Below, piece by piece: positions 1 to 64,000 of a stretch of DNA of 64,000 nucleotides; positions within the stretch are counted from its first letter, which is position 1, and every line of letters begins with the position of its first letter. The translations under genes were made by a program, and so were the position numbers. The DNA lies in IMG/VR virus record IMGVR_UViG_3300048834_000246, positions 3,969 through 67,968 of that record, one strand, 5' to 3'. This DNA comes from a virus. The notes beneath the pieces were generated by a model. It did no database searches, was not told where the DNA came from, and saw nothing but the letters and a program-made list of their open reading frames with translations.

Positions 1-1
1 G

Positions 2-256
2 GGAGTTGCCCTAACCGGCGCAACTATTTCTCTGTCTTCAAACGTTATTACGTGGGACATTGGTGATGTATCCGTTGGATCGGTTACGGCAACTGGTATT
101 CGAAATATCCACATTGTTGACAAAACAAGCGGAAACGCAGCAACAAACCCGCTTATTATGTTTTGCACCCTCGATGGGGATATTAGTCCAAGTGCCGGTA
201 CTCTCGCAGTAACGATTAACGCCGCTGGTGTTTTCACACTTGATTTGGCTCCGTAG
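2..256 (+). CDS. 3' part of a virion/fibre-associated protein (truncated by window edge)
   Basis: Frame 2 is open from the window start to TAG at 254-256 (GVALTGATISLSSNVITWDIGDV...INAAGVFTLDLAP); beta-rich, virion-like composition. Confidence 0.7.
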   Translation, partial: GVALTGATISLSSNVITWDIGDVSVGSVTATGIRNIHIVDKTSGNAATNPLIMFCTLDGDISPSAGTLAVTINAAGVFTLDLAP

Positions 257-258
257 TA

Positions 259-531
259 GTGAGTCAGCGCACCGACACCTACGACGACAAATACGGCGCG
301 GTGGTCACAAGCCGCACCGGAGAGGTTACGGTCACGGTGGACACAATCACCGTGACCGAACCTCGTCGTGCCGGATGGGAAGCGTCGGACGAGCAACGGG
401 CGCTGTTCATCGCACTGGAAACAGCCAAGAGCACCGAGAACCGCAAGGATGCGCGGCTGGCCGCGAAGCACACCTACTGGACTAATGAGCGGTTACGACT
501 GCGGCAACGGGACACGCGAGGCGCACGCTAA
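259..531 (+). CDS. hypothetical protein (90 aa)
   Basis: Fills the gap between flanking genes; its TAA overlaps the ATG of the next gene (TAATG). Confidence 0.65.
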   Translation: MSQRTDTYDDKYGAVVTSRTGEVTVTVDTITVTEPRRAGWEASDEQRALFIALETAKSTENRKDARLAAKHTYWTNERLRLRQRDTRGAR

Positions 532-3500
532 TGGCTCCGGTGACGATTGCGGCGGGCGACAAGAACGCCTACTACGCATCGGGTGATGTAGGCTGGTCAG
601 CTCGGTCGGTCTTTGCGTATCACGGCGTTCTGAATCAACTTGCCGCAAACACGAATATGTCTCTTGCCTCGACTGTAGCGCAAGAGTATGTATCGACGGG
701 CATCACGCCCTCGTCGGCGTTCGATCTCAAATACCTACGTATTGCACTAAGTAAAGTAGGCTCTCCCACAGACTACGTGTATGTTGAGGTGCGATCAGAC
801 GACGGGAGCGACAAGCCGGGATCGACGGTTCTCGCAACGTCGGATCAGGTCAGTTGCGCAAGTCTTACGACCACAGGGACGTGGCGAACCTTTACCTTCC
901 CGACAGCAGTAGCGCTCAGTGCTTCGACGAAGTATTGGTTGGTTGCAAGGCGCACAGGGGCAGTTGACTCGGCGAACTACCCTCGTATCTCGTTTTCGTC
1001 GCTGAGTTCATACGGTGGTGGTGCGTCTTATTACAACTCGTCGACCGGACTATGGACTGGGGCGAATTTAGCTTGGGACTGGGCATGGCAGTTGCTACAG
1101 GAACATCCCGTTTCCCTCTACGCGGTCACACAAGACACGAGTTTGCACGTTTGGAAAAGCACCGATGACGGCGCGACGTGGGGTGAACAGGACGCAGCCG
1201 ACGCCCCGAGCGTAACCAACGCCAACTACCCGTTCGACGCCACCGATACCCGCGCTGGACCGTTTATCATCACCGCCCGTATGACCGGCACGAACACCGC
1301 CGCCGTGCGCGTGTTCAACATGAGTACCGACCAGTGGGACGCCGCTGATTACGGAGTCACGCCACCTTCGACGGTGAGCAACGAACGCAACATCCGGGTT
1401 GACAACCTCAATGCGTTCACGGCGGTGGGGAACGCCGCGATAACGCTGCATTACACCGACTCTGCTGACGATGCCGACATTGGTTATCAGCGGGTGACCG
1501 CAGCCGGGAACGCGTGGGGTTCGAAAGCCTCGGTCCTTTCGATTACTAGTGGCGAAGCCTCCCTTGTCGCCGACACAGTGATGGACCAGACGTCGCCCGG
1601 CTTCCTTCATCGATTCTTTTACGACTGCGCGAACGACGATTTCTCGCACCGCTCTCTCGTTACGACCACGCAGGGCACGCAGGTCGATATTGATACGACG
1701 GCTGCGGCCACGGACACCAAGCACGCCAGCGCCACGTATCAGCCATACCTGTCGTCCGGTGTCACGACGGTTGTCGCCGCCTACATCGACAGCGACGATA
1801 CCATCCGGGAGCGCATCTGTAGCCTCGATGTGACCAGCGCGTCCGTGACGATGGCGTCTGAGGCGCAGATTAGTGCCGCGACCACGACGGCGGGGCGGCA
1901 GCTCTCGACGTGTCGTTACGGGACCACGAACTACGCCGTTGTTGCCGTCTCGGGTACAGGCATCAGTTATCACACGTCCACTGTTGCTGGAACGTGGAGC
2001 AGTGCGACCGCGTGGAAAACGGGTCTGACGAACTGCGTGCTGAGTCGGGCGCTGGCGATCCCCGACGTGGGAGTCCTGGTCGTCTACACCGACAACGGTG
2101 ACGCGAAGATCGACTGGATCGTCGGGCCATTCGCCGGATCGGTCGATGGAATCGCAGATACCCAACCGGCCCTGCTCGAACTGACGGCACATTCCGTCAC
2201 CGCGACCGGCCAGCGCAACGAAACCGCCACCACCGAACCGGCGCTCCTGGAGTTCACCGGCCAAACCCTCGTGGCTTCAGCCGGGGCAACCGCCGCCACT
2301 GCACCCGCCCTGCTGGAGTTGACCGGCCAGTCGGTCACCGCCACCGGGCAACGCAATGAAACCGCTGCGGTCGATGAAGCGGCCCTGACGCTCACCGGGC
2401 AATCGGTGGTAGGGTCTGCGTCTGTTACGGCTGCTATTGGTCAAGCCCTCTTTAGCCTTATTGGACAAGCGGTTGAAGCAACCGGGCAAGTAAACGAAAC
2501 CGCCGTTATAGACGAGTCAGTGCTTACTCTCACTGGACAGTCCGTAGAAACGTCTGCGGGTACAACGGTAAGTATCTCCCAATCCGATTTAGCCCTAACT
2601 GGTCAATCCGTAGAAGCTACCGGTCAACGTAATGAAGACGCGGTTGTTGATTCGGCGGCGTTCGTTCTTACCGGTCAAACGGTCAATGTAACGGCAACCG
2701 TTACCGTAACGGCTGAAACAAGCGCCGCAAGCCTAACACTAACCGGTCAACCTGTGTCAGCGACCGGACAACGTAACGAAAACTCGGTGACGCTTCCAGC
2801 TACGTTAGCCATTACAGGACAAACAACGACAGCGACCGGCCAACGAAATGAAGTAGCTGAACTAACAAACGCAACAATAACCATCACCGGTCAACCGCTT
2901 ACGGCGTCGTCTGGTGTTACTGCAAGTGTTGATACGCCCACATTAGCCTTGACAGGACAAACCACTACCGCAACCGGACAGCGAAATGAAACCGCGTCTC
3001 TTGATATTGCTGCGTTCGTTCTTACGGGACAATCGGTTACAGCCACCGGTACAGCAAGCCAGGATGTAGAAACTGATCCGGCACAACTAACGCTAGTTGG
3101 TCAATCGGTAGAAGCAACCGGACAACGAAACGAGCTTGCTGACGTAGACCAATCCGTTCTGCAGCTACTCGGACAGCCCGTATCCGTTACGGCGTCTACA
3201 ACGGCAAGTATAAGCCAAGCTCCATTAATTCTTACCGGTCAGTTGGTGGACGTTAGCGGTCAACGGAATGAAACAGCAATAGTTGGTCAAAGTGCGTTCT
3301 CATTGGTGGGACACACCGTTACCGTTGAAGCTATGTCCGGGGCGAACGCCGATACAGATACCGCATCGTTCACCTTCACCGGTCAAGCCGTTGTTGCAAC
3401 CGGGCAGCGGAACGTTAGTGTAGCAACAAGCCCAACCGAATTTGTTCTCACCGGACAGCCGGTTTCGGCAACGGGACAACGAAATGAAACCGCCGAACCA

Positions 3501-3818
3501 CTACCAACGCCGTTTGTGGTTGAAGGAAAAGGCGTCGAAGTAACCGGCGAAACGAATATCCTACCTCTCACCGGCTCTTTTACCTTAACAGGACTCTCGG
3601 TAGTTGCGACCGGGGAAATGGTCGTTACGGACGTAACCCTGGTCGGTCAGGTAGCTGTCTATCCGTACTTTAGGGGATCGGTTGATGTAGAACCTGAGCT
3701 GTCTTCTATAGTAACTATTACAACGGAACTTGAAGGAGCCGTGTCTGTAACATCGGAATTTTTAGCAACAGTCAGCGTAGAACCTGTGCTAGTGGCGAGT
3801 ATGGAGATTGAACCATGA
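531..3818 (+). CDS. large virion fibre/adhesin-like protein with C-terminal LTGQxVxATGQRNE repeats
   Basis: 1095 aa, T/A/S/G/V-rich; N-terminal carbohydrate-binding-like region, a BNR-like motif (KSTDDGATW), and more than 20 repeats of about 20 aa. Confidence 0.7.
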   Translation: MAPVTIAAGDKNAYYASGDVGWSARSVFAYHGVLNQLAANTNMSLASTVAQEYVSTGITPSSAFDLKYLRIALSKVGSPTDYVYVEVRSDDGSDKPGSTVLATSDQVSCASLTTTGTWRTFTFPTAVALSASTKYWLVARRTGAVDSANYPRISFSSLSSYGGGASYYNSSTGLWTGANLAWDWAWQLLQEHPVSLYAVTQDTSLHVWKSTDDGATWGEQDAADAPSVTNANYPFDATDTRAGPFIITARMTGTNTAAVRVFNMSTDQWDAADYGVTPPSTVSNERNIRVDNLNAFTAVGNAAITLHYTDSADDADIGYQRVTAAGNAWGSKASVLSITSGEASLVADTVMDQTSPGFLHRFFYDCANDDFSHRSLVTTTQGTQVDIDTTAAATDTKHASATYQPYLSSGVTTVVAAYIDSDDTIRERICSLDVTSASVTMASEAQISAATTTAGRQLSTCRYGTTNYAVVAVSGTGISYHTSTVAGTWSSATAWKTGLTNCVLSRALAIPDVGVLVVYTDNGDAKIDWIVGPFAGSVDGIADTQPALLELTAHSVTATGQRNETATTEPALLEFTGQTLVASAGATAATAPALLELTGQSVTATGQRNETAAVDEAALTLTGQSVVGSASVTAAIGQALFSLIGQAVEATGQVNETAVIDESVLTLTGQSVETSAGTTVSISQSDLALTGQSVEATGQRNEDAVVDSAAFVLTGQTVNVTATVTVTAETSAASLTLTGQPVSATGQRNENSVTLPATLAITGQTTTATGQRNEVAELTNATITITGQPLTASSGVTASVDTPTLALTGQTTTATGQRNETASLDIAAFVLTGQSVTATGTASQDVETDPAQLTLVGQSVEATGQRNELADVDQSVLQLLGQPVSVTASTTASISQAPLILTGQLVDVSGQRNETAIVGQSAFSLVGHTVTVEAMSGANADTDTASFTFTGQAVVATGQRNVSVATSPTEFVLTGQPVSATGQRNETAEPLPTPFVVEGKGVEVTGETNILPLTGSFTLTGLSVVATGEMVVTDVTLVGQVAVYPYFRGSVDVEPELSSIVTITTELEGAVSVTSEFLATVSVEPVLVASMEIEP

Positions 3819-4123
3819 AATTATACCCAGGAATGACGGTAAGCCTGTGGCTTAACGGTTTAGCACCGGTCTTCGGTGGAGATAGTCTTGACCTTAATGA
3901 GGTAGATGTGACGTTTGCAATTGCCGATAGTGAGGATACTATTGTTGTTGCGTCCGGAGTCGCTACCCAAATCGGAGAATCGTTTCGTCGGATTGTGACC
4001 CTTCCTAGTTCTCCCGGTAGGTACGTTGTATTGACTCGGGCTGTGTCCGGAACGTCGGTGTATCGGTCAGCAACAGATATTCGTATCTTACCTGCGGCGG
4101 ACGAAATCGTAGAAAACCCTTGA
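3815..4123 (+). CDS. small Ig-like virion protein (paralog of 14132-14458)
   Basis: ATGA overlap with the previous gene; shared TF..D...T....LTLP...G.Y pattern with 14132-14458. Confidence 0.65.
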   Translation: MKLYPGMTVSLWLNGLAPVFGGDSLDLNEVDVTFAIADSEDTIVVASGVATQIGESFRRIVTLPSSPGRYVVLTRAVSGTSVYRSATDIRILPAADEIVENP

Positions 4124-4148
4124 CAGCAATGGAATAGGTGTGTATACT
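4120..4148 (+). promoter_or_regulatory. sigma70-type promoter of the tRNA/ncRNA operon
   Basis: TTGACA-17 bp-TATACT directly upstream of the RNA array. Confidence 0.85.
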
Positions 4149-4225
4149 ATGAATGTTGGACGAGGATGTTTCCTCCTTTCTGCCTCGCACAACATGACTC
4201 GGGCGGTGGCAAGCCGTCCGATCAC

Positions 4226-4300
4226 AGTCCTTTCGCCAAGCGGTAAGGCATCGGGTTTACATCCCGACATTCAGAGGTTCGAATCCTCTAAGGACTACCA
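4226..4300 (+). tRNA. tRNA-Val(TAC)
   Basis: AGTCCTT/AAGGACT acceptor stem, loop TTTACAT, TTCGAAT T-loop, encoded ACCA. Confidence 0.85.
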
Positions 4301-4463
4301 GCTTTCAGGGTGCTTGCACTCGCCGTAAGATATAGGCGCTAAAACTATCTTCTGGTAAAGTTCACCAGGCTGTTCAGTCTGTACGAGACGGCAAGAGCTT
4401 ACATAGCTTCGAGCCTAGATAGCTAGGCGGTACAGAGTTCGTTAGAATTACAAACTCGAAGCT
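4301..4463 (+). ncRNA. candidate pseudoknotted structured RNA
   Basis: CGCC/GGCG with AAGATA/TATCTT (H-type pseudoknot); GCTGT/ACGGC with TCTGTAC/GTACAGA; hairpins CTGGT/ACCAG and GCCTAG/CTAGGC. Confidence 0.5.
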
Positions 4464-4469
4464 TTTCTT

Positions 4470-4552
4470 GGGGGTGACAGGTTTGCCTAACAGAAGGGTA
4501 TAAAAACTTTGCGCTGTTAGAAACTCCGGTTCGAATCCGGACACTTCCACCA
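4470..4552 (+). ncRNA. minimal tmRNA-like tRNA-like domain (no mRNA-like domain)
   Basis: GGGGGTG/CACTTCC-ACCA acceptor with G3.U70; stemless D-loop ACAGGTTTGC; helix CTAACAG/CTGTTAG; T-arm TCCGG-TTCGAAT-CCGGA. Confidence 0.75.
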
Positions 4553-4605
4553 AGCTCTACAGAGACGAAATAGAGCAAAAATCTAAAAGTCTTAGGAGTA
4601 ACAAC

Positions 4606-4779
4606 ATGGCTAGACGGAGAAAAGTAACACAGAAACAGACACAGGAAACTGTAGAAGAAACTGTAGAAGAAATTGTAGAAGAAACTGTAGAAGAAACTGT
4701 AGAAGAAACATCGCAGGAGCCTCTTGTAATGACCGCGGCGGGTCTTCAACGGATGGGTGCCCAACGTAAAACAACCTAA
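4606..4779 (+). CDS. small protein (57 aa) with a basic N-terminus and ETVE repeats
   Basis: AGGAG RBS then ATG; MARRRKVTQKQTQETVEETVEEIVEETVEETVEETS...; absent from the ORF track. Confidence 0.7.
   Translation: MARRRKVTQKQTQETVEETVEEIVEETVEETVEETSQEPLVMTAAGLQRMGAQRKTT
4645..4709 (+). repeat. 12-bp tandem repeat GAAACTGTAGAA, about 5 copies
   Basis: Visible directly; in frame within 4606-4779. Confidence 0.9.
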
Positions 4780-4796
4780 GAATTTTTTATGAAAGG

Positions 4797-5000
4797 ATGT
4801 GCGGTATAACGAACGAAGAGCGAATTGCAAATTTAGAAACAGCGTTGTACCAAGCGCTATTTGCAATTGGGTACCTTTTAGGGTATAGTTTATCTAAGGC
4901 GGAAACCGACGAAGAAAAGCAAACACTTCAAGAACAAGTTCTCGGTCGGTTTCCCCCCGCAATGCACGATGAAATTATTGCATTGTTAGTATCGGAATAA
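4797..5000 (+). CDS. hypothetical protein (67 aa)
   Basis: Plausible helical protein; its stop overlaps the 5' end of tRNA-Pro. Confidence 0.55.
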   Translation: MCGITNEERIANLETALYQALFAIGYLLGYSLSKAETDEEKQTLQEQVLGRFPPAMHDEIIALLVSE

Positions 5001-5065
5001 GGCCGAACTGGTGAGGCGCGGCGTTTGGGACGCTGAAATAGTAGGTTCGAGTCCTGCTATTCCGA
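4993..5065 (+). tRNA. tRNA-Pro(TGG)
   Basis: CGGAATA/TATTCCG stem, loop TTTGGGA, TTCGAGT T-loop. Confidence 0.9.
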
Positions 5066-5069
5066 CCGT

Positions 5070-5157
5070 GGAAAAGTGGCAGAGCGGGTGGTTGCTTTTG
5101 TCTTGAAAACAAACGTAGATGACGAATCTACCGTGGGTTCGAATCCCACCTTTTCCT
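5070..5157 (+). tRNA. tRNA-Ser(TGA)
   Basis: GGAAAAG/CTTTTCC stem, loop CTTGAAA, long variable arm. Confidence 0.9.
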
Positions 5158-5162
5158 CTTAT

Positions 5163-5236
5163 TCGGGAGTCGTCCAACGGTAAGACGAGTGACTTTGGAT
5201 CATTCTATCGGGGTTCGAATCCCTGCTCCCGATCCA
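5163..5236 (+). tRNA. tRNA-Gln(TTG)
   Basis: TCGGGAG/CTCCCGA stem, loop CTTTGGA, encoded CCA. Confidence 0.9.
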
Positions 5237-5383
5237 AGCCAAGAAAGGGTGACTCCCTTCCTACGAATGCCTAGTCAGCGACCGTAGAGTAGTGTAAAAG
5301 GCACGGGCGTTTGAACTGACCCTGAGGTAAAAAGACTACGACTTGGAAGATGCCAGACTGTAGGGTATTTAATAAGGGTCTTT

Positions 5384-5461
5384 ATCAGAGTAGTTTCTGT
5401 TGGTAGAAATCCTCCGCTGTTAACGGAGAGTGCGAAGGTTCGATCCCTTCCTCTGGTGCCA
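5384..5461 (+). tRNA. tRNA-Asn(GTT)
   Basis: ATCAGAG/CTCTGGT stem, loop CTGTTAA, GCCA end. Confidence 0.85.
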
Positions 5462-5618
5462 TGTATAGTTTGCGTGATACCATCTATGCAGTTGCCGAGT
5501 TGCAGCGGGTAAGTAGACAACCTGCAACAGATAGCGATATTATCACTAGGCGCTATCGGTCAGGGGTGGTCCCTGGGTCCGGACACGAGGCCGATTTGGT
5601 ACAAGTGATCCGGATAAA

Positions 5619-5692
5619 AATGATGATATAGTGTAATGGGAGCATAACCGTCTTTATGTCGGTAGGAGAGGTTCGAATCCTCACCATCGTTT
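5619..5692 (+). tRNA. degenerate tRNA-like gene, apparent anticodon TTA
   Basis: D-loop TAATGGGA and T-arm GAGG-TTCGAAT-CCTC; ACCG/CGGT stem around loop TCTTTATGT; irregular acceptor stem. Confidence 0.5.
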
Positions 5693-5696
5693 TCTT

Positions 5697-5780
5697 GGGC
5701 TATTGGTGAAAGTGGCATACACGGTTGGCTTAAAACCAACTTCCTTTACGGGATTGAAGGTTCGAGTCCTTCATGGCCTA
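5697..5780 (+). tRNA. tRNA-Leu(TAA)
   Basis: GGGCTAT/ATGGCCT stem, loop CTTAAAA, variable arm. Confidence 0.9.
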
Positions 5781-5795
5781 CCGAGAAAAAGCTTA

Positions 5796-5876
5796 CGGGG
5801 TATGGTGGAATAAGCAGACACGCTATCCTTAGAAGATAGTGCCTAGAGCGTACAGGTGCAAATCCTGTTACCCTGA
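5796..5876 (+). tRNA. tRNA-Leu(TAG)
   Basis: CGGGGTA/TACCCTG stem, loop CTTAGAA, variable arm. Confidence 0.85.
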
Positions 5877-5895
5877 CTAGATTTGGAGGGATTTT

Positions 5896-6297
5896 GTGCC
5901 GTACGCAGATAGGGCTGTTCAATTAGAATATCAAAAAAAGTGGATGGAAAAACGCCGAAACGATTATTTTTTGGACAAACGATGTGCGGATTGTGGCTCA
6001 AAAGAAAATTTAGAATTAGATCATGTATATAGACAAACTAAAATTACTCATAGAATTTGGTCATGGTCCAAACAACGACAAGAAGAAGAACTTGCAAAAT
6101 GTGTTGCGCGGTGCCATACTTGTCATGTAAAAAAGACGTTGGATAAAGATTTGCCACGAGCTAAGCACGGAACACGAAGTAAATATAATGCAGGTTGCAG
6201 ATGTGCTGAGTGTAGAGAAGCTCTGAGAGTAGATGTTTCTAAATGGAGAGAACAGAAAAAGACTGAGCGAATGTGTAGCACGAATCTTGTTTCATAA
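5896..6297 (+). CDS. HNH endonuclease
   Basis: CADC...LELDHV...CHTCH, plus a C-terminal HG...CRCAEC motif; GGAGG RBS. Confidence 0.85.
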   Translation: MPYADRAVQLEYQKKWMEKRRNDYFLDKRCADCGSKENLELDHVYRQTKITHRIWSWSKQRQEEELAKCVARCHTCHVKKTLDKDLPRAKHGTRSKYNAGCRCAECREALRVDVSKWREQKKTERMCSTNLVS

Positions 6298-6335
6298 GCA
6301 AGAATTTAAGGGGGCGGCACCCTTATTCGCCACCA
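6266..6335 (+). tRNA. degenerate tRNA-Met(CAT)-like gene overlapping the HNH 3' end
   Basis: GCGAAT/ATTCGC stem plus ACCA, CTTGT-TTCATAA-GCAAG anticodon arm; D-arm reduced and T-loop non-canonical. Confidence 0.5.
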
Positions 6336-6427
6336 AACTAGAGGATAATCACGACCTGCTCCGAGGATGTATGCATTAAATCCTTGTGACGTACCTCTAG
6401 CGGAGACTCTGAATCTCCGGGGTCTTT

Positions 6428-6499
6428 ATGAGTGTAGTTCAACGGAAGAACAGCGGCCTCCAAACCCGCTTGTTGAGGGTTCGAATCCTTCCACTCATG
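6428..6499 (+). tRNA. tRNA-Trp(CCA)
   Basis: ATGAGTG/CACTCAT stem, loop CTCCAAA. Confidence 0.9.
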
Positions 6500-6600
6500 C
6501 CGAAAAGCTAAACTCTTCGGGAGGTCCGTGGTTTAGGGAAGTCAGGTCGCCCCTGATGGAAGTATGAGCCTATTGCAGCGCCTCATGCGAACGGACATTT

Positions 6601-6674
6601 GGTTTTATAGCGCAATTGGATAGCGCCCCGGCTTGTCACGCCGGTGGGTACGGGTTCGAATCCCGTTAGAACCG
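6601..6674 (+). tRNA. tRNA-Asp(GTC)
   Basis: GGTTTTA/TAGAACC stem, loop TTGTCAC. Confidence 0.9.
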
Positions 6675-6680
6675 CAGAAG

Positions 6681-6776
6681 ACCCAACAGTGGAACCGTTG
6701 GTTGGGTGAGGAAGAGTACGTGGGGTGAGATTCCCACACCGAAAGGTGCAGATTGCTACTGGCGTGCGAACGGTTC
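6681..6776 (+). ncRNA. candidate permuted-tRNA-like (YrlA/Y-RNA-like) RNA
   Basis: Four-way junction of GTACG/CGTGC, a T-like arm TGGG-GTGAGAT-TCCCA, CACC-GAAA-GGTG and CAG/CTG; outer helix GAACCGTT/AACGGTTC. Confidence 0.4.
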
Positions 6777-6780
6777 ATTT

Positions 6781-6853
6781 GTTCAAGTAGCTCAGCGGAT
6801 AGAGTCACCGTCTTCTAAGCGGTCGGTCATAGGTTCGAATCCTATCTTGAACA
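6781..6853 (+). tRNA. tRNA-Arg(TCT)
   Basis: GTTCAAG/CTTGAAC stem, loop CTTCTAA. Confidence 0.9.
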
Positions 6854-6884
6854 CCGTGCGGGATTAGCTAATGAAGGGAGAAAC

Positions 6885-7259
6885 GTGTACTCTAACGAAC
6901 AAATGAATGAGTATATGAAAAATCGGTGGACGAAACGACGAGAAACCGCTATACTAAGTTTAGGTGGAGTATGTGTTTCTTGTGGAAGTACTGAAAATTT
7001 AGAATTTGACCATATTGATCCTAATACAAAAGAGTTTACTCTAGCGGCGGGATCAGGATTTTCCGAAGAACGATTCTCTAAAGAATTAGCTAAGTGTCAA
7101 CTTCTTTGTGTATCGTGCCATAAACTAAAACACAGGGCACCCCATGGAACGTTAGCTAGAAAACGAGATTGTAACTGTTCTTTGTGTAAAGAAGCTTGGA
7201 ATACGTGGAACCGAGAATATAAACGACGTAGACGACAAGCAAAAAATATCCCGTTGTAG
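6885..7259 (+). CDS. HNH endonuclease (paralog of 5896-6297)
   Basis: CVSC...LEFDHIDP...ELAKCQLLCVSCH, plus HG...CNCSLC. Confidence 0.85.
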   Translation: MYSNEQMNEYMKNRWTKRRETAILSLGGVCVSCGSTENLEFDHIDPNTKEFTLAAGSGFSEERFSKELAKCQLLCVSCHKLKHRAPHGTLARKRDCNCSLCKEAWNTWNREYKRRRRQAKNIPL

Positions 7260-7322
7260 TAGAGTGGCCGCTACACTAGACTTTTAATCTTTGAGACAGA
7301 GGTTCGAATCCTCTCAGCGGGA
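7250..7322 (+). tRNA. tRNA-Lys(TTT)
   Basis: CCCGTTG/CAGCGGG stem, loop CTTTTAA (weak anticodon stem), canonical T-arm. Confidence 0.75.
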
Positions 7323-7333
7323 CTAAATAACTT

Positions 7334-7407
7334 GGGGAAATCGCCTAACGGAATGGCACCTTCTTTGCAAGAAGGAATAATTGTGGATTCGAATTCCACT
7401 TTCTCCA
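7334..7407 (+). tRNA. tRNA-Ala(TGC)
   Basis: GGGGAAA/TTTCTCC stem with G3.U70, loop TTTGCAA. Confidence 0.85.
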
Positions 7408-7548
7408 CCGGGCGCAACCTGCCGAAAGTGGTTGGCTTAGGGTAGTTGGCTGCAATTACCTACGCTCTATATCATAACGAGGCGTCAAATTACCCACGCC
7501 TACCGGGATTCCGGGCATATAGAGGGGGAATAGATACAAGGAGAGATT

Positions 7549-7794
7549 GTGCAACCTGAACCTACCATAACAATTGTTAGTGGAAGTGATTGGACTCAGT
7601 TATATGTTAATGATGACTGTGTTGAAGAAAATCATAGCATTAGTTTAACTCACGGTTTAGATGCGTTGGATATTCCCTACCAAACTATTTCTGTCGATGA
7701 CGATAGTGTTATGGAAGAAATTTCCGGGTATAATTATTCTCTTCGTAAAGTAAAAGATATTATTGAAAACTCAGGACAACTACCGTTGTTCTAA
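7549..7794 (+). CDS. hypothetical acidic protein (81 aa)
   Basis: AAGGAGAG RBS then GTG. Confidence 0.7.
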   Translation: MQPEPTITIVSGSDWTQLYVNDDCVEENHSISLTHGLDALDIPYQTISVDDDSVMEEISGYNYSLRKVKDIIENSGQLPLF

Positions 7795-7799
7795 AATAT

Positions 7800-7872
7800 G
7801 GTGTTCATGGCCGAGCGGATTAGGCACACGTCTGTGGAACGTGGTAGGTGGGTTCAATTCCCACTGAGTACC
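7800..7872 (+). tRNA. tRNA-His(GTG)
   Basis: G-1 plus GTGTTCA/TGAGTAC-C, loop CTGTGGA. Confidence 0.9.
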
Positions 7873-7887
7873 CCCAAAAGTATCTAT

Positions 7888-7959
7888 GTCCGTATGGTGA
7901 AAAGCATATCACCAATGTCTTCGAAACATTAGTTGTGGGTTGGATTCCTACTACGGACA
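7888..7959 (+). tRNA. tRNA-Arg(TCG)
   Basis: GTCCGTA/TACGGAC stem, loop CTTCGAA; T-loop TTGGATT is non-canonical. Confidence 0.8.
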
Positions 7960-7964
7960 CTAAT

Positions 7965-8039
7965 GCGCTAGTCGTATAACGGCTATTACCGCAGTTTTCC
8001 AAACTGCCGATCAGAGTTCGATTCTCTGCTGGCGCTCCA
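7965..8039 (+). tRNA. tRNA-Gly(TCC)
   Basis: GCGCTAG/CTGGCGC stem, loop TTTCCAA, TCCA end. Confidence 0.9.
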
Positions 8040-8040
8040 C

Positions 8041-8118
8041 GCATCCTTAGCTCAGACTGGTCAGAGCGGCTATCTTGTAAATAGCGGGTCAAGTGTTCGA
8101 ATCACTTAGGATGCTCCA
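8041..8118 (+). tRNA. tRNA-Thr(TGT)
   Basis: GCATCCT/AGGATGC stem, loop CTTGTAA, TCCA end. Confidence 0.9.
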
Positions 8119-8120
8119 AT

Positions 8121-8152
8121 AAAAAAAGAAGCCCTCGGGCTTCTTTTTTTTA
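8121..8152. terminator. bidirectional intrinsic terminator
   Basis: A7-GAAGCC-CTCG-GGCTTC-T8 between convergent units. Confidence 0.9.
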
Positions 8153-8154
8153 TT

Positions 8155-8601
8155 TTAAAGAATGATAAGAAGGAAAACTCCTCCCACAAACCACAGCCAT
8201 AAATTTCTCGGTTTTTCTTGTGCTTGCATTGTTGATGTGTACACCTCCCCTCGACGTTTAGCTTTAACTCGTCGTTGGTTGTTGTGATTGTATTTCGGCT
8301 TACGGCTGTTGCGTGACATTCGCTCACGACGGTAATTTGCGATCTTAGCACGCCGGGTACGACCGGAAATAATTCTATTGCTCTTAGCCATATTACACGA
8401 TCTACATGCTGTCGCTAAGTTTCGAGGATGGTCAGAGCCACCCTTAGACCTGGGATGAATATGGTCTAATTGAAGATACATAGTTGAGTCACAGTAAACA
8501 CAACGAAAATCGTCTCGCTCATAAATGGCGAGACGATCTTCACGACTGATCCAACCTGTGCGGCCACCACGATGCTTACTACGATGCTTCCTTAAAATCA
8601 T
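8155..8601 (-). CDS. HNH endonuclease with a C-terminal hydrophobic helix
   Basis: RDDFRCVYC...LDHIHPRSKGG...NLATACRSCN; ends LWLWFVGGVFLLIIL. Confidence 0.8.
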   Translation of the reverse strand: MILRKHRSKHRGGRTGWISREDRLAIYERDDFRCVYCDSTMYLQLDHIHPRSKGGSDHPRNLATACRSCNMAKSNRIISGRTRRAKIANYRRERMSRNSRKPKYNHNNQRRVKAKRRGEVYTSTMQAQEKPRNLWLWFVGGVFLLIIL

Positions 8602-8613
8602 AAGAAATCCTTA

Positions 8614-9189
8614 CTATCTAGTTAAGGAATTAATCGTGTCAAATCCAACCAGAATTTCTTGGTTTGAACGATTGTCCAACGGAAAAATTACGTCTGGTTT
8701 AATATTATCAATCTCTGTTTCCGACGCGTGCTTCTTAAACTCAGTAATATTCGATTCAAATGTTCGTTCAATTTTTACGATAATAAATCCTCGTTTTCGG
8801 AGAAAATCGGCTTCATTGGGAAACCGACAATCATCAATCACGAATTGAACACCTGGGTTTTGTTGCATCTTCTCGTCTAGACGGAGAAGCCAGAAATCTT
8901 CCACCCCCATATATTTACGCCAGAAGTCTGTCCCATACCATTGAAGAAACGGACGAAAAACTTCATTTTTATGTTTCTCAATTGTTCCCCTGGAAATGGC
9001 GGGGAGTGTGAGGTTAAGATCATTTCCCTTAGTCCTAACAGCATAACTGAGCAATTCAACCACATCGTCTTTTACGGCGTCCGCGAAGGACAATCGTTTG
9101 TAATTACGGTAACTAACGAGTAGTTCTGCGGTCGTTGTTTTTCCGACTCCCATTGGTCCAATAATAGCGATGTTCAACGCGTCTTCCAC
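8614..9189 (-). CDS. deoxynucleoside monophosphate kinase
   Basis: GPMGVGKTT P-loop, FAD.VK, R..LQ.YGT, VIDDCRFPNE and HASE motifs. Confidence 0.85.
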   Translation of the reverse strand: MEDALNIAIIGPMGVGKTTTAELLVSYRNYKRLSFADAVKDDVVELLSYAVRTKGNDLNLTLPAISRGTIEKHKNEVFRPFLQWYGTDFWRKYMGVEDFWLLRLDEKMQQNPGVQFVIDDCRFPNEADFLRKRGFIIVKIERTFESNITEFKKHASETEIDNIKPDVIFPLDNRSNQEILVGFDTINSLTR

Positions 9190-9258
9190 CTTTCGTATGT
9201 GTGATAAATATGAAGAATAAGTTTATGAAAAAAATATTTTGAACGCCAACCAATAGGA

Positions 9259-9720
9259 TTAAAAATTCCCACGTCTTGATCCTTCCCATACTCGATACAT
9301 ATACGCTAATGTTGGTAGTTCTTTAGAAGATACGGCTTGAAGAAGTTGCTCAGTGTTGTCCAGACGCCCTACAAAAGGCATATTCTCAAAGAGTTGTTCT
9401 TGTGGTCCGATGACAATACAGCCTTTCTTTAGCGTGTACGCTCGTCCAAACTCCCAAAATTTCCCCCCTCCAACATGATAACGAGGATCATTGCTCGTAA
9501 ACATAATAAACAAATCGCAATTCGCTACGTCTTTTGAATCACGTACTGCGTCGGCTTGCTTGACCTCAAATGTTCGTGTACTTTCTCGGTCATGTGGCCC
9601 GTCTGGATCGTCTAACCAGGAACTAACAGAAATAAGGGTAGGATCATACGAAATTACTTTGTCTCGAATACCTCTAATTTCGTTTTTTCTATACCATGAA
9701 CCGGCAAAATAGATTTTCAC
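9259..9720 (-). CDS. nucleoside 2-deoxyribosyltransferase/N-glycosidase-like protein
   Basis: MKIYFAG, D..DV..CD, G...EFG.A motifs. Confidence 0.7.
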   Translation of the reverse strand: MKIYFAGSWYRKNEIRGIRDKVISYDPTLISVSSWLDDPDGPHDRESTRTFEVKQADAVRDSKDVANCDLFIMFTSNDPRYHVGGGKFWEFGRAYTLKKGCIVIGPQEQLFENMPFVGRLDNTEQLLQAVSSKELPTLAYMYRVWEGSRRGNF

Positions 9721-9914
9721 TAAAAGTTGTCTCCTTCTTCATTCTCTTCCAAAATCTCTGCTAAAGTATCGCGTACTTCCTCTACTCTGTCAATAGTCTC
9801 TATAGATACCCTACTATTCCTATCGAAATCTTTTAAAACATCACAGAGACAAGCATGTGTAATAAGCAGAAATTCCATATCTATGTTTTTTCTAAAAACG
9901 TTATACCGCCTCAT
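9720..9914 (-). CDS. hypothetical protein (64 aa)
   Basis: Packed within the - strand operon. Confidence 0.55.
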   Translation of the reverse strand: MRRYNVFRKNIDMEFLLITHACLCDVLKDFDRNSRVSIETIDRVEEVRDTLAEILEENEEGDNF

Positions 9915-10161
9915 GGTCTAGCTCCTTATCTTTTGCCTTCTTTGTACGAGACATATCTTTATGGTCATTTAATACGAGAGAATAATTAGGTTCAATTGAC
10001 GGCCCTAGATGTTCATCAAAATAGCGAAGAACATCATCGGATGTGAAGGTTACAAGGACATACCTGGGTGGAGCGCCTTGATAGGCAACATGTTCCAACC
10101 AGTCGTCCGGTAACGACCGTAAGAACGGATAGAACTGTGCGGAACGATACCTGTGTGTCAT
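9901..10161 (-). CDS. hypothetical protein (86 aa)
   Basis: Start overlaps the primase stop. Confidence 0.65.
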   Translation of the reverse strand: MTHRYRSAQFYPFLRSLPDDWLEHVAYQGAPPRYVLVTFTSDDVLRYFDEHLGPSIEPNYSLVLNDHKDMSRTKKAKDKELDHEAV

Positions 10162-12653
10162 TATTCACCTCGCTCTAAGGAATCAGGATTTAACATCGTA
10201 AAGCTGTACAAATTTGTGGGATTTCCTTGCCTCATTTCAATCTTCACAATGGATTCTACATCTTTTGCAAGTTCACGAAGCTGCTGTGCAAGCGCTCTCG
10301 CGTTCGAAACTTGATTCTCATATTCTCGTTCAGAACCGACCGCCTTAGCGGTATTCTTTAGTTCTGCATGGAGTCGAGACGCCGAAATCCAAGAACTGTT
10401 GTTTGGGTAAAAAACACTTCCATCCTCCGGCTTTGTTCCCTTTCGCCGCACCCACAAATCAATCATATTCCACAGCGTAGACGAATCTCTCGCAGTCTGT
10501 TTTTGATTGCTTTCAAGTGTTGAGAGAAGGTCAAGCTCCGGCAAGTCTACTGCTTTAGACGCCGCTAACATAAAGTCAGCATACGCGGCCATACGCAGAT
10601 TATGGGTTCCAGGCTTCCATGTTTTTAACACATTGACAATTTTATTGAGGTCGATAAGAAGTTCACCCCAAAGCTCGTTTCGGTTGTCTCGAATTGCATC
10701 AAGAAGAACCGTAGGGCTGATCTTTTCGTCCCGGCGATCTACGTACAGCACCACGATGCGCGTAGACACATCTGACCGGGTGAACCAGTGGTTCCGTGTG
10801 GTCATTCCGAGGTGACACTTCACCTTAAAGGAAACGTGTTCGTTGGTTGTGTACAGCTTCCGTCGGGTGAACTGAATCCCTGTAGCGACCTCACAGAGCG
10901 CGTCTTCAAGCCACTTGTTCGGGGTATCCACATTATCAAGGAACACATGGTGTGCGTTCGATACGGCGGTTTCAAAGGTACTTCGGTCGGTAGGGATAGA
11001 CGATACTGTTGTTTCCGGACCCGTTAGAAGCTCGCCTACTGCCTGTAGTGCGAGAGATTTACCGGAATCGGTTGGTCCCGCAATAATCAGGTGAGGCTGT
11101 GCATCCATGTATTCCGAGAAGAACAGGGAATATACCCATAGACGGAATAAGGCTTCGGCCTGATCCCGAGTGTGCCGTCCTAGCTGTGTGTCGTAATTAG
11201 GAAGCCCGAAGATTGCTTTTTGAAGCGTGGTGTTTCGCCGCTTTCTTGGTGGTTCTGCGACAAAAGGTGTCATGTTTACGGTATCTCGAAAGAGAATACC
11301 GTCCGTTCCGTTTTGCACCGTGTCGATTGCATCACCACCGTCTAGGCGGTAAACCATACCTTCTCCGTTATAAATATAGAGAAGGTGGTTCTCTTTACTC
11401 CAATAGTAAGATGTTTTTGGAACAACCGGAATTCCTCGATCCTGAACAAACGCGGTGAGCGTTTCATTAATCGCTTTAAATTCAGCTTCTCCATCAACAA
11501 CCCAATAACGAATATTGAGCAGCGTTTTCCAACGCTGATTTGTGGCATTCATTGGAATGATATGATAGCCGTCATAATACAGAGCTTCGTGGCGTTCGGT
11601 ATCCCAATACAAACATCCTGTATCATTCAAGTCTTTCATAATATGTTCACTAATTGACCGGCGTTTTTCAGTTGCCGGTGTGTTTGATTGTGCCCGAATC
11701 TGCTTTAGAACCGAAAGCACAGGTGTCTCAGACGGAGTGTTTGAAATCCTAAATCCACGGTAAATATCCTTCCACAAATCTTCATCGCTGTTGTAACGCC
11801 ACTCTTGATGAAATTTGTCGTTTGCTGAGTTGTACACCAGGGAGAAGCATTCTTCCTGTGTCATTCCTAAATGATAGCAAAGAGAGTAGATTCGCCAAAG
11901 AGCCGCTGATCTGTCCGGTCGAGGTCGGTCAAGAAGATCGGTAAGTTCCGTAGAGAAACTATACGACGCTTCAAGCTCTTCCCTTGACGGAAGATCGTCA
12001 ATATGAGGCGTTTCGGGAATTTTCCCCGTATCGAACAACATTTCCGGGGCAGCTTCCAAATTATCAAAATCTGGAAGCGTGTAGACGTTTTGGCTGTTGT
12101 ACTCAATAACGGAAATGTTATGTGGGGTTTGACGTTTATGTGACGTAGACCCTGGAAGACGAAGCCACTTCGAAAGCGCCCATCCCCCTTTATCTTCTTT
12201 TAGTTTGTGTCCATAAGCAAGGCGGTAGTTGATGCGCTCAACATCCTTCGCTGCATATGGGCGGTCAAGAAGCCAGTATAGGTGATAACGCCCCGGAGAC
12301 GTATTAACAATAATGGACGGTTCCGGCTTGAATGTCTTCGGAGGAATATCCGAGTCATCAAGCTCTACCCAAGCTACATCAAGGAGTTCAACGCTATCGT
12401 CTTTCCCCACATCCTTCCCCCGACGTGTGAAGCCGTGCGGGGTAAAATACACATCCTTTCCAACTGTGTTAATACCAAGCCCGGAAATGCCGGATTCGGA
12501 CAGAGAATGAATATTAGAACGACCCAACCAGTGAATCGTTCCGGGGAAAGTTTGTGTTGAATCAACGATTGCAAAACGGATAAGGTCATTACGTCGAGGA
12601 TCATTAACACCGTTCATCGGGAACAGTGTTTGTAGAAACTCTGTTGTTTGCAT
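10161..12653 (-). CDS. primase-helicase (RepB-like primase fused to a P-loop NTPase)
   Basis: WVELD, SPGRYHLYW and LRLPGS primase motifs; GPTDSGKS Walker A and FLDNVD Walker B. Confidence 0.85.
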   Translation of the reverse strand: MQTTEFLQTLFPMNGVNDPRRNDLIRFAIVDSTQTFPGTIHWLGRSNIHSLSESGISGLGINTVGKDVYFTPHGFTRRGKDVGKDDSVELLDVAWVELDDSDIPPKTFKPEPSIIVNTSPGRYHLYWLLDRPYAAKDVERINYRLAYGHKLKEDKGGWALSKWLRLPGSTSHKRQTPHNISVIEYNSQNVYTLPDFDNLEAAPEMLFDTGKIPETPHIDDLPSREELEASYSFSTELTDLLDRPRPDRSAALWRIYSLCYHLGMTQEECFSLVYNSANDKFHQEWRYNSDEDLWKDIYRGFRISNTPSETPVLSVLKQIRAQSNTPATEKRRSISEHIMKDLNDTGCLYWDTERHEALYYDGYHIIPMNATNQRWKTLLNIRYWVVDGEAEFKAINETLTAFVQDRGIPVVPKTSYYWSKENHLLYIYNGEGMVYRLDGGDAIDTVQNGTDGILFRDTVNMTPFVAEPPRKRRNTTLQKAIFGLPNYDTQLGRHTRDQAEALFRLWVYSLFFSEYMDAQPHLIIAGPTDSGKSLALQAVGELLTGPETTVSSIPTDRSTFETAVSNAHHVFLDNVDTPNKWLEDALCEVATGIQFTRRKLYTTNEHVSFKVKCHLGMTTRNHWFTRSDVSTRIVVLYVDRRDEKISPTVLLDAIRDNRNELWGELLIDLNKIVNVLKTWKPGTHNLRMAAYADFMLAASKAVDLPELDLLSTLESNQKQTARDSSTLWNMIDLWVRRKGTKPEDGSVFYPNNSSWISASRLHAELKNTAKAVGSEREYENQVSNARALAQQLRELAKDVESIVKIEMRQGNPTNLYSFTMLNPDSLERGE

Positions 12654-12821
12654 AAAAAAGAAGACTCCTAACTAAACACTTTTATTCATATTACTTGACG
12701 ACGAAAATAATGTATGTTATTATATATCAAGTAGAAAATAATGTCATAGAACAACTCCCCTCTATCTTCTAAGTGTATTAGTTCTATTCTAACCAACAAA
12801 CCTCGTTAGGTCAAGGATTAC

Positions 12822-13370
12822 ATGGATACGCGTATCGCTCATTATACCCGAAAAGCTCCGTCCTTTGACGAAGTTAAGGTCGAACAATTTCTCACATTCG
12901 TAGCTTTGGGTTACTCGTTTTTGGAATCGTGCGAACGGGCTGACCTTAGCAAAGATACGGTTCGCACTTGGATCAACAAAGGGGGAAACCCCAGAGGTCG
13001 TTCTAAACGAGCGTGTGCGTCTCACGTCCACGTAGAACCCTATTATACGTTTGTTCAACGCTATTTGGAAGCAAAAGACAAGGGACTTCGTAGAAACCCT
13101 CCTGGGGCACCTCATGGGCGGCGACCAAAAGAGATTACCGACGAACAAAAAACGCTTCTGCTTAACGCTATTCGTGAAGGCTGGTCGTATCAAGCAGCGT
13201 GTACAAAAGCCGGTGTTTCCCTCTCCACCTTCGTTTCTTATTTACGTTTAGGTGGCTATCCCCGTAAAATCTCTCCGTACAGAACAATCCACGAAGATCA
13301 TGTACAAGAACCCTACAAGTCGTTTGTAAAAGATATTATACAAGCAGAGGACGAATACTTTGTCTCGTAA
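12822..13370 (+). CDS. tandem-HTH protein related to the small terminase
   Basis: Two internal repeats G.S....C..A..S..T......GG...EPY..FV. Confidence 0.65.
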   Translation: MDTRIAHYTRKAPSFDEVKVEQFLTFVALGYSFLESCERADLSKDTVRTWINKGGNPRGRSKRACASHVHVEPYYTFVQRYLEAKDKGLRRNPPGAPHGRRPKEITDEQKTLLLNAIREGWSYQAACTKAGVSLSTFVSYLRLGGYPRKISPYRTIHEDHVQEPYKSFVKDIIQAEDEYFVS

Positions 13371-13890
13371 AAAAACATTCGACCCGGATAAGGTAATTGA
13401 AGATGTAGAACGGACAAGCCCTCTTGCAAAACGAATGGCGTTAGTTAAAGAAGTCCATCCTGAACGCTCACCTGTTTCTGGAACGTTGTTTGGTATTAGC
13501 GCGGAGCAACGAGTATTACTGTGCGATGCGCTACGGGCGGGTAACTTTAGAAAAACGGCTTGTAATCTTGCGGGAGTAAGTTATACAACATTTAATTCGT
13601 GGATGAAGCGTGGTGGTGATGGAGACGACGGTGAATTAGAAGAGTATGATGAACCGTATAAATCCTTTGTGTTAGACGTGCGTGTAGCCGAAGCGGAGGG
13701 GGAAAGTCATCTTCTTTCAATTATCTCTGGTGCGGCGTTGACCGATTGGAAAGCCGCAAGTTGGATTCTAAATAAGCGTAATAAAGAACACTGGTCGGAT
13801 ACCGACAAAACCTCCATCCAGGTAGGAACAACCGGAGGCGTTTCTATTATTCTCCCGAGCAATGGCCGGGAACTTGAAAAGGGCAAGTAA
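13360..13890 (+). CDS. terminase small subunit (putative)
   Basis: HTH ACNLAGVSYTTFNSW, A..DWKAASWIL; upstream of the large terminase. Confidence 0.7.
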   Translation: MSRKKTFDPDKVIEDVERTSPLAKRMALVKEVHPERSPVSGTLFGISAEQRVLLCDALRAGNFRKTACNLAGVSYTTFNSWMKRGGDGDDGELEEYDEPYKSFVLDVRVAEAEGESHLLSIISGAALTDWKAASWILNKRNKEHWSDTDKTSIQVGTTGGVSIILPSNGRELEKGK

Positions 13891-13895
13891 CTTAC

Positions 13896-14132
13896 ATGAC
13901 AAACGTTTTAGAGGATTTTGATTGTTTACTGTGTGGGGATACAGGAAAGTGGGATGGATCACCACAGCCATGCCCCGAATGTGGGGCGTTTTCCCCTCTA
14001 CGACGAAATCAAGTTCCGAAAAAATGGCGGCAAAAAGATAATTACCAACCTATTGACGGCGGGTTCGCTGGTGATAATAGAAAAGAACGTCGGCGTAAAC
14101 AATCAATTGAACGACGTAGTAAGCGAGACTAA
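13896..14132 (+). CDS. small Zn-finger protein
   Basis: CLLCGDTG...PCPEC and a basic tail. Confidence 0.65.
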   Translation: MTNVLEDFDCLLCGDTGKWDGSPQPCPECGAFSPLRRNQVPKKWRQKDNYQPIDGGFAGDNRKERRRKQSIERRSKRD

Positions 14133-14458
14133 TGATGCCGACAATTATTGAAGATGAAGTTTTGTATTTTGTCGAAGAATCGTGTGTTTTTACGACAAAT
14201 GAAATCGAGCATGAATCGTTTACACGTCCGTATCCGGTAGGTTCCTATGAAGAACCTATCGCTACGTTTGAACTTGTCGATAGAGCGGGAACCGTCATTG
14301 ACACAACAACAGGAACCAGGGTTACGGGAACAAATATGTTTGAAGCAACATTAACCCTTCCAAATGTGAAAGGTCAATATTCGTGGAGAGCAGAGGTAAC
14401 AACGGATTCCTTCACCTACCGGCAACGAGAAAAGATTTATGTCTACCCCTTCGAATAA
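14132..14458 (+). CDS. small Ig-like virion protein
   Basis: Beta-rich; paralog of 3815-4123. Confidence 0.6.
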   Translation: MMPTIIEDEVLYFVEESCVFTTNEIEHESFTRPYPVGSYEEPIATFELVDRAGTVIDTTTGTRVTGTNMFEATLTLPNVKGQYSWRAEVTTDSFTYRQREKIYVYPFE

Positions 14459-15860
14459 AGAAGTTCCTTCAATCAGCCCCCAACCAGGGCCGCAAACAGA
14501 CTTTCTTACGACGGAAGCCGATATTGCTATTTATGGTGGTGCGGCTGGTGGTGGGAAGACGTGGGCGATTCTCGCAGAACCGCTACGACACTATGATAAC
14601 CCAAATTTTTCCGGGGTTATTTTTCGTAGAACGTATCCGATGATTGAAAGCGAAGGCGGGTTATGGTCTGAAAGCCATAAAGTGTATCCGGTCGTTCATG
14701 GAAAATCCAGGCAACGAGACTTGAAATGGATTTTTCCGTCCGGTATGAGTATTCGTTTTGCGCACATGCAGCATGAAGACGATAAACACAATTGGCAAGG
14801 CGCTCAGATTCCGTTTATTGGTTTTGATGAGTTAACCCACTTTTCAGAAGAACAGTTCTTTTATCTTATGTCACGTAACCGTTCTGTATCAGCGGGTATT
14901 AAAGGGTACATTCGAGGGACGTGCAACCCCGACGCACTGTCCTGGGTGAAGAAATTCCTTGCCCCGTGGGTAGACCGCTTCTCTCCGATCAAGGCAGAGA
15001 GTGGGGAAATTCTTTACATGGTTCGTGATGGTGGAACCGTAAAGTGGTATCGGTCGAAAGACGAAGCGATCACCGATCCCGCAAACTCCCACCTTATGAA
15101 TATGGGCGTTCCCCCGGAAGCGCTTATTAAATCCGTTACGTTTATTAAGTCTACGATTCACGATAATAAAATTCTTATTCGAGAACAGCCTGAGTATCTT
15201 GGTAGCCTTATGGCCCTTCCAAAAGTGGAACGGATGCGGTTACTTGATGGGGATTGGGATGTTCTACCAGAAGCCGGAAAGATTTTTGATCGAAACTGGT
15301 TTGAAGTTGTTAAAGAAATTCCGGCAGGAAACGATAAAAATAAAGCCTACGATGTTCGTTTTTGGGACTTCGCGGCAACAGAGAAGGCGCTTAAAGGAAA
15401 CGACCCCGACTGGACCGTGGCAACTCGAATGCGGAAGTTTAACGGAGAATATTTTGTTGTAGACGTGCAGCGGTTCCAAGTTGGCCCAGGCGAAATTGAA
15501 AAACTCATTCAAGTCATTGCATCACAAGACGGTCGAGACGTTCCGATTCGTTGGGAAATTGAAGGCGCGTCGTCTGGAAAAATGGTTTCAAACAGACTTA
15601 CGCAACTTCTCGCAGGATACGATGCGAGAGGAATTAGACCACAAGGCGATAAAGTAAAACGAGCGATGCCCCTTTCGGCTCAATCGGAAGCCGGAAACGT
15701 CAAACTTAAACAGGACACATGGAATGAGTATTGGCTTACCGAGCTACATCACTTTCCCGACGCGGCACACGACGACTGTGTAGACAGTGCTTCCGGGGCG
15801 TTCAACTTTATTTCCAGGTTTGGATTTGAAGTGACCTCCGGCGACGATCTTTGGAGTTAA
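14439..15860 (+). CDS. terminase large subunit
   Basis: GGAAGGGKT Walker A, FDELTHF Walker B, TCNP, WDFA and HDDCVDS. Confidence 0.95.
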   Translation: MSTPSNKEVPSISPQPGPQTDFLTTEADIAIYGGAAGGGKTWAILAEPLRHYDNPNFSGVIFRRTYPMIESEGGLWSESHKVYPVVHGKSRQRDLKWIFPSGMSIRFAHMQHEDDKHNWQGAQIPFIGFDELTHFSEEQFFYLMSRNRSVSAGIKGYIRGTCNPDALSWVKKFLAPWVDRFSPIKAESGEILYMVRDGGTVKWYRSKDEAITDPANSHLMNMGVPPEALIKSVTFIKSTIHDNKILIREQPEYLGSLMALPKVERMRLLDGDWDVLPEAGKIFDRNWFEVVKEIPAGNDKNKAYDVRFWDFAATEKALKGNDPDWTVATRMRKFNGEYFVVDVQRFQVGPGEIEKLIQVIASQDGRDVPIRWEIEGASSGKMVSNRLTQLLAGYDARGIRPQGDKVKRAMPLSAQSEAGNVKLKQDTWNEYWLTELHHFPDAAHDDCVDSASGAFNFISRFGFEVTSGDDLWS

Positions 15861-15863
15861 TTT

Positions 15864-17309
15864 ATGGCAGATTATAAACCTCTTGTACACAGTTCGTTAG
15901 GGTTCGGTCTTCCGCAGTCAACAGCGGTAGGAGCCGGAAACCCTCGGATGATGGAAAAAATGGCTATCGCTCGGCAGTCTTACATGGGAGACTTCAAACC
16001 GTCCTTAAAGACAAGGGTTGGCGGTCCTGACGATAATGTAATGATTAATAAGTGTAAAACCGTGGTAGACAAGTCAGTAAGTTACTTGTTTGGTAAGCAT
16101 GTTACATTTGTTACTGATAAAGAAGCAACCCGGTCGCCGCATGAAAAGATTCTTGATGCGATTTGGGCGCGGAATAATCAGGGGGCAACGCTTCAAAAGA
16201 TTGGTACGAACGGAGCTATCTACGGACAGGCGTTTGTAAAACTTCATATCGAAGCGGACTCTATTCGTATTATGGTTCTCGACCCCACAACGGTAACGGT
16301 TTTTACATCCCACTATGACTACACAGAAGTAAACGAATATGTCATTCAGTGGACCGTAACAACGGATGTGTACTCCCAGGCATATCGCCACTATCGACAA
16401 CGAATTACACGCATCCCTTCGATGATGTGGACTGACGAAGTAGGAGAAGTTCAGGAAACCCCGCAAAAGTGGATCGTTGAAGATTCGTTTGCGGATTCGA
16501 TGGGGCATGGTCAACCTATTAAGGGAGACTGGACTGCGACTCAAACAGAGATTTGGGACTTTTCGTTCCCACCAATTCTAGAAGTTCAAAATTTGCCAAC
16601 TCCGAATGAGTATTGGGGGTTGTCTGATATTGAACCGGACGTCATTCACCTGAACGAAACACTTAACCGTGTGTCGTCTAACACGAATAAGATTATTCGA
16701 AATCATGCCCACCCGAAGACAATTGTGTGGGGTTTGACAGATGAACAAGCAAAACGAGTCACCGTTGATTCTGACTCAATGCTCTTTATTCCGGGAAGTA
16801 AAGAAGACGTTGATCTAAAGAACCTGGAAATGAACTCTGACCTTGCTAGTTCTTTGAACTATTTCAAGTCCATTAACGAAGCGTTTTATGAAGTATCACG
16901 GACTCCTGAAATCGCATCTGGTAAAGCTCAGGAAGTTTCCTACCTCTCGGCTATGGCGATGCAAATTCTCTATGGTCCTATGATTGAAAAAACAAACTCC
17001 AAGCAAATGACATATGGACCGTTTCTTTCTGAGCTAAACCGACGCATCCTTATTATTATGGGCGTGCAAACTCCCGACCCTGTTGAAGTTATTTGGCCTG
17101 TGACTTTCCCGAGAGACGCACAAACCGAAGTAATGACCGGGATGAACAAACTGCAAGTTGGGTTCTCTTCTGACACGGTTATCTCGGAACTCGGCGGAAA
17201 CCCTGATTACGAACGTGAACGACGAAAAGACGATCCCGGAACATTGCCAAGTCAACCGGCAGAAGCGACACAAGAAGCGCGAACCCCGGAGATTGGAAAA
17301 ACTAACTAA
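15864..17309 (+). CDS. portal protein (SPP1-like)
   Basis: Follows the terminase; 481 aa; VD....YLFG, YG.A and G.SDIE motifs. Confidence 0.85.
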   Translation: MADYKPLVHSSLGFGLPQSTAVGAGNPRMMEKMAIARQSYMGDFKPSLKTRVGGPDDNVMINKCKTVVDKSVSYLFGKHVTFVTDKEATRSPHEKILDAIWARNNQGATLQKIGTNGAIYGQAFVKLHIEADSIRIMVLDPTTVTVFTSHYDYTEVNEYVIQWTVTTDVYSQAYRHYRQRITRIPSMMWTDEVGEVQETPQKWIVEDSFADSMGHGQPIKGDWTATQTEIWDFSFPPILEVQNLPTPNEYWGLSDIEPDVIHLNETLNRVSSNTNKIIRNHAHPKTIVWGLTDEQAKRVTVDSDSMLFIPGSKEDVDLKNLEMNSDLASSLNYFKSINEAFYEVSRTPEIASGKAQEVSYLSAMAMQILYGPMIEKTNSKQMTYGPFLSELNRRILIIMGVQTPDPVEVIWPVTFPRDAQTEVMTGMNKLQVGFSSDTVISELGGNPDYERERRKDDPGTLPSQPAEATQEARTPEIGKTN

Positions 17310-17569
17310 TGGCAACCGAGACAGTACCGATAAGCGCGGCTGAACGACTAGCTGGAATGGAGCGTTTGGTTCAAGAATTACGCGGAAATATTACAAGCTT
17401 AGATTCGATGGTTGTATCTCTTAGAAATATTATTTCTGGTTTGATTGAAAGCCAAGACTTACTTATTCAAGCTACCAGAAGTGATATGCCCCCGATGAAG
17501 GCACAATACGCGAAGCGGTATAAAGAAAGATTGGAGAATATCAACAATGACCTAACTAATTTAAGGTAA
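17309..17569 (+). CDS. coiled-coil hypothetical protein
   Basis: TAATG overlap with the portal gene. Confidence 0.65.
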   Translation: MATETVPISAAERLAGMERLVQELRGNITSLDSMVVSLRNIISGLIESQDLLIQATRSDMPPMKAQYAKRYKERLENINNDLTNLR

Positions 17570-17575
17570 TTTTGG

Positions 17576-17604
17576 TTGACAGTGAACTTTTAGCATGTTA
17601 TAAT
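17576..17604 (+). promoter_or_regulatory. sigma70 promoter for scaffold/capsid
   Basis: Perfect TTGACA-17 bp-TATAAT. Confidence 0.85.
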
Positions 17605-17624
17605 AGGCATATCCTGAATAACGT

Positions 17625-18374
17625 ATGCCTAAGGAGAATATTTTAGGTATGACAACAGGTGGTAACACTCTTCCCGGTCAGGAACCGGGTATCACTCCAC
17701 AGCCGTCTCCCGGTGAGACACCTGTGACGACCACTACGGCACCAACATCCACACCTCCAACTGAAACGCCTCCCCCATCTTCACCGCCAGCAAGCACGTT
17801 GCCGAATCAGATTCCTGATTTGAACGACGATAGCGCGTGGACAGGTATGCCGAAGTGGGTACGAGATTTACGGTCAGAAGCCGCTGCACGACGGGTAGAA
17901 GCCAATTCTCTCAAAGAAAAGGTTGATACATATGAGCGTGAGAAGCTTACGGAAGTAGAAAAGTTACAGGCGGATATTAGGAAGTTTAACGACGAACTTC
18001 TTCCTGAAAAGGAAAAAACAATTCGACAGTTGCAGGTTCAGGTAGCCGCAGCACAAAGTGGAGTTGTTGATCCTGATGCGGTTGTTCAATTGCTGGACTG
18101 GTCAAAAGTAGACAGTGGTATGTCGATTAATGACGCCATTAATGATTTGCTCGAAAGTAAGCCTTATTTGAGAGCGACGGCACCGACCTCCACCCCACCT
18201 ACACCTACCACCCCGACTACCCCTCCTTCGACTACGGCACCAGGCGCTCCCGGCACTCCTACGACACAACCACAGTCATTTACTCGACAACAAATTGAGA
18301 GTATGTCTGAGGGAGAATACGAGGCGAATAGGGAAGCTATTTTTGCAGCACTCAACTCTGGAAGATTGAAATAA
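17625..18374 (+). CDS. capsid scaffolding protein
   Basis: P/T-rich linkers, LRSEAAARR coiled coil, KPYL; precedes the capsid gene (may start at ATG 17649). Confidence 0.8.
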   Translation: MPKENILGMTTGGNTLPGQEPGITPQPSPGETPVTTTTAPTSTPPTETPPPSSPPASTLPNQIPDLNDDSAWTGMPKWVRDLRSEAAARRVEANSLKEKVDTYEREKLTEVEKLQADIRKFNDELLPEKEKTIRQLQVQVAAAQSGVVDPDAVVQLLDWSKVDSGMSINDAINDLLESKPYLRATAPTSTPPTPTTPTTPPSTTAPGAPGTPTTQPQSFTRQQIESMSEGEYEANREAIFAALNSGRLK

Positions 18375-18431
18375 TAGTTTGTGTGGCGGGTGACTTACCC
18401 GCCATACCCCCACTGGAATAGGAGATTCCAT

Positions 18432-19307
18432 ATGTCCCTTAATAGCTTTATCCCTACAATTTGGAGCAACGAACTTCTTGTTTCGCTAAAGAAAGCTCTT
18501 ATTGCCGGTCAACCTAACGTAGCTAACCGTAACTACGAAGGTACGCTTCGAGCGTATGGCGACACCGTAAAAATCAACGCAATCGGTCCTGTTACCATTG
18601 GTAACTACACCAAGAACACACAGATTTCTGATCCAGAAGTTCTTGACGATGCGCAAACGACTCTTACCATCACTGAACAAAAGTATTTCAACTTCTTCAT
18701 TGATGACATTGATCGGGCGCAACAATTCCCGAAAACGATTATGGCACAAGCCATGCAGGAAGCGGCCTATGGGCTTGCAAACGTGGCCGATCAGTTCCTA
18801 CTCGGTCTTCTTGCGGCGAATTCTGTGGCCGGTAATACAATCGGTACGACAGCCTCTCCGAAAACGGTTGCAGCCTCTACAGATGTGTACGACTATCTAG
18901 TTGACCTTAAAGTTATGCTAGATATTGCTAACGTTCCTACAATGGGTCGTTGGGCGATTGTTCCGCCGTGGGTTATCGGTGAAATGCTGAAAGACGCTCG
19001 GTTTAACTCTAGCCTTGAATCGGTAGGTCCAAACGTGCTTCTTAACGGAGCCGTGGGTCGTGCAGCCGGATTCGACATTCTTACCAGCAACAATCTTACC
19101 AAAGAAGGAACCGGAGCGGTTGGGGAATACTACCACATTCACACAGGTACTTCTATGGCCCTTTCGTTCGCTGAACAAATCAGTGAAGTGGAAGCGTACC
19201 GCCCGGAAAAGCAGTTCGCTAACGCTGTGAAGGGTCTACACGTTTACGGTGGAAAAGTGGTTCGCCCAGAAGCTCTCGCTAACCTGATTGTAGATCGACC
19301 GGCCTAG
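18432..19307 (+). CDS. major capsid protein (P22-coat-like)
   Basis: FIPTIWS, YEG...GDTVKI, E.YRPEKQFA.AVKGLHVYG; AGGAG RBS before ATG 18432. Confidence 0.9.
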   Translation: MSLNSFIPTIWSNELLVSLKKALIAGQPNVANRNYEGTLRAYGDTVKINAIGPVTIGNYTKNTQISDPEVLDDAQTTLTITEQKYFNFFIDDIDRAQQFPKTIMAQAMQEAAYGLANVADQFLLGLLAANSVAGNTIGTTASPKTVAASTDVYDYLVDLKVMLDIANVPTMGRWAIVPPWVIGEMLKDARFNSSLESVGPNVLLNGAVGRAAGFDILTSNNLTKEGTGAVGEYYHIHTGTSMALSFAEQISEVEAYRPEKQFANAVKGLHVYGGKVVRPEALANLIVDRPA

Positions 19308-19380
19308 TAACTGAGGGGGGGGGGGGGGGTAATACCCCCTCAACTTATCTTATCGTAATTAGTATTTAGGAGAAAACCTT

Positions 19381-19752
19381 ATGGCTCGTGTAGTTCTTCC
19401 TGTAACATCCCTTCCGGCGGACACAGCGGTTAACATTGCGTCAGCGTTCACGACAGGTGATGCGACCAATGACCATTATATTGCAGCGGGACCGGCTGCT
19501 GGAAGCCTGATTCTTCTTGTTCGAAATAGTAACGGTGCAGAACAAACCCTAACTATTCTTGCCGGTGACGGTGGAGATACTGGTCCTGCGTGTCGAGCTA
19601 TTCTTGGTGATCTAGCAATTCCGGTTGCTGCAACGTCTGGACAACAAGCTATTCACATTACTGACACAGCGCGGTTTATGCAATCTGATGGAACCATCCA
19701 CGTTGACGTAACACACGCTAATCTTATTACGGCTGTTCTCGGTCTTAGCTAA
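19381..19752 (+). CDS. putative capsid decoration protein
   Basis: Directly after the capsid gene, small and beta-rich. Confidence 0.6.
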   Translation: MARVVLPVTSLPADTAVNIASAFTTGDATNDHYIAAGPAAGSLILLVRNSNGAEQTLTILAGDGGDTGPACRAILGDLAIPVAATSGQQAIHITDTARFMQSDGTIHVDVTHANLITAVLGLS

Positions 19753-19763
19753 GAGAGAATTGA

Positions 19764-20312
19764 ATGGCAGTTCGTACAACTCTTAATTATCTGATCGCTA
19801 AGGTCAGAGCGAATCTAGGAGACAACCTGGGGGCGACGGAAACGTTTGCGGACGAAGAAATTCAGGAAGCACTCGACCACCGCCGAGAGGATGTGTACGA
19901 ACTTCCACTTCTCTCCGCACCGGATGACCGGAACTTCTACTCAGATCGTGGCGGTTGGTGGGAGGACACTGTGGTTCTCACCACTACCAACGATGCAATT
20001 ATTACCAGTGTATCTACCCCGGCTGTGGTCGTGTCAAACCTTGTAAAAGGTCATTGGAGGGTCAACGGAGATTTAACCGAACTCTATTTGACCGGTTCTC
20101 AGTTTGACACGAACGCGGCGACGGCTGATCTTCTAGATGCGTGGTTATCCAAAGTAAAACTTGAATACGACTTTCTTGAACTCGGAAGTACGTTTAAGGC
20201 GTCTCAACAAACCTTTGCGGTTGAAATGGCTATTCGTAAATTCCGTGCTAGACAGTGGGTTCAATCCGCGTATACCGTGAACCGGGATTACGCAGTAGGA
20301 TGGTACTCATAA
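19764..20312 (+). CDS. head-tail adaptor (putative)
   Basis: VR..LGD....F.DEEI..AL motif; gene position. Confidence 0.7.
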   Translation: MAVRTTLNYLIAKVRANLGDNLGATETFADEEIQEALDHRREDVYELPLLSAPDDRNFYSDRGGWWEDTVVLTTTNDAIITSVSTPAVVVSNLVKGHWRVNGDLTELYLTGSQFDTNAATADLLDAWLSKVKLEYDFLELGSTFKASQQTFAVEMAIRKFRARQWVQSAYTVNRDYAVGWYS

Positions 20313-20575
20313 TGACAGAAGTTAGATTTCGCAGATGGTCGGACGGAGTAGAACTCGCGGTTCGATCATTTGAAGCATATAAAGAATTTTATGGCGATGG
20401 TCGTTATTACATTGTCTCGGGCGAACACGCAACCCATACACCAGAAGGTTTCCCGCTTAAAAAAAGACAAGTAAAAAAACCGGCTAAGGTGAAAAAGGAA
20501 CGCAATGAGAACATCCCGGTTGAGTCCGTACCAGATACGAAGAATGACGAAAGCTCAGGAAACGAATCTTCCTGA
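20312..20575 (+). CDS. hypothetical protein
   Basis: ATG 20312 overlaps the previous stop. Confidence 0.55.
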   Translation: MTEVRFRRWSDGVELAVRSFEAYKEFYGDGRYYIVSGEHATHTPEGFPLKKRQVKKPAKVKKERNENIPVESVPDTKNDESSGNESS

Positions 20576-20903
20576 TCGTGCGGTTGTTAAACGGCCCACG
20601 TATGAAGCCAACGAATTTGGCGGAACGGAAGGCACGTATGTCACTATCTACAACAATATACCTATCTATTCTGAGTCTCGTATTCTTCGTGAAATTAAAG
20701 AAGATGTTGCAGGTTCCATTGTACAGTCCGGTGTGCGTTGGGTGTGTCACGTAAAGCGACAATACAACGACATTCGACTAGACGACCGGGTAGAAATTAC
20801 TGAACGGACGACTGGAAAAGTATACAACTTAGACGTAACAAGTCTTCTCTCCCCACAATCGTACTCCACTGTGTTCGGATTCCAATGTATCTTGGTCGAT
20901 TAA
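20505..20903 (+). CDS. head closure/stopper (putative)
   Basis: Position; N..GG and IRLDDRV motifs. Confidence 0.65.
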   Translation: MRTSRLSPYQIRRMTKAQETNLPDRAVVKRPTYEANEFGGTEGTYVTIYNNIPIYSESRILREIKEDVAGSIVQSGVRWVCHVKRQYNDIRLDDRVEITERTTGKVYNLDVTSLLSPQSYSTVFGFQCILVD

Positions 20904-20904
20904 A

Positions 20905-21279
20905 ATGCGTGTGCAACTAGTTGTAAAGAAAAACAAAATCCCCCATCTTCTCGCAAATATTGATAACGCGGCGAAGGATACAGTAAAGAAGTATACAAAT
21001 GTTCTTCGTGAAGAGGCTAAGGAACAGCAACGACCACACATTGATACCGGGGCGTTGAACGCTTCGGGAACGATTATGCTGAACGGTATGTCTGCCTTGC
21101 TCGTATTCTCTGGGGGAGCGCCTGGATGGTATGACGGACTCCCCCGCGTGTACGCATCGTATCACGAATACGGGACACGCGTTACCGGAGAATACCCGTT
21201 TATGCGCCCCGCAATTGCAGAAACATTCCCCGAACAGGTATATCCTATTGCAATAAAAGAAATTATGAGTTATACTTAG
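20905..21279 (+). CDS. HK97 gp10-like tail completion protein
   Basis: P.IDTGAL..S, YASYHEYGT, PFMRPA. Confidence 0.85.
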   Translation: MRVQLVVKKNKIPHLLANIDNAAKDTVKKYTNVLREEAKEQQRPHIDTGALNASGTIMLNGMSALLVFSGGAPGWYDGLPRVYASYHEYGTRVTGEYPFMRPAIAETFPEQVYPIAIKEIMSYT

Positions 21280-21291
21280 GTAAGTAAAAAT

Positions 21292-21735
21292 ATGGCATAT
21301 GATGTAATTTCCGAGGCAGAAGTTTGGTTACGTGAAACGCTTCGAAACGACGCGGACGTTGTAAGCATCTTTGGCGACAGAATTTATGCTTACCCAGGTC
21401 CGCGATACAACGAAACCAGTGATCGCACCGAATACCCAATCCTTACCTATGAATTTCAATATCCTAAGCCCGATCTTCATGTTGTAGGGGCTGTTCGTTT
21501 TTGGTCAACAATTCGTTTTATTGTTCGTGGGACAACCCGAGGAAACGATCAGCGAGAAGTAGCTGAGGGAGCGCGATATATTTACAATGCGCTACAAGGA
21601 AAGTTTGGGTATACAGATGGGGCTGTAATCTCTGCTTGTATTGAAGACCGACCATATAAAGAAGTAGAGCTTCTTAATTCGACCCAATATATTCATCTAG
21701 GTGGTGAATACGAGATTAATATTAATACGATCTAA
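21292..21735 (+). CDS. tail terminator (putative)
   Basis: Position before the tail tube; GDRIY...P...YP motif. Confidence 0.7.
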   Translation: MAYDVISEAEVWLRETLRNDADVVSIFGDRIYAYPGPRYNETSDRTEYPILTYEFQYPKPDLHVVGAVRFWSTIRFIVRGTTRGNDQREVAEGARYIYNALQGKFGYTDGAVISACIEDRPYKEVELLNSTQYIHLGGEYEININTI

Positions 21736-21746
21736 GGAGTTACAGT

Positions 21747-23060
21747 ATGTCTGTACCAAATATTGAACGTTCAGAAGTATTTGAAGTTTCCCAATGGGGT
21801 GTAGAGTCTACGTCTGCTCCCGGTACGGCAGTTCCCGCTCTTAATCGTTTGGAAGCCGTAGGCGTAAAACTTAGCCCGACTATTGAATCTGACCGGTATC
21901 GCCCATTTGGAAATAAGTACGATACGCTTATGATTCCGGGTAAAGATTGGACGGCGGCGGAAATTTCAGGTCGTCTTGATTACAACAATGTTATTTATCC
22001 GCTTTCATCTGTTGTTGCATCACCAACTATTTCCACAGTAGGAACAAACGGACGACGGCACGCCTTTACCTCTAATAGCACACTTCCGGATACACAGCAA
22101 CCATTTACGATTGAGTCTGGTTCGTTTGTTCGGGCACAACGGGCGACCGGTGTGGTTCTGAGCGACTTTGGACTTGCGTTCCGGCGTGGTTCTATTGAAG
22201 TTTCTGGTTCTGGTATTGGACGTCGGTTTACCGATGGAACATATATGACCGGTGACGCTGTGTACTCGGTAACGATTGATCCAACGGTATCCGGGGGAAC
22301 ATTCACGTTAACATATAGCGCACAAACAACAGCCGCAATCGACTTTGATGCAACTGCGACGGAAGTACAAGCAGCACTTGTAGCCCTTAGCAACATCGGA
22401 CCAGGCGACATTCGTGTAACTGGTGGTCCCGGCAACGTTGATCCGTTCATTGTAACCTTCACAGGTTCTCTCGGAGAAGGTCCACAAACGCTTACCGGAA
22501 CCTTTACAGGTCTTACAGCAGCCCCAGGTACGAGTGCCGTTGCTTCTGTACAAACAGGTGTGGCTTTAAGCGTAAAAGAAGCGCTTCCAGTTATTCCAGG
22601 AAACGTAAACATTTACGCAGACGACACCTTTGCGGGAATTGGGACGACAAAGCTTACCCGCGTATTTGAAGCAGACTTCAATATCGCTTCTCGTATCAAC
22701 CCGATGTGGGTTCTCGATAGCACACAAACATCGTTTGCCGCGACGGTAGAAAACGCTCCGGACGTGACAATGCGTCTAAAGGTAGCAGCCAACGGTCAAG
22801 GAATGGCTTTCTTAGAAACCCTTCGAGCAAGTGAAACGGTTTATCTGCGAATCGAAGTAGAAGGACCGGCTATGCCAGCGCCAGATGCCGCAGAAAATTA
22901 TCTGTTTGTTCTAGATATGGCTGGAAAGATTGAATCACCGGATTCCTTTGATGCAACGGACGGAGCTATGTCAGTAGACTGGACATTCCGAGCCGTAGAC
23001 GATGCAGACTTTGGTGGAGCGTTCAGTATCGCTGTACAAAACCTTGTAACTGCGCTATAA
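21747..23060 (+). CDS. major tail tube protein with an inserted extra domain
   Basis: 437 aa; insert GGTFTLTY...TTAAIDFDATATEVQAALVAL. Confidence 0.8.
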   Translation: MSVPNIERSEVFEVSQWGVESTSAPGTAVPALNRLEAVGVKLSPTIESDRYRPFGNKYDTLMIPGKDWTAAEISGRLDYNNVIYPLSSVVASPTISTVGTNGRRHAFTSNSTLPDTQQPFTIESGSFVRAQRATGVVLSDFGLAFRRGSIEVSGSGIGRRFTDGTYMTGDAVYSVTIDPTVSGGTFTLTYSAQTTAAIDFDATATEVQAALVALSNIGPGDIRVTGGPGNVDPFIVTFTGSLGEGPQTLTGTFTGLTAAPGTSAVASVQTGVALSVKEALPVIPGNVNIYADDTFAGIGTTKLTRVFEADFNIASRINPMWVLDSTQTSFAATVENAPDVTMRLKVAANGQGMAFLETLRASETVYLRIEVEGPAMPAPDAAENYLFVLDMAGKIESPDSFDATDGAMSVDWTFRAVDDADFGGAFSIAVQNLVTAL

Positions 23061-23107
23061 TAGAGATATAAGTTAGGGTACATTGGGTGCCCTAACATTT
23101 ATATATT

Positions 23108-23545
23108 GTGTCTACGGACAAGGAGTTTGCAAAACGAATGGCAGTACGACTTTCTGAACTTACGAAGCAGCGTGCGGAAGTGTTTATCGCAACCCCCCTC
23201 GGTGAAGTACGTGTAGTGTATCGTCCTAACGAACGGACAATCGCGGATGAAGCGCGAATGTCTGATGCCGTAGGCGTCGAAGCATACCGAGAAATGTTGT
23301 CTTCAATGGAAAAGATGATTGTTGAGTGGGATTTTGTTGGCCCTGTGTATGACAACGTTTCAGGCGAAATGATTGTTCCAGAAGACGCACAGGTTCCGGC
23401 GCAAAAAGAAATTCTTCAACATATTTCCACGCACATTCTTCAAAGCGTGTTCACCGGAATTATGGATGATATGCGCCCAAACTCCAAGAAGGGTTCTTCG
23501 TCCAAGAACTCGCAGAGTCTCTTCGCTTCGGGTTCAATGAGCTAA
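23108..23545 (+). CDS. tail assembly chaperone (G)
   Basis: Lies between the tail tube and tape measure genes. Confidence 0.8.
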   Translation: MSTDKEFAKRMAVRLSELTKQRAEVFIATPLGEVRVVYRPNERTIADEARMSDAVGVEAYREMLSSMEKMIVEWDFVGPVYDNVSGEMIVPEDAQVPAQKEILQHISTHILQSVFTGIMDDMRPNSKKGSSSKNSQSLFASGSMS

Positions 23546-23718
23546 AGCGAGAACAGTACGAACCATATTTTGTAATACGACGAGCTAAGTATCTTGGCAT
23601 TTCTCCGGTTGAATATATGAACCTTCCTATTTTTTGGAAGGATTGGGCGGCAATCGGAGAAGCCGCAGAGAATCTAGCTGAAAAAGACGCCCACGCAGAA
23701 TCAACCAGGAAAAAATAA
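23476..23718 (+). CDS. tail assembly chaperone GT extension via -1 frameshift at CCCAAAC
   Basis: Slippery C CCA AAC at 23476-23482; the -1 frame is open to TAA 23718 (KLQEGFFVQELAE...RRAKYLGISP...). Confidence 0.8.
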   Translation, partial: PKLQEGFFVQELAESLRFGFNELKREQYEPYFVIRRAKYLGISPVEYMNLPIFWKDWAAIGEAAENLAEKDAHAESTRKK

Positions 23719-23744
23719 TTTACTGCTAATAGATTGGTAACTAT

Positions 23745-26700
23745 ATGGCTACTAGAGTTGCGGAGCTTGAAGTTCTTATTACGGCTAACGCAAGTCAAGC
23801 CAAATCAGAACTGAATGAAGTATCCAGAAGCTTTCACAATATTATCGCCGGAGGCGCTCTACTAGGAGCCGGAAGAGGTATTGTAGGCTGGTTCAAAGAC
23901 GCAATTACATCAGGGGCGGCTTTCGAGCAAACGATGATCCGGGTGGATCAGCTTGCTACGGGAGCCGCTGTTGGCGTTGATGCGCTAACCAAGAAAGCGT
24001 TCCAAGTTGACCAAATGACCATCTATTCTGCACAACAAATTGCCGAAGCGATGGAGCAACTTGCGCGTGAAGGTTTCACCGGCGAACAAATTTTGGGAGA
24101 TTGGACCGACGCGGCGGTTAACTTCGCAGCAGTTATTAATGAAGATGTAGTTTCTTCTGCGAATATTATGGGACAAGTAGCGCGTGTGTTCAAAGAAGAG
24201 GGGTTAGAAGCTGCGGAAGTAGCAGATATTCTTTCCCAAGCTATTCTTCGTTCGGGTCGTTCGGCGGCTGAATTTATGACCGGGTTCCAATACGTCGGGG
24301 CTATCGCATCCGAGCTTGGAATTCCGCTAGAAGAAATGGCTACGTCTCTATCCTATCTCCAATCTATCGGTATTAAAGGTCGGTCTGCTGGTACTGGTCT
24401 TCGTTCTATGTTCTTGGAACTTGCCGCAGGTTCCGATGCGTTCGGAATGAGTCACGGGGTACAAGCGTTTGACCCTGTGACAGGCGACTTCGTAGGTATG
24501 CCGAAAATTATTGACCAATTTGGTCAGTTACTTGATGGTATGTCTAAAGCCGAAGGTCTGCAATTTATTGGGGATATTTTCGGTAAGCCAGCCGCTTCCC
24601 CTTTGTACGCTTTATTTACTGGTGGTATCGAAGCTTACGAAGCGCACAACGAAAAAATGCGTGATCTTGGGTCAGCCGCAACATTCATGGAAAAACTCAT
24701 GGATACGATTGCCGGTTCTCTTGACCGTTTCCAAGCAGCGTCGTCAAACTTTGCGCGTGCGATGGGTGTTATCGCTGGTAATATTCTAAAACCGTTCATC
24801 GATATTATGACAATTCTTCTCGGTGTGATGACAGATGCACCACGGATTGTCCAAATTGCGGCTATCGCAATCACCGGTCTAGCCGGGGCTATGATGATTC
24901 TCTCCGGGGCTATTATGGTCTTTAAAGGACTCGGTGGAATGGCTATTCTCTTTAGTGCTTTCAAGATTATGGGCGTTGTGGCGTTAGCGTCTTCGTTTGG
25001 TCTTCTCGCTCTCATTGGTGCAGTAATCCTCTTCCGAGACAAACTAGGTGGTTGGGGAGAATCAATTAAAGAAGCCTTCGGCCCGTTTATGAATATTCTT
25101 GAATACCTAAGTTCAATTAATCAAGCTAATAACCCTGTGCAAAAGTTCCTCGGAGCTATGGACGACGGCCCCTTAAAGACCTTCGCAATCGGGGCTGGTC
25201 GTGTAGTAGAAGCGTTGGCCGATCTTTGGTACTTCATTAGTCAAGGAGATTGGGACCGATTTTGGCGGCGTCTTCCAGGTGAACTTCGACAAGCAGCCGG
25301 TGGCTTCGATATTATGTTCGACGCTATTGGTGATGTTGATTGGTCTGAAAAGATTCTATCTGCGATCCAATGGACCGGAGAAAATATTGTCTTCCCGATG
25401 ATTGTTGCTACGTTTGAAGTAGGAATGGCTCTTGCGGGTGATCTTGCGAAGTGGGCAGGGAATCTGTGGGGTTGGGTGCAGAGTAAAATATTCGGAGAAG
25501 ATGACGGGGTAGGCGGGGCAGCCCTTGATGCGTTGACAGGTAGAAGAGGAAGAGGGTCTTCCGATACAGAATATAAACTACCGTTTGGAACAGTAAGTAT
25601 TGAAGCGGGAATTCAGCTTACTGGAACAATTCTTGCCGCAGCGGGAAATCTTTGGGGTTGGGTAAAAGCCAATCTTCAAACCGGGGGCACAACATCGTAT
25701 TCTCCAACAGGAATTTATGCTGATGGAGGGACTGGTGAACAAATAATGAGCGGGTCGAAAGACAACACGCTTTTCATCGGAACTGTGTTTATTGATGGTG
25801 TAGTAAGTGCCGCTGAATCTTTACTCACTGGTTTGGAATCTTTTGTTCCTGGTTTAATTACCAAAGTTACCTCCTTTTTTACACTTGATAGCGAAACTGG
25901 AGAAGCATCAATCACGCTCGGTTCCATAAAAATTAATCTTATTCCTGAGCTTGCCGAAGGTGTTGATGATGATTTGTTTGAAACTCTTTCAAGCGTGTTT
26001 CAGGTTACTCCGGAAATGGCAATTGAGATTGAAAACTTCGGTGAAGAACTCGGTACACTGTTAGGAACGGTTCTTGGTTCTGTGCTTGGCGCAGACTTCC
26101 TTAACGAAAATAACGTTGAATTAACCGGCCCGAGTGATGAAGAGTGGGCAAATGCCTTTTCAGCCTTTGCAGATGGTTTTGCTAGAGGCTTTAGAATGGC
26201 GATTAAGAATACACTTGAAGAAGATTTATTAACGTTTCTTAATGAAGACCTCTTAGGGTTCTGGAACGAAATCTTAGGGTTGTTCCAAAAAATCCCGATC
26301 GTCGGGGGTGCCTTTGAAGACAGAGAACTTATGGCGTGGATGGACGAAAACGGAAATGTTATGATCGGGTTTATGGAAGACTACGAACTCTTCCTTCAAG
26401 AACAAGCGGATGGAAACCCACCAGAAGTTATGTTACCACCACCTCTCTTTCTTATGCCTGGAGATATGGGTAATCTTGACGATAGATCATCTAACGCATG
26501 GAACACCATGTTCAATCAAGGTAAATATGGTGGGCCTAGTGATGATAGTGACTATGTGTTCCACTCTCCCGGCGAAGGATATGCTATTCCACAAGCCCCT
26601 TCGTACACACCCCCGCCGATCACAGCTGAGGAACAAGTTATCCCCGCAAGACTAGAGCTTGATACGACAGACGCTTTGGCAAAACTTGCATCGCTTATCG

Positions 26701-27335
26701 GTGGCGGTGGAACATCTAAAGCTAAATATGTTGGTGGAGGTAATACGTTCAAAGCAACTTTTGAACTTGACACCGCAGAAGCAGCGGCGAAGAAAACCGA
26801 AGCCCAAACGTGGGGGCTAACGTGGGCCGGAGCAGTCTATGAATCTGACTTCAATATTAATAGTATTGACGCAACAAATAAAGCAAATACAGCCTTTATG
26901 TCTGGGTTCAATTGGGCTGGGTCACTCTTTACCGCAACGTTTAGTGTTAATATTAGCCCATTAGAAACGGCGCTTGTCCGAGTGAGAGAAATCGCCCAAG
27001 AAATTTCAGACGTGATGCCTCACTCTCCGGCGCGAAAAGGGCCGCTTCGTGAAGAAATTAGTTTCCAGTATATCGCGGATAACTTCGGTTCCGTGGCCGA
27101 TCAGCTTGCGCTTCACGCACAAGCAAGTGCAGCAACAGTGGCCGGAAGCTTTGACCGTGCGTATAATGCACAACCAACAATGGGAGTACGGGCACCGGCA
27201 TCTGCTGTGCATAACACATTCAACTATGCGGTAACAGCGGAAGACCTGGCGCGGCTTCAAAAGAAATCAGAACAAGGTCTTATGACTGTTGCGGAAACTG
27301 ATAAAGAAATTCGTATGACATTGGGAATGGTGTAA
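23745..27335 (+). CDS. tape measure protein
   Basis: 1196 aa, Ala/Gly-rich, TP901-type core (GIKGRSAGTGLR), hydrophobic segments. Confidence 0.9.
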   Translation: MATRVAELEVLITANASQAKSELNEVSRSFHNIIAGGALLGAGRGIVGWFKDAITSGAAFEQTMIRVDQLATGAAVGVDALTKKAFQVDQMTIYSAQQIAEAMEQLAREGFTGEQILGDWTDAAVNFAAVINEDVVSSANIMGQVARVFKEEGLEAAEVADILSQAILRSGRSAAEFMTGFQYVGAIASELGIPLEEMATSLSYLQSIGIKGRSAGTGLRSMFLELAAGSDAFGMSHGVQAFDPVTGDFVGMPKIIDQFGQLLDGMSKAEGLQFIGDIFGKPAASPLYALFTGGIEAYEAHNEKMRDLGSAATFMEKLMDTIAGSLDRFQAASSNFARAMGVIAGNILKPFIDIMTILLGVMTDAPRIVQIAAIAITGLAGAMMILSGAIMVFKGLGGMAILFSAFKIMGVVALASSFGLLALIGAVILFRDKLGGWGESIKEAFGPFMNILEYLSSINQANNPVQKFLGAMDDGPLKTFAIGAGRVVEALADLWYFISQGDWDRFWRRLPGELRQAAGGFDIMFDAIGDVDWSEKILSAIQWTGENIVFPMIVATFEVGMALAGDLAKWAGNLWGWVQSKIFGEDDGVGGAALDALTGRRGRGSSDTEYKLPFGTVSIEAGIQLTGTILAAAGNLWGWVKANLQTGGTTSYSPTGIYADGGTGEQIMSGSKDNTLFIGTVFIDGVVSAAESLLTGLESFVPGLITKVTSFFTLDSETGEASITLGSIKINLIPELAEGVDDDLFETLSSVFQVTPEMAIEIENFGEELGTLLGTVLGSVLGADFLNENNVELTGPSDEEWANAFSAFADGFARGFRMAIKNTLEEDLLTFLNEDLLGFWNEILGLFQKIPIVGGAFEDRELMAWMDENGNVMIGFMEDYELFLQEQADGNPPEVMLPPPLFLMPGDMGNLDDRSSNAWNTMFNQGKYGGPSDDSDYVFHSPGEGYAIPQAPSYTPPPITAEEQVIPARLELDTTDALAKLASLIGGGGTSKAKYVGGGNTFKATFELDTAEAAAKKTEAQTWGLTWAGAVYESDFNINSIDATNKANTAFMSGFNWAGSLFTATFSVNISPLETALVRVREIAQEISDVMPHSPARKGPLREEISFQYIADNFGSVADQLALHAQASAATVAGSFDRAYNAQPTMGVRAPASAVHNTFNYAVTAEDLARLQKKSEQGLMTVAETDKEIRMTLGMV

Positions 27336-27338
27336 TCT

Positions 27339-29945
27339 ATGGCGTCTTTCGGACCTAGAACGTATGGTTATGTAAACAGTGGTACAAGCGAAGGCTATGC
27401 CATTGTTCTCGAAAATTATGCACGCTCATATAGCGAAAATCAAAACTCCGCCCATATGTGGGCGGTTACTTTGCGTGGCCGTGTCGGTAGAGTGTCGGCT
27501 GTGGAAGGCAACCCCTCATTTAGATTTGTTATTTGGGAAAATAATTCTAGTTATGAACCGACTACAACTCGGGCGTATGGGGAAGAGGAAACATCATCAA
27601 CTGATCTTACATCCGGATCGACCGGAGCCGTGTACACTTCTGATATTGTTTCAGCAGCCGGTTCTCCCACGAACGACTCTGCACAGCTTTGGGCTGGTAA
27701 AAGTTATAGTTTAGGTATTCAGTCAGACCATGCAGACCTCCATGTGGCAATGATTTTCGCCGCAAGTATTTCTAAAGTAAACGAGAACATCTACCAACGA
27801 CAGTCTGCGGAAAACGCAACTATTCCGCCAAGCACATTTGGTACGGCATCCGTAGCATACGGTCAAGGGCATCTTACTGTTTGGACAGAAGGATACGCAA
27901 ACGAACCACCTCGCGTGCCGGTTGATCGTGTACCTAGCGGAACTATCAGTGATGCAACTCCTACGTTCACATCAACGTTCCGAGATAGAAACGGGGCGTG
28001 GGGAACGGCGAACTCTGGATATGATTCGGGTGATGTCATCAACCGGTATCGTATTCAAGTTCGTCGTGTTTCTGATGAAACAATTATGTGGGCACCTAGT
28101 TCGTTTAGTGCCACATCTACTGAAAAGACAAACAATGCTACTTCGAAAGTTTATGCTGGTTCGGCTCTTTCGTTGGGAACAACATATGAGTGGAGAATTC
28201 AGCATCAAGATATGTTTGAAGAGTGGGGTGACTATTCCGATTGGTTAGAATTTACCCCGGCACAAGCGGGGTATGTCTTTACCAATGCGTCGTCACCAAC
28301 TGGTAAACAAGAAGTAATTACCGGTATTACGTTCGGTGGTTCATGGACACACCAAAGTTCTACGTCTACAAATGCGGTGCAGGTTCGAATAAAAGAAAAC
28401 GGAACCGTTGTTCAAACAAGCGGAACTATTACTAAAACAGTAGTGTCAGCGGTGTCTCCTGGAACTGCATTTACCGTATCCTGGGCTGATACCGGGTTTA
28501 GCTCGTTGGATTGGGGTAGAAACTATACCTATGAGATTCGGGCACGGGATACTTCAAATGTGTGGTCTGACTGGTCTGATGGAAGAGCATTCAATACAAA
28601 CGCGTCTCCTAGCACACCATCTAACCTTATTCCCTCGAATGGGAGTACCTCTACGAGCTATCCGCTCCTACGATGTAGTGCGTCTGATCCGGACTCTGAC
28701 GACGACGGGGCAAGTCTTACTGTTAAAGCAATTATTACTCGTCCAAATCTATCAACTGTAACTGTAACGCTACCATACGTAAGCGGAGAGTATCAATATC
28801 AAACAACGGGTACGGAAATTACGGCAACTGGAACATATTCCTGGGTAGCATATAGTTATGACGGAACATTATATTCCGGAGAGCAGACAGTAGAAGCGAA
28901 CGCTGATAAATCGTCCGCGGGTACGTTTGTGTATGCGACCGGCCCTACGGTAACTATTACGTCTCCTACGGAGGCGGAAGTTATTGAGACAATTGATCCT
29001 ACGATTACGTTTAGTGTCTCGGGCGGAACTCAGGTTGAGTACCGAGTTATTATCACACAGGTAAGCGATAGTGCAGTTGCGTATGATTCCGGTTGGGTTG
29101 TTGATACAGCAACGTCTCACGATGTTCCATTAGGGTATTTAGATAATGAGACGGAATATACGCTTGTTGTTCAAGTTGAGGATAACTTAGCCTTAATCGG
29201 TATTTCAGGGGAACGAGCGTTCGAAATTGATTACCCCCCTGTGCCAGCACTAACAAACTTCCAAGCTAACCCGATGCAGGTAACAACGGACACTGTTCCA
29301 TCAGCGATTCGCTTGACTTGGGATGCTTCTATTGAACCGGCACCGTGGTTTGTTCGCTATATTCTACGAAGAAGTGACTTAACTAACCCACTTGCATATA
29401 TTTCTAGCCAGTCTCAAACCGAATACGTTGATTATCTCCCGGTGTCCGGGGAGAGCTACACATATACAATTCGACAAGTCAATGTTATCGACGGTCTAAA
29501 CTTGGCTGGTCCTACGGTATCTGCGGAAGCTTCTATTGATTTAGAAGGTGTAGTTCTATGTTCTGTAACAAGCCCAAGCACCCTTCGAGCTAACCTTTCT
29601 TTCGGGGAAAGCCGAAGCCACCGCTTTACGAACAATGACCAAATTTATCTTCCCTGGGGGGCTACGAAACCAACTACGGTACGAGGAAATATTAAATACT
29701 GGACAACATCCGGTCGGTACAAACTTATTGATGATAACCGAATCGGAGTTACCGCAGCACAGCGGGTGCAAGAACTTGAGGATATTCTTAACTCTGGTAA
29801 TATTCTTTGCTACCGAGATTCTCGGGGGCGGAAACGGTTTGTTGTTCCAGAACGAGAAGGTACAGAATTTAGTGACGAATTTTTCCTTCAATCAGAAGTA
29901 ACTTTGGCACTTAGAGAAGAAGCATACGAAGAGGGCGAATCTTAA
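27339..29945 (+). CDS. minor tail protein with Fn3/Ig-like domains
   Basis: TYEWRI and YTYEIRARD..WSDWS Fn3 signatures. Confidence 0.8.
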   Translation: MASFGPRTYGYVNSGTSEGYAIVLENYARSYSENQNSAHMWAVTLRGRVGRVSAVEGNPSFRFVIWENNSSYEPTTTRAYGEEETSSTDLTSGSTGAVYTSDIVSAAGSPTNDSAQLWAGKSYSLGIQSDHADLHVAMIFAASISKVNENIYQRQSAENATIPPSTFGTASVAYGQGHLTVWTEGYANEPPRVPVDRVPSGTISDATPTFTSTFRDRNGAWGTANSGYDSGDVINRYRIQVRRVSDETIMWAPSSFSATSTEKTNNATSKVYAGSALSLGTTYEWRIQHQDMFEEWGDYSDWLEFTPAQAGYVFTNASSPTGKQEVITGITFGGSWTHQSSTSTNAVQVRIKENGTVVQTSGTITKTVVSAVSPGTAFTVSWADTGFSSLDWGRNYTYEIRARDTSNVWSDWSDGRAFNTNASPSTPSNLIPSNGSTSTSYPLLRCSASDPDSDDDGASLTVKAIITRPNLSTVTVTLPYVSGEYQYQTTGTEITATGTYSWVAYSYDGTLYSGEQTVEANADKSSAGTFVYATGPTVTITSPTEAEVIETIDPTITFSVSGGTQVEYRVIITQVSDSAVAYDSGWVVDTATSHDVPLGYLDNETEYTLVVQVEDNLALIGISGERAFEIDYPPVPALTNFQANPMQVTTDTVPSAIRLTWDASIEPAPWFVRYILRRSDLTNPLAYISSQSQTEYVDYLPVSGESYTYTIRQVNVIDGLNLAGPTVSAEASIDLEGVVLCSVTSPSTLRANLSFGESRSHRFTNNDQIYLPWGATKPTTVRGNIKYWTTSGRYKLIDDNRIGVTAAQRVQELEDILNSGNILCYRDSRGRKRFVVPEREGTEFSDEFFLQSEVTLALREEAYEEGES

Positions 29946-31066
29946 TGGCACAGCCGGTTGGCGGAACCGTTACAATTGATGCGCGATTATGGGTATCTGA
30001 TCGGTCAGGAAATCTTATTCGAGATATTACCCGCTATGTAGACTCGGGTTTTGTCGATTGGGATGCTGACCGGTCAGGCGGCTCTCCGATGGGCTGCGAG
30101 TTTGTTTTGTCAAAAACGAATTTACTCACCCCCTGGAAAGACTACCTTATTCCGTTTCAAACACTGACTTACGATTCTGGCGTAACCGTACGTGCGCAAA
30201 TGGGTCACTTTATGGTCATGCCATACGGAGAAACGCATTCGGCTATTGACGAGCGAAGTACCGTAACAGGGCGTGATCTTACAATTGTTCCTGCGTTATC
30301 TAAGTATCTAGACAGAGAAAACTTTTCTGCATCAACAAACCTTGTCACCCTACAAACGGGAATTCTTACCGATTTAGGTTTAACAAAATATAATTTTCCG
30401 TCAACATCAAAGGTTCTTGGGTCAGCTAAAAGTTTTGGAGTTGGGACGACAAAACTTCAAGCAATGAACCACTTCTTTCACCGATTTGGGTGGTATCGGC
30501 TTTTTATGGAGTTGGACGGAACGCTACGCTCTCTACCTTATCGCAAATTATCTACGTCACAGCCTTCTAAACTGTATACCGAAGACCATATTGTTGATTT
30601 GTTAGAAGTAGACACCCCACCAACCGATAAATTTGCGAATATTATTATTCTTCAAAAAGAAATTGAAGGCGGCGGGTCTATTCAGTCTATTGCAAGAGAA
30701 GACAGTCCAACCGTTCCGTGGAGTACCGTTTCATTAGGAATTGATATTGTTCGAGGGCCGGAAACAGTTACCGATGTAGAAGATCAAACATCCCTTGATT
30801 TACTTGCACAGTCTGAACTCGATAACGCTGCTGCGTATGAGAAAATTATTCAACTTCGCACGCTTCCCGATCCAAACCAAGAAATCTACAGAACGGTAGA
30901 CCTTTATCTTACAGGAGCAAAAGAACATCTGAACGGTCGTTATCGTGTCTCGGCGTGGAGAATCGGGTTTACTCCGAACGACGCGTTGGTAGACTTAACT
31001 CTCAGCCGTGTGGCGAGGTTTGTTGATAACTTATTGGTGCCTGGTCAAGGACTATTGGATATATAA
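29945..31066 (+). CDS. minor tail/baseplate hub protein
   Basis: Position, 373 aa, TAATG coupling. Confidence 0.7.
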   Translation: MAQPVGGTVTIDARLWVSDRSGNLIRDITRYVDSGFVDWDADRSGGSPMGCEFVLSKTNLLTPWKDYLIPFQTLTYDSGVTVRAQMGHFMVMPYGETHSAIDERSTVTGRDLTIVPALSKYLDRENFSASTNLVTLQTGILTDLGLTKYNFPSTSKVLGSAKSFGVGTTKLQAMNHFFHRFGWYRLFMELDGTLRSLPYRKLSTSQPSKLYTEDHIVDLLEVDTPPTDKFANIIILQKEIEGGGSIQSIAREDSPTVPWSTVSLGIDIVRGPETVTDVEDQTSLDLLAQSELDNAAAYEKIIQLRTLPDPNQEIYRTVDLYLTGAKEHLNGRYRVSAWRIGFTPNDALVDLTLSRVARFVDNLLVPGQGLLDI

Positions 31067-31067
31067 T

Positions 31068-31670
31068 ATGTCATATGGAAAAAGCCTAGCACAAACTATT
31101 ATCTCCGCTGTGCGACAGGAAATGTCTCGGTACATTGATGTGTATTCGGCGGTTGTTACGGCCATTGACACAATCGGAGACGGCCTTCAAATTCGTAAGC
31201 TTGGCGAAACAACTGCGAGTGAAGAACGATACGCACGATTGTCGGACCATTATGTTATCGTTGACGATGAAGTATTAGTATTAGAAATTCGACAGAAACC
31301 ATACATTCTCGGAAAAATTAAATCCGGGGTAGAGACGGCTCCTACAATTACCGTTCTATCTCCGGCTGGAACCGGGGCTACTGGTCAGATTCTTTCTGGT
31401 GGCACGGATTATGCCGGGGAAATTGAGCTTGAGGCCGGTAGCGCTTCCCTTTCTTCCGGAAATGTTTTGACCTTTAATTTTGGTCAAGAAAAACCCGATG
31501 TAAATTATAATATTCTTCTCTCCCCCACAACAAACGCATCTGGTGACTTGCAAGCCCGATATAATACCGTTTCTCGTACGGTAAATGGATGGAATCTCAA
31601 TTTCCGGGTTGCCCCAACTGCGAAAGCAACCTATAGATTCGCTTATTTTATTCGTCAATCCAAACGATAA
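31068..31670 (+). CDS. minor tail protein
   Basis: N-terminal OB-like region (D.VLVL....PYILGKI) and beta-rich C-terminus. Confidence 0.65.
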   Translation: MSYGKSLAQTIISAVRQEMSRYIDVYSAVVTAIDTIGDGLQIRKLGETTASEERYARLSDHYVIVDDEVLVLEIRQKPYILGKIKSGVETAPTITVLSPAGTGATGQILSGGTDYAGEIELEAGSASLSSGNVLTFNFGQEKPDVNYNILLSPTTNASGDLQARYNTVSRTVNGWNLNFRVAPTAKATYRFAYFIRQSKR

Positions 31671-31731
31671 GAGTTGCTATTTTTAGTAAAGTGTGTTAGA
31701 CTATAATCTATAATTAGGATTATGGGGGTAT

Positions 31732-32376
31732 ATGTCTAACCTATCTTTACAATCGTTAGGGGATGTGTCGTGGGACACCTGGCGAGAAATTCTTAAAGAA
31801 GCAGATAGTCCAATTCTTGAAGAAGGCTCTCTAGCCTATGATGCTGCAAAACCGCACACAGCGGTATGCCTTGCAACGTTGAAAAATACATCGGCGTATG
31901 GATTATCTGGACTTCCAATCGAATATCATAATCCTTTTAATATTAAGTCTACTGGAAGTTTTGCAGGTTATGTAGAGTTTTCTACATATGTCGAAGCCAT
32001 TACACATTGGAAACAAGATTACTTTCCGGATCAAAACATTTATGATACGTCGCTGCTGTGGAGCATCGTAAGAGACACTGAATACTTTCTTTCACTAGAA
32101 TCTAAAAGATTCTATGAAAATAAAGTAGACGGATATTTAGATTCTGATGGATCACCAACAGAATCGACACTATTACGGTGGTGGGGGAATACACCACCTG
32201 CAAGTCAAAAAATTTTTGATTTGTGGAAACGTGTAGGGGCCGACACCGGACTCTATCCCCCGGTATATGCTACTTGTGTTGTAGGAAACGGTCTAGAAGT
32301 TCTTTTTGTTAATGGACTTCGGATTTATGAAGATTATACTACCCACCGACTACGAATATTTGGGGCAACGGTCTAA
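31732..32376 (+). CDS. glucosaminidase-like lysis-module protein, possibly inactive
   Basis: HNPFNIK...Y.EF.T..EAI..W resembles the lysozyme-like glucosaminidase fold. Confidence 0.5.
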   Translation: MSNLSLQSLGDVSWDTWREILKEADSPILEEGSLAYDAAKPHTAVCLATLKNTSAYGLSGLPIEYHNPFNIKSTGSFAGYVEFSTYVEAITHWKQDYFPDQNIYDTSLLWSIVRDTEYFLSLESKRFYENKVDGYLDSDGSPTESTLLRWWGNTPPASQKIFDLWKRVGADTGLYPPVYATCVVGNGLEVLFVNGLRIYEDYTTHRLRIFGATV

Positions 32377-32421
32377 TATGTTGCCTCATACTACAATACA
32401 AGTGGGTTAAGGTAAATAAAG

Positions 32422-32766
32422 ATGCTAAATTATGTGGGATATGTTACAGGGGAACTTAGCCGAATTATCAATACGTCTAATCCCCTTGCTTGGATTCTTG
32501 CGCCTGGCGTTTTTGTGGTTTACTGCATACCCGCTCTTATTAATCGAACGGCGGAAGAACAAAGCCCTGCTCGAAGCAAACAATCAACTTCACGACACAG
32601 TTCAACGAATTTGGGAGCTTACCGAAAAGGTGGACTCGAACAAAAAATTCTCAGACTTAGAAAAGTAGACCCAAATATCTACAACGACCAAGAAGTACAA
32701 CAAGCGTATTTGACCCTTAACAAAGCAAAACAATTAGAGTCGTTGCTTAAATTACAGGGAGAGTAA
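32422..32766 (+). CDS. membrane-associated hypothetical protein (frame ambiguous with 32432-32668)
   Basis: Hydrophobic segment; stop coupled to the endolysin ATG. Confidence 0.5.
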   Translation: MLNYVGYVTGELSRIINTSNPLAWILAPGVFVVYCIPALINRTAEEQSPARSKQSTSRHSSTNLGAYRKGGLEQKILRLRKVDPNIYNDQEVQQAYLTLNKAKQLESLLKLQGE

Positions 32767-34313
32767 TGTATACAACACGTCTTTCAACTACCGGTAAAGG
32801 CCACAGCAAAGCTACTCCGAACGAAGCCCTTAATTACGCACATCAACGAGGTGCGCAGCGTTGGAATGATGTAGTCCGATTCGTAAATACCGTGTGGGAC
32901 TACGCAGAACGAATGAATATTCGCCCCGAGGTTGTATTCGGACAATGGTGCGATGAAACAGACGTAGGGAAATCCTTCTACTGGAATACGCATCTTAACC
33001 CAGGTGGTTTGAGAATTACGTATTCGGGTGAAGCGTCTCGCACATGGGTAAACGGAACAGATGCGGCGTTAGGAATGCTCCACCGGTTAAGTTTATATAT
33101 TTACGGGTATGAACACGAAGCTATTTCGACGTTTAGTGAGTTTGACCCTCTTCCAAATGAAGTTGGAAAAGCCGGTTATTTAGGAATCGCTAAGACAGTT
33201 CAAGATTTATCTGGACGATGGGCTGCGAACCCAAACTATGCGAGACAAATTGTAGCGCATCTTAATAATGCGTTTCCGCTAGGGGACGATCAATCAGACA
33301 GGAGCAACGACAGTATGGATGACGGTCCTATTTTTGGAAACGTAGTTCACCCACCGTTTGTAGATAAGTATATTCCAAACTCTCAAACAAGTGCGTGGGA
33401 TGACCTCGGACAACGAACCCCCCTCGGAGTGTGTCAACACTCGATGATTGGTTCACTTACCGGAACAGACGGATGGTTTCGCCGTGGAACCGCCAGCAAT
33501 GGCCTCACAGACTACGGGATCGGTGGTTCTACTGACGGAAACCTTGACGGCGTTATTTACCGGTGGAACGATCCTAAAGGTCGTCGGAGTGGTTGGGCAA
33601 ACGGTTCCTCAGATGGTTTGGAGGGAGACGGCGTTGCATTCGTTCGTAAGATGGGTATTAATGCGATTAACCGTGATCTTGTTTCGATTGAAAGAAGTGA
33701 CGGCGGAAATATTAACACACCTATGAGTGACCGTCAATTTGCGGCTATCTGTGGGCTTACCGCCTATTGGTTCGACCAAGCAGAGGTGCCGTGGGATCAG
33801 TTTCCTCTTAACCCCCATGTTAATCTCGTAACCCATCTTCTCCATAAAGAAATTGCTACAAAGGATTGCCCGTTCCCCCCTGTGTACAACCGTATTCAGG
33901 AGATTCAAAACCGGGTTCGGTCAATTATGAAAGCGGCACAGGTTCCATCTGTTGTTCCTCCAAAGGAGCTTCCTCCCGAATCTATTCCGGTTCCCGACAC
34001 GGGTTGGCCTAAGGGTTGGACGACTCCGCAGCTTGCTGATCGGTGGGGCACTATTCCTAGATTTGAGCCTAACGGAGGCATTGGAGCGTTTTCATTCAAC
34101 GAAAACCACGCGGTTATCAATGCTTGGGTTGCGCGTGCAGCCGGGGATGCGAACCGAACACACCACACCGACCTTCCACGGCCTATTGCATGGCACCGCT
34201 TAAATGCTGATGATGGGCGTGTAAGCGATGTTATTCTCTTCCACGGCAGCGCAGCACGAGCCTGGGCGCTGTACCGACCAGACGTGAATGTGCGTTGGGT
34301 TTGGGCTAACTAA
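32766..34313 (+). CDS. endolysin (glucosaminidase-like domain plus Zn amidase)
   Basis: HLNPGGLR...RWAANPNY; amidase motifs CQHS, SIE, HKEIATKDCP. Confidence 0.85.
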   Translation: MYTTRLSTTGKGHSKATPNEALNYAHQRGAQRWNDVVRFVNTVWDYAERMNIRPEVVFGQWCDETDVGKSFYWNTHLNPGGLRITYSGEASRTWVNGTDAALGMLHRLSLYIYGYEHEAISTFSEFDPLPNEVGKAGYLGIAKTVQDLSGRWAANPNYARQIVAHLNNAFPLGDDQSDRSNDSMDDGPIFGNVVHPPFVDKYIPNSQTSAWDDLGQRTPLGVCQHSMIGSLTGTDGWFRRGTASNGLTDYGIGGSTDGNLDGVIYRWNDPKGRRSGWANGSSDGLEGDGVAFVRKMGINAINRDLVSIERSDGGNINTPMSDRQFAAICGLTAYWFDQAEVPWDQFPLNPHVNLVTHLLHKEIATKDCPFPPVYNRIQEIQNRVRSIMKAAQVPSVVPPKELPPESIPVPDTGWPKGWTTPQLADRWGTIPRFEPNGGIGAFSFNENHAVINAWVARAAGDANRTHHTDLPRPIAWHRLNADDGRVSDVILFHGSAARAWALYRPDVNVRWVWAN

Positions 34314-34322
34314 GGATTAATT

Positions 34323-34727
34323 ATGGACGATACAACAATTGGCGCAATTACAAACGCTCTCGCAGTTCTCGGTTTACTTTCAATCACGTATGGTAAGTTT
34401 ATCGGGCCTCGACAGACACGCCTGGTGCAAGCGGTTATTGATGGGAAACAAATCGAATCTCGTTACCGCCCTGCGGTAAACTTCGTTACCGGGGTAGGTC
34501 TTGCAGTAGCCCTCTCCGCATTTTTGGCGGTGTGGCTCGGTAGTTGGGAAGTGCTTATCATCGGTGTAGTAGCCGGAGTATTCGCCTCAGAAGAAGCCGC
34601 GTCTACGCACGACGACGCAAGTAATCAACTAGCAACTGTGTTCTCAACTGAACAAACAAACGGCACAACAACCTCTAAAACGACTTCCGCAGGACTGCCC
34701 CTTGAAATGGCTGTAGACGACAAGTAG
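34323..34727 (+). CDS. holin (putative)
   Basis: 2-3 hydrophobic helices, directly after the endolysin. Confidence 0.65.
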   Translation: MDDTTIGAITNALAVLGLLSITYGKFIGPRQTRLVQAVIDGKQIESRYRPAVNFVTGVGLAVALSAFLAVWLGSWEVLIIGVVAGVFASEEAASTHDDASNQLATVFSTEQTNGTTTSKTTSAGLPLEMAVDDK

Positions 34728-34799
34728 TTCTTAGTGTAGTATAATTGACCGGAGATACAAGCGTGTCTCCGGTTTTTATTTTGTAAAAAAGGATAAATA

Positions 34800-35792
34800 A
34801 TGTCTCGTATTTGGTTACTTGAAGAAATAAACGACGCTCATACAATGGACGCCGACGATTTTTTGCGAAAGTATCAAGATCGAACGTTTGATGCGTGGAG
34901 AATTAAGCGTGGTCGCACGCTTCCATCTATTCAAAATCTCCCCCAAGAATTCACATCGAACAAACGTATTGGAGAACTAGACTGGCGAGAAGTAAATGCC
35001 CTTGCATTACAAATGCAGGAGCTAAAGCAACGGGCTAGCTACAGTCAAGACACCGCGGAAATAAAGATCGACACTGATAAGCCGGTGTGTATTGTGGGCT
35101 TATCTGATACACACATTTTATCCTGGGGAACAGACCACGCCCTTCTCGAAGAAATCACCAATGAAATTTTAGAGACAGACGGCTTGTACGTAGCGCTTCT
35201 CGGTGACTTGCAACAAATGTCTATCAAGATGCGTGGTGTGTTAGAAGTATCTGACAATATGTTTCCTCCGGAAATTCAGCACCGGTATCTCGAAGCGTGG
35301 TTGAAAGAAATCTCCCACAAGGTTCTTTTTGCAACGTGGGACAACCACTCAGCTATGCGTGAAGAAGAAGCTAGCGGGTATTCTCGCTACTCAGACATTT
35401 TGAAACGAAATGTTATTTATCACAACGGGATCGGGCATCCAGATGTGACGATTGGAGACGAGACGTATAAGCTAGCCGTTACGCACGCTTTCCCTCGACG
35501 CTCTCAATATAACCCGTGCTATGGGGGTGTGATGTACCTAATGTCTCACGGGCATTCCAGAGAGATTGCTATGTCAGGTGACTCACACGTTCCGGGTATC
35601 TCGTGGTTCACTCACGGAGAAACCCCAAAGCTCGCTACGAACGCAGGAACGATCCAAACAAACTCCGGATACGCAAAACGGTTCTTCACCCTACACACGC
35701 ACCCAAGCTTCCCTGCTGTCATTCTGTGGCCTGACAAGCACCATTTCGAACCTGTGGTAAGTGTCAAAACCTGGAAACAACTTTATACATAA
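34800..35792 (+). CDS. calcineurin-like metallophosphoesterase
   Basis: SDTH, LGD, DNH, TH and GDSH motifs. Confidence 0.85.
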   Translation: MSRIWLLEEINDAHTMDADDFLRKYQDRTFDAWRIKRGRTLPSIQNLPQEFTSNKRIGELDWREVNALALQMQELKQRASYSQDTAEIKIDTDKPVCIVGLSDTHILSWGTDHALLEEITNEILETDGLYVALLGDLQQMSIKMRGVLEVSDNMFPPEIQHRYLEAWLKEISHKVLFATWDNHSAMREEEASGYSRYSDILKRNVIYHNGIGHPDVTIGDETYKLAVTHAFPRRSQYNPCYGGVMYLMSHGHSREIAMSGDSHVPGISWFTHGETPKLATNAGTIQTNSGYAKRFFTLHTHPSFPAVILWPDKHHFEPVVSVKTWKQLYT

Positions 35793-35819
35793 AAAAAGAG
35801 CCGCAAGGCTCTTTTTTTT
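35791..35819. terminator. bidirectional intrinsic terminator
   Basis: A7-GAGCC-GCAA-GGCTC-T8 between convergent genes. Confidence 0.9.
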
Positions 35820-36423
35820 ATCCCCATTGTTCGGCCATAGCATCTGCAATTCCTTGGTAGGTTTTGCTTCGTTCCTTAGCGCGTGTTTCGCTTGGTCCTA
35901 GTCGATTCTGACCACTATCGGTTTGATTCGCCCACCGATTTTTTCCGTTCACAATTCTTGGCTCAATATAGTTTGTTGGCATAAGAATAGGAAGATTCTT
36001 TAACCACAAACATGTAGACTTACTTGCGTCGTCTCCAAACATATACGGTTGGATTATTTGATCTGGCTTACGATAGGCAGAACTGATTCGACCAATAGGG
36101 TTTTCTAGAGCAATTTTAGGGATATTGTGATCGATGAACCCCTCACCCATTAAATTGAAGACAAACAACATCGCTTCATGCGTTAGTTCAGACCGGCCTG
36201 GAACCTTGTTATTCCAATGAAGACCGGACGAACTAAGATACGTACACGGCGGATGTGCAATCATCATATCCCACCCGTCATTGATAATATCAAACACGTC
36301 GCCTTCGTAATGAGGGCCGGGGGATTCAGTCGGAAGCAAATCGCAGGACATTGCGTCGTGACCTTTTCGAATAAAGGCGTCTCTAACAACGCCTGAATAC
36401 TCGCACGCGACAAGAATTTTCAC
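35818..36423 (-). CDS. phage DNA cytosine methyltransferase-like protein
   Basis: ILVACEYSG, HPPCT, ENP, KSTCLWL, RSKTY.GIA.AMA.QWG. Confidence 0.8.
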   Translation of the reverse strand: MKILVACEYSGVVRDAFIRKGHDAMSCDLLPTESPGPHYEGDVFDIINDGWDMMIAHPPCTYLSSSGLHWNNKVPGRSELTHEAMLFVFNLMGEGFIDHNIPKIALENPIGRISSAYRKPDQIIQPYMFGDDASKSTCLWLKNLPILMPTNYIEPRIVNGKNRWANQTDSGQNRLGPSETRAKERSKTYQGIADAMAEQWG

Positions 36424-36971
36424 TATACCCCCCTAATTGAGTACGAGTTAAGAATTGTACACAGAGCCTCGGCGTTCCCCATGGCATCGTCAACCGCACT
36501 ATGCGTGTGCTTGGTTATTCGATACTTCTTGAAGCTCTGCTTGAAATCCGCCCGGAGTCCTTTGTAGAAACTTGTCAGACTAAGCGAACTAAATCCAAAC
36601 GGGTTAGACCCGATGTAATAATGAAAATAAGCATTGACGAACTGCCAATCGAATCCCGCATTGTCTGAAACAAACGAAGGTCTACGAACTCCCTCCGGCG
36701 TTACGTGTTGGACCCACGAATTGAATTTTTCCATTGTAAGCGAGGCACGTGGATAACCTTCAATCTCTGCTCGGCTTCGACCGATAGCTTCTAGAGCATC
36801 ATTACGGGATACGTGATTTGGCAAGGGAGCCATACTTCCGAGAAACGTCGCGCCGATTTCGTACATCGTTTTGTTTGCGGGACGATGAACAACTACCGCC
36901 CCAATCTCGATCATGGAATTGATAAGCGGAGTTGGCCCGTCTGCTTCGACATCTACACAAATAAAAAACAC
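36423..36971 (-). CDS. DEDDh 3'-5' exonuclease
   Basis: DVEADG, SDNAGFDW, H.A.DDA. Confidence 0.85.
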   Translation of the reverse strand: MFFICVDVEADGPTPLINSMIEIGAVVVHRPANKTMYEIGATFLGSMAPLPNHVSRNDALEAIGRSRAEIEGYPRASLTMEKFNSWVQHVTPEGVRRPSFVSDNAGFDWQFVNAYFHYYIGSNPFGFSSLSLTSFYKGLRADFKQSFKKYRITKHTHSAVDDAMGNAEALCTILNSYSIRGV

Positions 36972-36975
36972 GTTA

Positions 36976-37260
36976 CTATCCTTTCACTTCTGTTTCTTGT
37001 TGAGTAGTTGAAATTTCTTCAAAAAAGTTTGTTACGGGTGGCATTCCTGCGACCCAAATAAACAAGGGTTTTGGGAATGTGAACGTTTCTAATTTATATT
37101 GGAGAACGCGCACGCTTGCAAAATATAGTTCTGATTCTTGTTGAATAGTCTCAATAAAATTTAAGACATACGTGCGTATTTGCTCTTTATCAAGCGATGC
37201 GTAGGAAATAACCTCACTTCCCGTACCCGCGTAATCAACCAACACAATATAAACGAACAC
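36976..37260 (-). CDS. hypothetical protein (94 aa)
   Basis: AGGAGG RBS, within the operon. Confidence 0.6.
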   Translation of the reverse strand: MFVYIVLVDYAGTGSEVISYASLDKEQIRTYVLNFIETIQQESELYFASVRVLQYKLETFTFPKPLFIWVAGMPPVTNFFEEISTTQQETEVKG

Positions 37261-37268
37261 GTTCCCTC

Positions 37269-38906
37269 CTATGCTTCACACACTGCGCACGAAAGAATAT
37301 CAGCACTCTGTGTGTACGACTTTGCTGCATTAAAACCAATTTGGTAATACAGCGACTTGACACCCAACCGCCACGCTTCGAGAACAAGCGCGTTCATATC
37401 CTTGGTGGTTGTGCGGTCAGGATCAATCATTAGATTGAGCGACTGGCTTTGGTCAATAAACTTTTGCCGGTCTGCTGCTTGTGTCACAATCTCCATCGGA
37501 GAAATCTCACTAAATGTTTTATACACCATTTTCTCGTAGTCGTCAAGGTCTAAGTGCTGCACGCTTCCTTGATTAGCGAGGATGCTTTCCCACACGGCTT
37601 CTGTATTCAGCCCCCGCCTTTCCAGGGTAGACATCAAATGCGGGTTTCGGATTGTGTACTTGCCTTTTTGCAAATCTTTGATGTAATAGTTCGACGCGTG
37701 CGGCTCAATGCCTTCCGAGATTTGCCCCAGGATAAACGCCGAGGACTTTGTGGGGGCTACCGCCATAGTTGTTGTGTTTCGAAGCACCCCGTCAAATTCG
37801 TTCGCCCCAAACCATGTTGCGAGTTCAGCGGAGGCGAGATAACTTTTCTCTTGAATGTTTTTGAAAATCTGTTTGTTCAACGTTCGTGCAACCACACTCT
37901 CAAACGGAACCATGCGTGATTGCAGGTACGTGTGATACCCCACGGCTCCGATACCGATAGCCCGGTGCCGTTCCGCGAACCGTACAGCACGTTCCATGTA
38001 AGGTAGCTCTCTCGCTTTAGCGATAAAATCAGTCATCACCGCATCGAGAAAGTACGTCAGAATCTCCACCGCATCTGTGTCTTTCCACTCGTCGTATTTT
38101 GAAATGTTCATGCTGGAAAGATTGCAGACGAACGACTCTTCTTCATTCGACGGGAGCGCGATCTCCGCGCACAGGTTGGATGAATTAATAAGTCCTCTAT
38201 AGGATTCCGGTGCTTGATTATTTACGTTGTCAATGAAAATAATATACGGATACCCTGTGCTAAACCTGGAGTCAAGTACCTTCGCCCATAGCACACGCTT
38301 ATCGTGGTCGCCGCCAATCATCGCGTTCAACCACTCGTCGGTAACAGTAATGCCGAAGGAAATATCTTGAAGTGGGTTTCCTTCCGAACGCGTATTAAGA
38401 AATTCGCTGGCGTCTGGATGTTCGATAGGGAGATACGCGGCAAAACTCCCCCGCCGTGCGGACCCCTGAGAAATGACGTTCATCGTTGTTTCAAACAACT
38501 GCATGAAGTGAACGGCTCCAGAAGAATTACCATTGTTGGTAATAGGTGCCCCGCGATGCCGAAGCTTTCCGAAATAAGCTGATGTTCCGCCGCCAAACTT
38601 AGTCATCATGCCGACCTCGGCCTGGGTAGTCAAGATGGATTCGGTAGTGTCATCAATGTACGAACCGAAACAACTGATCGGAAGACCACGACTCGTACCA
38701 AAATTAGCCCAAATGGGTGTACTAAGGGAGTAGTACCCCTCACTCATATATTGGAAGAACTTATCTTCGAACCACGGAAGGTTGAGAATCCTCCCTGCAG
38801 TTTTCGTAATATGAGCAATACGGTCTTCGGCAGATTGCCCGTTAACCAAGTACCCGCGTGATAAAAATTGCCGACTCTCCGGCGTCAACCACTCAAACAT
38901 AGACAA
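37269..38906 (-). CDS. nrdA: class I ribonucleotide reductase alpha subunit
   Basis: LPISCF, SNLCAEI, VCNL, APT.SS, DQSQSLNL, KSLYY, C-terminal CAVC. Confidence 0.95.
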   Translation of the reverse strand: MSMFEWLTPESRQFLSRGYLVNGQSAEDRIAHITKTAGRILNLPWFEDKFFQYMSEGYYSLSTPIWANFGTSRGLPISCFGSYIDDTTESILTTQAEVGMMTKFGGGTSAYFGKLRHRGAPITNNGNSSGAVHFMQLFETTMNVISQGSARRGSFAAYLPIEHPDASEFLNTRSEGNPLQDISFGITVTDEWLNAMIGGDHDKRVLWAKVLDSRFSTGYPYIIFIDNVNNQAPESYRGLINSSNLCAEIALPSNEEESFVCNLSSMNISKYDEWKDTDAVEILTYFLDAVMTDFIAKARELPYMERAVRFAERHRAIGIGAVGYHTYLQSRMVPFESVVARTLNKQIFKNIQEKSYLASAELATWFGANEFDGVLRNTTTMAVAPTKSSAFILGQISEGIEPHASNYYIKDLQKGKYTIRNPHLMSTLERRGLNTEAVWESILANQGSVQHLDLDDYEKMVYKTFSEISPMEIVTQAADRQKFIDQSQSLNLMIDPDRTTTKDMNALVLEAWRLGVKSLYYQIGFNAAKSYTQSADILSCAVCEA

Positions 38907-38909
38907 CTC

Positions 38910-39896
38910 CTAAAACAGATCGTTACTTGTGACCGATTGTGTACGCTTTGTGTACGCAGTCGATTTTTTTGAAAAAAAGTCAATTGCGACCGTAGCTTGA
39001 AGTTCTTCTTCAAACCATCGAAGATTTTCAGGGCACGGGTTATTAAAGTTCGTTGCCTTTAGATTCATTTGATCCAAACTTTTCCAGATACGAAAACGAA
39101 TAAACTCCTTCACATCCTCACTACGGAGAAAACCCAACGCGTCGTCATCCCCAAAAATGAAATCCACGACATTACATTCCGCTTGGTACGCTTGATTTGC
39201 TTGGGTAAGGAACAGATTCACCCACGAAAGAGGGGTAAAGAAAGTACCGGACTCCCGAGAAAGGGTGTCAATGAGCCAGAAACCAAAGTGGGCGTGAACT
39301 GTTTCTTCCTGTTGGGTGGCTTGCACCACGTTATCAATATCTTTTAATACGTTTCTGTATTTATTAAATGACTTGATAATAAGAAACTGAGAAAATAAGC
39401 TTACATTCTCTACAAGCATAGTAAATAAGGAAATAGACAGAAGAATCTTTTCAATATCACCCCCCATGCTTGTTTCTAGTTTCTTTGTAAGGTAGTTAAA
39501 TCGGTTTGACAGGACCGGAGAATTGAGGGATTCCTGAAAGTCGTCCTCGATACCAAGCACCGTTAACAGGTGAGAATACGCATCAGCGTGTCGCACCTCG
39601 GACTCAGCAAACACAGCTCCGACTTGCTCAATTTCTGGCTTCGGAAACATCGTTCCGATGTTTCCCCAAAACCGTTTCACCGCAATCTCTACCTGGGAGA
39701 TAGCGAACAATGCTCGTGTGATAACACCGCGTTCATAGGAACTGATGTTGGTGTAATAATCTTGAATATCACTGGTGAAGCTCCACTCGCTCACAAGCCA
39801 ATAACTGTGTTGAATAGCTTCTTTATAACCGGAAACGTCATATTCAAACGGCTTGAAGCTTTGACGTGGAAGACAAATATTCGGAGTAATAGACAC
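38910..39896 (-). CDS. nrdB: class I ribonucleotide reductase beta subunit
   Basis: EVRHADAY, ENVSLFSQF, EETVH, DFF. Confidence 0.95.
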   Translation of the reverse strand: MSITPNICLPRQSFKPFEYDVSGYKEAIQHSYWLVSEWSFTSDIQDYYTNISSYERGVITRALFAISQVEIAVKRFWGNIGTMFPKPEIEQVGAVFAESEVRHADAYSHLLTVLGIEDDFQESLNSPVLSNRFNYLTKKLETSMGGDIEKILLSISLFTMLVENVSLFSQFLIIKSFNKYRNVLKDIDNVVQATQQEETVHAHFGFWLIDTLSRESGTFFTPLSWVNLFLTQANQAYQAECNVVDFIFGDDDALGFLRSEDVKEFIRFRIWKSLDQMNLKATNFNNPCPENLRWFEEELQATVAIDFFSKKSTAYTKRTQSVTSNDLF

Positions 39897-40002
39897 GAAT
39901 AATCCTTTCTCTACGAAGGTAAGACTTCTATTATAACAAAAGCTAGGGTCAGAATCTAGTACCTAACCCCAGCCATTAGTCCCATAGTTTTAGTTAATTA
40001 TG

Positions 40003-40902
40003 TTAGTCTGTGACAAAACACCCACAACCCCCAACATCTGAAAAATCTATATCTTTCTGGTTCTTTTCTAAACGCTCCCGTAGAGCGTGCAAGGTCAGTG
40101 GTTTTGTATCCCCCCCTCTCCTGTCTCGAAGAATTGCTACCTTGCTACCAATAAACTCTTGAAATTCTAATTCTTTTCGTTCGTGGTAAAGGTACAGTGG
40201 TTTATTTGTTTTCAGTAAATTTGCGAAATGACCGGCTCCCGCTCGGACACAAAACCCCCCGCAATTATTGTGGGTAAACCCTTGTTCGTACAATGCGGGT
40301 AGTTTGATATTGTGTTCGTGAAGAATAGTAATCATTTCTGTTTTCGTCAGAAACGGTTCTTCACACATCGGGAATTCAACCAGGTATGGAAACCAGTTTG
40401 CTGTCGGTGCTTTTTTTCGATGTTGTTCTGTCCAATCTATACCTAAATATAGAACGCTTGTCTCCGGAGCAAAGTTTTTTACGATATATTTCCGAGACAT
40501 ATCTTGCTTTAATACGTGCGAACATTTTGCTAACCGAGAATTTCCTAAAAATCTTGTGTCTTTAAAAACATCCCAAGGATCACGTCCGTCAGATAACCAA
40601 ACAAAATGGTCTAACTTTTCGGTTACAGCGTGAGACAATGCAACCAACTGTTTCTTTCGCTCGTCGGGGTTTTCATGTAACTCTTCCAGAAGAGACACAC
40701 GGGTTAGAAGCTCTAATACATCCGCCCCAAAAAGTAAATTGTACGTTTCTAAAAGAAATGTGTAGAGAGATTTATCTTCAATGAGGGTGTCAGTAAAAAG
40801 AAGATACGTATTGTCTGTTCCATACTTTTCAATCACCCGCTGTGCCGTAATAAAACTTCCAATCCCACCGGAATAAAACACGATATGTTTTGTTTGACTC
40901 AT
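40003..40902 (-). CDS. PAPS-reductase-family (PP-loop) Fe-S protein
   Basis: SGGIGS PP-loop, CS..LK, HNNCGGFC, C-terminal GGCGCF. Confidence 0.75.
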   Translation of the reverse strand: MSQTKHIVFYSGGIGSFITAQRVIEKYGTDNTYLLFTDTLIEDKSLYTFLLETYNLLFGADVLELLTRVSLLEELHENPDERKKQLVALSHAVTEKLDHFVWLSDGRDPWDVFKDTRFLGNSRLAKCSHVLKQDMSRKYIVKNFAPETSVLYLGIDWTEQHRKKAPTANWFPYLVEFPMCEEPFLTKTEMITILHEHNIKLPALYEQGFTHNNCGGFCVRAGAGHFANLLKTNKPLYLYHERKELEFQEFIGSKVAILRDRRGGDTKPLTLHALRERLEKNQKDIDFSDVGGCGCFVTD

Positions 40903-43460
40903 GCTTCCTCCCATACTTTTGTGTTACCCCAATTGGAGCCGACTTTGACTTCAATATCTAACACCGCGCCAGAGGGGTTATCAATCGGCCATGTGGTCAT
41001 ATTCCGACGAATAACCTCAATTGCATCAGCTTCTTTTCCTTCTCGCACTTCACATTCAATAGAGTCGTGAACCAGGAACAAGCCTCGTCCGAGATTCTTT
41101 TCTTGAAGTTCGGTGTTGATCTTAATAAACGCAAGAAGGTTTAAATCGGACGCGAAGCTTTGCACAGGGGCATTCACTGACTGGTTCAACACGTTCTGAC
41201 GGTTCTCCCGTGTAATGAGGTTCCATCGACGTACACGTCCAAACGGGGTTCTGCTTCGGCCTTCGGTCAGCGCGATCTTGTGTTGATTAGCATACCATTC
41301 CCGATACTTCGGCGCAACTTCAAACACGCTATCAATAAGAACCTGTGCCGTTTCTTCTGTGATAGGCACCCCTTCGGCGGAAAGGTTTTTTGCGAGTCCC
41401 ATAGCTGAGATACCATAGAACACTCCGAAGTTGGTTGTTTTCGCAATCTGACGTTGTTCATCAGTAACGTCGTCTACCGGAATTTTGAAAATGCGTGACG
41501 CCATTTCCTTGTGAAAATCTCCGGTCATCACAGCTTGTCCAAGCACATCGTCTCCAGACAAGAACCACGCGCACCGGACTTCAAGCTGTGCAAAGTCACT
41601 CGACACCCAGACGTGACCTGGCGATGGAAGGAAGATACGCTTAATTGAGTCGAAACCCCCCTTCAACGTATTCGACCGGGGAATGGTTTGCAACGGCGGG
41701 TTGTGCATCGCCAAACGACCGGTTACAGCCCCACGCAAATCAATGTTCGGATGTACGCGACCATCTGACTTAATATCGTCCACGATGCCCTTAACATACG
41801 TGTTCATCATATGATTCATCAGCGTGAACTCTTCAAGCATCGTTACGAGAGGATGCCCCTTATGCACGTCTCGAAACGCTTTTCCGGTCGTAAGGTTTTT
41901 TGTATCCTCGTCAAATACTTTTTTGAGTTTTAGTGTTTCATACGCGAACGCTTTGATTTGTCCATCTGAGGCCGGGTTCAACGGCTCTTCTTTGTAAAGT
42001 TGCTCCCACCCGATAAACTTTTCTTTATCAACGGGAACGCTAACCATCTGACCGTGTACTTTCTTCCGCTTTATCTCGGTAACGGTTTCATAGCGACGAA
42101 TCTTTTTGTCCTCAACAACTCGTTTCCACCCGTTATCGGCGGCGTATTGTTGAATTGCCTGGCGAGACGCGGCGATCTTCGGAAGCCAAATTTCCCCAAG
42201 CTGTGCAAGATATGTCTGATCGACAAGAATACCTTTTGATTCTACATCAGCAAAGGTTCGTTGTGCCGGTTCAAGAATGTTCCGTACAAGGTCTACCGTG
42301 CCCTCTTCTTCAATGAGTTGTTGCAAAATAGGTTCAACCCTGGATGTGTACACCACATCTAACCCGGCGTATTTTGCAAGAATAGGTCGGGGTACATTTT
42401 CCCACCCGGACTTTCCAACACCGAGATATTGGTGAACCTCGTCTTCATAATATGGAGAATTAAGCCACTCCCGCGAGAGTGTTTTAAGACCAACCTTCCC
42501 CTTGTGTTCAGTAAGTCCTAAAGCCATACACATTGTATCAATGTCGTTAGCCGGTAAAACGTTGAAATACTTTTCAAACCACTGTCGGTCAAACGACATA
42601 TTGTGAATGATCCATGTAAATCTGCTATCGGATAGTAGATTTGCAAACTTACGCTTCAACACCGGATTATTCAAAACATCGTATTCAAATACAGCGGCTT
42701 TTTCAGTATTTCCGATAGCGACCTGAATAAGATAGTTATCAATAACACTAAGCCCGGACGTTTCTACGTCGATAGAAAGCTTATACCCAGCTCGTCCTGC
42801 TAAGAGCGCGTCTAGCACGCCGTTCGCTTGCTCTACACTCTTCACATGGTTTACTGGAATGTTTTCGGTTCGATCCATAATAGACAGTTTGCCGGTTGAA
42901 ATTCGCACAGCGCGGCGAGTTGAGGAAAGAATATCCTCAAAGTTACTTTCGGCTGTTTTATTATTTGCCATAACAGAAGATGGATTATACGTTGGAAGTA
43001 CAGGGGCAGGGAAGAGGGTTGGAAACTCTACTACCCCTTGCACTTCTTTCAATGTTTGCCGCGTATCTAAGGTGCTTCGTGACGCCGTTGTTCCAAGAGC
43101 AAGAATCATGTTTGGTTGAACAAGTTTCAACTCATGGATTAGGCGAGGACGACAACAATCAATAGCTCCTGATGGTGCCGGAATGTCTGTGTAATGAGCA
43201 TCTTGGTTTTGGCACAGTACGGCGTGAGTGGACCATACTGTTTCGAACGACTCACCTTCACGCTTTAAAACATTCTCAAACACAACACCTGAACGACCGG
43301 CAAGAGGGCGTTTCCCACGCACATCAGCGTAGTGAGGCGAATCCGCTACAACCGCAAGAGAAGCATCTACATTTCCATGCCCTAAAATAGGGTTTCGTTT
43401 GTGTCGCAACGGACACACATCACACTTGGCAAACTTTAATGCTTCTAAAGTCGGGTTCAC
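40899..43460 (-). CDS. polA: family A DNA polymerase with an N-terminal UDG-like domain and 3'-5' exonuclease
   Basis: CDVCPL UDG-like region; DVETSG, HNMSFD and YAGLD exonuclease motifs; DFAQLE, R..AK..NFG..YG and VHDSI polymerase motifs. Confidence 0.95.
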   Translation of the reverse strand: MNPTLEALKFAKCDVCPLRHKRNPILGHGNVDASLAVVADSPHYADVRGKRPLAGRSGVVFENVLKREGESFETVWSTHAVLCQNQDAHYTDIPAPSGAIDCCRPRLIHELKLVQPNMILALGTTASRSTLDTRQTLKEVQGVVEFPTLFPAPVLPTYNPSSVMANNKTAESNFEDILSSTRRAVRISTGKLSIMDRTENIPVNHVKSVEQANGVLDALLAGRAGYKLSIDVETSGLSVIDNYLIQVAIGNTEKAAVFEYDVLNNPVLKRKFANLLSDSRFTWIIHNMSFDRQWFEKYFNVLPANDIDTMCMALGLTEHKGKVGLKTLSREWLNSPYYEDEVHQYLGVGKSGWENVPRPILAKYAGLDVVYTSRVEPILQQLIEEEGTVDLVRNILEPAQRTFADVESKGILVDQTYLAQLGEIWLPKIAASRQAIQQYAADNGWKRVVEDKKIRRYETVTEIKRKKVHGQMVSVPVDKEKFIGWEQLYKEEPLNPASDGQIKAFAYETLKLKKVFDEDTKNLTTGKAFRDVHKGHPLVTMLEEFTLMNHMMNTYVKGIVDDIKSDGRVHPNIDLRGAVTGRLAMHNPPLQTIPRSNTLKGGFDSIKRIFLPSPGHVWVSSDFAQLEVRCAWFLSGDDVLGQAVMTGDFHKEMASRIFKIPVDDVTDEQRQIAKTTNFGVFYGISAMGLAKNLSAEGVPITEETAQVLIDSVFEVAPKYREWYANQHKIALTEGRSRTPFGRVRRWNLITRENRQNVLNQSVNAPVQSFASDLNLLAFIKINTELQEKNLGRGLFLVHDSIECEVREGKEADAIEVIRRNMTTWPIDNPSGAVLDIEVKVGSNWGNTKVWEEA

Positions 43461-43854
43461 TGACAATTTTCTCCTTTGCCATATATGCAAGAATGTGAGC
43501 GAACGCATCAATAGAATGTGGCGTTCGTGTGGTTTGTTCTAAAATATCACGCGCTATACCAACATACGCTTTTCGGGTTTGTGGAGTCTGAATAAAGGTT
43601 CGTATTCGTTTTACATAGTACGAATAATACTCAACAAACCCGAGTAATTTAAGCGTATAGGTTGATTCCGATGTTCGATACCCCCCTCCAATAAAGTTCT
43701 CGATAAGAACAATATCAGAGGGGGCGAGATTCTTGTCAATAATTGCAATAAGTTCGTCCGGTGTTGTTGTTTGTGTGACGTACACACTGTTTGTGTATAC
43801 GTCATACAGAGCAACACCGGTCGTAATTCCAGGATCAATAGACAAGATTCGCAC
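43420..43854 (-). CDS. RuvC-like Holliday junction resolvase
   Basis: ILSIDPG.TTG, IE, H..DA. Confidence 0.75.
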   Translation of the reverse strand: MRILSIDPGITTGVALYDVYTNSVYVTQTTTPDELIAIIDKNLAPSDIVLIENFIGGGYRTSESTYTLKLLGFVEYYSYYVKRIRTFIQTPQTRKAYVGIARDILEQTTRTPHSIDAFAHILAYMAKEKIVSEPDFRSIKVCQV

Positions 43855-43859
43855 AGGGT

Positions 43860-44354
43860 TTACCAGCCCGAACTGGCGTCTGCGTTGTCCGTAAGCGGTT
43901 TGACATTCTTAACTTCGTTCCGTTCTCCGTACTGTTCGCCGTTCGGTCCAGTACGTGCGGGACTTACCGTCACTTCAACAGCAACTTCTTGCTGCATCAT
44001 TTGTTCGATGATGGAGTCAAGTGAAACCCACGTTTCGTTCGGTGAAAGATCGGTTTCCTCTTCTTCGTGACTCCAACCGATAACGGCGTTCTCAACGGTG
44101 AAGAAGCTAGGATCAACCCCGGCAGACGTAGCTACCTGTTTGAATCTCCAAAGGGTACTCGGATGGATAATAAGCCGGTCAAAGACTGACCCACCATCAT
44201 GCAAGCGATACCGAACATTGAGCATCGTCGCTCCATTTGTTTTCGGACCCGTGCTCACACCCGGTGTAATGGTGTGAATAACGGCGGGATACGTACCCGC
44301 AGGGATAATTTCAAAACCGTCGTTCTTGGACAAATCTGCTCGAATCGGTGGCAT
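43860..44354 (-). CDS. DUF669-type ssDNA-binding protein
   Basis: FEIIPAGTY, RNEVK, acidic/aromatic tail. Confidence 0.75.
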   Translation of the reverse strand: MPPIRADLSKNDGFEIIPAGTYPAVIHTITPGVSTGPKTNGATMLNVRYRLHDGGSVFDRLIIHPSTLWRFKQVATSAGVDPSFFTVENAVIGWSHEEEETDLSPNETWVSLDSIIEQMMQQEVAVEVTVSPARTGPNGEQYGERNEVKNVKPLTDNADASSGW

Positions 44355-44410
44355 ATCTTCGGCCCCTCCTTAAGAAGCCTATTGTGTATTCAACTGACCC
44401 TATGTCAGCC

Positions 44411-45166
44411 TTACGCTAGAATTGTATCACCTCTCAACCCATTAATCAAGGTTGCAAGTGATGGATTCTCCATTGAATCTGGAACACGTCGTTCCGTAGG
44501 TGGTTGACGAATCTTTGCGACGAAACGACCCGTACCCGCTAGATGAAGAATACGTTTACCGGTTTTCTCGTTCCAAGTAAGGTAGCCGATAGAGTCTACC
44601 GCCGCTCCAACATTTGTACTAGACCCAGGCGTGAGCGCGGGACCGATTCTGACCGCACCAGTAATCTCGTCTTTTGTCTCACGCTCTAGGGCTGTAAAAA
44701 TCGTATGGATTCCTTTAGTGTGCGTCAGCGTTCGGAAGGAACGAACCAGCGTAAGAATCTTATCGTTCGTCTTCCCCCAATCCTGCTGTGTCACCGCGTC
44801 TTTCTGCCCTATCACTGACTTCAACGCCAATGTCTGTGCCTCAGAAAGCGAATCCAGAATGACCGTCTGAAATGAATGATCCTCTGACACGAGAGCTTGG
44901 TAGATTTTTTGAATATCTTCCCATTGCTTCGGTCTAAATACCGAAATGTTGGGCCGGTCGCCAATCGACATTGTACCTCCTTCTAGGTCGATGTATAGCA
45001 CGTCTCGACCGTGTTCCGTGTCCTCCGCAGTACCACACAGTGTGGTTTTACCTGAGCCGGAGACTCCGTAAATGAGCATATTCATCCCCCACTTTTGGGA
45101 AACCTCGGATGCTTTTAACAGCTCGATGTTTCCGAGCTTGGGGGTTACTACTGTTCGTTCCGACAC
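44411..45166 (-). CDS. AAA_24/Sak4-like ATPase
   Basis: IYGVSGSGKTT, IDLEGG, ILDSLSE, QQDWG. Confidence 0.85.
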   Translation of the reverse strand: MSERTVVTPKLGNIELLKASEVSQKWGMNMLIYGVSGSGKTTLCGTAEDTEHGRDVLYIDLEGGTMSIGDRPNISVFRPKQWEDIQKIYQALVSEDHSFQTVILDSLSEAQTLALKSVIGQKDAVTQQDWGKTNDKILTLVRSFRTLTHTKGIHTIFTALERETKDEITGAVRIGPALTPGSSTNVGAAVDSIGYLTWNEKTGKRILHLAGTGRFVAKIRQPPTERRVPDSMENPSLATLINGLRGDTILA

Positions 45167-45345
45167 TTGATTTCCTCCACACGAAACATAATCGCAGCTC
45201 CCATAAGCATGACCCATCCTACAATATAATCTTGCGTAGTTTCTAGAGTTTTCGTTTCAGCTAAACGTGATGAATATATAAACCACAATCCTAAAACCCC
45301 GAAGACATACGGTACGAGGGCGCTCCAGATTTTAAAGAACAACAT
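45148..45345 (-). CDS. small 2-TM membrane protein
   Basis: Two hydrophobic stretches; GGAGG upstream of ATG 45345. Confidence 0.6.
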   Translation of the reverse strand: MLFFKIWSALVPYVFGVLGLWFIYSSRLAETKTLETTQDYIVGWVMLMGAAIMFRVEEIKCRNEQ

Positions 45346-46390
45346 TCGTAAATTCCACCTCCCGTTCATTCTGATTCTGAAAGGATACATTCCCGTCAGC
45401 TTTTCGATAAGACGTGTCAATAATAGATTGTACATCTTCTTTGTTCTGCATAGCAGCACACAGGTTGCGAACGTTACAGTCCCAGGCGCACGTCATTTGA
45501 AAGTTCGGGTACACAACGGCTTGTTCCATATCCTTGACAATTGAAACCAATTGTTCTTCAAACGACGTGCGTTGATTATGGGAAATCGGGACAAAGAAAC
45601 GGACAAAGAAAGGATTGTTTCCACTATTATCTCGTTCGATAATACGAGCTATGATTTCTTCATAGTCAAAAATATTTCCACCCACGCGCTGAATAGCGGT
45701 TACGTACGTTTCGTAATCAAGGGTATCCGACCACGCTTTCGACAACGTACCATTTTTAAGAACGGCTGGCTCTTTCGGGAGCTTGCGATGAATGCCATCA
45801 TAGAGAACGCCGTTGACCGGCTTGCCGGTAAGGTGGGAGAGCGCCCACGCATACCCAGAGAATTGTAGACGATTCTGCAAATCCTCAAAATTCGGACGCC
45901 GATCAAACGTTTTGATTTCCCCAACAAACGTATCTCCTTTCCCATCTTCCATGATTCGGTCAAATGTTCCGAGAAGAAAATGCTCGGTTCCAGGAATCGG
46001 TACACGAAACGTTTGTTCCGCATGAGTAATCGTATATTTCGGAGCTACAGGATTCGTCCCATACTGATTGATATAGCGACCGACAATTTGTACGGCGTTC
46101 ATATATGTATCAGAAAGAATTCCTAGCTCGGTTGAATCGGGGTGAACACCGACAGCTTTAATATAGGCGTCAACATACCTGTTGTGTTCTTTCAAATACT
46201 CCCGTTCCATTGCGGGGATTACAGGATCGCCAGTAGAGAGCGCATTGAGTCCAGAATGAATAAACGTTCCGGCTGAAAGAATCGGACGAGGGAGCGCAAT
46301 CGGTCGCAACCCCCGTCGATTCATAGACGCTATATCCCACTGTCTCCGACACCGGAGAAACTGCGATACTTCTGAAATTGATACGTCCAC
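45332..46390 (-). CDS. PD-(D/E)XK Cas4/RecB-like exonuclease
   Basis: C.R.W, GTFIH, GTFD, EIKT, Q...Y, CAWDC...C. Confidence 0.85.
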   Translation of the reverse strand: MDVSISEVSQFLRCRRQWDIASMNRRGLRPIALPRPILSAGTFIHSGLNALSTGDPVIPAMEREYLKEHNRYVDAYIKAVGVHPDSTELGILSDTYMNAVQIVGRYINQYGTNPVAPKYTITHAEQTFRVPIPGTEHFLLGTFDRIMEDGKGDTFVGEIKTFDRRPNFEDLQNRLQFSGYAWALSHLTGKPVNGVLYDGIHRKLPKEPAVLKNGTLSKAWSDTLDYETYVTAIQRVGGNIFDYEEIIARIIERDNSGNNPFFVRFFVPISHNQRTSFEEQLVSIVKDMEQAVVYPNFQMTCAWDCNVRNLCAAMQNKEDVQSIIDTSYRKADGNVSFQNQNEREVEFTNVVL

Positions 46391-46597
46391 CTACTTTACC
46401 CTTTCTTCAAGAGCGACGTACTTAATCTGTACCCGGTACTCAGGCTTATCTTTATCGAATACAAAGTCTGCGGTAATCTTTTTAATGTCACCCCCACTTT
46501 CTCGAATATCCCGCATCTGTTCGGCACTCACACGCTGTGATTCATTCCCATAAACACTTGTAATAGTTCGAACTCGATGCTCGGCTATTGTAACCAC
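46391..46597 (-). CDS. hypothetical protein (68 aa)
   Basis: GGGAGAGG RBS, downstream of a promoter. Confidence 0.65.
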   Translation of the reverse strand: MVTIAEHRVRTITSVYGNESQRVSAEQMRDIRESGGDIKKITADFVFDKDKPEYRVQIKYVALEERVK

Positions 46598-46623
46598 TTG
46601 CCTCTCCCTTCATCGTTAATATA

Positions 46624-46652
46624 AGTATACACACAAGTCTTCTACTTGTCAA
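46624..46652 (-). promoter_or_regulatory. sigma70 promoter
   Basis: TTGACA-17-TATACT. Confidence 0.8.
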
Positions 46653-49060
46653 GGGTTTTCTCTAAGCGTTTCAAGAAGTGCGCGTCGAATGTTTGTGTCT
46701 CGGAATGCTAGAGCTTTATTCACAGCGGTATCAATACTATCTTTTGCAAGGACATTGATAACACGAACGCGTGACGTTTGACCAGCACGCCTGGCTCGGG
46801 CGATAGCCTGTTGAATGGTACTCGGTAGGTAATCCTGTTCCGCGAACAGTAACAAGCTGCTGTGCTGCAAGTTCACGCCTTCGGTGAGGGATGCTAACGT
46901 AGCAACAATAATTCCATTATCCCTCGTTTTCCACTCTTCAACAAGTCGGTTACGCTCGGTTGTTGCCATACCGCCACGAATTTCGTACACAGGTCGGTCA
47001 TCGTTTTTCTCACGCAAATGACGTGCAATCATCTGGCACGTTCCTCTGAACCACGTAAACACAATTGCAGGTTCTAGTTCGTGGTCATCCAGGTATTCGG
47101 AGATAATAGAAACCTTTGGATTTTCTTTTAACTCTCCTACAATCGCACCGTCTTCAACCACAAACCCCGCTGTAAGCTGCCTAAGCTTTGCTACCAGGGC
47201 ACCTCCGCTACTAATAGCTACAGGATCGTCCAAATCAGGATGCTCAATAAACCACTCCTTCTTAGCAGTATCATGTGCTTTTCTCATGCTCGGCGGCATA
47301 TCGAATACATGATTTGTTTCTAATGGAAGATCAGTCCACGCAGGAATAACCCCCGTGCGGTTGAATTCTTCGTTGATAACTGTTTCATAGTTACGACGCA
47401 ACATATAGTTGTTAAGCATATCTGCAAACGCTACTTCAAGGTCAGGATTAACACCCTTAATAATCGTTGTCCACGGTGTCGTTTCCGTTTCACACCAAGT
47501 GCCAACAAATTTCCAGTACGAAGAAAACTTCACCCGGTCGATGATACGAAGTAACGGCCACAAATCTCCTGGGTTGTTGACGATAGGGGTACCCGTAAGC
47601 ATCCAAAAGTAGTCGGACTTTATCTTCAATATGTTCTTTGTCCACTGACTCTTTCTTCCTCGAAGACGGTGGGATTCATCAGCGATAACCGCTCCCCACG
47701 CATAGGTAAGAAGTTCAGGGTGTTTCTTCATGCCTTCGTTCATAAACATATGATAGTTGACAATAACCCACCCTGTAAACTCTTTCGGAACCGGCGCATC
47801 TTTCCTGGCGACAATCATCCACGGAACATCCGGAGAATAGGCAGAGATAACAGTGCCCCACTGTTCCAAAAGATACGGTGGGGCAATAATGAGTTTTCTT
47901 TTGTTACTGGCTATATCATTCCCCGCGCTTACCGCCGGGAAGGAATTGTGTGTAACGATAAAATCATTGGTAACGTATAGATGATCTTTAGCATCAACAG
48001 AAATACATTGAGCTTTTTTAGTTCCAACAAACTCAATCCCAGAAACTTTTCTCATAGGAAAATACTTTGTTCGAGGTGAGTATTGACATAATTTTTCGTA
48101 AACAAGAAAAGGCTGTATCGTATTAGGAAGTGAAGGAATAACCCGATATGACGGTAATCCCTGCTTGCGCTCACCCTTGTAGGTAAACCACGAATTAGTT
48201 CGCGGGGTTACTCGTGCAACACCCCCAAGACTTTGAATCAAAAAAACAACCCCCTCGGATAGTTTCTTCGATGTTGTTGAATATTCAATTGTAGAATTAC
48301 CTACAACACTACCATCGCTATCCAATAACCCTTGGAGTAACGAGACTCGACTATTTACCGAATTTAGAAGAAGTTCTTCGGGAATAAATTTATCATAGGA
48401 GTGTTTCTCAGACAAACCAATTGAACGAATATACTCTAGCAATATATTTACAGACACGCCTTTTTTTCGTCTAATTGTATAGTCATAAGAGTTATTTTTG
48501 TTTAGTTCCAAAGTGTTTGGCAAACGTTCAACGATCATGTCCCGCACAGTATCGTTGGGTACTGACACCGACACTCTTTTTCGGCCAAAATGACCGTTTC
48601 CTAAAAGGTACCCCATAACCCACGGGTCAATTACAGTTCGCTTTTCCGTAAACTGTACTGGATCAACCAGAGGTACTTGAATGTTTTGAGGAATTAGTGC
48701 AGCAAGATCGGTTGTTTTTACAATACGGCTACATTTTCCGTCTCTACGCATAGTCTTTGTTGTAACAGACCATAGATGGTCCGCGTCACATTCTGTATGC
48801 GTTCCATCATTGAATAACACGCGGAAAACAGGTCTTTCCCCTTGTGGGTAAACACCAGTAACTGTTGTTGGGTAGCCGTTTTTTCCAATTACTACTGTTC
48901 CAACCTTAACATTCTCCATACGAGTATAACCGGTAGGAGTAAGCACAAGAGCGTCTAATCCTTGTGCTTTCCCCATCCCCGGCTCGTCTGCAAGAATGCT
49001 TGAAGGATGTTTCAGAAGAAACTCTCTCGCCTCCTTCTGATAGTCCCACAACGTAATCAT
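46649..49060 (-). CDS. SNF2-like SF2 helicase (intein-containing)
   Basis: YQ, ADEPGMGK|S, DESH, LTGTP, EGVNLQ, QAIARARRAGQ. Confidence 0.9.
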   Translation of the reverse strand: MITLWDYQKEAREFLLKHPSSILADEPGMGKAQGLDALVLTPTGYTRMENVKVGTVVIGKNGYPTTVTGVYPQGERPVFRVLFNDGTHTECDADHLWSVTTKTMRRDGKCSRIVKTTDLAALIPQNIQVPLVDPVQFTEKRTVIDPWVMGYLLGNGHFGRKRVSVSVPNDTVRDMIVERLPNTLELNKNNSYDYTIRRKKGVSVNILLEYIRSIGLSEKHSYDKFIPEELLLNSVNSRVSLLQGLLDSDGSVVGNSTIEYSTTSKKLSEGVVFLIQSLGGVARVTPRTNSWFTYKGERKQGLPSYRVIPSLPNTIQPFLVYEKLCQYSPRTKYFPMRKVSGIEFVGTKKAQCISVDAKDHLYVTNDFIVTHNSFPAVSAGNDIASNKRKLIIAPPYLLEQWGTVISAYSPDVPWMIVARKDAPVPKEFTGWVIVNYHMFMNEGMKKHPELLTYAWGAVIADESHRLRGRKSQWTKNILKIKSDYFWMLTGTPIVNNPGDLWPLLRIIDRVKFSSYWKFVGTWCETETTPWTTIIKGVNPDLEVAFADMLNNYMLRRNYETVINEEFNRTGVIPAWTDLPLETNHVFDMPPSMRKAHDTAKKEWFIEHPDLDDPVAISSGGALVAKLRQLTAGFVVEDGAIVGELKENPKVSIISEYLDDHELEPAIVFTWFRGTCQMIARHLREKNDDRPVYEIRGGMATTERNRLVEEWKTRDNGIIVATLASLTEGVNLQHSSLLLFAEQDYLPSTIQQAIARARRAGQTSRVRVINVLAKDSIDTAVNKALAFRDTNIRRALLETLRENP
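47945..48967 (-). mobile_element. class 3 intein with a LAGLIDADG endonuclease (341 aa)
   Basis: Starts AQGLD, ends VTHN|S; DHLW, AQCISV and VTHN give the WCT triplet; GYLLGNG and GLLDSDG motifs. Confidence 0.9.
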
Positions 49061-49061
49061 G

Positions 49062-49364
49062 TTAATCCTTTCGAAAACGAAGAAACAACAGGAATCTATT
49101 CCAGGTACGACGATACCACCAATACGGTTCGTGGTCGAATTGCACACCTTGAATCAACGACTCTACAATTGAGTCATAAGGAATATGCCTCCCGCTTTTC
49201 TCGTAAATTTTCGCTGCGTATTCCGTTAACGCAATGGCATTTGCAACCTTTCGCACATCCATTGTGCCGTGTTCAATTGCCAAATGCAACATATCTAGGT
49301 CGCTATATTTTTGCTGGTATGGATTTGACTCGTCATTGAGCCAACGCTCAATGACATTTACCAT
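49062..49364 (-). CDS. hypothetical protein (100 aa)
   Basis: Operon packing. Confidence 0.65.
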   Translation of the reverse strand: MVNVIERWLNDESNPYQQKYSDLDMLHLAIEHGTMDVRKVANAIALTEYAAKIYEKSGRHIPYDSIVESLIQGVQFDHEPYWWYRRTWNRFLLFLRFRKD

Positions 49365-49555
49365 GAAAAGTTCATTCCTGCGTTGAATCCGTACCCAACC
49401 GCGAAGCTAAAGATAACAACGAAAACGAGAATAAACGAGAGATACAGTGCAAAAGTAAGAAAGATACTTAGAAAGAAAATAACTCTTTCCAAAAGTCGAA
49501 AGACCCCTAAAACAATTGCCCATAGCGCCCCTGCGATAGCTAATAGAAAATTCAT
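49358..49555 (-). CDS. small membrane protein
   Basis: Two hydrophobic helices. Confidence 0.65.
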   Translation of the reverse strand: MNFLLAIAGALWAIVLGVFRLLERVIFFLSIFLTFALYLSFILVFVVIFSFAVGYGFNAGMNFSW

Positions 49556-49950
49556 TAGTTTGTTTCGCTTTCCGGCGCTGCTGCAAGAAGTTCTTGACCT
49601 AACGCCAACAGTTTACTTACATTATCAACAATTCCGATTCGGTAATCCTCGGGAAGATTTGAAATTACATCGTCTAGGTCCGCAAGCATAGGCTCAAATA
49701 ACAAGGATCGAACATCGTCTGGTGTATATCCTGCTGCAATAAGAAGCATGTTTCGTTCTCGATCTTCTAAATTTAGTGCGCTAGAAAGACTATACACCAC
49801 AGCCCGACTAGGACTCCCACGTTTGTTTAGCTCTAAAAGCGACACATACGAATCATGCAATCCCGCATCTTCCGCTACGCGCTTTTGCGAGAGTTGTTTA
49901 TCTGTTCGAAACGCGTGAAGAATATTTCCAAAGTTAAGATTCAAATTCAC
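49555..49950 (-). CDS. XRE-family HTH regulator
   Basis: FG..L...R....LSQ..VA..AGL..SYVS.LE...R..PS; AGGAG RBS before GTG 49950. Confidence 0.85.
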   Translation of the reverse strand: MNLNLNFGNILHAFRTDKQLSQKRVAEDAGLHDSYVSLLELNKRGSPSRAVVYSLSSALNLEDRERNMLLIAAGYTPDDVRSLLFEPMLADLDDVISNLPEDYRIGIVDNVSKLLALGQELLAAAPESETN

Positions 49951-50176
49951 TTCTCCTAAGCAGTTTTCTCTGCTTCCTATCTCGCCCGGTGTGGTACTTT
50001 TTACAATAAGAACATCGGTATACATTGTACTTCTGATTGTAAGTTGCTTGAAGCCTTTTCGCTTCTCGTCGCGCTACTTGCTTACTATCGTAATCAACTT
50101 TTGAATAGCATTGTTTATACGCTTTTTGGAATGACCAAGCAGAGAAATAAAGTGTGCTATCCTTAAGCAACGCCAT
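49934..50176 (-). CDS. small basic Zn-binding protein
   Basis: C..K..Y...VYRCSYC..YH. Confidence 0.65.
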   Translation of the reverse strand: MALLKDSTLYFSAWSFQKAYKQCYSKVDYDSKQVARREAKRLQATYNQKYNVYRCSYCKKYHTGRDRKQRKLLRRSEFES

Positions 50177-50403
50177 TAGAATCCTCTCCTACGAACTCCA
50201 TTGATTCGATCTTCTTCTCGTAGCCACATTTCTTCTGGTCGCCACCCGAGAACAAACATCCTGCACAGGCGTCTGTACCCGAGTGTTTCGTAATAACGTT
50301 TGAATACGGCTCTCACATCGTCAGCGGTTTGGCACGCGTTCAAATCTTGCTGTGCCGCTCGTAATGAACCAAATGTAAGCGGTTCTTTTTCTTGTCTCGG
50401 CAT
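50176..50403 (-). CDS. hypothetical protein (75 aa)
   Basis: First gene after the promoter at 50440-50468. Confidence 0.65.
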   Translation of the reverse strand: MPRQEKEPLTFGSLRAAQQDLNACQTADDVRAVFKRYYETLGYRRLCRMFVLGWRPEEMWLREEDRINGVRRRGF

Positions 50404-50439
50404 ACTAACCCTTTCAATTAGTACAATTATTTAAGTGCT

Positions 50440-50468
50440 AGTATACCTTTTCTATTAGAAAATGTCAA
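50440..50468 (-). promoter_or_regulatory. sigma70 promoter
   Basis: TTGACA-17-TATACT. Confidence 0.8.
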
Positions 50469-50471
50469 CAC

Positions 50472-50900
50472 TTACGGATCGTATACACATGTACCGTCTG
50501 ACCGATACTGATTAACGTCGAACTCTAGGAGATACATTAGCCCTAGTGCATCGAACAATTCTCGGTCAGACTCATTTAGAAAATCTTGAAGAGCAATTAT
50601 TTGCACGCTATACCCATGATCCCGTAACCCAATCAACGTGTCTGCAATAAACCGGTATCGGCGGCGGTCTGACAACCCTGGGCCATACTTGTCGAATGCC
50701 TTCGGAATAGAGAGGCAGGAAATACGGTTCTCCGTACACTGTTCACGAATCCTTTCCGATAAACCATCTTCCGGATGAAAAATGACCAACGTATCTGTAT
50801 AGACGCGTTTGATAAGGTTCGTTTCAATAATATCCTCCCACTCTGTCGTCTGTCGTTCATTTGCTGAAACCACGTAGAAGACTTTACGCACGCTACACAC
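50472..50900 (-). CDS. hypothetical protein (142 aa)
   Basis: AGGAGG RBS at the integrase end. Confidence 0.65.
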   Translation of the reverse strand: MCSVRKVFYVVSANERQTTEWEDIIETNLIKRVYTDTLVIFHPEDGLSERIREQCTENRISCLSIPKAFDKYGPGLSDRRRYRFIADTLIGLRDHGYSVQIIALQDFLNESDRELFDALGLMYLLEFDVNQYRSDGTCVYDP

Positions 50901-51795
50901 CTCCTAGTGCCGTGTCCATGAAGTTCGCGGCGTCCACTTTCAGCGAGTCCACCACGCCACCGTAGCGCGAAGTCATGCGAATTGACGTGTGCCCGAACAA
51001 ATCCATCAGCGTCCGCTCTCCAACACCTTGTGCCCGAAGAATCGTACCGAACGCGTGTCGTAGTTGGTGGAGTCCCATTCCAGGAAGTCCCGCGCTGTCA
51101 AGAACATCTTGAAACGCATTATACACCCGGTGTGGATCAATTGGAAGACCCTTAGCCCCCGGAAAAATGTACCCTTCCGTCTTTTCTTGCCCCCACATAC
51201 CGGTGAGTAGGTCATACGTCGTCTTCGTCGTCGGTAGTAGCCGGATACTCGCAGCCGTCTTTGGCTCTTGTACAACGAGTCCCACACCATCGACTCGAAC
51301 CACTTGTCGTACCACACGTAGCGTTTTCTGCTCAAAATCAACATCCTCCCAACGAAGCGCACAGGCTTCTCCACGCCGGAGTCCTTGTGCCAACATGATG
51401 CGGATAACCGCTTCAAACTTGTTTCCTTTGAGCGATGCTAGGATTGCCTGTACATCGCTCATTGGAATTGCATCTACCGACTTACTAGGAACATGTACCT
51501 TTGCGGTCGCCTTCGTTACATTACGATCAATATATCCCCACGCAACCGCATCCTCAAACGCCTTACGGAGAATGGTCTGCATGAGTCGAATCGTGCTTGC
51601 CGCGATCCCCTTGTTTTGCATATACACGACAACCTGTGCCACATCCACCGGTGTAACGGAACTCATTTGCTTATCTCCAATCACCGGGGTAATATAATTA
51701 CGAATGTGGCACAGGTAATTTTGTGCGGTTCGAGTACGAACCGAAGTCTTATGAACCTCGATCCATTCAGCCATAAACTCGTGTACCTGCTTCAC
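50893..51795 (-). CDS. int: tyrosine integrase/recombinase
   Basis: GLRRGEA..L.W.DVDF, PKT, HQLRH, GH, catalytic Y; RBS before GTG 51795. Confidence 0.9.
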   Translation of the reverse strand: MKQVHEFMAEWIEVHKTSVRTRTAQNYLCHIRNYITPVIGDKQMSSVTPVDVAQVVVYMQNKGIAASTIRLMQTILRKAFEDAVAWGYIDRNVTKATAKVHVPSKSVDAIPMSDVQAILASLKGNKFEAVIRIMLAQGLRRGEACALRWEDVDFEQKTLRVVRQVVRVDGVGLVVQEPKTAASIRLLPTTKTTYDLLTGMWGQEKTEGYIFPGAKGLPIDPHRVYNAFQDVLDSAGLPGMGLHQLRHAFGTILRAQGVGERTLMDLFGHTSIRMTSRYGGVVDSLKVDAANFMDTALGGV

Positions 51796-51821
51796 TTGAA
51801 CCTCTCCTTTACTATGTGTCA

Positions 51822-51850
51822 AGTATACACGCTTAGCTGAACGGCGTCAA
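51822..51850 (-). promoter_or_regulatory. sigma70 promoter for the integrase
   Basis: TTGACG-17-TATACT. Confidence 0.75.
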
Positions 51851-51852
51851 GG

Positions 51853-53055
51853 TTATTCGGCGGCTTTCGTGTCGCCTTTAATCGTGATGATCGGTCGTAG
51901 CGTGTGCAGAATCGTCACGAGGTCTGCTTGATTCTCCATCACACGGTCAATGTCCTTGTACGCGCCAGGAGCCTCGTCTAGCGTTTCCCTAGACGCCCGT
52001 GAATAGGTGCCCTCCAATGACAACATAAATTCATCCATACCAATTGATCGCTTTGCAACGTTCCGTCCCATCGTTCTTCCCGCACCATGTGAGCTAGAAT
52101 TGTACGCATCAGCAACCCGTTTACTAGTTACCACATAGCTTTTCGTACCCATTGAGCCGGGAATAAACCCAACTGGAACCGGCGTCATCGCGCCTTTTCG
52201 GTGAACCCAAGAGAGTCCATTCGCCGTTTCTTCTTGAACAGCATAGTTGTGGGGTACATCGCGGATAAGATCGGTGTACTCAGCTCTTTCTAATCCTTTA
52301 TACTGAAGCGTGATCGTAAGTGCTTTCACCATATTTTGCATCATGCGGTACCTGTTCTCACTCGCATATGAAATTGCCCATTGCATATCCCGAGCATACG
52401 CTGACCCATATCCGACCTTTGACGTATCAAGATACGCTAAGTCTTTCGGATAGGACACACCTTTTCCGTCGCTGTAATCTTTCGCGGCCTCAGCATAGAA
52501 CGATGCAATCGTGTGACCGATGTTCCGTGATCCTGAGTGAACCGCCAACCAAATTGTATCCGTTTCAACATCCCGAAGTGCTTCGATGAAGTGGTTTCCC
52601 CCACCGAGCGTTCCGAGTTGGTGCCAGGCGCGGTCGTCTGCTCGTTTTTGAAGGTCCGGAGCGTTCAACCCCCAAACCTTAAACATATCCGGAATTGGCT
52701 GATCGTTCGCGTGGTGTGAAAATCCTACCGGAATAAGTTCCCGAACATGAGACTCCCACAGTTTCCAGAAATCTTCATTCAGCCAACCCGTGAGACGATA
52801 AGGCGTTTTTACATACGAAATTCCGCATCCAATATCAACGCCCACCGCGTTCGGAATGATAATGTTTTGTTTCGTTGGTAGAATCGTTCCAATAGGGACA
52901 CCTACGCCCAGGTGTGTATCCGGCATCACGGCAACGTGTCCGTTCAGATGCGGGTGGGTAGCGACATACTTAATCTGGTCAATCGTACCCGACTCGATTT
53001 CAGTCCAGTCAATCCACGTTTTAATTTTTCCGTCGCTGCTCGTATACATCGTCAC
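51853..53055 (-). CDS. rtcB: RtcB RNA ligase
   Basis: MPDTHLG, GVDIGCG, GTLGGGNHF, HSGSR, HN, HRKGA, PGSMG, SHGAGR, DEAPGAYK. Confidence 0.95.
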   Translation of the reverse strand: MTMYTSSDGKIKTWIDWTEIESGTIDQIKYVATHPHLNGHVAVMPDTHLGVGVPIGTILPTKQNIIIPNAVGVDIGCGISYVKTPYRLTGWLNEDFWKLWESHVRELIPVGFSHHANDQPIPDMFKVWGLNAPDLQKRADDRAWHQLGTLGGGNHFIEALRDVETDTIWLAVHSGSRNIGHTIASFYAEAAKDYSDGKGVSYPKDLAYLDTSKVGYGSAYARDMQWAISYASENRYRMMQNMVKALTITLQYKGLERAEYTDLIRDVPHNYAVQEETANGLSWVHRKGAMTPVPVGFIPGSMGTKSYVVTSKRVADAYNSSSHGAGRTMGRNVAKRSIGMDEFMLSLEGTYSRASRETLDEAPGAYKDIDRVMENQADLVTILHTLRPIITIKGDTKAAE

Positions 53056-53073
53056 GCTCCTTTACTGTAGTTA

Positions 53074-53349
53074 TTAAGAAACGACAAATTCTGCCATTAG
53101 TCGTTTTGTATTGGCAAACTCATGCGTCCACACTGGTCGCCCCATTAACTGTTCCATCCTCTTATGCATTACGTTGAACGGAACTTCGCACGTTTTTCCG
53201 GGTCCAGTGAAGAACCATTCAAGCTCGATCTTGCGTTCGTCTTTAGTCATTGTACCAGGATCAGAGCGGTTTTCCATTTCCTTTGTACAATCTTCACACC
53301 AACTCGGTGAAGCTGCACCGCACCATGAACAAACTCGTACCGTATCCAT
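53074..53349 (-). CDS. hypothetical protein with an N-terminal Zn finger
   Basis: CSWC..CEDC; MGRPVWTHEF motif. Confidence 0.7.
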   Translation of the reverse strand: MDTVRVCSWCGAASPSWCEDCTKEMENRSDPGTMTKDERKIELEWFFTGPGKTCEVPFNVMHKRMEQLMGRPVWTHEFANTKRLMAEFVVS

Positions 53350-53360
53350 GTTAGTCTCCT

Positions 53361-53603
53361 TTACTTGTGTCCGTACCCAGGACGCCCAAAGTACATGACT
53401 TTTCTTGAAATAATCTCGCTTCGAACCACCTCAATATCTTTGTCTAAATTGTACTCCAAGTCGGGGTGGATAGCAAGGATTGTTGGCTCCACCCCATACT
53501 TCTCTTGAAACCGGTACACCCCATATGCAAACGCCTCTTCTAAAGGTTTCTTAATCCGAGGCTGCATTTCAATTGCGAGGTACGTGAGGTCTGGAAGCGA
53601 CAT
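53361..53603 (-). CDS. hypothetical protein
   Basis: ATG overlaps the peptidase stop. Confidence 0.65.
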   Translation of the reverse strand: MSLPDLTYLAIEMQPRIKKPLEEAFAYGVYRFQEKYGVEPTILAIHPDLEYNLDKDIEVVRSEIISRKVMYFGRPGYGHK

Positions 53604-54880
53604 TAGGCAACGACCTTCCCGGTAATAATCGCCTTCGGGGGCCAATCATCCCCGAAGGTATCGTTCCGTCCAAATGTATCCTCGGTCGGAATGTAGTCCT
53701 GGCACACCATACAGAAGAAGTTCTCTTCGGTGGAGTCCCAATTCATGCAATCGTAGCCCTTGCACATCGGGCAAATGCCCACCGATCTATTCCATGCAAG
53801 TGATCGGTCTGTTTCATCATCATCAAACCCGTTCATATAACTGTCACCTTCTGATTCGGGCAGATACTTCTCAATAACCTCGGCTTTCATTTTAGCCGCC
53901 CGTTCCAGAAGTGTATCACGATCTGCGGCAACCACGTCGGCTACCGTCGCGGTTACTTTTGGTTTGGGGAAGGATGCCGGTTTAGATAGTGCCCGTTCCC
54001 ACGCTGCATCTTCTTTCCAGTACGAATCGTAAGAACCTTGTCGTGCGTCAAACATTCCCGTTTTCGGGTTCCACGTTTTGTACGAATAAGACCGCCGCGT
54101 GCTGCGAACCTTATCGACTTTGTGCTTCCACTTACGGAAACTCAGATTCTTACAAATCATGCGGAACAGATTCAGCGTATTTGCTACGTCGCTGATGCTC
54201 ACCATTTCGCTGTTCGTGTGCGGGTTGTAATACCCGGCTGAAACATTGGCACAGCTTACCGCAAGTCCCTTCGATTTCAACTCATACACATCCGTTAGGC
54301 TTCCGGCGTCGTACGGGGTAAACCCAAATTCACGAAGGAACGGTGCGATAGCTTCACCGAACGCGTCACTGTACAATTCGGTTCCACACGCGGTTCGAAC
54401 AAAGTCAGACGAACCTTTTCGATCTGCTTGCAAAACGAAAGACGAGTCCTTGAAGAAGCTCATATCGGCAGCGCCAGAGCCAACGCACCCAATTTCTTCA
54501 TCTACGAAGAAGGCAACCTTCACACTTTTCAACTCCGTAAGCAGTTGGAGAGCGATGAAAATTCCTACTTTGTCGTCTCCGCCAATACCTCTCGGTTGAA
54601 TGTTGACAGGATCAATTGCCAAGAGAATGTCATCTGCCTGAACAACCTTGAAGAAGCTATCCGGAACAATCCTGTGTACCGTATCCATGTGAGCTACGAT
54701 AGTCGGGAATACGTCGGCGGACCCTTTCTTGACATATAGGTTTCCGTCTCGGTCAACTTCCGCAACGAGTCCCATACTAAATACATAGTCCACGATGAAC
54801 TCACTAATCTTATCCATCTTCCCCGTATCGGACTGAATGGAAAGAATCTGCTTTAGCAATTTTGTGTTGATTGTGCTCAT
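53603..54880 (-). CDS. M28/M20-like Zn peptidase with a C-terminal Zn ribbon
   Basis: AHMDTVH, GGDDKVG, EEIGC.G, DRKG, TD, GYY.PH; CPMC...CMVC. Confidence 0.85.
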   Translation of the reverse strand: MSTINTKLLKQILSIQSDTGKMDKISEFIVDYVFSMGLVAEVDRDGNLYVKKGSADVFPTIVAHMDTVHRIVPDSFFKVVQADDILLAIDPVNIQPRGIGGDDKVGIFIALQLLTELKSVKVAFFVDEEIGCVGSGAADMSFFKDSSFVLQADRKGSSDFVRTACGTELYSDAFGEAIAPFLREFGFTPYDAGSLTDVYELKSKGLAVSCANVSAGYYNPHTNSEMVSISDVANTLNLFRMICKNLSFRKWKHKVDKVRSTRRSYSYKTWNPKTGMFDARQGSYDSYWKEDAAWERALSKPASFPKPKVTATVADVVAADRDTLLERAAKMKAEVIEKYLPESEGDSYMNGFDDDETDRSLAWNRSVGICPMCKGYDCMNWDSTEENFFCMVCQDYIPTEDTFGRNDTFGDDWPPKAIITGKVVA

Positions 54881-54907
54881 TCGCACCTCTCTTTCTCTGT
54901 TACTAAC

Positions 54908-54936
54908 AGTATACGCTAATACGTACTTTTTGTCAA
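54908..54936 (-). promoter_or_regulatory. sigma70 promoter
   Basis: TTGACA-17-TATACT. Confidence 0.8.
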
Positions 54937-54939
54937 GGT

Positions 54940-56457
54940 CTAGTGAAGCTGCCCGTACGTTTCAAGCGCTAACCTACAACTCTGACATAGTGATACGAGA
55001 CGCTCTTGGTAGTAAAATTCGTCGCTGTCAATACGGACAATATGGTTCGTTAAGGTTCTACCTGTATTAAGGCACAGGGAACACACCACACAGTCGTGAC
55101 AAAGGTCCATTAGCGGTCCTTCCTCGATGGTAAGTGACGGAAACAACGATGTTCGAATTGTTCGCTCTGAACGGATATTACGACTAAGCGGCTCATATGT
55201 ACCACAACTCTGACAGACGTTGTTCCGTATGCACGTATCACAAAGATAATGACCGTTTAAATCCTCTATAAGTGTCGAAGACACCGGATTTCCACAGTGG
55301 CACGACACTAACCCCGCAACGCTTTGTACGAAACAAGAGCGGCATTGTTTGGTAACACCGTCCCACGTTCGTACATTTCGTGAATCAACGCACTGACACG
55401 TTGAACATACGTGACGGTTTTGGCACGTAGGGCATAGTCCACCTACAATATCGCTTGGTTCGTAGTCCTGATAACACCACGTACAACGACGTGCTTGCAC
55501 ACACGAATAACAATAGTCTCCGTCTCCGTCCCTCACGATACCGCAATCCGCACATCGGCTAAGGCCTGGGTAGCCCTCAGTATTTTGCAGCGTGAACGTA
55601 AGCTCAGAGTCTCGTTGCCGCGAGTAGTTGGTGAGAACCCCCTGTGCCGTGTCTCCCTTTTTTTTCAGGGAAATATATTGAAACGTATCCATGTAAGGGA
55701 ACGCTTCAAACAAAGCATTGTCAATCGTCACACAGAAGGACTTCGTTTCTCTATAACCTTCTGGTGAGTACCATTTACGAGGGCTGTCATACGTTTGGTA
55801 CTGCTTGTGCCAAAACCCCCGCTCTTTCGCCCACGCCTTTACCGCCTCAACTGTGCTTCTTCGTCCATAGATGCGATCAACCAGGGTTTCCCCACTATCG
55901 GCTGTCCACACCAACGCACGCCCAATAATCTTACCGGTATTTGGCTTACTCACAATAAGCATTCGAATTTTATCGGGATTCTTCACGTACACATCAAAAT
56001 ACGGAGCGCACTTGTCGTAGCGCATACAGGAACTACGGAGCGATCCAGTATCTCCACCGCTGTAGTTTGCTCCATTATACCAATAACGAATGTCTTCCCC
56101 GGATACAAGCTCAAAAAAACAGGCTTTCCGTTCAACTACCGAGTCAAGCAGGTAAAGAAACCGCTCAATATCTGCATCCATTAGATAAACAAGAAACAGG
56201 GAACGAATAAGCCGCCCAGGTCGCATTGACTGTCGGCTAGAAGACGTGAAGTTAGCCTCGTCGTTATCAAAAACCTCTTTTGACACCGGAAGATATGAGA
56301 TTTCCCCTATAGAGGATTCCCAATCAAGATAATTTACGCGGTCGGACGTAACAAGGCTTGACGTAGGTGACAACAACGTGCGTGCAATCTGACACCCCCC
56401 ATCAAGTTTATTAACCTCTGTAAGAAGTTCCCGCAACCGATCCGTCATTTTCAACAC
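54940..56457 (-). CDS. SCM/DRIYG/PYMD-motif phage protein with a Cys-rich tail
   Basis: GSLRSSCMRY, GRALVW, DRIYG, FPYMDTF; many CxxC pairs. Confidence 0.8.
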   Translation of the reverse strand: MLKMTDRLRELLTEVNKLDGGCQIARTLLSPTSSLVTSDRVNYLDWESSIGEISYLPVSKEVFDNDEANFTSSSRQSMRPGRLIRSLFLVYLMDADIERFLYLLDSVVERKACFFELVSGEDIRYWYNGANYSGGDTGSLRSSCMRYDKCAPYFDVYVKNPDKIRMLIVSKPNTGKIIGRALVWTADSGETLVDRIYGRRSTVEAVKAWAKERGFWHKQYQTYDSPRKWYSPEGYRETKSFCVTIDNALFEAFPYMDTFQYISLKKKGDTAQGVLTNYSRQRDSELTFTLQNTEGYPGLSRCADCGIVRDGDGDYCYSCVQARRCTWCYQDYEPSDIVGGLCPTCQNRHVCSTCQCVDSRNVRTWDGVTKQCRSCFVQSVAGLVSCHCGNPVSSTLIEDLNGHYLCDTCIRNNVCQSCGTYEPLSRNIRSERTIRTSLFPSLTIEEGPLMDLCHDCVVCSLCLNTGRTLTNHIVRIDSDEFYYQERLVSLCQSCRLALETYGQLH

Positions 56458-56508
56458 TGTGTTATTTCTCCTTTACACGTACCGCGCAACAAAAGCCCTT
56501 GCTTTTGT

Positions 56509-56838
56509 TTATCCCTGCTGTGGTTTATACAGGACAAACACCATATCTGCAACGGTTGTCCGGAATTCAGCAAGATCAATTTCATGGTAGCCGTTTTGTG
56601 CCAGCGTACTTTTTACCGCATTGACCACCTTGTTCGTTGTCACCGTTGACTTTGCGGTATTCAACAACAGACCGTTCACGTCATCAAGCAACACCGGATA
56701 ATGATTGCCATATGAATACAGTCCAGGGCCATACTTACCGTTCAAGTCAATATATAGCGAGTCTCGCTTGACGGACGCTTTCGACGCTCCATCAAGAAAC
56801 TCCTGTGCGATTTTCATTGGTGTTGCATATGAACTCAT
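56509..56838 (-). CDS. hypothetical protein (109 aa)
   Basis: Own promoter and AAGGAGAGG RBS. Confidence 0.75.
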   Translation of the reverse strand: MSSYATPMKIAQEFLDGASKASVKRDSLYIDLNGKYGPGLYSYGNHYPVLLDDVNGLLLNTAKSTVTTNKVVNAVKSTLAQNGYHEIDLAEFRTTVADMVFVLYKPQQG

Positions 56839-56865
56839 GTGGTCCTCTCCTTCTCTGTTACCACA

Positions 56866-56894
56866 AGTATACGCGATGGCTTACTGTGTGTCAA
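56866..56894 (-). promoter_or_regulatory. sigma70 promoter
   Basis: TTGACA-17-TATACT. Confidence 0.8.
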
Positions 56895-56928
56895 GTCCCT
56901 TCAAAAACCCGTGATGTTTCATTCTCCA

Positions 56929-57324
56929 TTACTTACTCCTATTCAATGAATACGTGCCGTCTTCCCATTGAGTACAGCCAAACGACTCCACATAGTTTTT
57001 AAGTTCGACACTGTTTGCCGCGAGTCCTTTGCTTCGATAAGCGCGACGAGCGTGCAGATAACACTCTCCTTCCATGCGCTGATACACCCCTCCGACCAAG
57101 CCGTTATTATCACAACCAATCGTGTGCATAATCGGTGAATCCGGGTAGCCGTCTTCTCCTTCATTGTAGGCCCACCGTTGACATTCGGTATTCGGCTTAC
57201 CGACACGAGTAACAGTAATAGTCACACCCTGACCATACGCTTCGGGGTTTGGATTGGTTGCCAAGAGATAAAACCCCCCAACCATAATCACCAACCACGC
57301 AATCACAATCAACAGCTTTTTCAT
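56929..57324 (-). CDS. secreted or membrane-anchored protein
   Basis: MKK plus hydrophobic signal; four Cys. Confidence 0.75.
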   Translation of the reverse strand: MKKLLIVIAWLVIMVGGFYLLATNPNPEAYGQGVTITVTRVGKPNTECQRWAYNEGEDGYPDSPIMHTIGCDNNGLVGGVYQRMEGECYLHARRAYRSKGLAANSVELKNYVESFGCTQWEDGTYSLNRSK

Positions 57325-57349
57325 TCGTTCTCCCTTTCTTGTTACTACA

Positions 57350-57378
57350 AGTGTAAACGACTACGAGTCAAATGTCAA
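57350..57378 (-). promoter_or_regulatory. sigma70 promoter
   Basis: TTGACA-17-TACACT. Confidence 0.75.
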
Positions 57379-57387
57379 AGGGTTTTG

Positions 57388-57507
57388 CTATGAACCGAGG
57401 ACATATCCTAAGATGAACAGAAGTACCCCGGCTACCCCAATAAAACCCCAAGCAAGAATGATATTTCTATTCCCTGGACCTTCATCAGGTGGTTGATAAA
57501 AGCTCAC
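57388..57507 (-). CDS. small single-TM protein (39 aa)
   Basis: AGGAG upstream of GTG 57507; hydrophobic C-terminus. Confidence 0.55.
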   Translation of the reverse strand: MSFYQPPDEGPGNRNIILAWGFIGVAGVLLFILGYVLGS

Positions 57508-57529
57508 CTCTACTCCTATCGCCGGGGAG

Positions 57530-58236
57530 TTACCCGGCGATGCTTTTAGCTCCGTTGATATTGAACTTCCGACCCTCGGAAAGTCCAGACGCATAGCCAG
57601 AATTGTTTGCGACACGCTGTTGAATGTTTGACGTGCGCGGAAAGAACGTGCGGAACGCTTTCTTAGCTTCGTCTTCTTCAACGAGTACCAACGCACTCCC
57701 GCCAGAAAAGTCCTTTGCGGCTTGTCGTTTTGCTTCTTGAAGTGCCTGATTCAGTCCCGTAACCATTCCGTTGTAGAATGAATTCTTCCAAGACTTCTTT
57801 GAAACGTAGGGCCGAATACCTTCCTGCGTGTACCGGTACTCTCCAATCACCTCCACTTCTTTTTCAAGCCAAGCGAACATCGCTTTCGTTGCTTGAATAT
57901 ACTTCGGTGGCCCCACCCGGTCAATTTTGCGTTACCAGTATGTGAGATAACACAACAGAAGTTGTGGCGTGCCACAATGTTCAGCAAGGATCGACGCCAG
58001 TTTGCAACCGAGCCAATGGTTACATCCTCTTGAATGTGTGCCGTAGAATCATCACGACCCCCCAACCGAGCTCCCACATCAGCCAATTCCAAGCCGTACT
58101 TCGTGAGCAACCGCCCCATCGCATTTGCCGCCGCCTCCATTTCACCTTGCGTTGCCGCACGCTTATGAAGTTCCTGAATTTTCTCCATCTTGTTCAAGAT
58201 AGAATCCCAATTCAGTTCGACCGTTCCATCACTCAT
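57530..58236 (-). pseudogene. DUF2786-family protein split by a frameshift near 57915
   Basis: The N-half (KI..L...A...E..AA....L.KYGL, WRRSL...VA) and C-half (SFYNG...GL, GY..G..EG) lie in overlapping frames. Confidence 0.65.
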
Positions 58237-58262
58237 GCGCCTCTCCTTTTCTTGTTACACTC

Positions 58263-58291
58263 AGTATACACGACAATCAGTCAAGTGTCAA
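58263..58291 (-). promoter_or_regulatory. sigma70 promoter
   Basis: TTGACA-17-TATACT. Confidence 0.8.
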
Positions 58292-58749
58292 GGAGTAGGG
58301 CTTCTGAAAGCCCGATGATAATTGTTTAAATCATTTTCTTCGATAAATGCTACTCTAACCGTCCCATCTTCAATAGCGGTTACAATTCCATGACAATTAG
58401 AACAAAGAACAATACACTTATTCATTTCGTCACTCAACGATTTAATACTTCCATAGGAAAGTCCCCGAGACACATTAAATCGCTTATGCGTTCTGTCCAG
58501 GTGATGAAATTCCAACACAGCTAATCTCGTATCTCCACACATCACACACCCACCACTCTCACGTAAGCGAGTGAATACCAGTTCCACATTACGTAGTCTA
58601 TGAAAATCATTAGCTATGCCATGCTGATTTTTTGGTTGCATCTTTATTAAGTTTGAACACTTGATACAACTTTTTTTACGAATATACCCTCGTACTGTTG
58701 TAAATTCAGATAATGGTTTAGTCCCAGCACAATGAATACACGTTCTCAT
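58288..58749 (-). CDS. HNH endonuclease
   Basis: CIHC..KPLSEF..CIKC; CVMC..LEFHH..EMNKCIVLCSNCH; AT-rich. Confidence 0.85.
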   Translation of the reverse strand: MRTCIHCAGTKPLSEFTTVRGYIRKKSCIKCSNLIKMQPKNQHGIANDFHRLRNVELVFTRLRESGGCVMCGDTRLAVLEFHHLDRTHKRFNVSRGLSYGSIKSLSDEMNKCIVLCSNCHGIVTAIEDGTVRVAFIEENDLNNYHRAFRSPTP

Positions 58750-58796
58750 TTACGACCCCCGCTACTATAAACACACAATATTATAGAATATAATCT

Positions 58797-58918
58797 CCGC
58801 GCCCCGAATTGGTCAATATTGTGGGGTAAAAGTCCGCGCCCCATTTTCTAGAAAAATTGCCGCGCCCCAAATTCGGGTTTAGAAAAAAAGTCAAAAGCTG
58901 TAGAAAAAAAGCCGCGCC
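58797..58918. repeat. four CCGCGCC direct repeats with A/T-tract flanks, preceding an AT-rich tract
   Basis: Copies near 58797, 58834, 58860 and 58912. Confidence 0.7.
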
Positions 58919-59423
58919 AGAAATTGAAGACTTCAAAAAAAGTGCATTATCGTACTATGGAGCCAAAAAATAAGATAAGAATGTAGTACATAAGCGTATA
59001 GCAACATCTATGTATATACTGCATACTACACTAGTAGGTAATACCTACTATACATAGTATGTATACACACATATATACTATATAAGAAAAAAAAGGAAGA
59101 AAAGAGGGGAAAATCCAATCAGCAACCCAATTCCAATCAACAGAATTTCTAATTTTTTTTTGATTAAGTGAGCAATAAATCCAGGGGAAATAACTAAACT
59201 TAATATAATTAGGAAATATAAGTAAATAACCTAATATAGAAAACTTAAGATATAACCTTAAACTTAAGGTAAACTTAATCTAAATTAACCCCCCGGAAAT
59301 ACATGAAGCGCTAGCGCTAGCGCTATTATAAATTATTAGGAAATAAACACAAGAGGATGGTTAAGACCAAACAAAACAAAAAACTTTAAAAAAAATAAAA
59401 ATCGGGAAAACCAGGCCGCGAGA

Positions 59424-59752
59424 ATTGGTCCGACAACCGAACCAATTTTCCCAGGTTGTTCATTGGTCCGACCAATATACCAATTTTCAAAATTGGTTCA
59501 TTGGTCCGACAACTGGACCAATTTTCCAGGTTGTTCATTGGTCATACCAATATACCAATTTTTCCAGGTTGTACATTGGTAGGACAACTAGACAAATTAC
59601 CTGGATTGGTTCGGTTGTCCTACCACCGGACCAATTTTCAAAATTGGTACATTGGTATGACCAATAAACCAATTTTTCCAACTGAGAAAATTGGTCTGAC
59701 CAATGTACGATTTGGTACTCGCATGGAAATTGGTCCGGACAACATTGGTTCG
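59424..59752. repeat. array of ATTGGT-N3-AC(C/A)A(A/C)T palindromes, about 38-bp period, 9 units
   Basis: Units at 59424, 59462, 59500, 59537, 59575, 59613 (inverted), 59651, 59690, 59728. Confidence 0.9.
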
Positions 59753-60239
59753 AACATATCGCGTATATCCTGGTAATCGTCCGAACATTTAAACCCGTGC
59801 TAACGAGGTGAGAGACACAGACACAGACACAGACACAGAGAAACCTGGGTAGCGTCTGTACCCTGGTTCGTGTGTCACCTCGTTACCTGGCCAGAGACAA
59901 AACCCCTAAAACCGCATACTCTAAACGTTTCACACAGTGAAACTATGTCTGTAACGCGTGAAAACCGCCCTGGTTCGCGTTTACCCCTAAAACCGCACAA
60001 ACATACCCTAACGCGGTTTAACCTCGTTAGGGTGTCTTTCTGCGTGTCTGATAATGTGTCTGTGTCTCACCTCGTAACGGTTTCTGTGTTTCGGGGTTTA
60101 GGCTGTACCCCGGTTTCGGGGTAAACCCGTGTACGGGGGTTCCCTGGTTCCCTGGTTACGAGGTGAGAGACACAGAGAAACCCCTAACCCGTAGGGGTTA
60201 GGGGTTCGCGGGTTACGCGGGTTACGCGGGTTACGCGGG

Positions 60240-62462
60240 TTACGCGAACGATAGTTGTACTGGGGTTTCGTTCCACACCCTACTGCTGTAGCGGTTTTGA
60301 TATGCACGATGATTGCGTATCACCGATGCCACATCATACCCAGCGTTAGCGGTTTCTTCATCGTTTCGCGGCTGTGTGTGTGCATATCGCCCGTCAAGTC
60401 TCACATACGAAGAGTATCCGCTATACCCGAACATTGACAGGCTACGCGGTTTACAGACGGTGCAATAGGCGCCGTCTTCAAAACGCGAACGAGGTTCGCC
60501 ACAATGTAAACACGGGGTAGCGTTCATGCACTCGTTACACAGTGGCGTGCTGTCGGTTTCATCGCCGCACATTTCACAGTGCGTTGCGTAACACGCTGGG
60601 CATACGTCACCCGACAACTCCGCGTGCCATTGCAAAACGTCTGCGTCGTTTTGCAATTCCCCACACTGCGAACACGTAGACGTATCCGCACAGACTTCAC
60701 AGAGATTGCGATAATCGCCCGTAACGGTTTCTCGTTCCTCGGTGCTGTACTCGTACTCCCCACACGATTCACAGATACCGCTACCGTAGCAGTCTTCACA
60801 GAGATAATCGCCGTGCGGGGTAAACATATCGTCGCGGTCGCCCGTGTACCCGCACTGCGAACACTCTACCCCGGTAACTTCATAGTTACCGTCTGTGCCA
60901 GTGAGACTGCGGAAACCGACACTGTAGAACGCCTGAAGACGTTCTAAACCGGGGTGGAAGTATGCATACGAGTCCATATAAGGGTAATACCCCGTTTCGG
61001 ACGGTTTCATATGCAACCAGGACTGATATACCCGCGTGCTGTACCCGTGTTCGGATGCAAACGCGTTAATCGCCGCCGTTACGGTTTCGTTACCGTAAAT
61101 GCGATCTATGTAACGGTCGCCGTTCGGGGTAGTCCATAACAGAGAACGTCCGTAAATGGTTCGATCTTCATCGACGCAAACGAGGATAGAAACCGTGCCA
61201 GGGTTTTCCGCGTACCATCGTACATAGTCTTGTGCATAGCCGTATCGCATACACGAACCGTGTAGCGAACCAGTCGTAATCCCGCGAACATAGTTACCCT
61301 CGTGATACGCGTACAGAATGTCATCTCCGGACCATTCTTCGATATGTGTCGGTAGCGGGGTAAACGCTTTCGTAAACCGATGCGCTACGGTTTCGATTGT
61401 GGCGTCTGTCACCGCGATGTTAAGTGTGTTAACCAGTTTTCGTAGAAACCGCCCGTACTTCATTTTCTTTCGGGGTACGGTAGCGGGTTTCGTATCCTCG
61501 TTATACGAAACGTACCCGTCGTCATTGCATCGAAACGCGTACCCGATAGCCGGTGGTATCGAGTTACATACGAGGTCAATCACCTCGTACTCGGCTTCTG
61601 TGTACACGTCCCGCATAAGTGCATCACGAAGGTCGTACACGTCGGGGTTAATCCACTGTCTAATAAACGTACCCGAACCAGGAAACGCTAGGTGATTCTC
61701 ACCCAAGACGGTTTCGCCGTGATTAATCGCCGCATACGCGTATGACGGACCATACACGGGGTCATTGACGGTGCGAACACGCAAGCTATAGACGCGATTA
61801 GCGTCTGTCATTTTCCGATACCCCGAACCCGCTACCGTGTCTTCCCCGAACACGAACACAGACGGGGTAAAACACGCGTCAAAATATGTTTGTATCGCAC
61901 CCTTAGCGGCGTATGTCGCGTCCTCGTATGTCGTCAACGATGGTGCAGAAACGCGCCAGAGGGACGGTAAAACCGCGTCACGTACAAACGTGTACGCGTG
62001 CTGGGTGACCAGCACGGGGTAGGGGTCTTCATATGACCTCCGTGCGGGTTCATCAAACACAGTGATCGTTACCGCATGATTGTCTTTATCTGTAGCGGTT
62101 TTACGCGTGACGATAAACGACCGGTGCCCGCTAGGTTGCAGCGTGAAACCGGTTTCCTGGTTCCACAATTCCGACACGGAAACCCCGTCACCGAACGAAC
62201 CTACATACGCGGTCGCCGCGGTGCGAACGTCGGGGTACTGCGTGTAATCGAGGGTCGTAACGGTTTCGAACGTTTGAAACAGTTGCATGCTTTTCACCTC
62301 GTTAGACGTGTTCGCGGTTTCGTTCGTGAATCCGGTTTCGTTCGCGTTCATTTGTTTTGCCTCCGTTTCTGTGTTCGCGTTTTCGCATTTTTCCGAACAG
62401 AAGTAGCTATACGGTCTAGTGACCTCGTTTCCACATGTCGGGCAGGTCGGTTCTTCGTTCAT
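60240..62462 (-). CDS. SCM/DRIYG/PYMD-motif protein with Zn-ribbon repeats (paralog of 54940-56457)
   Basis: GSLHGSCMRY, GRSLLW, DRIYG, YPYMDSY; many CxxC pairs. Confidence 0.8.
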   Translation of the reverse strand: MNEEPTCPTCGNEVTRPYSYFCSEKCENANTETEAKQMNANETGFTNETANTSNEVKSMQLFQTFETVTTLDYTQYPDVRTAATAYVGSFGDGVSVSELWNQETGFTLQPSGHRSFIVTRKTATDKDNHAVTITVFDEPARRSYEDPYPVLVTQHAYTFVRDAVLPSLWRVSAPSLTTYEDATYAAKGAIQTYFDACFTPSVFVFGEDTVAGSGYRKMTDANRVYSLRVRTVNDPVYGPSYAYAAINHGETVLGENHLAFPGSGTFIRQWINPDVYDLRDALMRDVYTEAEYEVIDLVCNSIPPAIGYAFRCNDDGYVSYNEDTKPATVPRKKMKYGRFLRKLVNTLNIAVTDATIETVAHRFTKAFTPLPTHIEEWSGDDILYAYHEGNYVRGITTGSLHGSCMRYGYAQDYVRWYAENPGTVSILVCVDEDRTIYGRSLLWTTPNGDRYIDRIYGNETVTAAINAFASEHGYSTRVYQSWLHMKPSETGYYPYMDSYAYFHPGLERLQAFYSVGFRSLTGTDGNYEVTGVECSQCGYTGDRDDMFTPHGDYLCEDCYGSGICESCGEYEYSTEERETVTGDYRNLCEVCADTSTCSQCGELQNDADVLQWHAELSGDVCPACYATHCEMCGDETDSTPLCNECMNATPCLHCGEPRSRFEDGAYCTVCKPRSLSMFGYSGYSSYVRLDGRYAHTQPRNDEETANAGYDVASVIRNHRAYQNRYSSRVWNETPVQLSFA

Positions 62463-63233
62463 TTGTTACACCCCGTGTCACTTTGTTACTTTGTGCCGAA
62501 ACCCGACACAAAACGAGGATAAACGAAAACCGGACAAAATGTCAATCTATGCGACCTGGTTTCGGTTTTGTTCGCTTATATGGAAGATACCTCGAAACCC
62601 TGGCCAGACTGAAGCTATCACCTCGTTACTGATATATCGTCTCATTAAGGCTACATCACCCTGGTTTTCACTCCGAAACACGCGTAAACCGTCTGTAAAT
62701 GAAGTAGGGGTATCCGCAGGTCAAATGACACGCGTACACGTTTACAACGCGTCTACGGTGCCTTAAAACGCGTTCTAGGGGTATATCCGGTTGACTGCGT
62801 GTCTGTGTTTCCTGGTTTTAGACGGTTTCGGGGTTTTAGCCTACTTCGGGAAAATAGGCGAAACCGGACTGCCTGGTACGTTTTATGCGGTCGTTACCTG
62901 GTTTTAGCTTAGAAGTATCAGAACCCGCGAAAACCGCGTAGCGTGTTTACCGCGTTTTCTGTGTTCTCTAACCCTGGTTCTAACGAGGTGAGATACAAAA
63001 CCCGAAACCGTTACACACTGTGTAGCGGTTTCGGGTTTCCTGGTTTCGGCGTCACCTCGTTACCGTCGTTTCAATTGACAGAGTGTCCATAGGTCATCTG
63101 ATACGTGCAAACCGGATAACGCGTCTACGGTGCCTTAAAACGCGCCACAGACGCATAGCGGGGTTTCTAACGAGGTAAAAACAAGCACATTTTACCAGGC
63201 AAATTACCGCTTAATGACAGTACCTCTGTCTTT

Positions 63234-63262
63234 TGTGGATATGTGGATAACTTTGTTGATAA
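63234..63262 (-). promoter_or_regulatory. cluster of three DnaA-box-like sites
   Basis: TGTGGATAT, TGTGGATAA (perfect TTATCCACA on the - strand) and TGTTGATAA. Confidence 0.6.
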
Positions 63263-63884
63263 CAATAGTTCTTTATCTCATTGTATAGAATAGTTGTGTA
63301 GCAGCTACTTAAGTATATCCTGGTTATGATTCACTACTCTAATGTTCCGATGTACACAGGGTTCAATACCCTAATGATTTACCCTGGTAACTATCGCCCG
63401 GTTACTATCGCCTGGTTACAATTAGGGTATAGAACGTTTCGGTATCCGTAGGGGTTTTGTACACTAGGCTTAGTATTGTTTCGTTACTTATCCCTGGTTA
63501 CATATTTGTGCTAGTCGCCTGGTTTCGCCTGGTTCTCTGTGTTCTCTGTGTTCTCTGTCCTCGTTACTGCCTGGTTACTATCGCCTGGTTTCGGTTTCGG
63601 TTTCGAGGTATCGCCTGGTTCGGGGTACGTAGGGGTTTAGGTTCGCGGGGTATCTGGCACTCTGTGAAACGAGGTTGATAAAGCGTGCTATACGTAGGGT
63701 TTAGGGTAAAGACTTATCAGGACAAATAAAACAAATTGGTACGCAGGATTGGTACTACTTCTAAACAAGTTAACTAGTTTACTATTTACAGACGCCTATA
63801 CGGTTATATTTAGATATCAGCATATCGTGATATTCATATCATCATATCATCATATCTAGATATACATATATCTTCATATTGTTT

Positions 63885-64000
63885 ATTGGTATGACCAATT
63901 AACAGCTGGCCTGGGCCTGGTACCGGGTCTGACCAATGTACACATATTGTCAGTATGTGTATTGGTAGGACCACTTATGTCAAATTGGTCAATTGGTAGG
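63885..64000. repeat. second ATTGGT-N3-ACCAAT array (runs off the window edge)
   Basis: ATTGGTATGACCAAT at 63885, GGTCTGACCAAT near 63926, ATTGGTAGGACCAC at 63961. Confidence 0.8.

Follow-up and report, generated by a model that had tools for sequence, protein, structure and literature searches.

It is established that phages make use, at single sites, of DNA-binding proteins of their hosts, and the boxes for LexA, IHF, DnaA or Fur found in temperate phages are of this kind: one or a few sites, placed at a promoter or at att. Tandem repeats make up plasmid centromeres of the F sopC type, and iteron arrays flank the rep gene in the P1 and F replicons. The chromosomal operators of the bacterial repressors PdhR and LldR stand alone or two together, at the promoters of genes that the repressor itself controls.

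The sites bound by the FadR subfamily of GntR regulators (LldR, PdhR, FadR and others) have in common TKGT and ACMA boxes separated by a 3-nt GT-AC gap, according to the available text of PMC4494728. The same text, whose survey took in 450 FadR-subfamily sites, states that palindromes of the GntR family are significantly often accompanied by extra half-site boxes 7-12 nt from their centre, on one or both sides (PMC4494728). The Escherichia coli PdhR box is given as (A)ATTGGTnnnACCAAT(T), and among the rows listed in Table 1 of its source the pdhR site alone scores 14/14 (PMC7660256, in the part available). For NanR, another member of the FadR subfamily, the accessible part of PMC8012715 describes several dimers that load cooperatively on close hexamer repeats and form a multimeric complex; its operator, (GGTATA)3, consists of three direct repeats, and cooperativity is achieved there through a special N-terminal extension.

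The phage locus described here shares with PdhR and LldR operators the same palindrome, the TKGT/ACMA boxes, the 3-nt gap and the flanking half-site boxes. Unlike them, it holds 12 consensus sites in two arrays phased at 38 bp, and it comes without a regulator gene, without a metabolic target gene and with no promoter recognised under the arrays. In our best reading it would resemble the LexA, IHF, DnaA and Fur cases in that a host DNA-binding protein is exploited and not encoded; it differs from them in having a dozen arrayed consensus sites for a repressor of the metabolite-sensing type. Host-factor sites in phage control regions are thus a known kind of element, and a dozen phased operators of repressor type were not returned by our literature search, which at overview level gave no phage-borne PdhR/LldR, no decoy array and no dozen phased metabolite-repressor operators.

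The sequence examined, hereafter the window, is a stretch of 64,000 nt corresponding to bases 3969-67968 of a 67,968-bp virus record rated complete by CheckV. By PHROGs annotation the phage is of siphovirus type, with genes for the small and large terminase, portal, capsid and tape measure. Replication is served by a module of the phage itself (PolA, primase and SNF2 helicase), and the genome also includes an integrase-family gene, an XRE regulator, RtcB and 17 tRNAs; an Rfam search returned tRNAs only. The two ends of the record have 223 nt in common that differ at a single position; the map is accordingly circular, or else carries a short terminal repeat.

Genes are transcribed rightward from the record start and leftward from about 58.9 kb of the window, which makes the noncoding, repeat-rich stretch running from 58.75 kb through the record end to record position 826 the point where transcription diverges. 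The minimum of the cumulative GC skew lies within this divergence region, at 60-62 kb, where it is confounded by the divergent transcription. The lowest G+C content of the window, 0.399, belongs to the bin 58001-60000. Both arrays have an AT-rich block directly on their left side, that of array A extending over 59200..59420; directly left of array B are 8-nt periodic repeats of the ATATCATC type (63806..63879). Other short repeats occupy 59790..60246, between array A and a gene of 740 codons, and comprise 4.5 copies of AGACAC, five copies of GGGTTACGC, and repeats of the CCTGGTT and GTCACCTCGTTAC types. A similar block is found at 62462-63700, and neither of the two belongs to the ATTGGT arrays.

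Array A spans 59424..59752. An earlier note made from the sequence alone had described nine units at 37-39-bp spacing, four of them perfect palindromes, with extra half-sites in between and a second array starting at 63885; each of these observations stands, in a more precise form. Eight phased TKGT-N3-ACMA sites are contained in 59426-59702, starting at 59426, 59464, 59502, 59539, 59577, 59615, 59653 and 59692, that is, at steps of 38, 38, 37, 38, 38, 38 and 39 bp (38±1 bp), and the ninth unit, at 59729, is degenerate. The perfect ATTGGT-N3-ACCAAT palindromes are indeed four, at 59462, 59537, 59651 and 59690. For the interval 59424-59656, Tandem Repeats Finder reports a period of 38 nt (4.6 copies, 74% matches) as well as one of 76 nt (3.1 copies, 79% matches), the latter being a super-repeat produced by alternate units that carry ACAAC or GGTTGT for one half-site.

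The extra half-sites prove to be ordered: hexamers follow one another as > +8 > +9 < +8 < +13, for a total of 38 nt, identically in arrays A and B. Four half-sites thus make up the 31-bp unit of both arrays, ATTGGT-N2-ATTGGT-N3-ACCAAT-N2-ACCAAT, a composite that occurs in perfect form at window position 59643 and at record position 207 (expected, 0.00). Exact hexamers number 22 in array A and 11 in array B. One unit of array A is inverted (59605-59625), and the array as a whole forms a dyad around 59601. We also considered array A as coding DNA and rejected it: the 106-aa ORF at 59456-59776 is without a Pfam match.

The second array is real, and the end of the window cuts it. Its part within the window, 63881..64000, includes the perfect palindrome at 63885 and consensus sites at 63887 and 63963; from there it crosses into the record start and runs up to record position 267, an extension that follows from the repetition of the record ends over 223 nt. 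The full array B (locus L005:101-267, in record positions) contains four TKGT-N3-ACMA sites, with perfect palindromes at record positions 108 (equal to window 63885), 215 and 253. The 223-nt overlap of the record ends lies within array B and the ATATCATC region and stops in the middle of a unit.

The array observation is real and lies far beyond chance. Exact ATTGGT-N3-ACCAAT occurs five times in the window against 0.00 expected from 100 shuffles; with up to two mismatches allowed the palindrome is found 10 times (3.26 +/- 1.87 expected), and TKGT-N3-ACMA 16 times (5.11 +/- 2.59 expected), values that 0/100 shuffles reach in either case. Six of the TKGT-N3-ACMA sites of the window are outside the two arrays, while all seven unique perfect 15-mers of the whole record are within them. 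When the units are aligned in register, the half-sites carry 1.65 bits of information per column, the N3 spacer 0.92 and the remainder 0.57; five N3 triplets are represented among the perfect sites. As the half-sites are conserved while N3 varies, the motif is maintained by selection and does not reflect a young duplication; the possibility, raised at the outset, that the spacing was due just to recent tandem duplication without conservation of the motif is contradicted by the same figures.

The motif of the arrays, seen in seven unique perfect 15-mers, equals the published PdhR box, which bears out the first assignment of ATTGGT-N3-ACCAAT to FadR-subfamily regulators (PMC7660256, in the part available). 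At position -1 the inner sites mostly have C, not A, and the outer half-sites read AATTGGT. The TKGT/ACMA consensus accommodates the hybrid half-sites, ACAAC and GGTTGT, as well. The outer half-sites are placed 8 nt outside the inner ones, and on both sides the middle of their TGGT core is 11.5 nt away from the centre of the palindrome; this distance falls in the range of 7-12 nt, and the outer half-sites are thus a GntR-family site pattern and no longer a counter-argument.

The same assignment is supported by bacterial loci. Scans of metagenomes and genomes for paired palindromes about 38 bp apart gave 66 loci, 17 of which were listed; from these, seven neighbouring ORFs were picked by eye, and all seven tested neighbouring regulators combine GntR and FCD domains. 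The palindromes are located upstream of L-lactate permease in both Clostridia loci tested (2/2), and in a Halomonas locus they stand between the regulator and the gene of an FMN-dependent dehydrogenase. The phage arrays would be clusters of high-affinity operators of the FadR-subfamily GntR type, with a pyruvate/lactate (PdhR/LldR) kind of box. By analogy with NanR, their half-site steps of 8-9 bp would allow cooperative loading, on a layout that differs from the NanR operator in consisting of nested palindromes repeated over about 300 bp.

Among GenBank phages there is no close DNA relative by blastn or megablast, the best TerL match by tblastn having at most 48% identity. Three relatives with TerL at 75% identity, G001-G003, were available, and the palindrome is absent from all three at up to one mismatch. 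G001 keeps the gene order and the flanking landmarks: its ATATCATC-type repeats are conserved and directly joined to the GGGGCACCCCCC hairpin, with about 167 nt of array B absent. The position of array A is taken by unrelated sequence in G001, the same as in G003, and both genomes have an AT-rich block, again of unrelated sequence, where the 59200..59420 block would be. The genes for the orthologue of the 740-aa protein, PolA and primase are kept in G001 without the arrays; the early gene block at record positions 827-2855 has no counterpart there. A search of G001 for an equivalent array, built from AGCGA-N-TCGCT, gave an adjacent pair and one other exact copy only, and this candidate was dropped.

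Since the arrays are absent from relatives that keep synteny and landmarks, they are an add-on of this phage lineage, and a gain that required no new gene agrees with reliance on a factor of the host. As G001 retains its genes without the arrays, no conserved phage protein, the 740-aa protein included, can depend on them. Strain variation is seen as well, in short contigs of depth 2-5 and partial cover from the coded runs X1 and X2 of one study and X3 of a second. One X1 contig has 28 letters in place of 179 nt of array A, X2 and X3 contigs contain variant forms of array B, and one X3 contig passes through such a variant to the same hairpin junction. Because these contigs carry differing versions, the arrays are not an artefact of this assembly and are variable between strains. 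Five sequencing runs, no RNA run among them, contain small shares of the stretch (0.06-0.10), and in the four that were aligned large parts of it are without cover.

Which protein of the phage could read the arrays? The window had been noted to lack a GntR gene, and this holds for the complete phage: a six-frame search at E <= 1 detected neither a GntR nor an FCD domain, with controls detected in 14/14 and 12/14 genomes. Phages rarely encode GntR proteins anyway, so the lack is mild support for a host reader. No ParA, ParB, ParM, TubZ, Rep or other candidate DNA-binding domain was found with PHROGs (73 ORFs) or in two overlapping Pfam scans (40 and 22 proteins, the second at E <= 1), scans that divergent proteins could escape. 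The recognisable DNA binders of the phage are the XRE regulator, two TerS-like HTH proteins, the integrase and several HNH nucleases.

The 740-aa ORF (60240..62462, minus strand) is enclosed by both arrays and is a member of a family confined to phages, with the 505-aa ORF at 54940-56457 as a paralogue; the C-terminus of the 740-aa product bears five CxxC...CxxC motifs. The protein has no match in Pfam, PHROGs or PDB and no relative among the viral contigs searched; in the Atlas it matches phage hypothetical clusters only, with a PcfJ lead at 0.80, below the bar of the tool. The lambdoid OL/OR pattern does not apply here, the enclosed gene not being an HTH repressor. The only XRE-type regulator is 9.4 kb away, and it too probably does not depend on the arrays, its recognition helix being largely conserved with G001. 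Directly right of array B, the early genes at record positions 827-2855 are phage-specific and include that of a 162-aa protein, close to an ORFan: an exhaustive search of 1.84 billion representatives gave three hits at E <= 0.001, a search of viral contigs gave no locus for it, and its single-sequence AlphaFold model is unusable (pLDDT 47.5). A sigma-70 consensus scan placed no promoter over either array, sigma-70 being possibly not the promoter type of the host; for want of such an overlapping promoter, simple promoter occlusion is not supported.

Scans of sequence collections brought up one parallel. Two matches of the genome scan are the termini of small linear phages, L122 (13.5 kb) and L123 (14.2 kb), with inverted terminal repeats of 60 and 93 nt, respectively. 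Both encode a phi29-type SSB, and L122, on which Pfam was run, also a protein-primed PolB and a phi29-type capsid. Each end of L122 and L123 has 4-6 copies of the full 17-bp box, in an array that sits between the terminal repeat and the first TTGACA/TATAAT-like promoter; a partial phage, L126, has the same array at its one sampled end, and the hybrid site ATTGGT-N3-ACAACT is present in all three. These phages have no protein in common with ours (tblastn, E <= 1e-3), and no GntR was found in the 18/30 ORFs scanned. Like the arrays of our phage, theirs are composed of the same 15-17-bp box, in noncoding control DNA and with no GntR found; unlike ours, they belong to protein-primed linear genomes of 13.5-14.2 kb, are spaced at about 26-40 bp and have no outer half-sites.

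The metagenome-assembled genome (MAG) that contains L122 has a single FCD regulator, without TGGT-N3-ACCA in its 3.4-kb locus, and two chromosomal perfect palindromes, neither of them beside a GntR gene. This result counts against a host reader, in a MAG that is incomplete and for which the assignment of the host, by binning, is weak.

Elsewhere, clusters of perfect palindromes are rare, with three loci in 2.9 million viral contigs; about eight further viral loci have operator-like TGGT-N3-ACCA triplets by inspection. No GntR is found near the viral operator-like loci, either in 47 flanking ORFs or in 10 whole records, most of these records being fragments. No match from the first viral scan, the metagenome scan or the genome scan exceeds 10 ATTGGT/ACCAAT hexamers per 400 nt, and none of the matches of these three scans is related to our phage. 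In a later viral scan with 39 matches, L152 alone aligns with it, through a short match in the TerL region. Most of the 39 are exact tandem repeats with periods of 12, 15, 18, 36 or 45 nt, and were set aside by inspection as probable coding repeats. A host repeat family of the REP/BIME kind was also considered and rejected, since the genome-collection scan gave 34 loci with one match site each.

We now propose that the arrays serve as landing pads for a host repressor of PdhR/LldR type, which would gate the control region and, during replication, be titrated by it; our probability for this reading is about 0.5. It rests on the sites, their phasing and conservation, the FadR-type match, the lack of a phage GntR and the absence of the arrays from close relatives; from these we infer what binds, which effector it answers to and what the binding brings about. 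A host effector-responsive repressor, of which the phage encodes no equivalent, would read the arrays. Its dimers would load cooperatively on the 8 + 4 phased sites, aided by the flanking half-site boxes, and the resulting nucleoprotein complexes would form beside the two AT-rich blocks that border the central control region. With little effector present (pyruvate, lactate or a comparable acid), the control region would stay closed under these complexes; once the effector is plentiful, the repressor would leave and early development proceed. As phage DNA multiplies, the same sites would unavoidably titrate the repressor, and the host regulon would be de-repressed.

A host reader is considered most likely because the phage encodes no FadR-subfamily protein; that it would be of FadR type is favoured by the pattern of the sites, by the lack of GntR and FCD domains in the phage and by the arraying of the same motif in unrelated phages. 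A role in cis is favoured by position: the control region has an array next to an AT-rich block at either border, and the phi29-like arrays lie between origin and promoter. Titration, in turn, is favoured by the unusual number of consensus-grade sites and the lack of a recognisable promoter under the arrays. Gating in cis and titration would both follow from the same binding. The earlier note had offered a sponge for a host repressor, a metabolite-sensing switch, or a centromere or packaging array for a phage protein; the premise of the first two, a host reader, is favoured by the site pattern, and all three stand as candidates, the third possible in view of the phage-specific genes right beside array B.

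The alternative that survives best, possible but in our judgement doubtful, is that a phage-encoded DNA-binding protein reads the arrays as a platform similar to a centromere, an iteron origin or the phi29 p6 complex, and that the match to the FadR box is convergence. The arrays and the adjoining early genes at record positions 827-2855 are both lineage-specific, neither being found in G001, and many phage DNA-binding proteins escape Pfam. Furthermore, the phi29-like arrays are located where p6 complexes form in phi29. In their palindromic tandem units of about 40 bp that contain a binding repeat, in the placement of two arrays around a gene and in the AT-rich DNA, the arrays resemble sopC-type centromeres and iteron origins. 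The 38-nt tandem units with 8 + 4 sites are what a partition centromere (sopC/parC) would have, but the adjacent partition NTPase and centromere-binding protein were not found by PHROGs and Pfam. Likewise, phased repeats beside an AT-rich region, near the GC-skew minimum at 60-62 kb, recall an iteron origin, but a Rep gene is lacking and the repeats are not conserved, with PolA, primase and the 740-aa orthologue persisting in the array-less G001. Unlike centromeres and iterons, moreover, the phage repeats are palindromes that match the consensus of a host regulator.

The individual candidates for a phage reader fare no better. The 740-aa protein has its orthologue in a relative devoid of arrays, the XRE recognition helix is largely conserved with that relative, and the 162-aa protein is a near-ORFan whose model is uninformative at the confidence given above. 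Convergence would have to yield agreement at 12-14 specified bases and to reproduce both the degeneracy of the TKGT/ACMA boxes and the boxes that flank them, and would be required to reach the host consensus twice, in unrelated phages that have no protein in common.

That the arrays are functionless, being repeats expanded by slippage or a selfish palindromic element tolerated in noncoding DNA, we find improbable. Their absence from close relatives, and the differences in length and sequence between strains seen in the X1-X3 contigs, are what such repeats would show. Against this, the half-sites are conserved far above the spacers and N3, and the same 8/9/8/13 pattern is kept in two separate arrays. 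Nor was a dispersed family met in the genome, metagenome and viral collections scanned, and seven perfect consensus sites are not expected from neutral drift.

Very improbable, in our view, is that the arrays act as folded single-stranded DNA or a cruciform, for instance an element for priming or unwinding at an origin, and not as duplex sites. The computed folding energy of array A is -79.1 kcal/mol, that of shuffled sequences -39.7 +/- 4.3 (z = -9.2), the array adjoins AT-rich DNA at the GC-skew minimum, and the dyad around 59601 would suit such a structure. However, a z-score of this order is expected of any palindrome array, and few pairs are left in the centroid structure. One and the same hexamer is found throughout, which points to selection on its sequence and not only on complementarity, and relatives with the same replication genes have no arrays.

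Least probable of all, the arrays as pac/cos-type packaging sites for the small terminase or as physical genome ends would draw on the 223-nt overlap of the record ends within array B and the ATATCATC region, on the two TerS-like HTH proteins and on the 4-site cluster that the distant TerL relative L152 has about 1 kb from a terminase-like gene, but the arrays are two and not one, they are about 13 kb from the terS and terL genes, and the overlap contains a mismatch and stops mid-unit, as an assembly break in a repeat would.

Should the arrays be landing pads for a host PdhR/LldR-type repressor, they would represent a noncoding route by which a virus reads or rewires the central carbon metabolism of its host, and a layer missed by gene-based annotation, searches for auxiliary metabolic genes included. 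If instead a phage protein is the reader, the arrays would amount to a new element resembling a centromere or an origin, read by an ORFan DNA-binding protein. The phi29-like parallel suggests that the array device may recur. More tentatively, and with our doubts outweighing our confidence, phages may be able to gain phased arrays of operators for a host repressor of PdhR/LldR type without a new gene, as a sensor coupling their early programme or origin to the pyruvate/lactate state of the host and, in one, a copy-number sponge by which host central metabolism is de-repressed, and such arrays may have arisen independently in a 68-kb siphophage and in 14-kb phi29-like phages.

The predicted FadR-type operator box also recurs, in its 17-bp form AATTGGT-N3-ACCAATT, as arrays in three small linear phi29-like phages that share no protein with the present one. 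Their arrays occupy the interval from the inverted terminal repeat to the first promoter, and in the two complete genomes, of 13.5 and 14.2 kb, both ends are arrayed (L122:1-330 plus the opposite end; both ends of L123); in the third phage the array lies at an end (L126). L122 carries matches to SSB, a protein-primed PolB and a phi29-type capsid. No GntR domain was detected in any of the 18 ORFs scanned in these phages. Two perfect boxes, 23 bp apart, stand side by side in a complete virus record of 84.9 kb (G015, L130:2001-2038), between divergent genes, one of which codes for a small HTH protein; a GntR domain was not found in that record either. Phased arrays of different palindromes were seen in two distant relatives reached via the M42-like peptidase gene: TTGTAGT-N6-ACTACAA with a 24-nt period (L030:7801-7896) and GGAC-N5-GTCC with a 32-nt period (L035:127-272).

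The ends of the record overlap by 223 nt: record positions 1-223 repeat 67746-67968 (window 63778-64000) with a single mismatch, A/T at record 96 / 67841. It is probably because of this overlap that the source classes the complete record as linear.

Homing-endonuclease domains (LAGLIDADG / Hom_end) interrupt the SNF2-type helicase gene (window 46649-49147, minus strand) at residues ~255-317, an insertion that looks like an intein; the alignment with the helicase homologue in G001, a relative without arrays, spans only 430 residues. The phrog_421 gene (DUF2786 + DUF7168; window 57530-58236, minus strand), for which G001 has no homologue, shows up as two ORFs with a 70-nt overlap, one covering the N-terminal and the other the C-terminal half of the profile for this family; the split could be a frameshift, programmed or erroneous. 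Within the 17-tRNA cluster, two genes bear the anticodon TTA (window 5620-5691 and 7250-7323), both supported as tRNAs by Rfam (31.7 and 56.1 bits); this anticodon would read TAA, a stop codon. No sign of recoding is seen, since under code 11 the structural genes appear intact.

The 740-aa gene between arrays A and B (window 60240-62462, minus strand) has a 505-aa paralogue (window 54940-56457, minus strand). Common to both proteins are a central GSLxxSCMRY...DRIYG domain and, at the C-terminus, runs of CxxC pairs. Their family is found only in phages, with two copies in the relatives too. Other short-repeat families densely flank and partly overlap the 740-aa gene (window 59790-60246 and 62462-63700): GGGTTACGC x5, AGACAC x4.5, GTTCTCTGT x3, CCTGGTT-type and GTCACCTCGTTAC-type. 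Different families fill the corresponding places in G001 (L117:7570-12100).

Tandem units of a GC-rich hairpin plus A-run (GCCGCGCC...AAAA type), in 2-4 copies, are conserved where the leftward operon ends, in this phage (window 58849-58943), G001 (L117:7129-7247) and a second array-less relative, G003 (L118:9003-9064). Upstream of the rightward operon, this phage and G001 share, in the same position, conserved ATATCATC / ATATCGTGATATCA repeats that recur every 8 nt (window 63806-63879; L117:12488-12553). These repeats may represent a conserved cis element, an origin or promoter, onto which array B was added.
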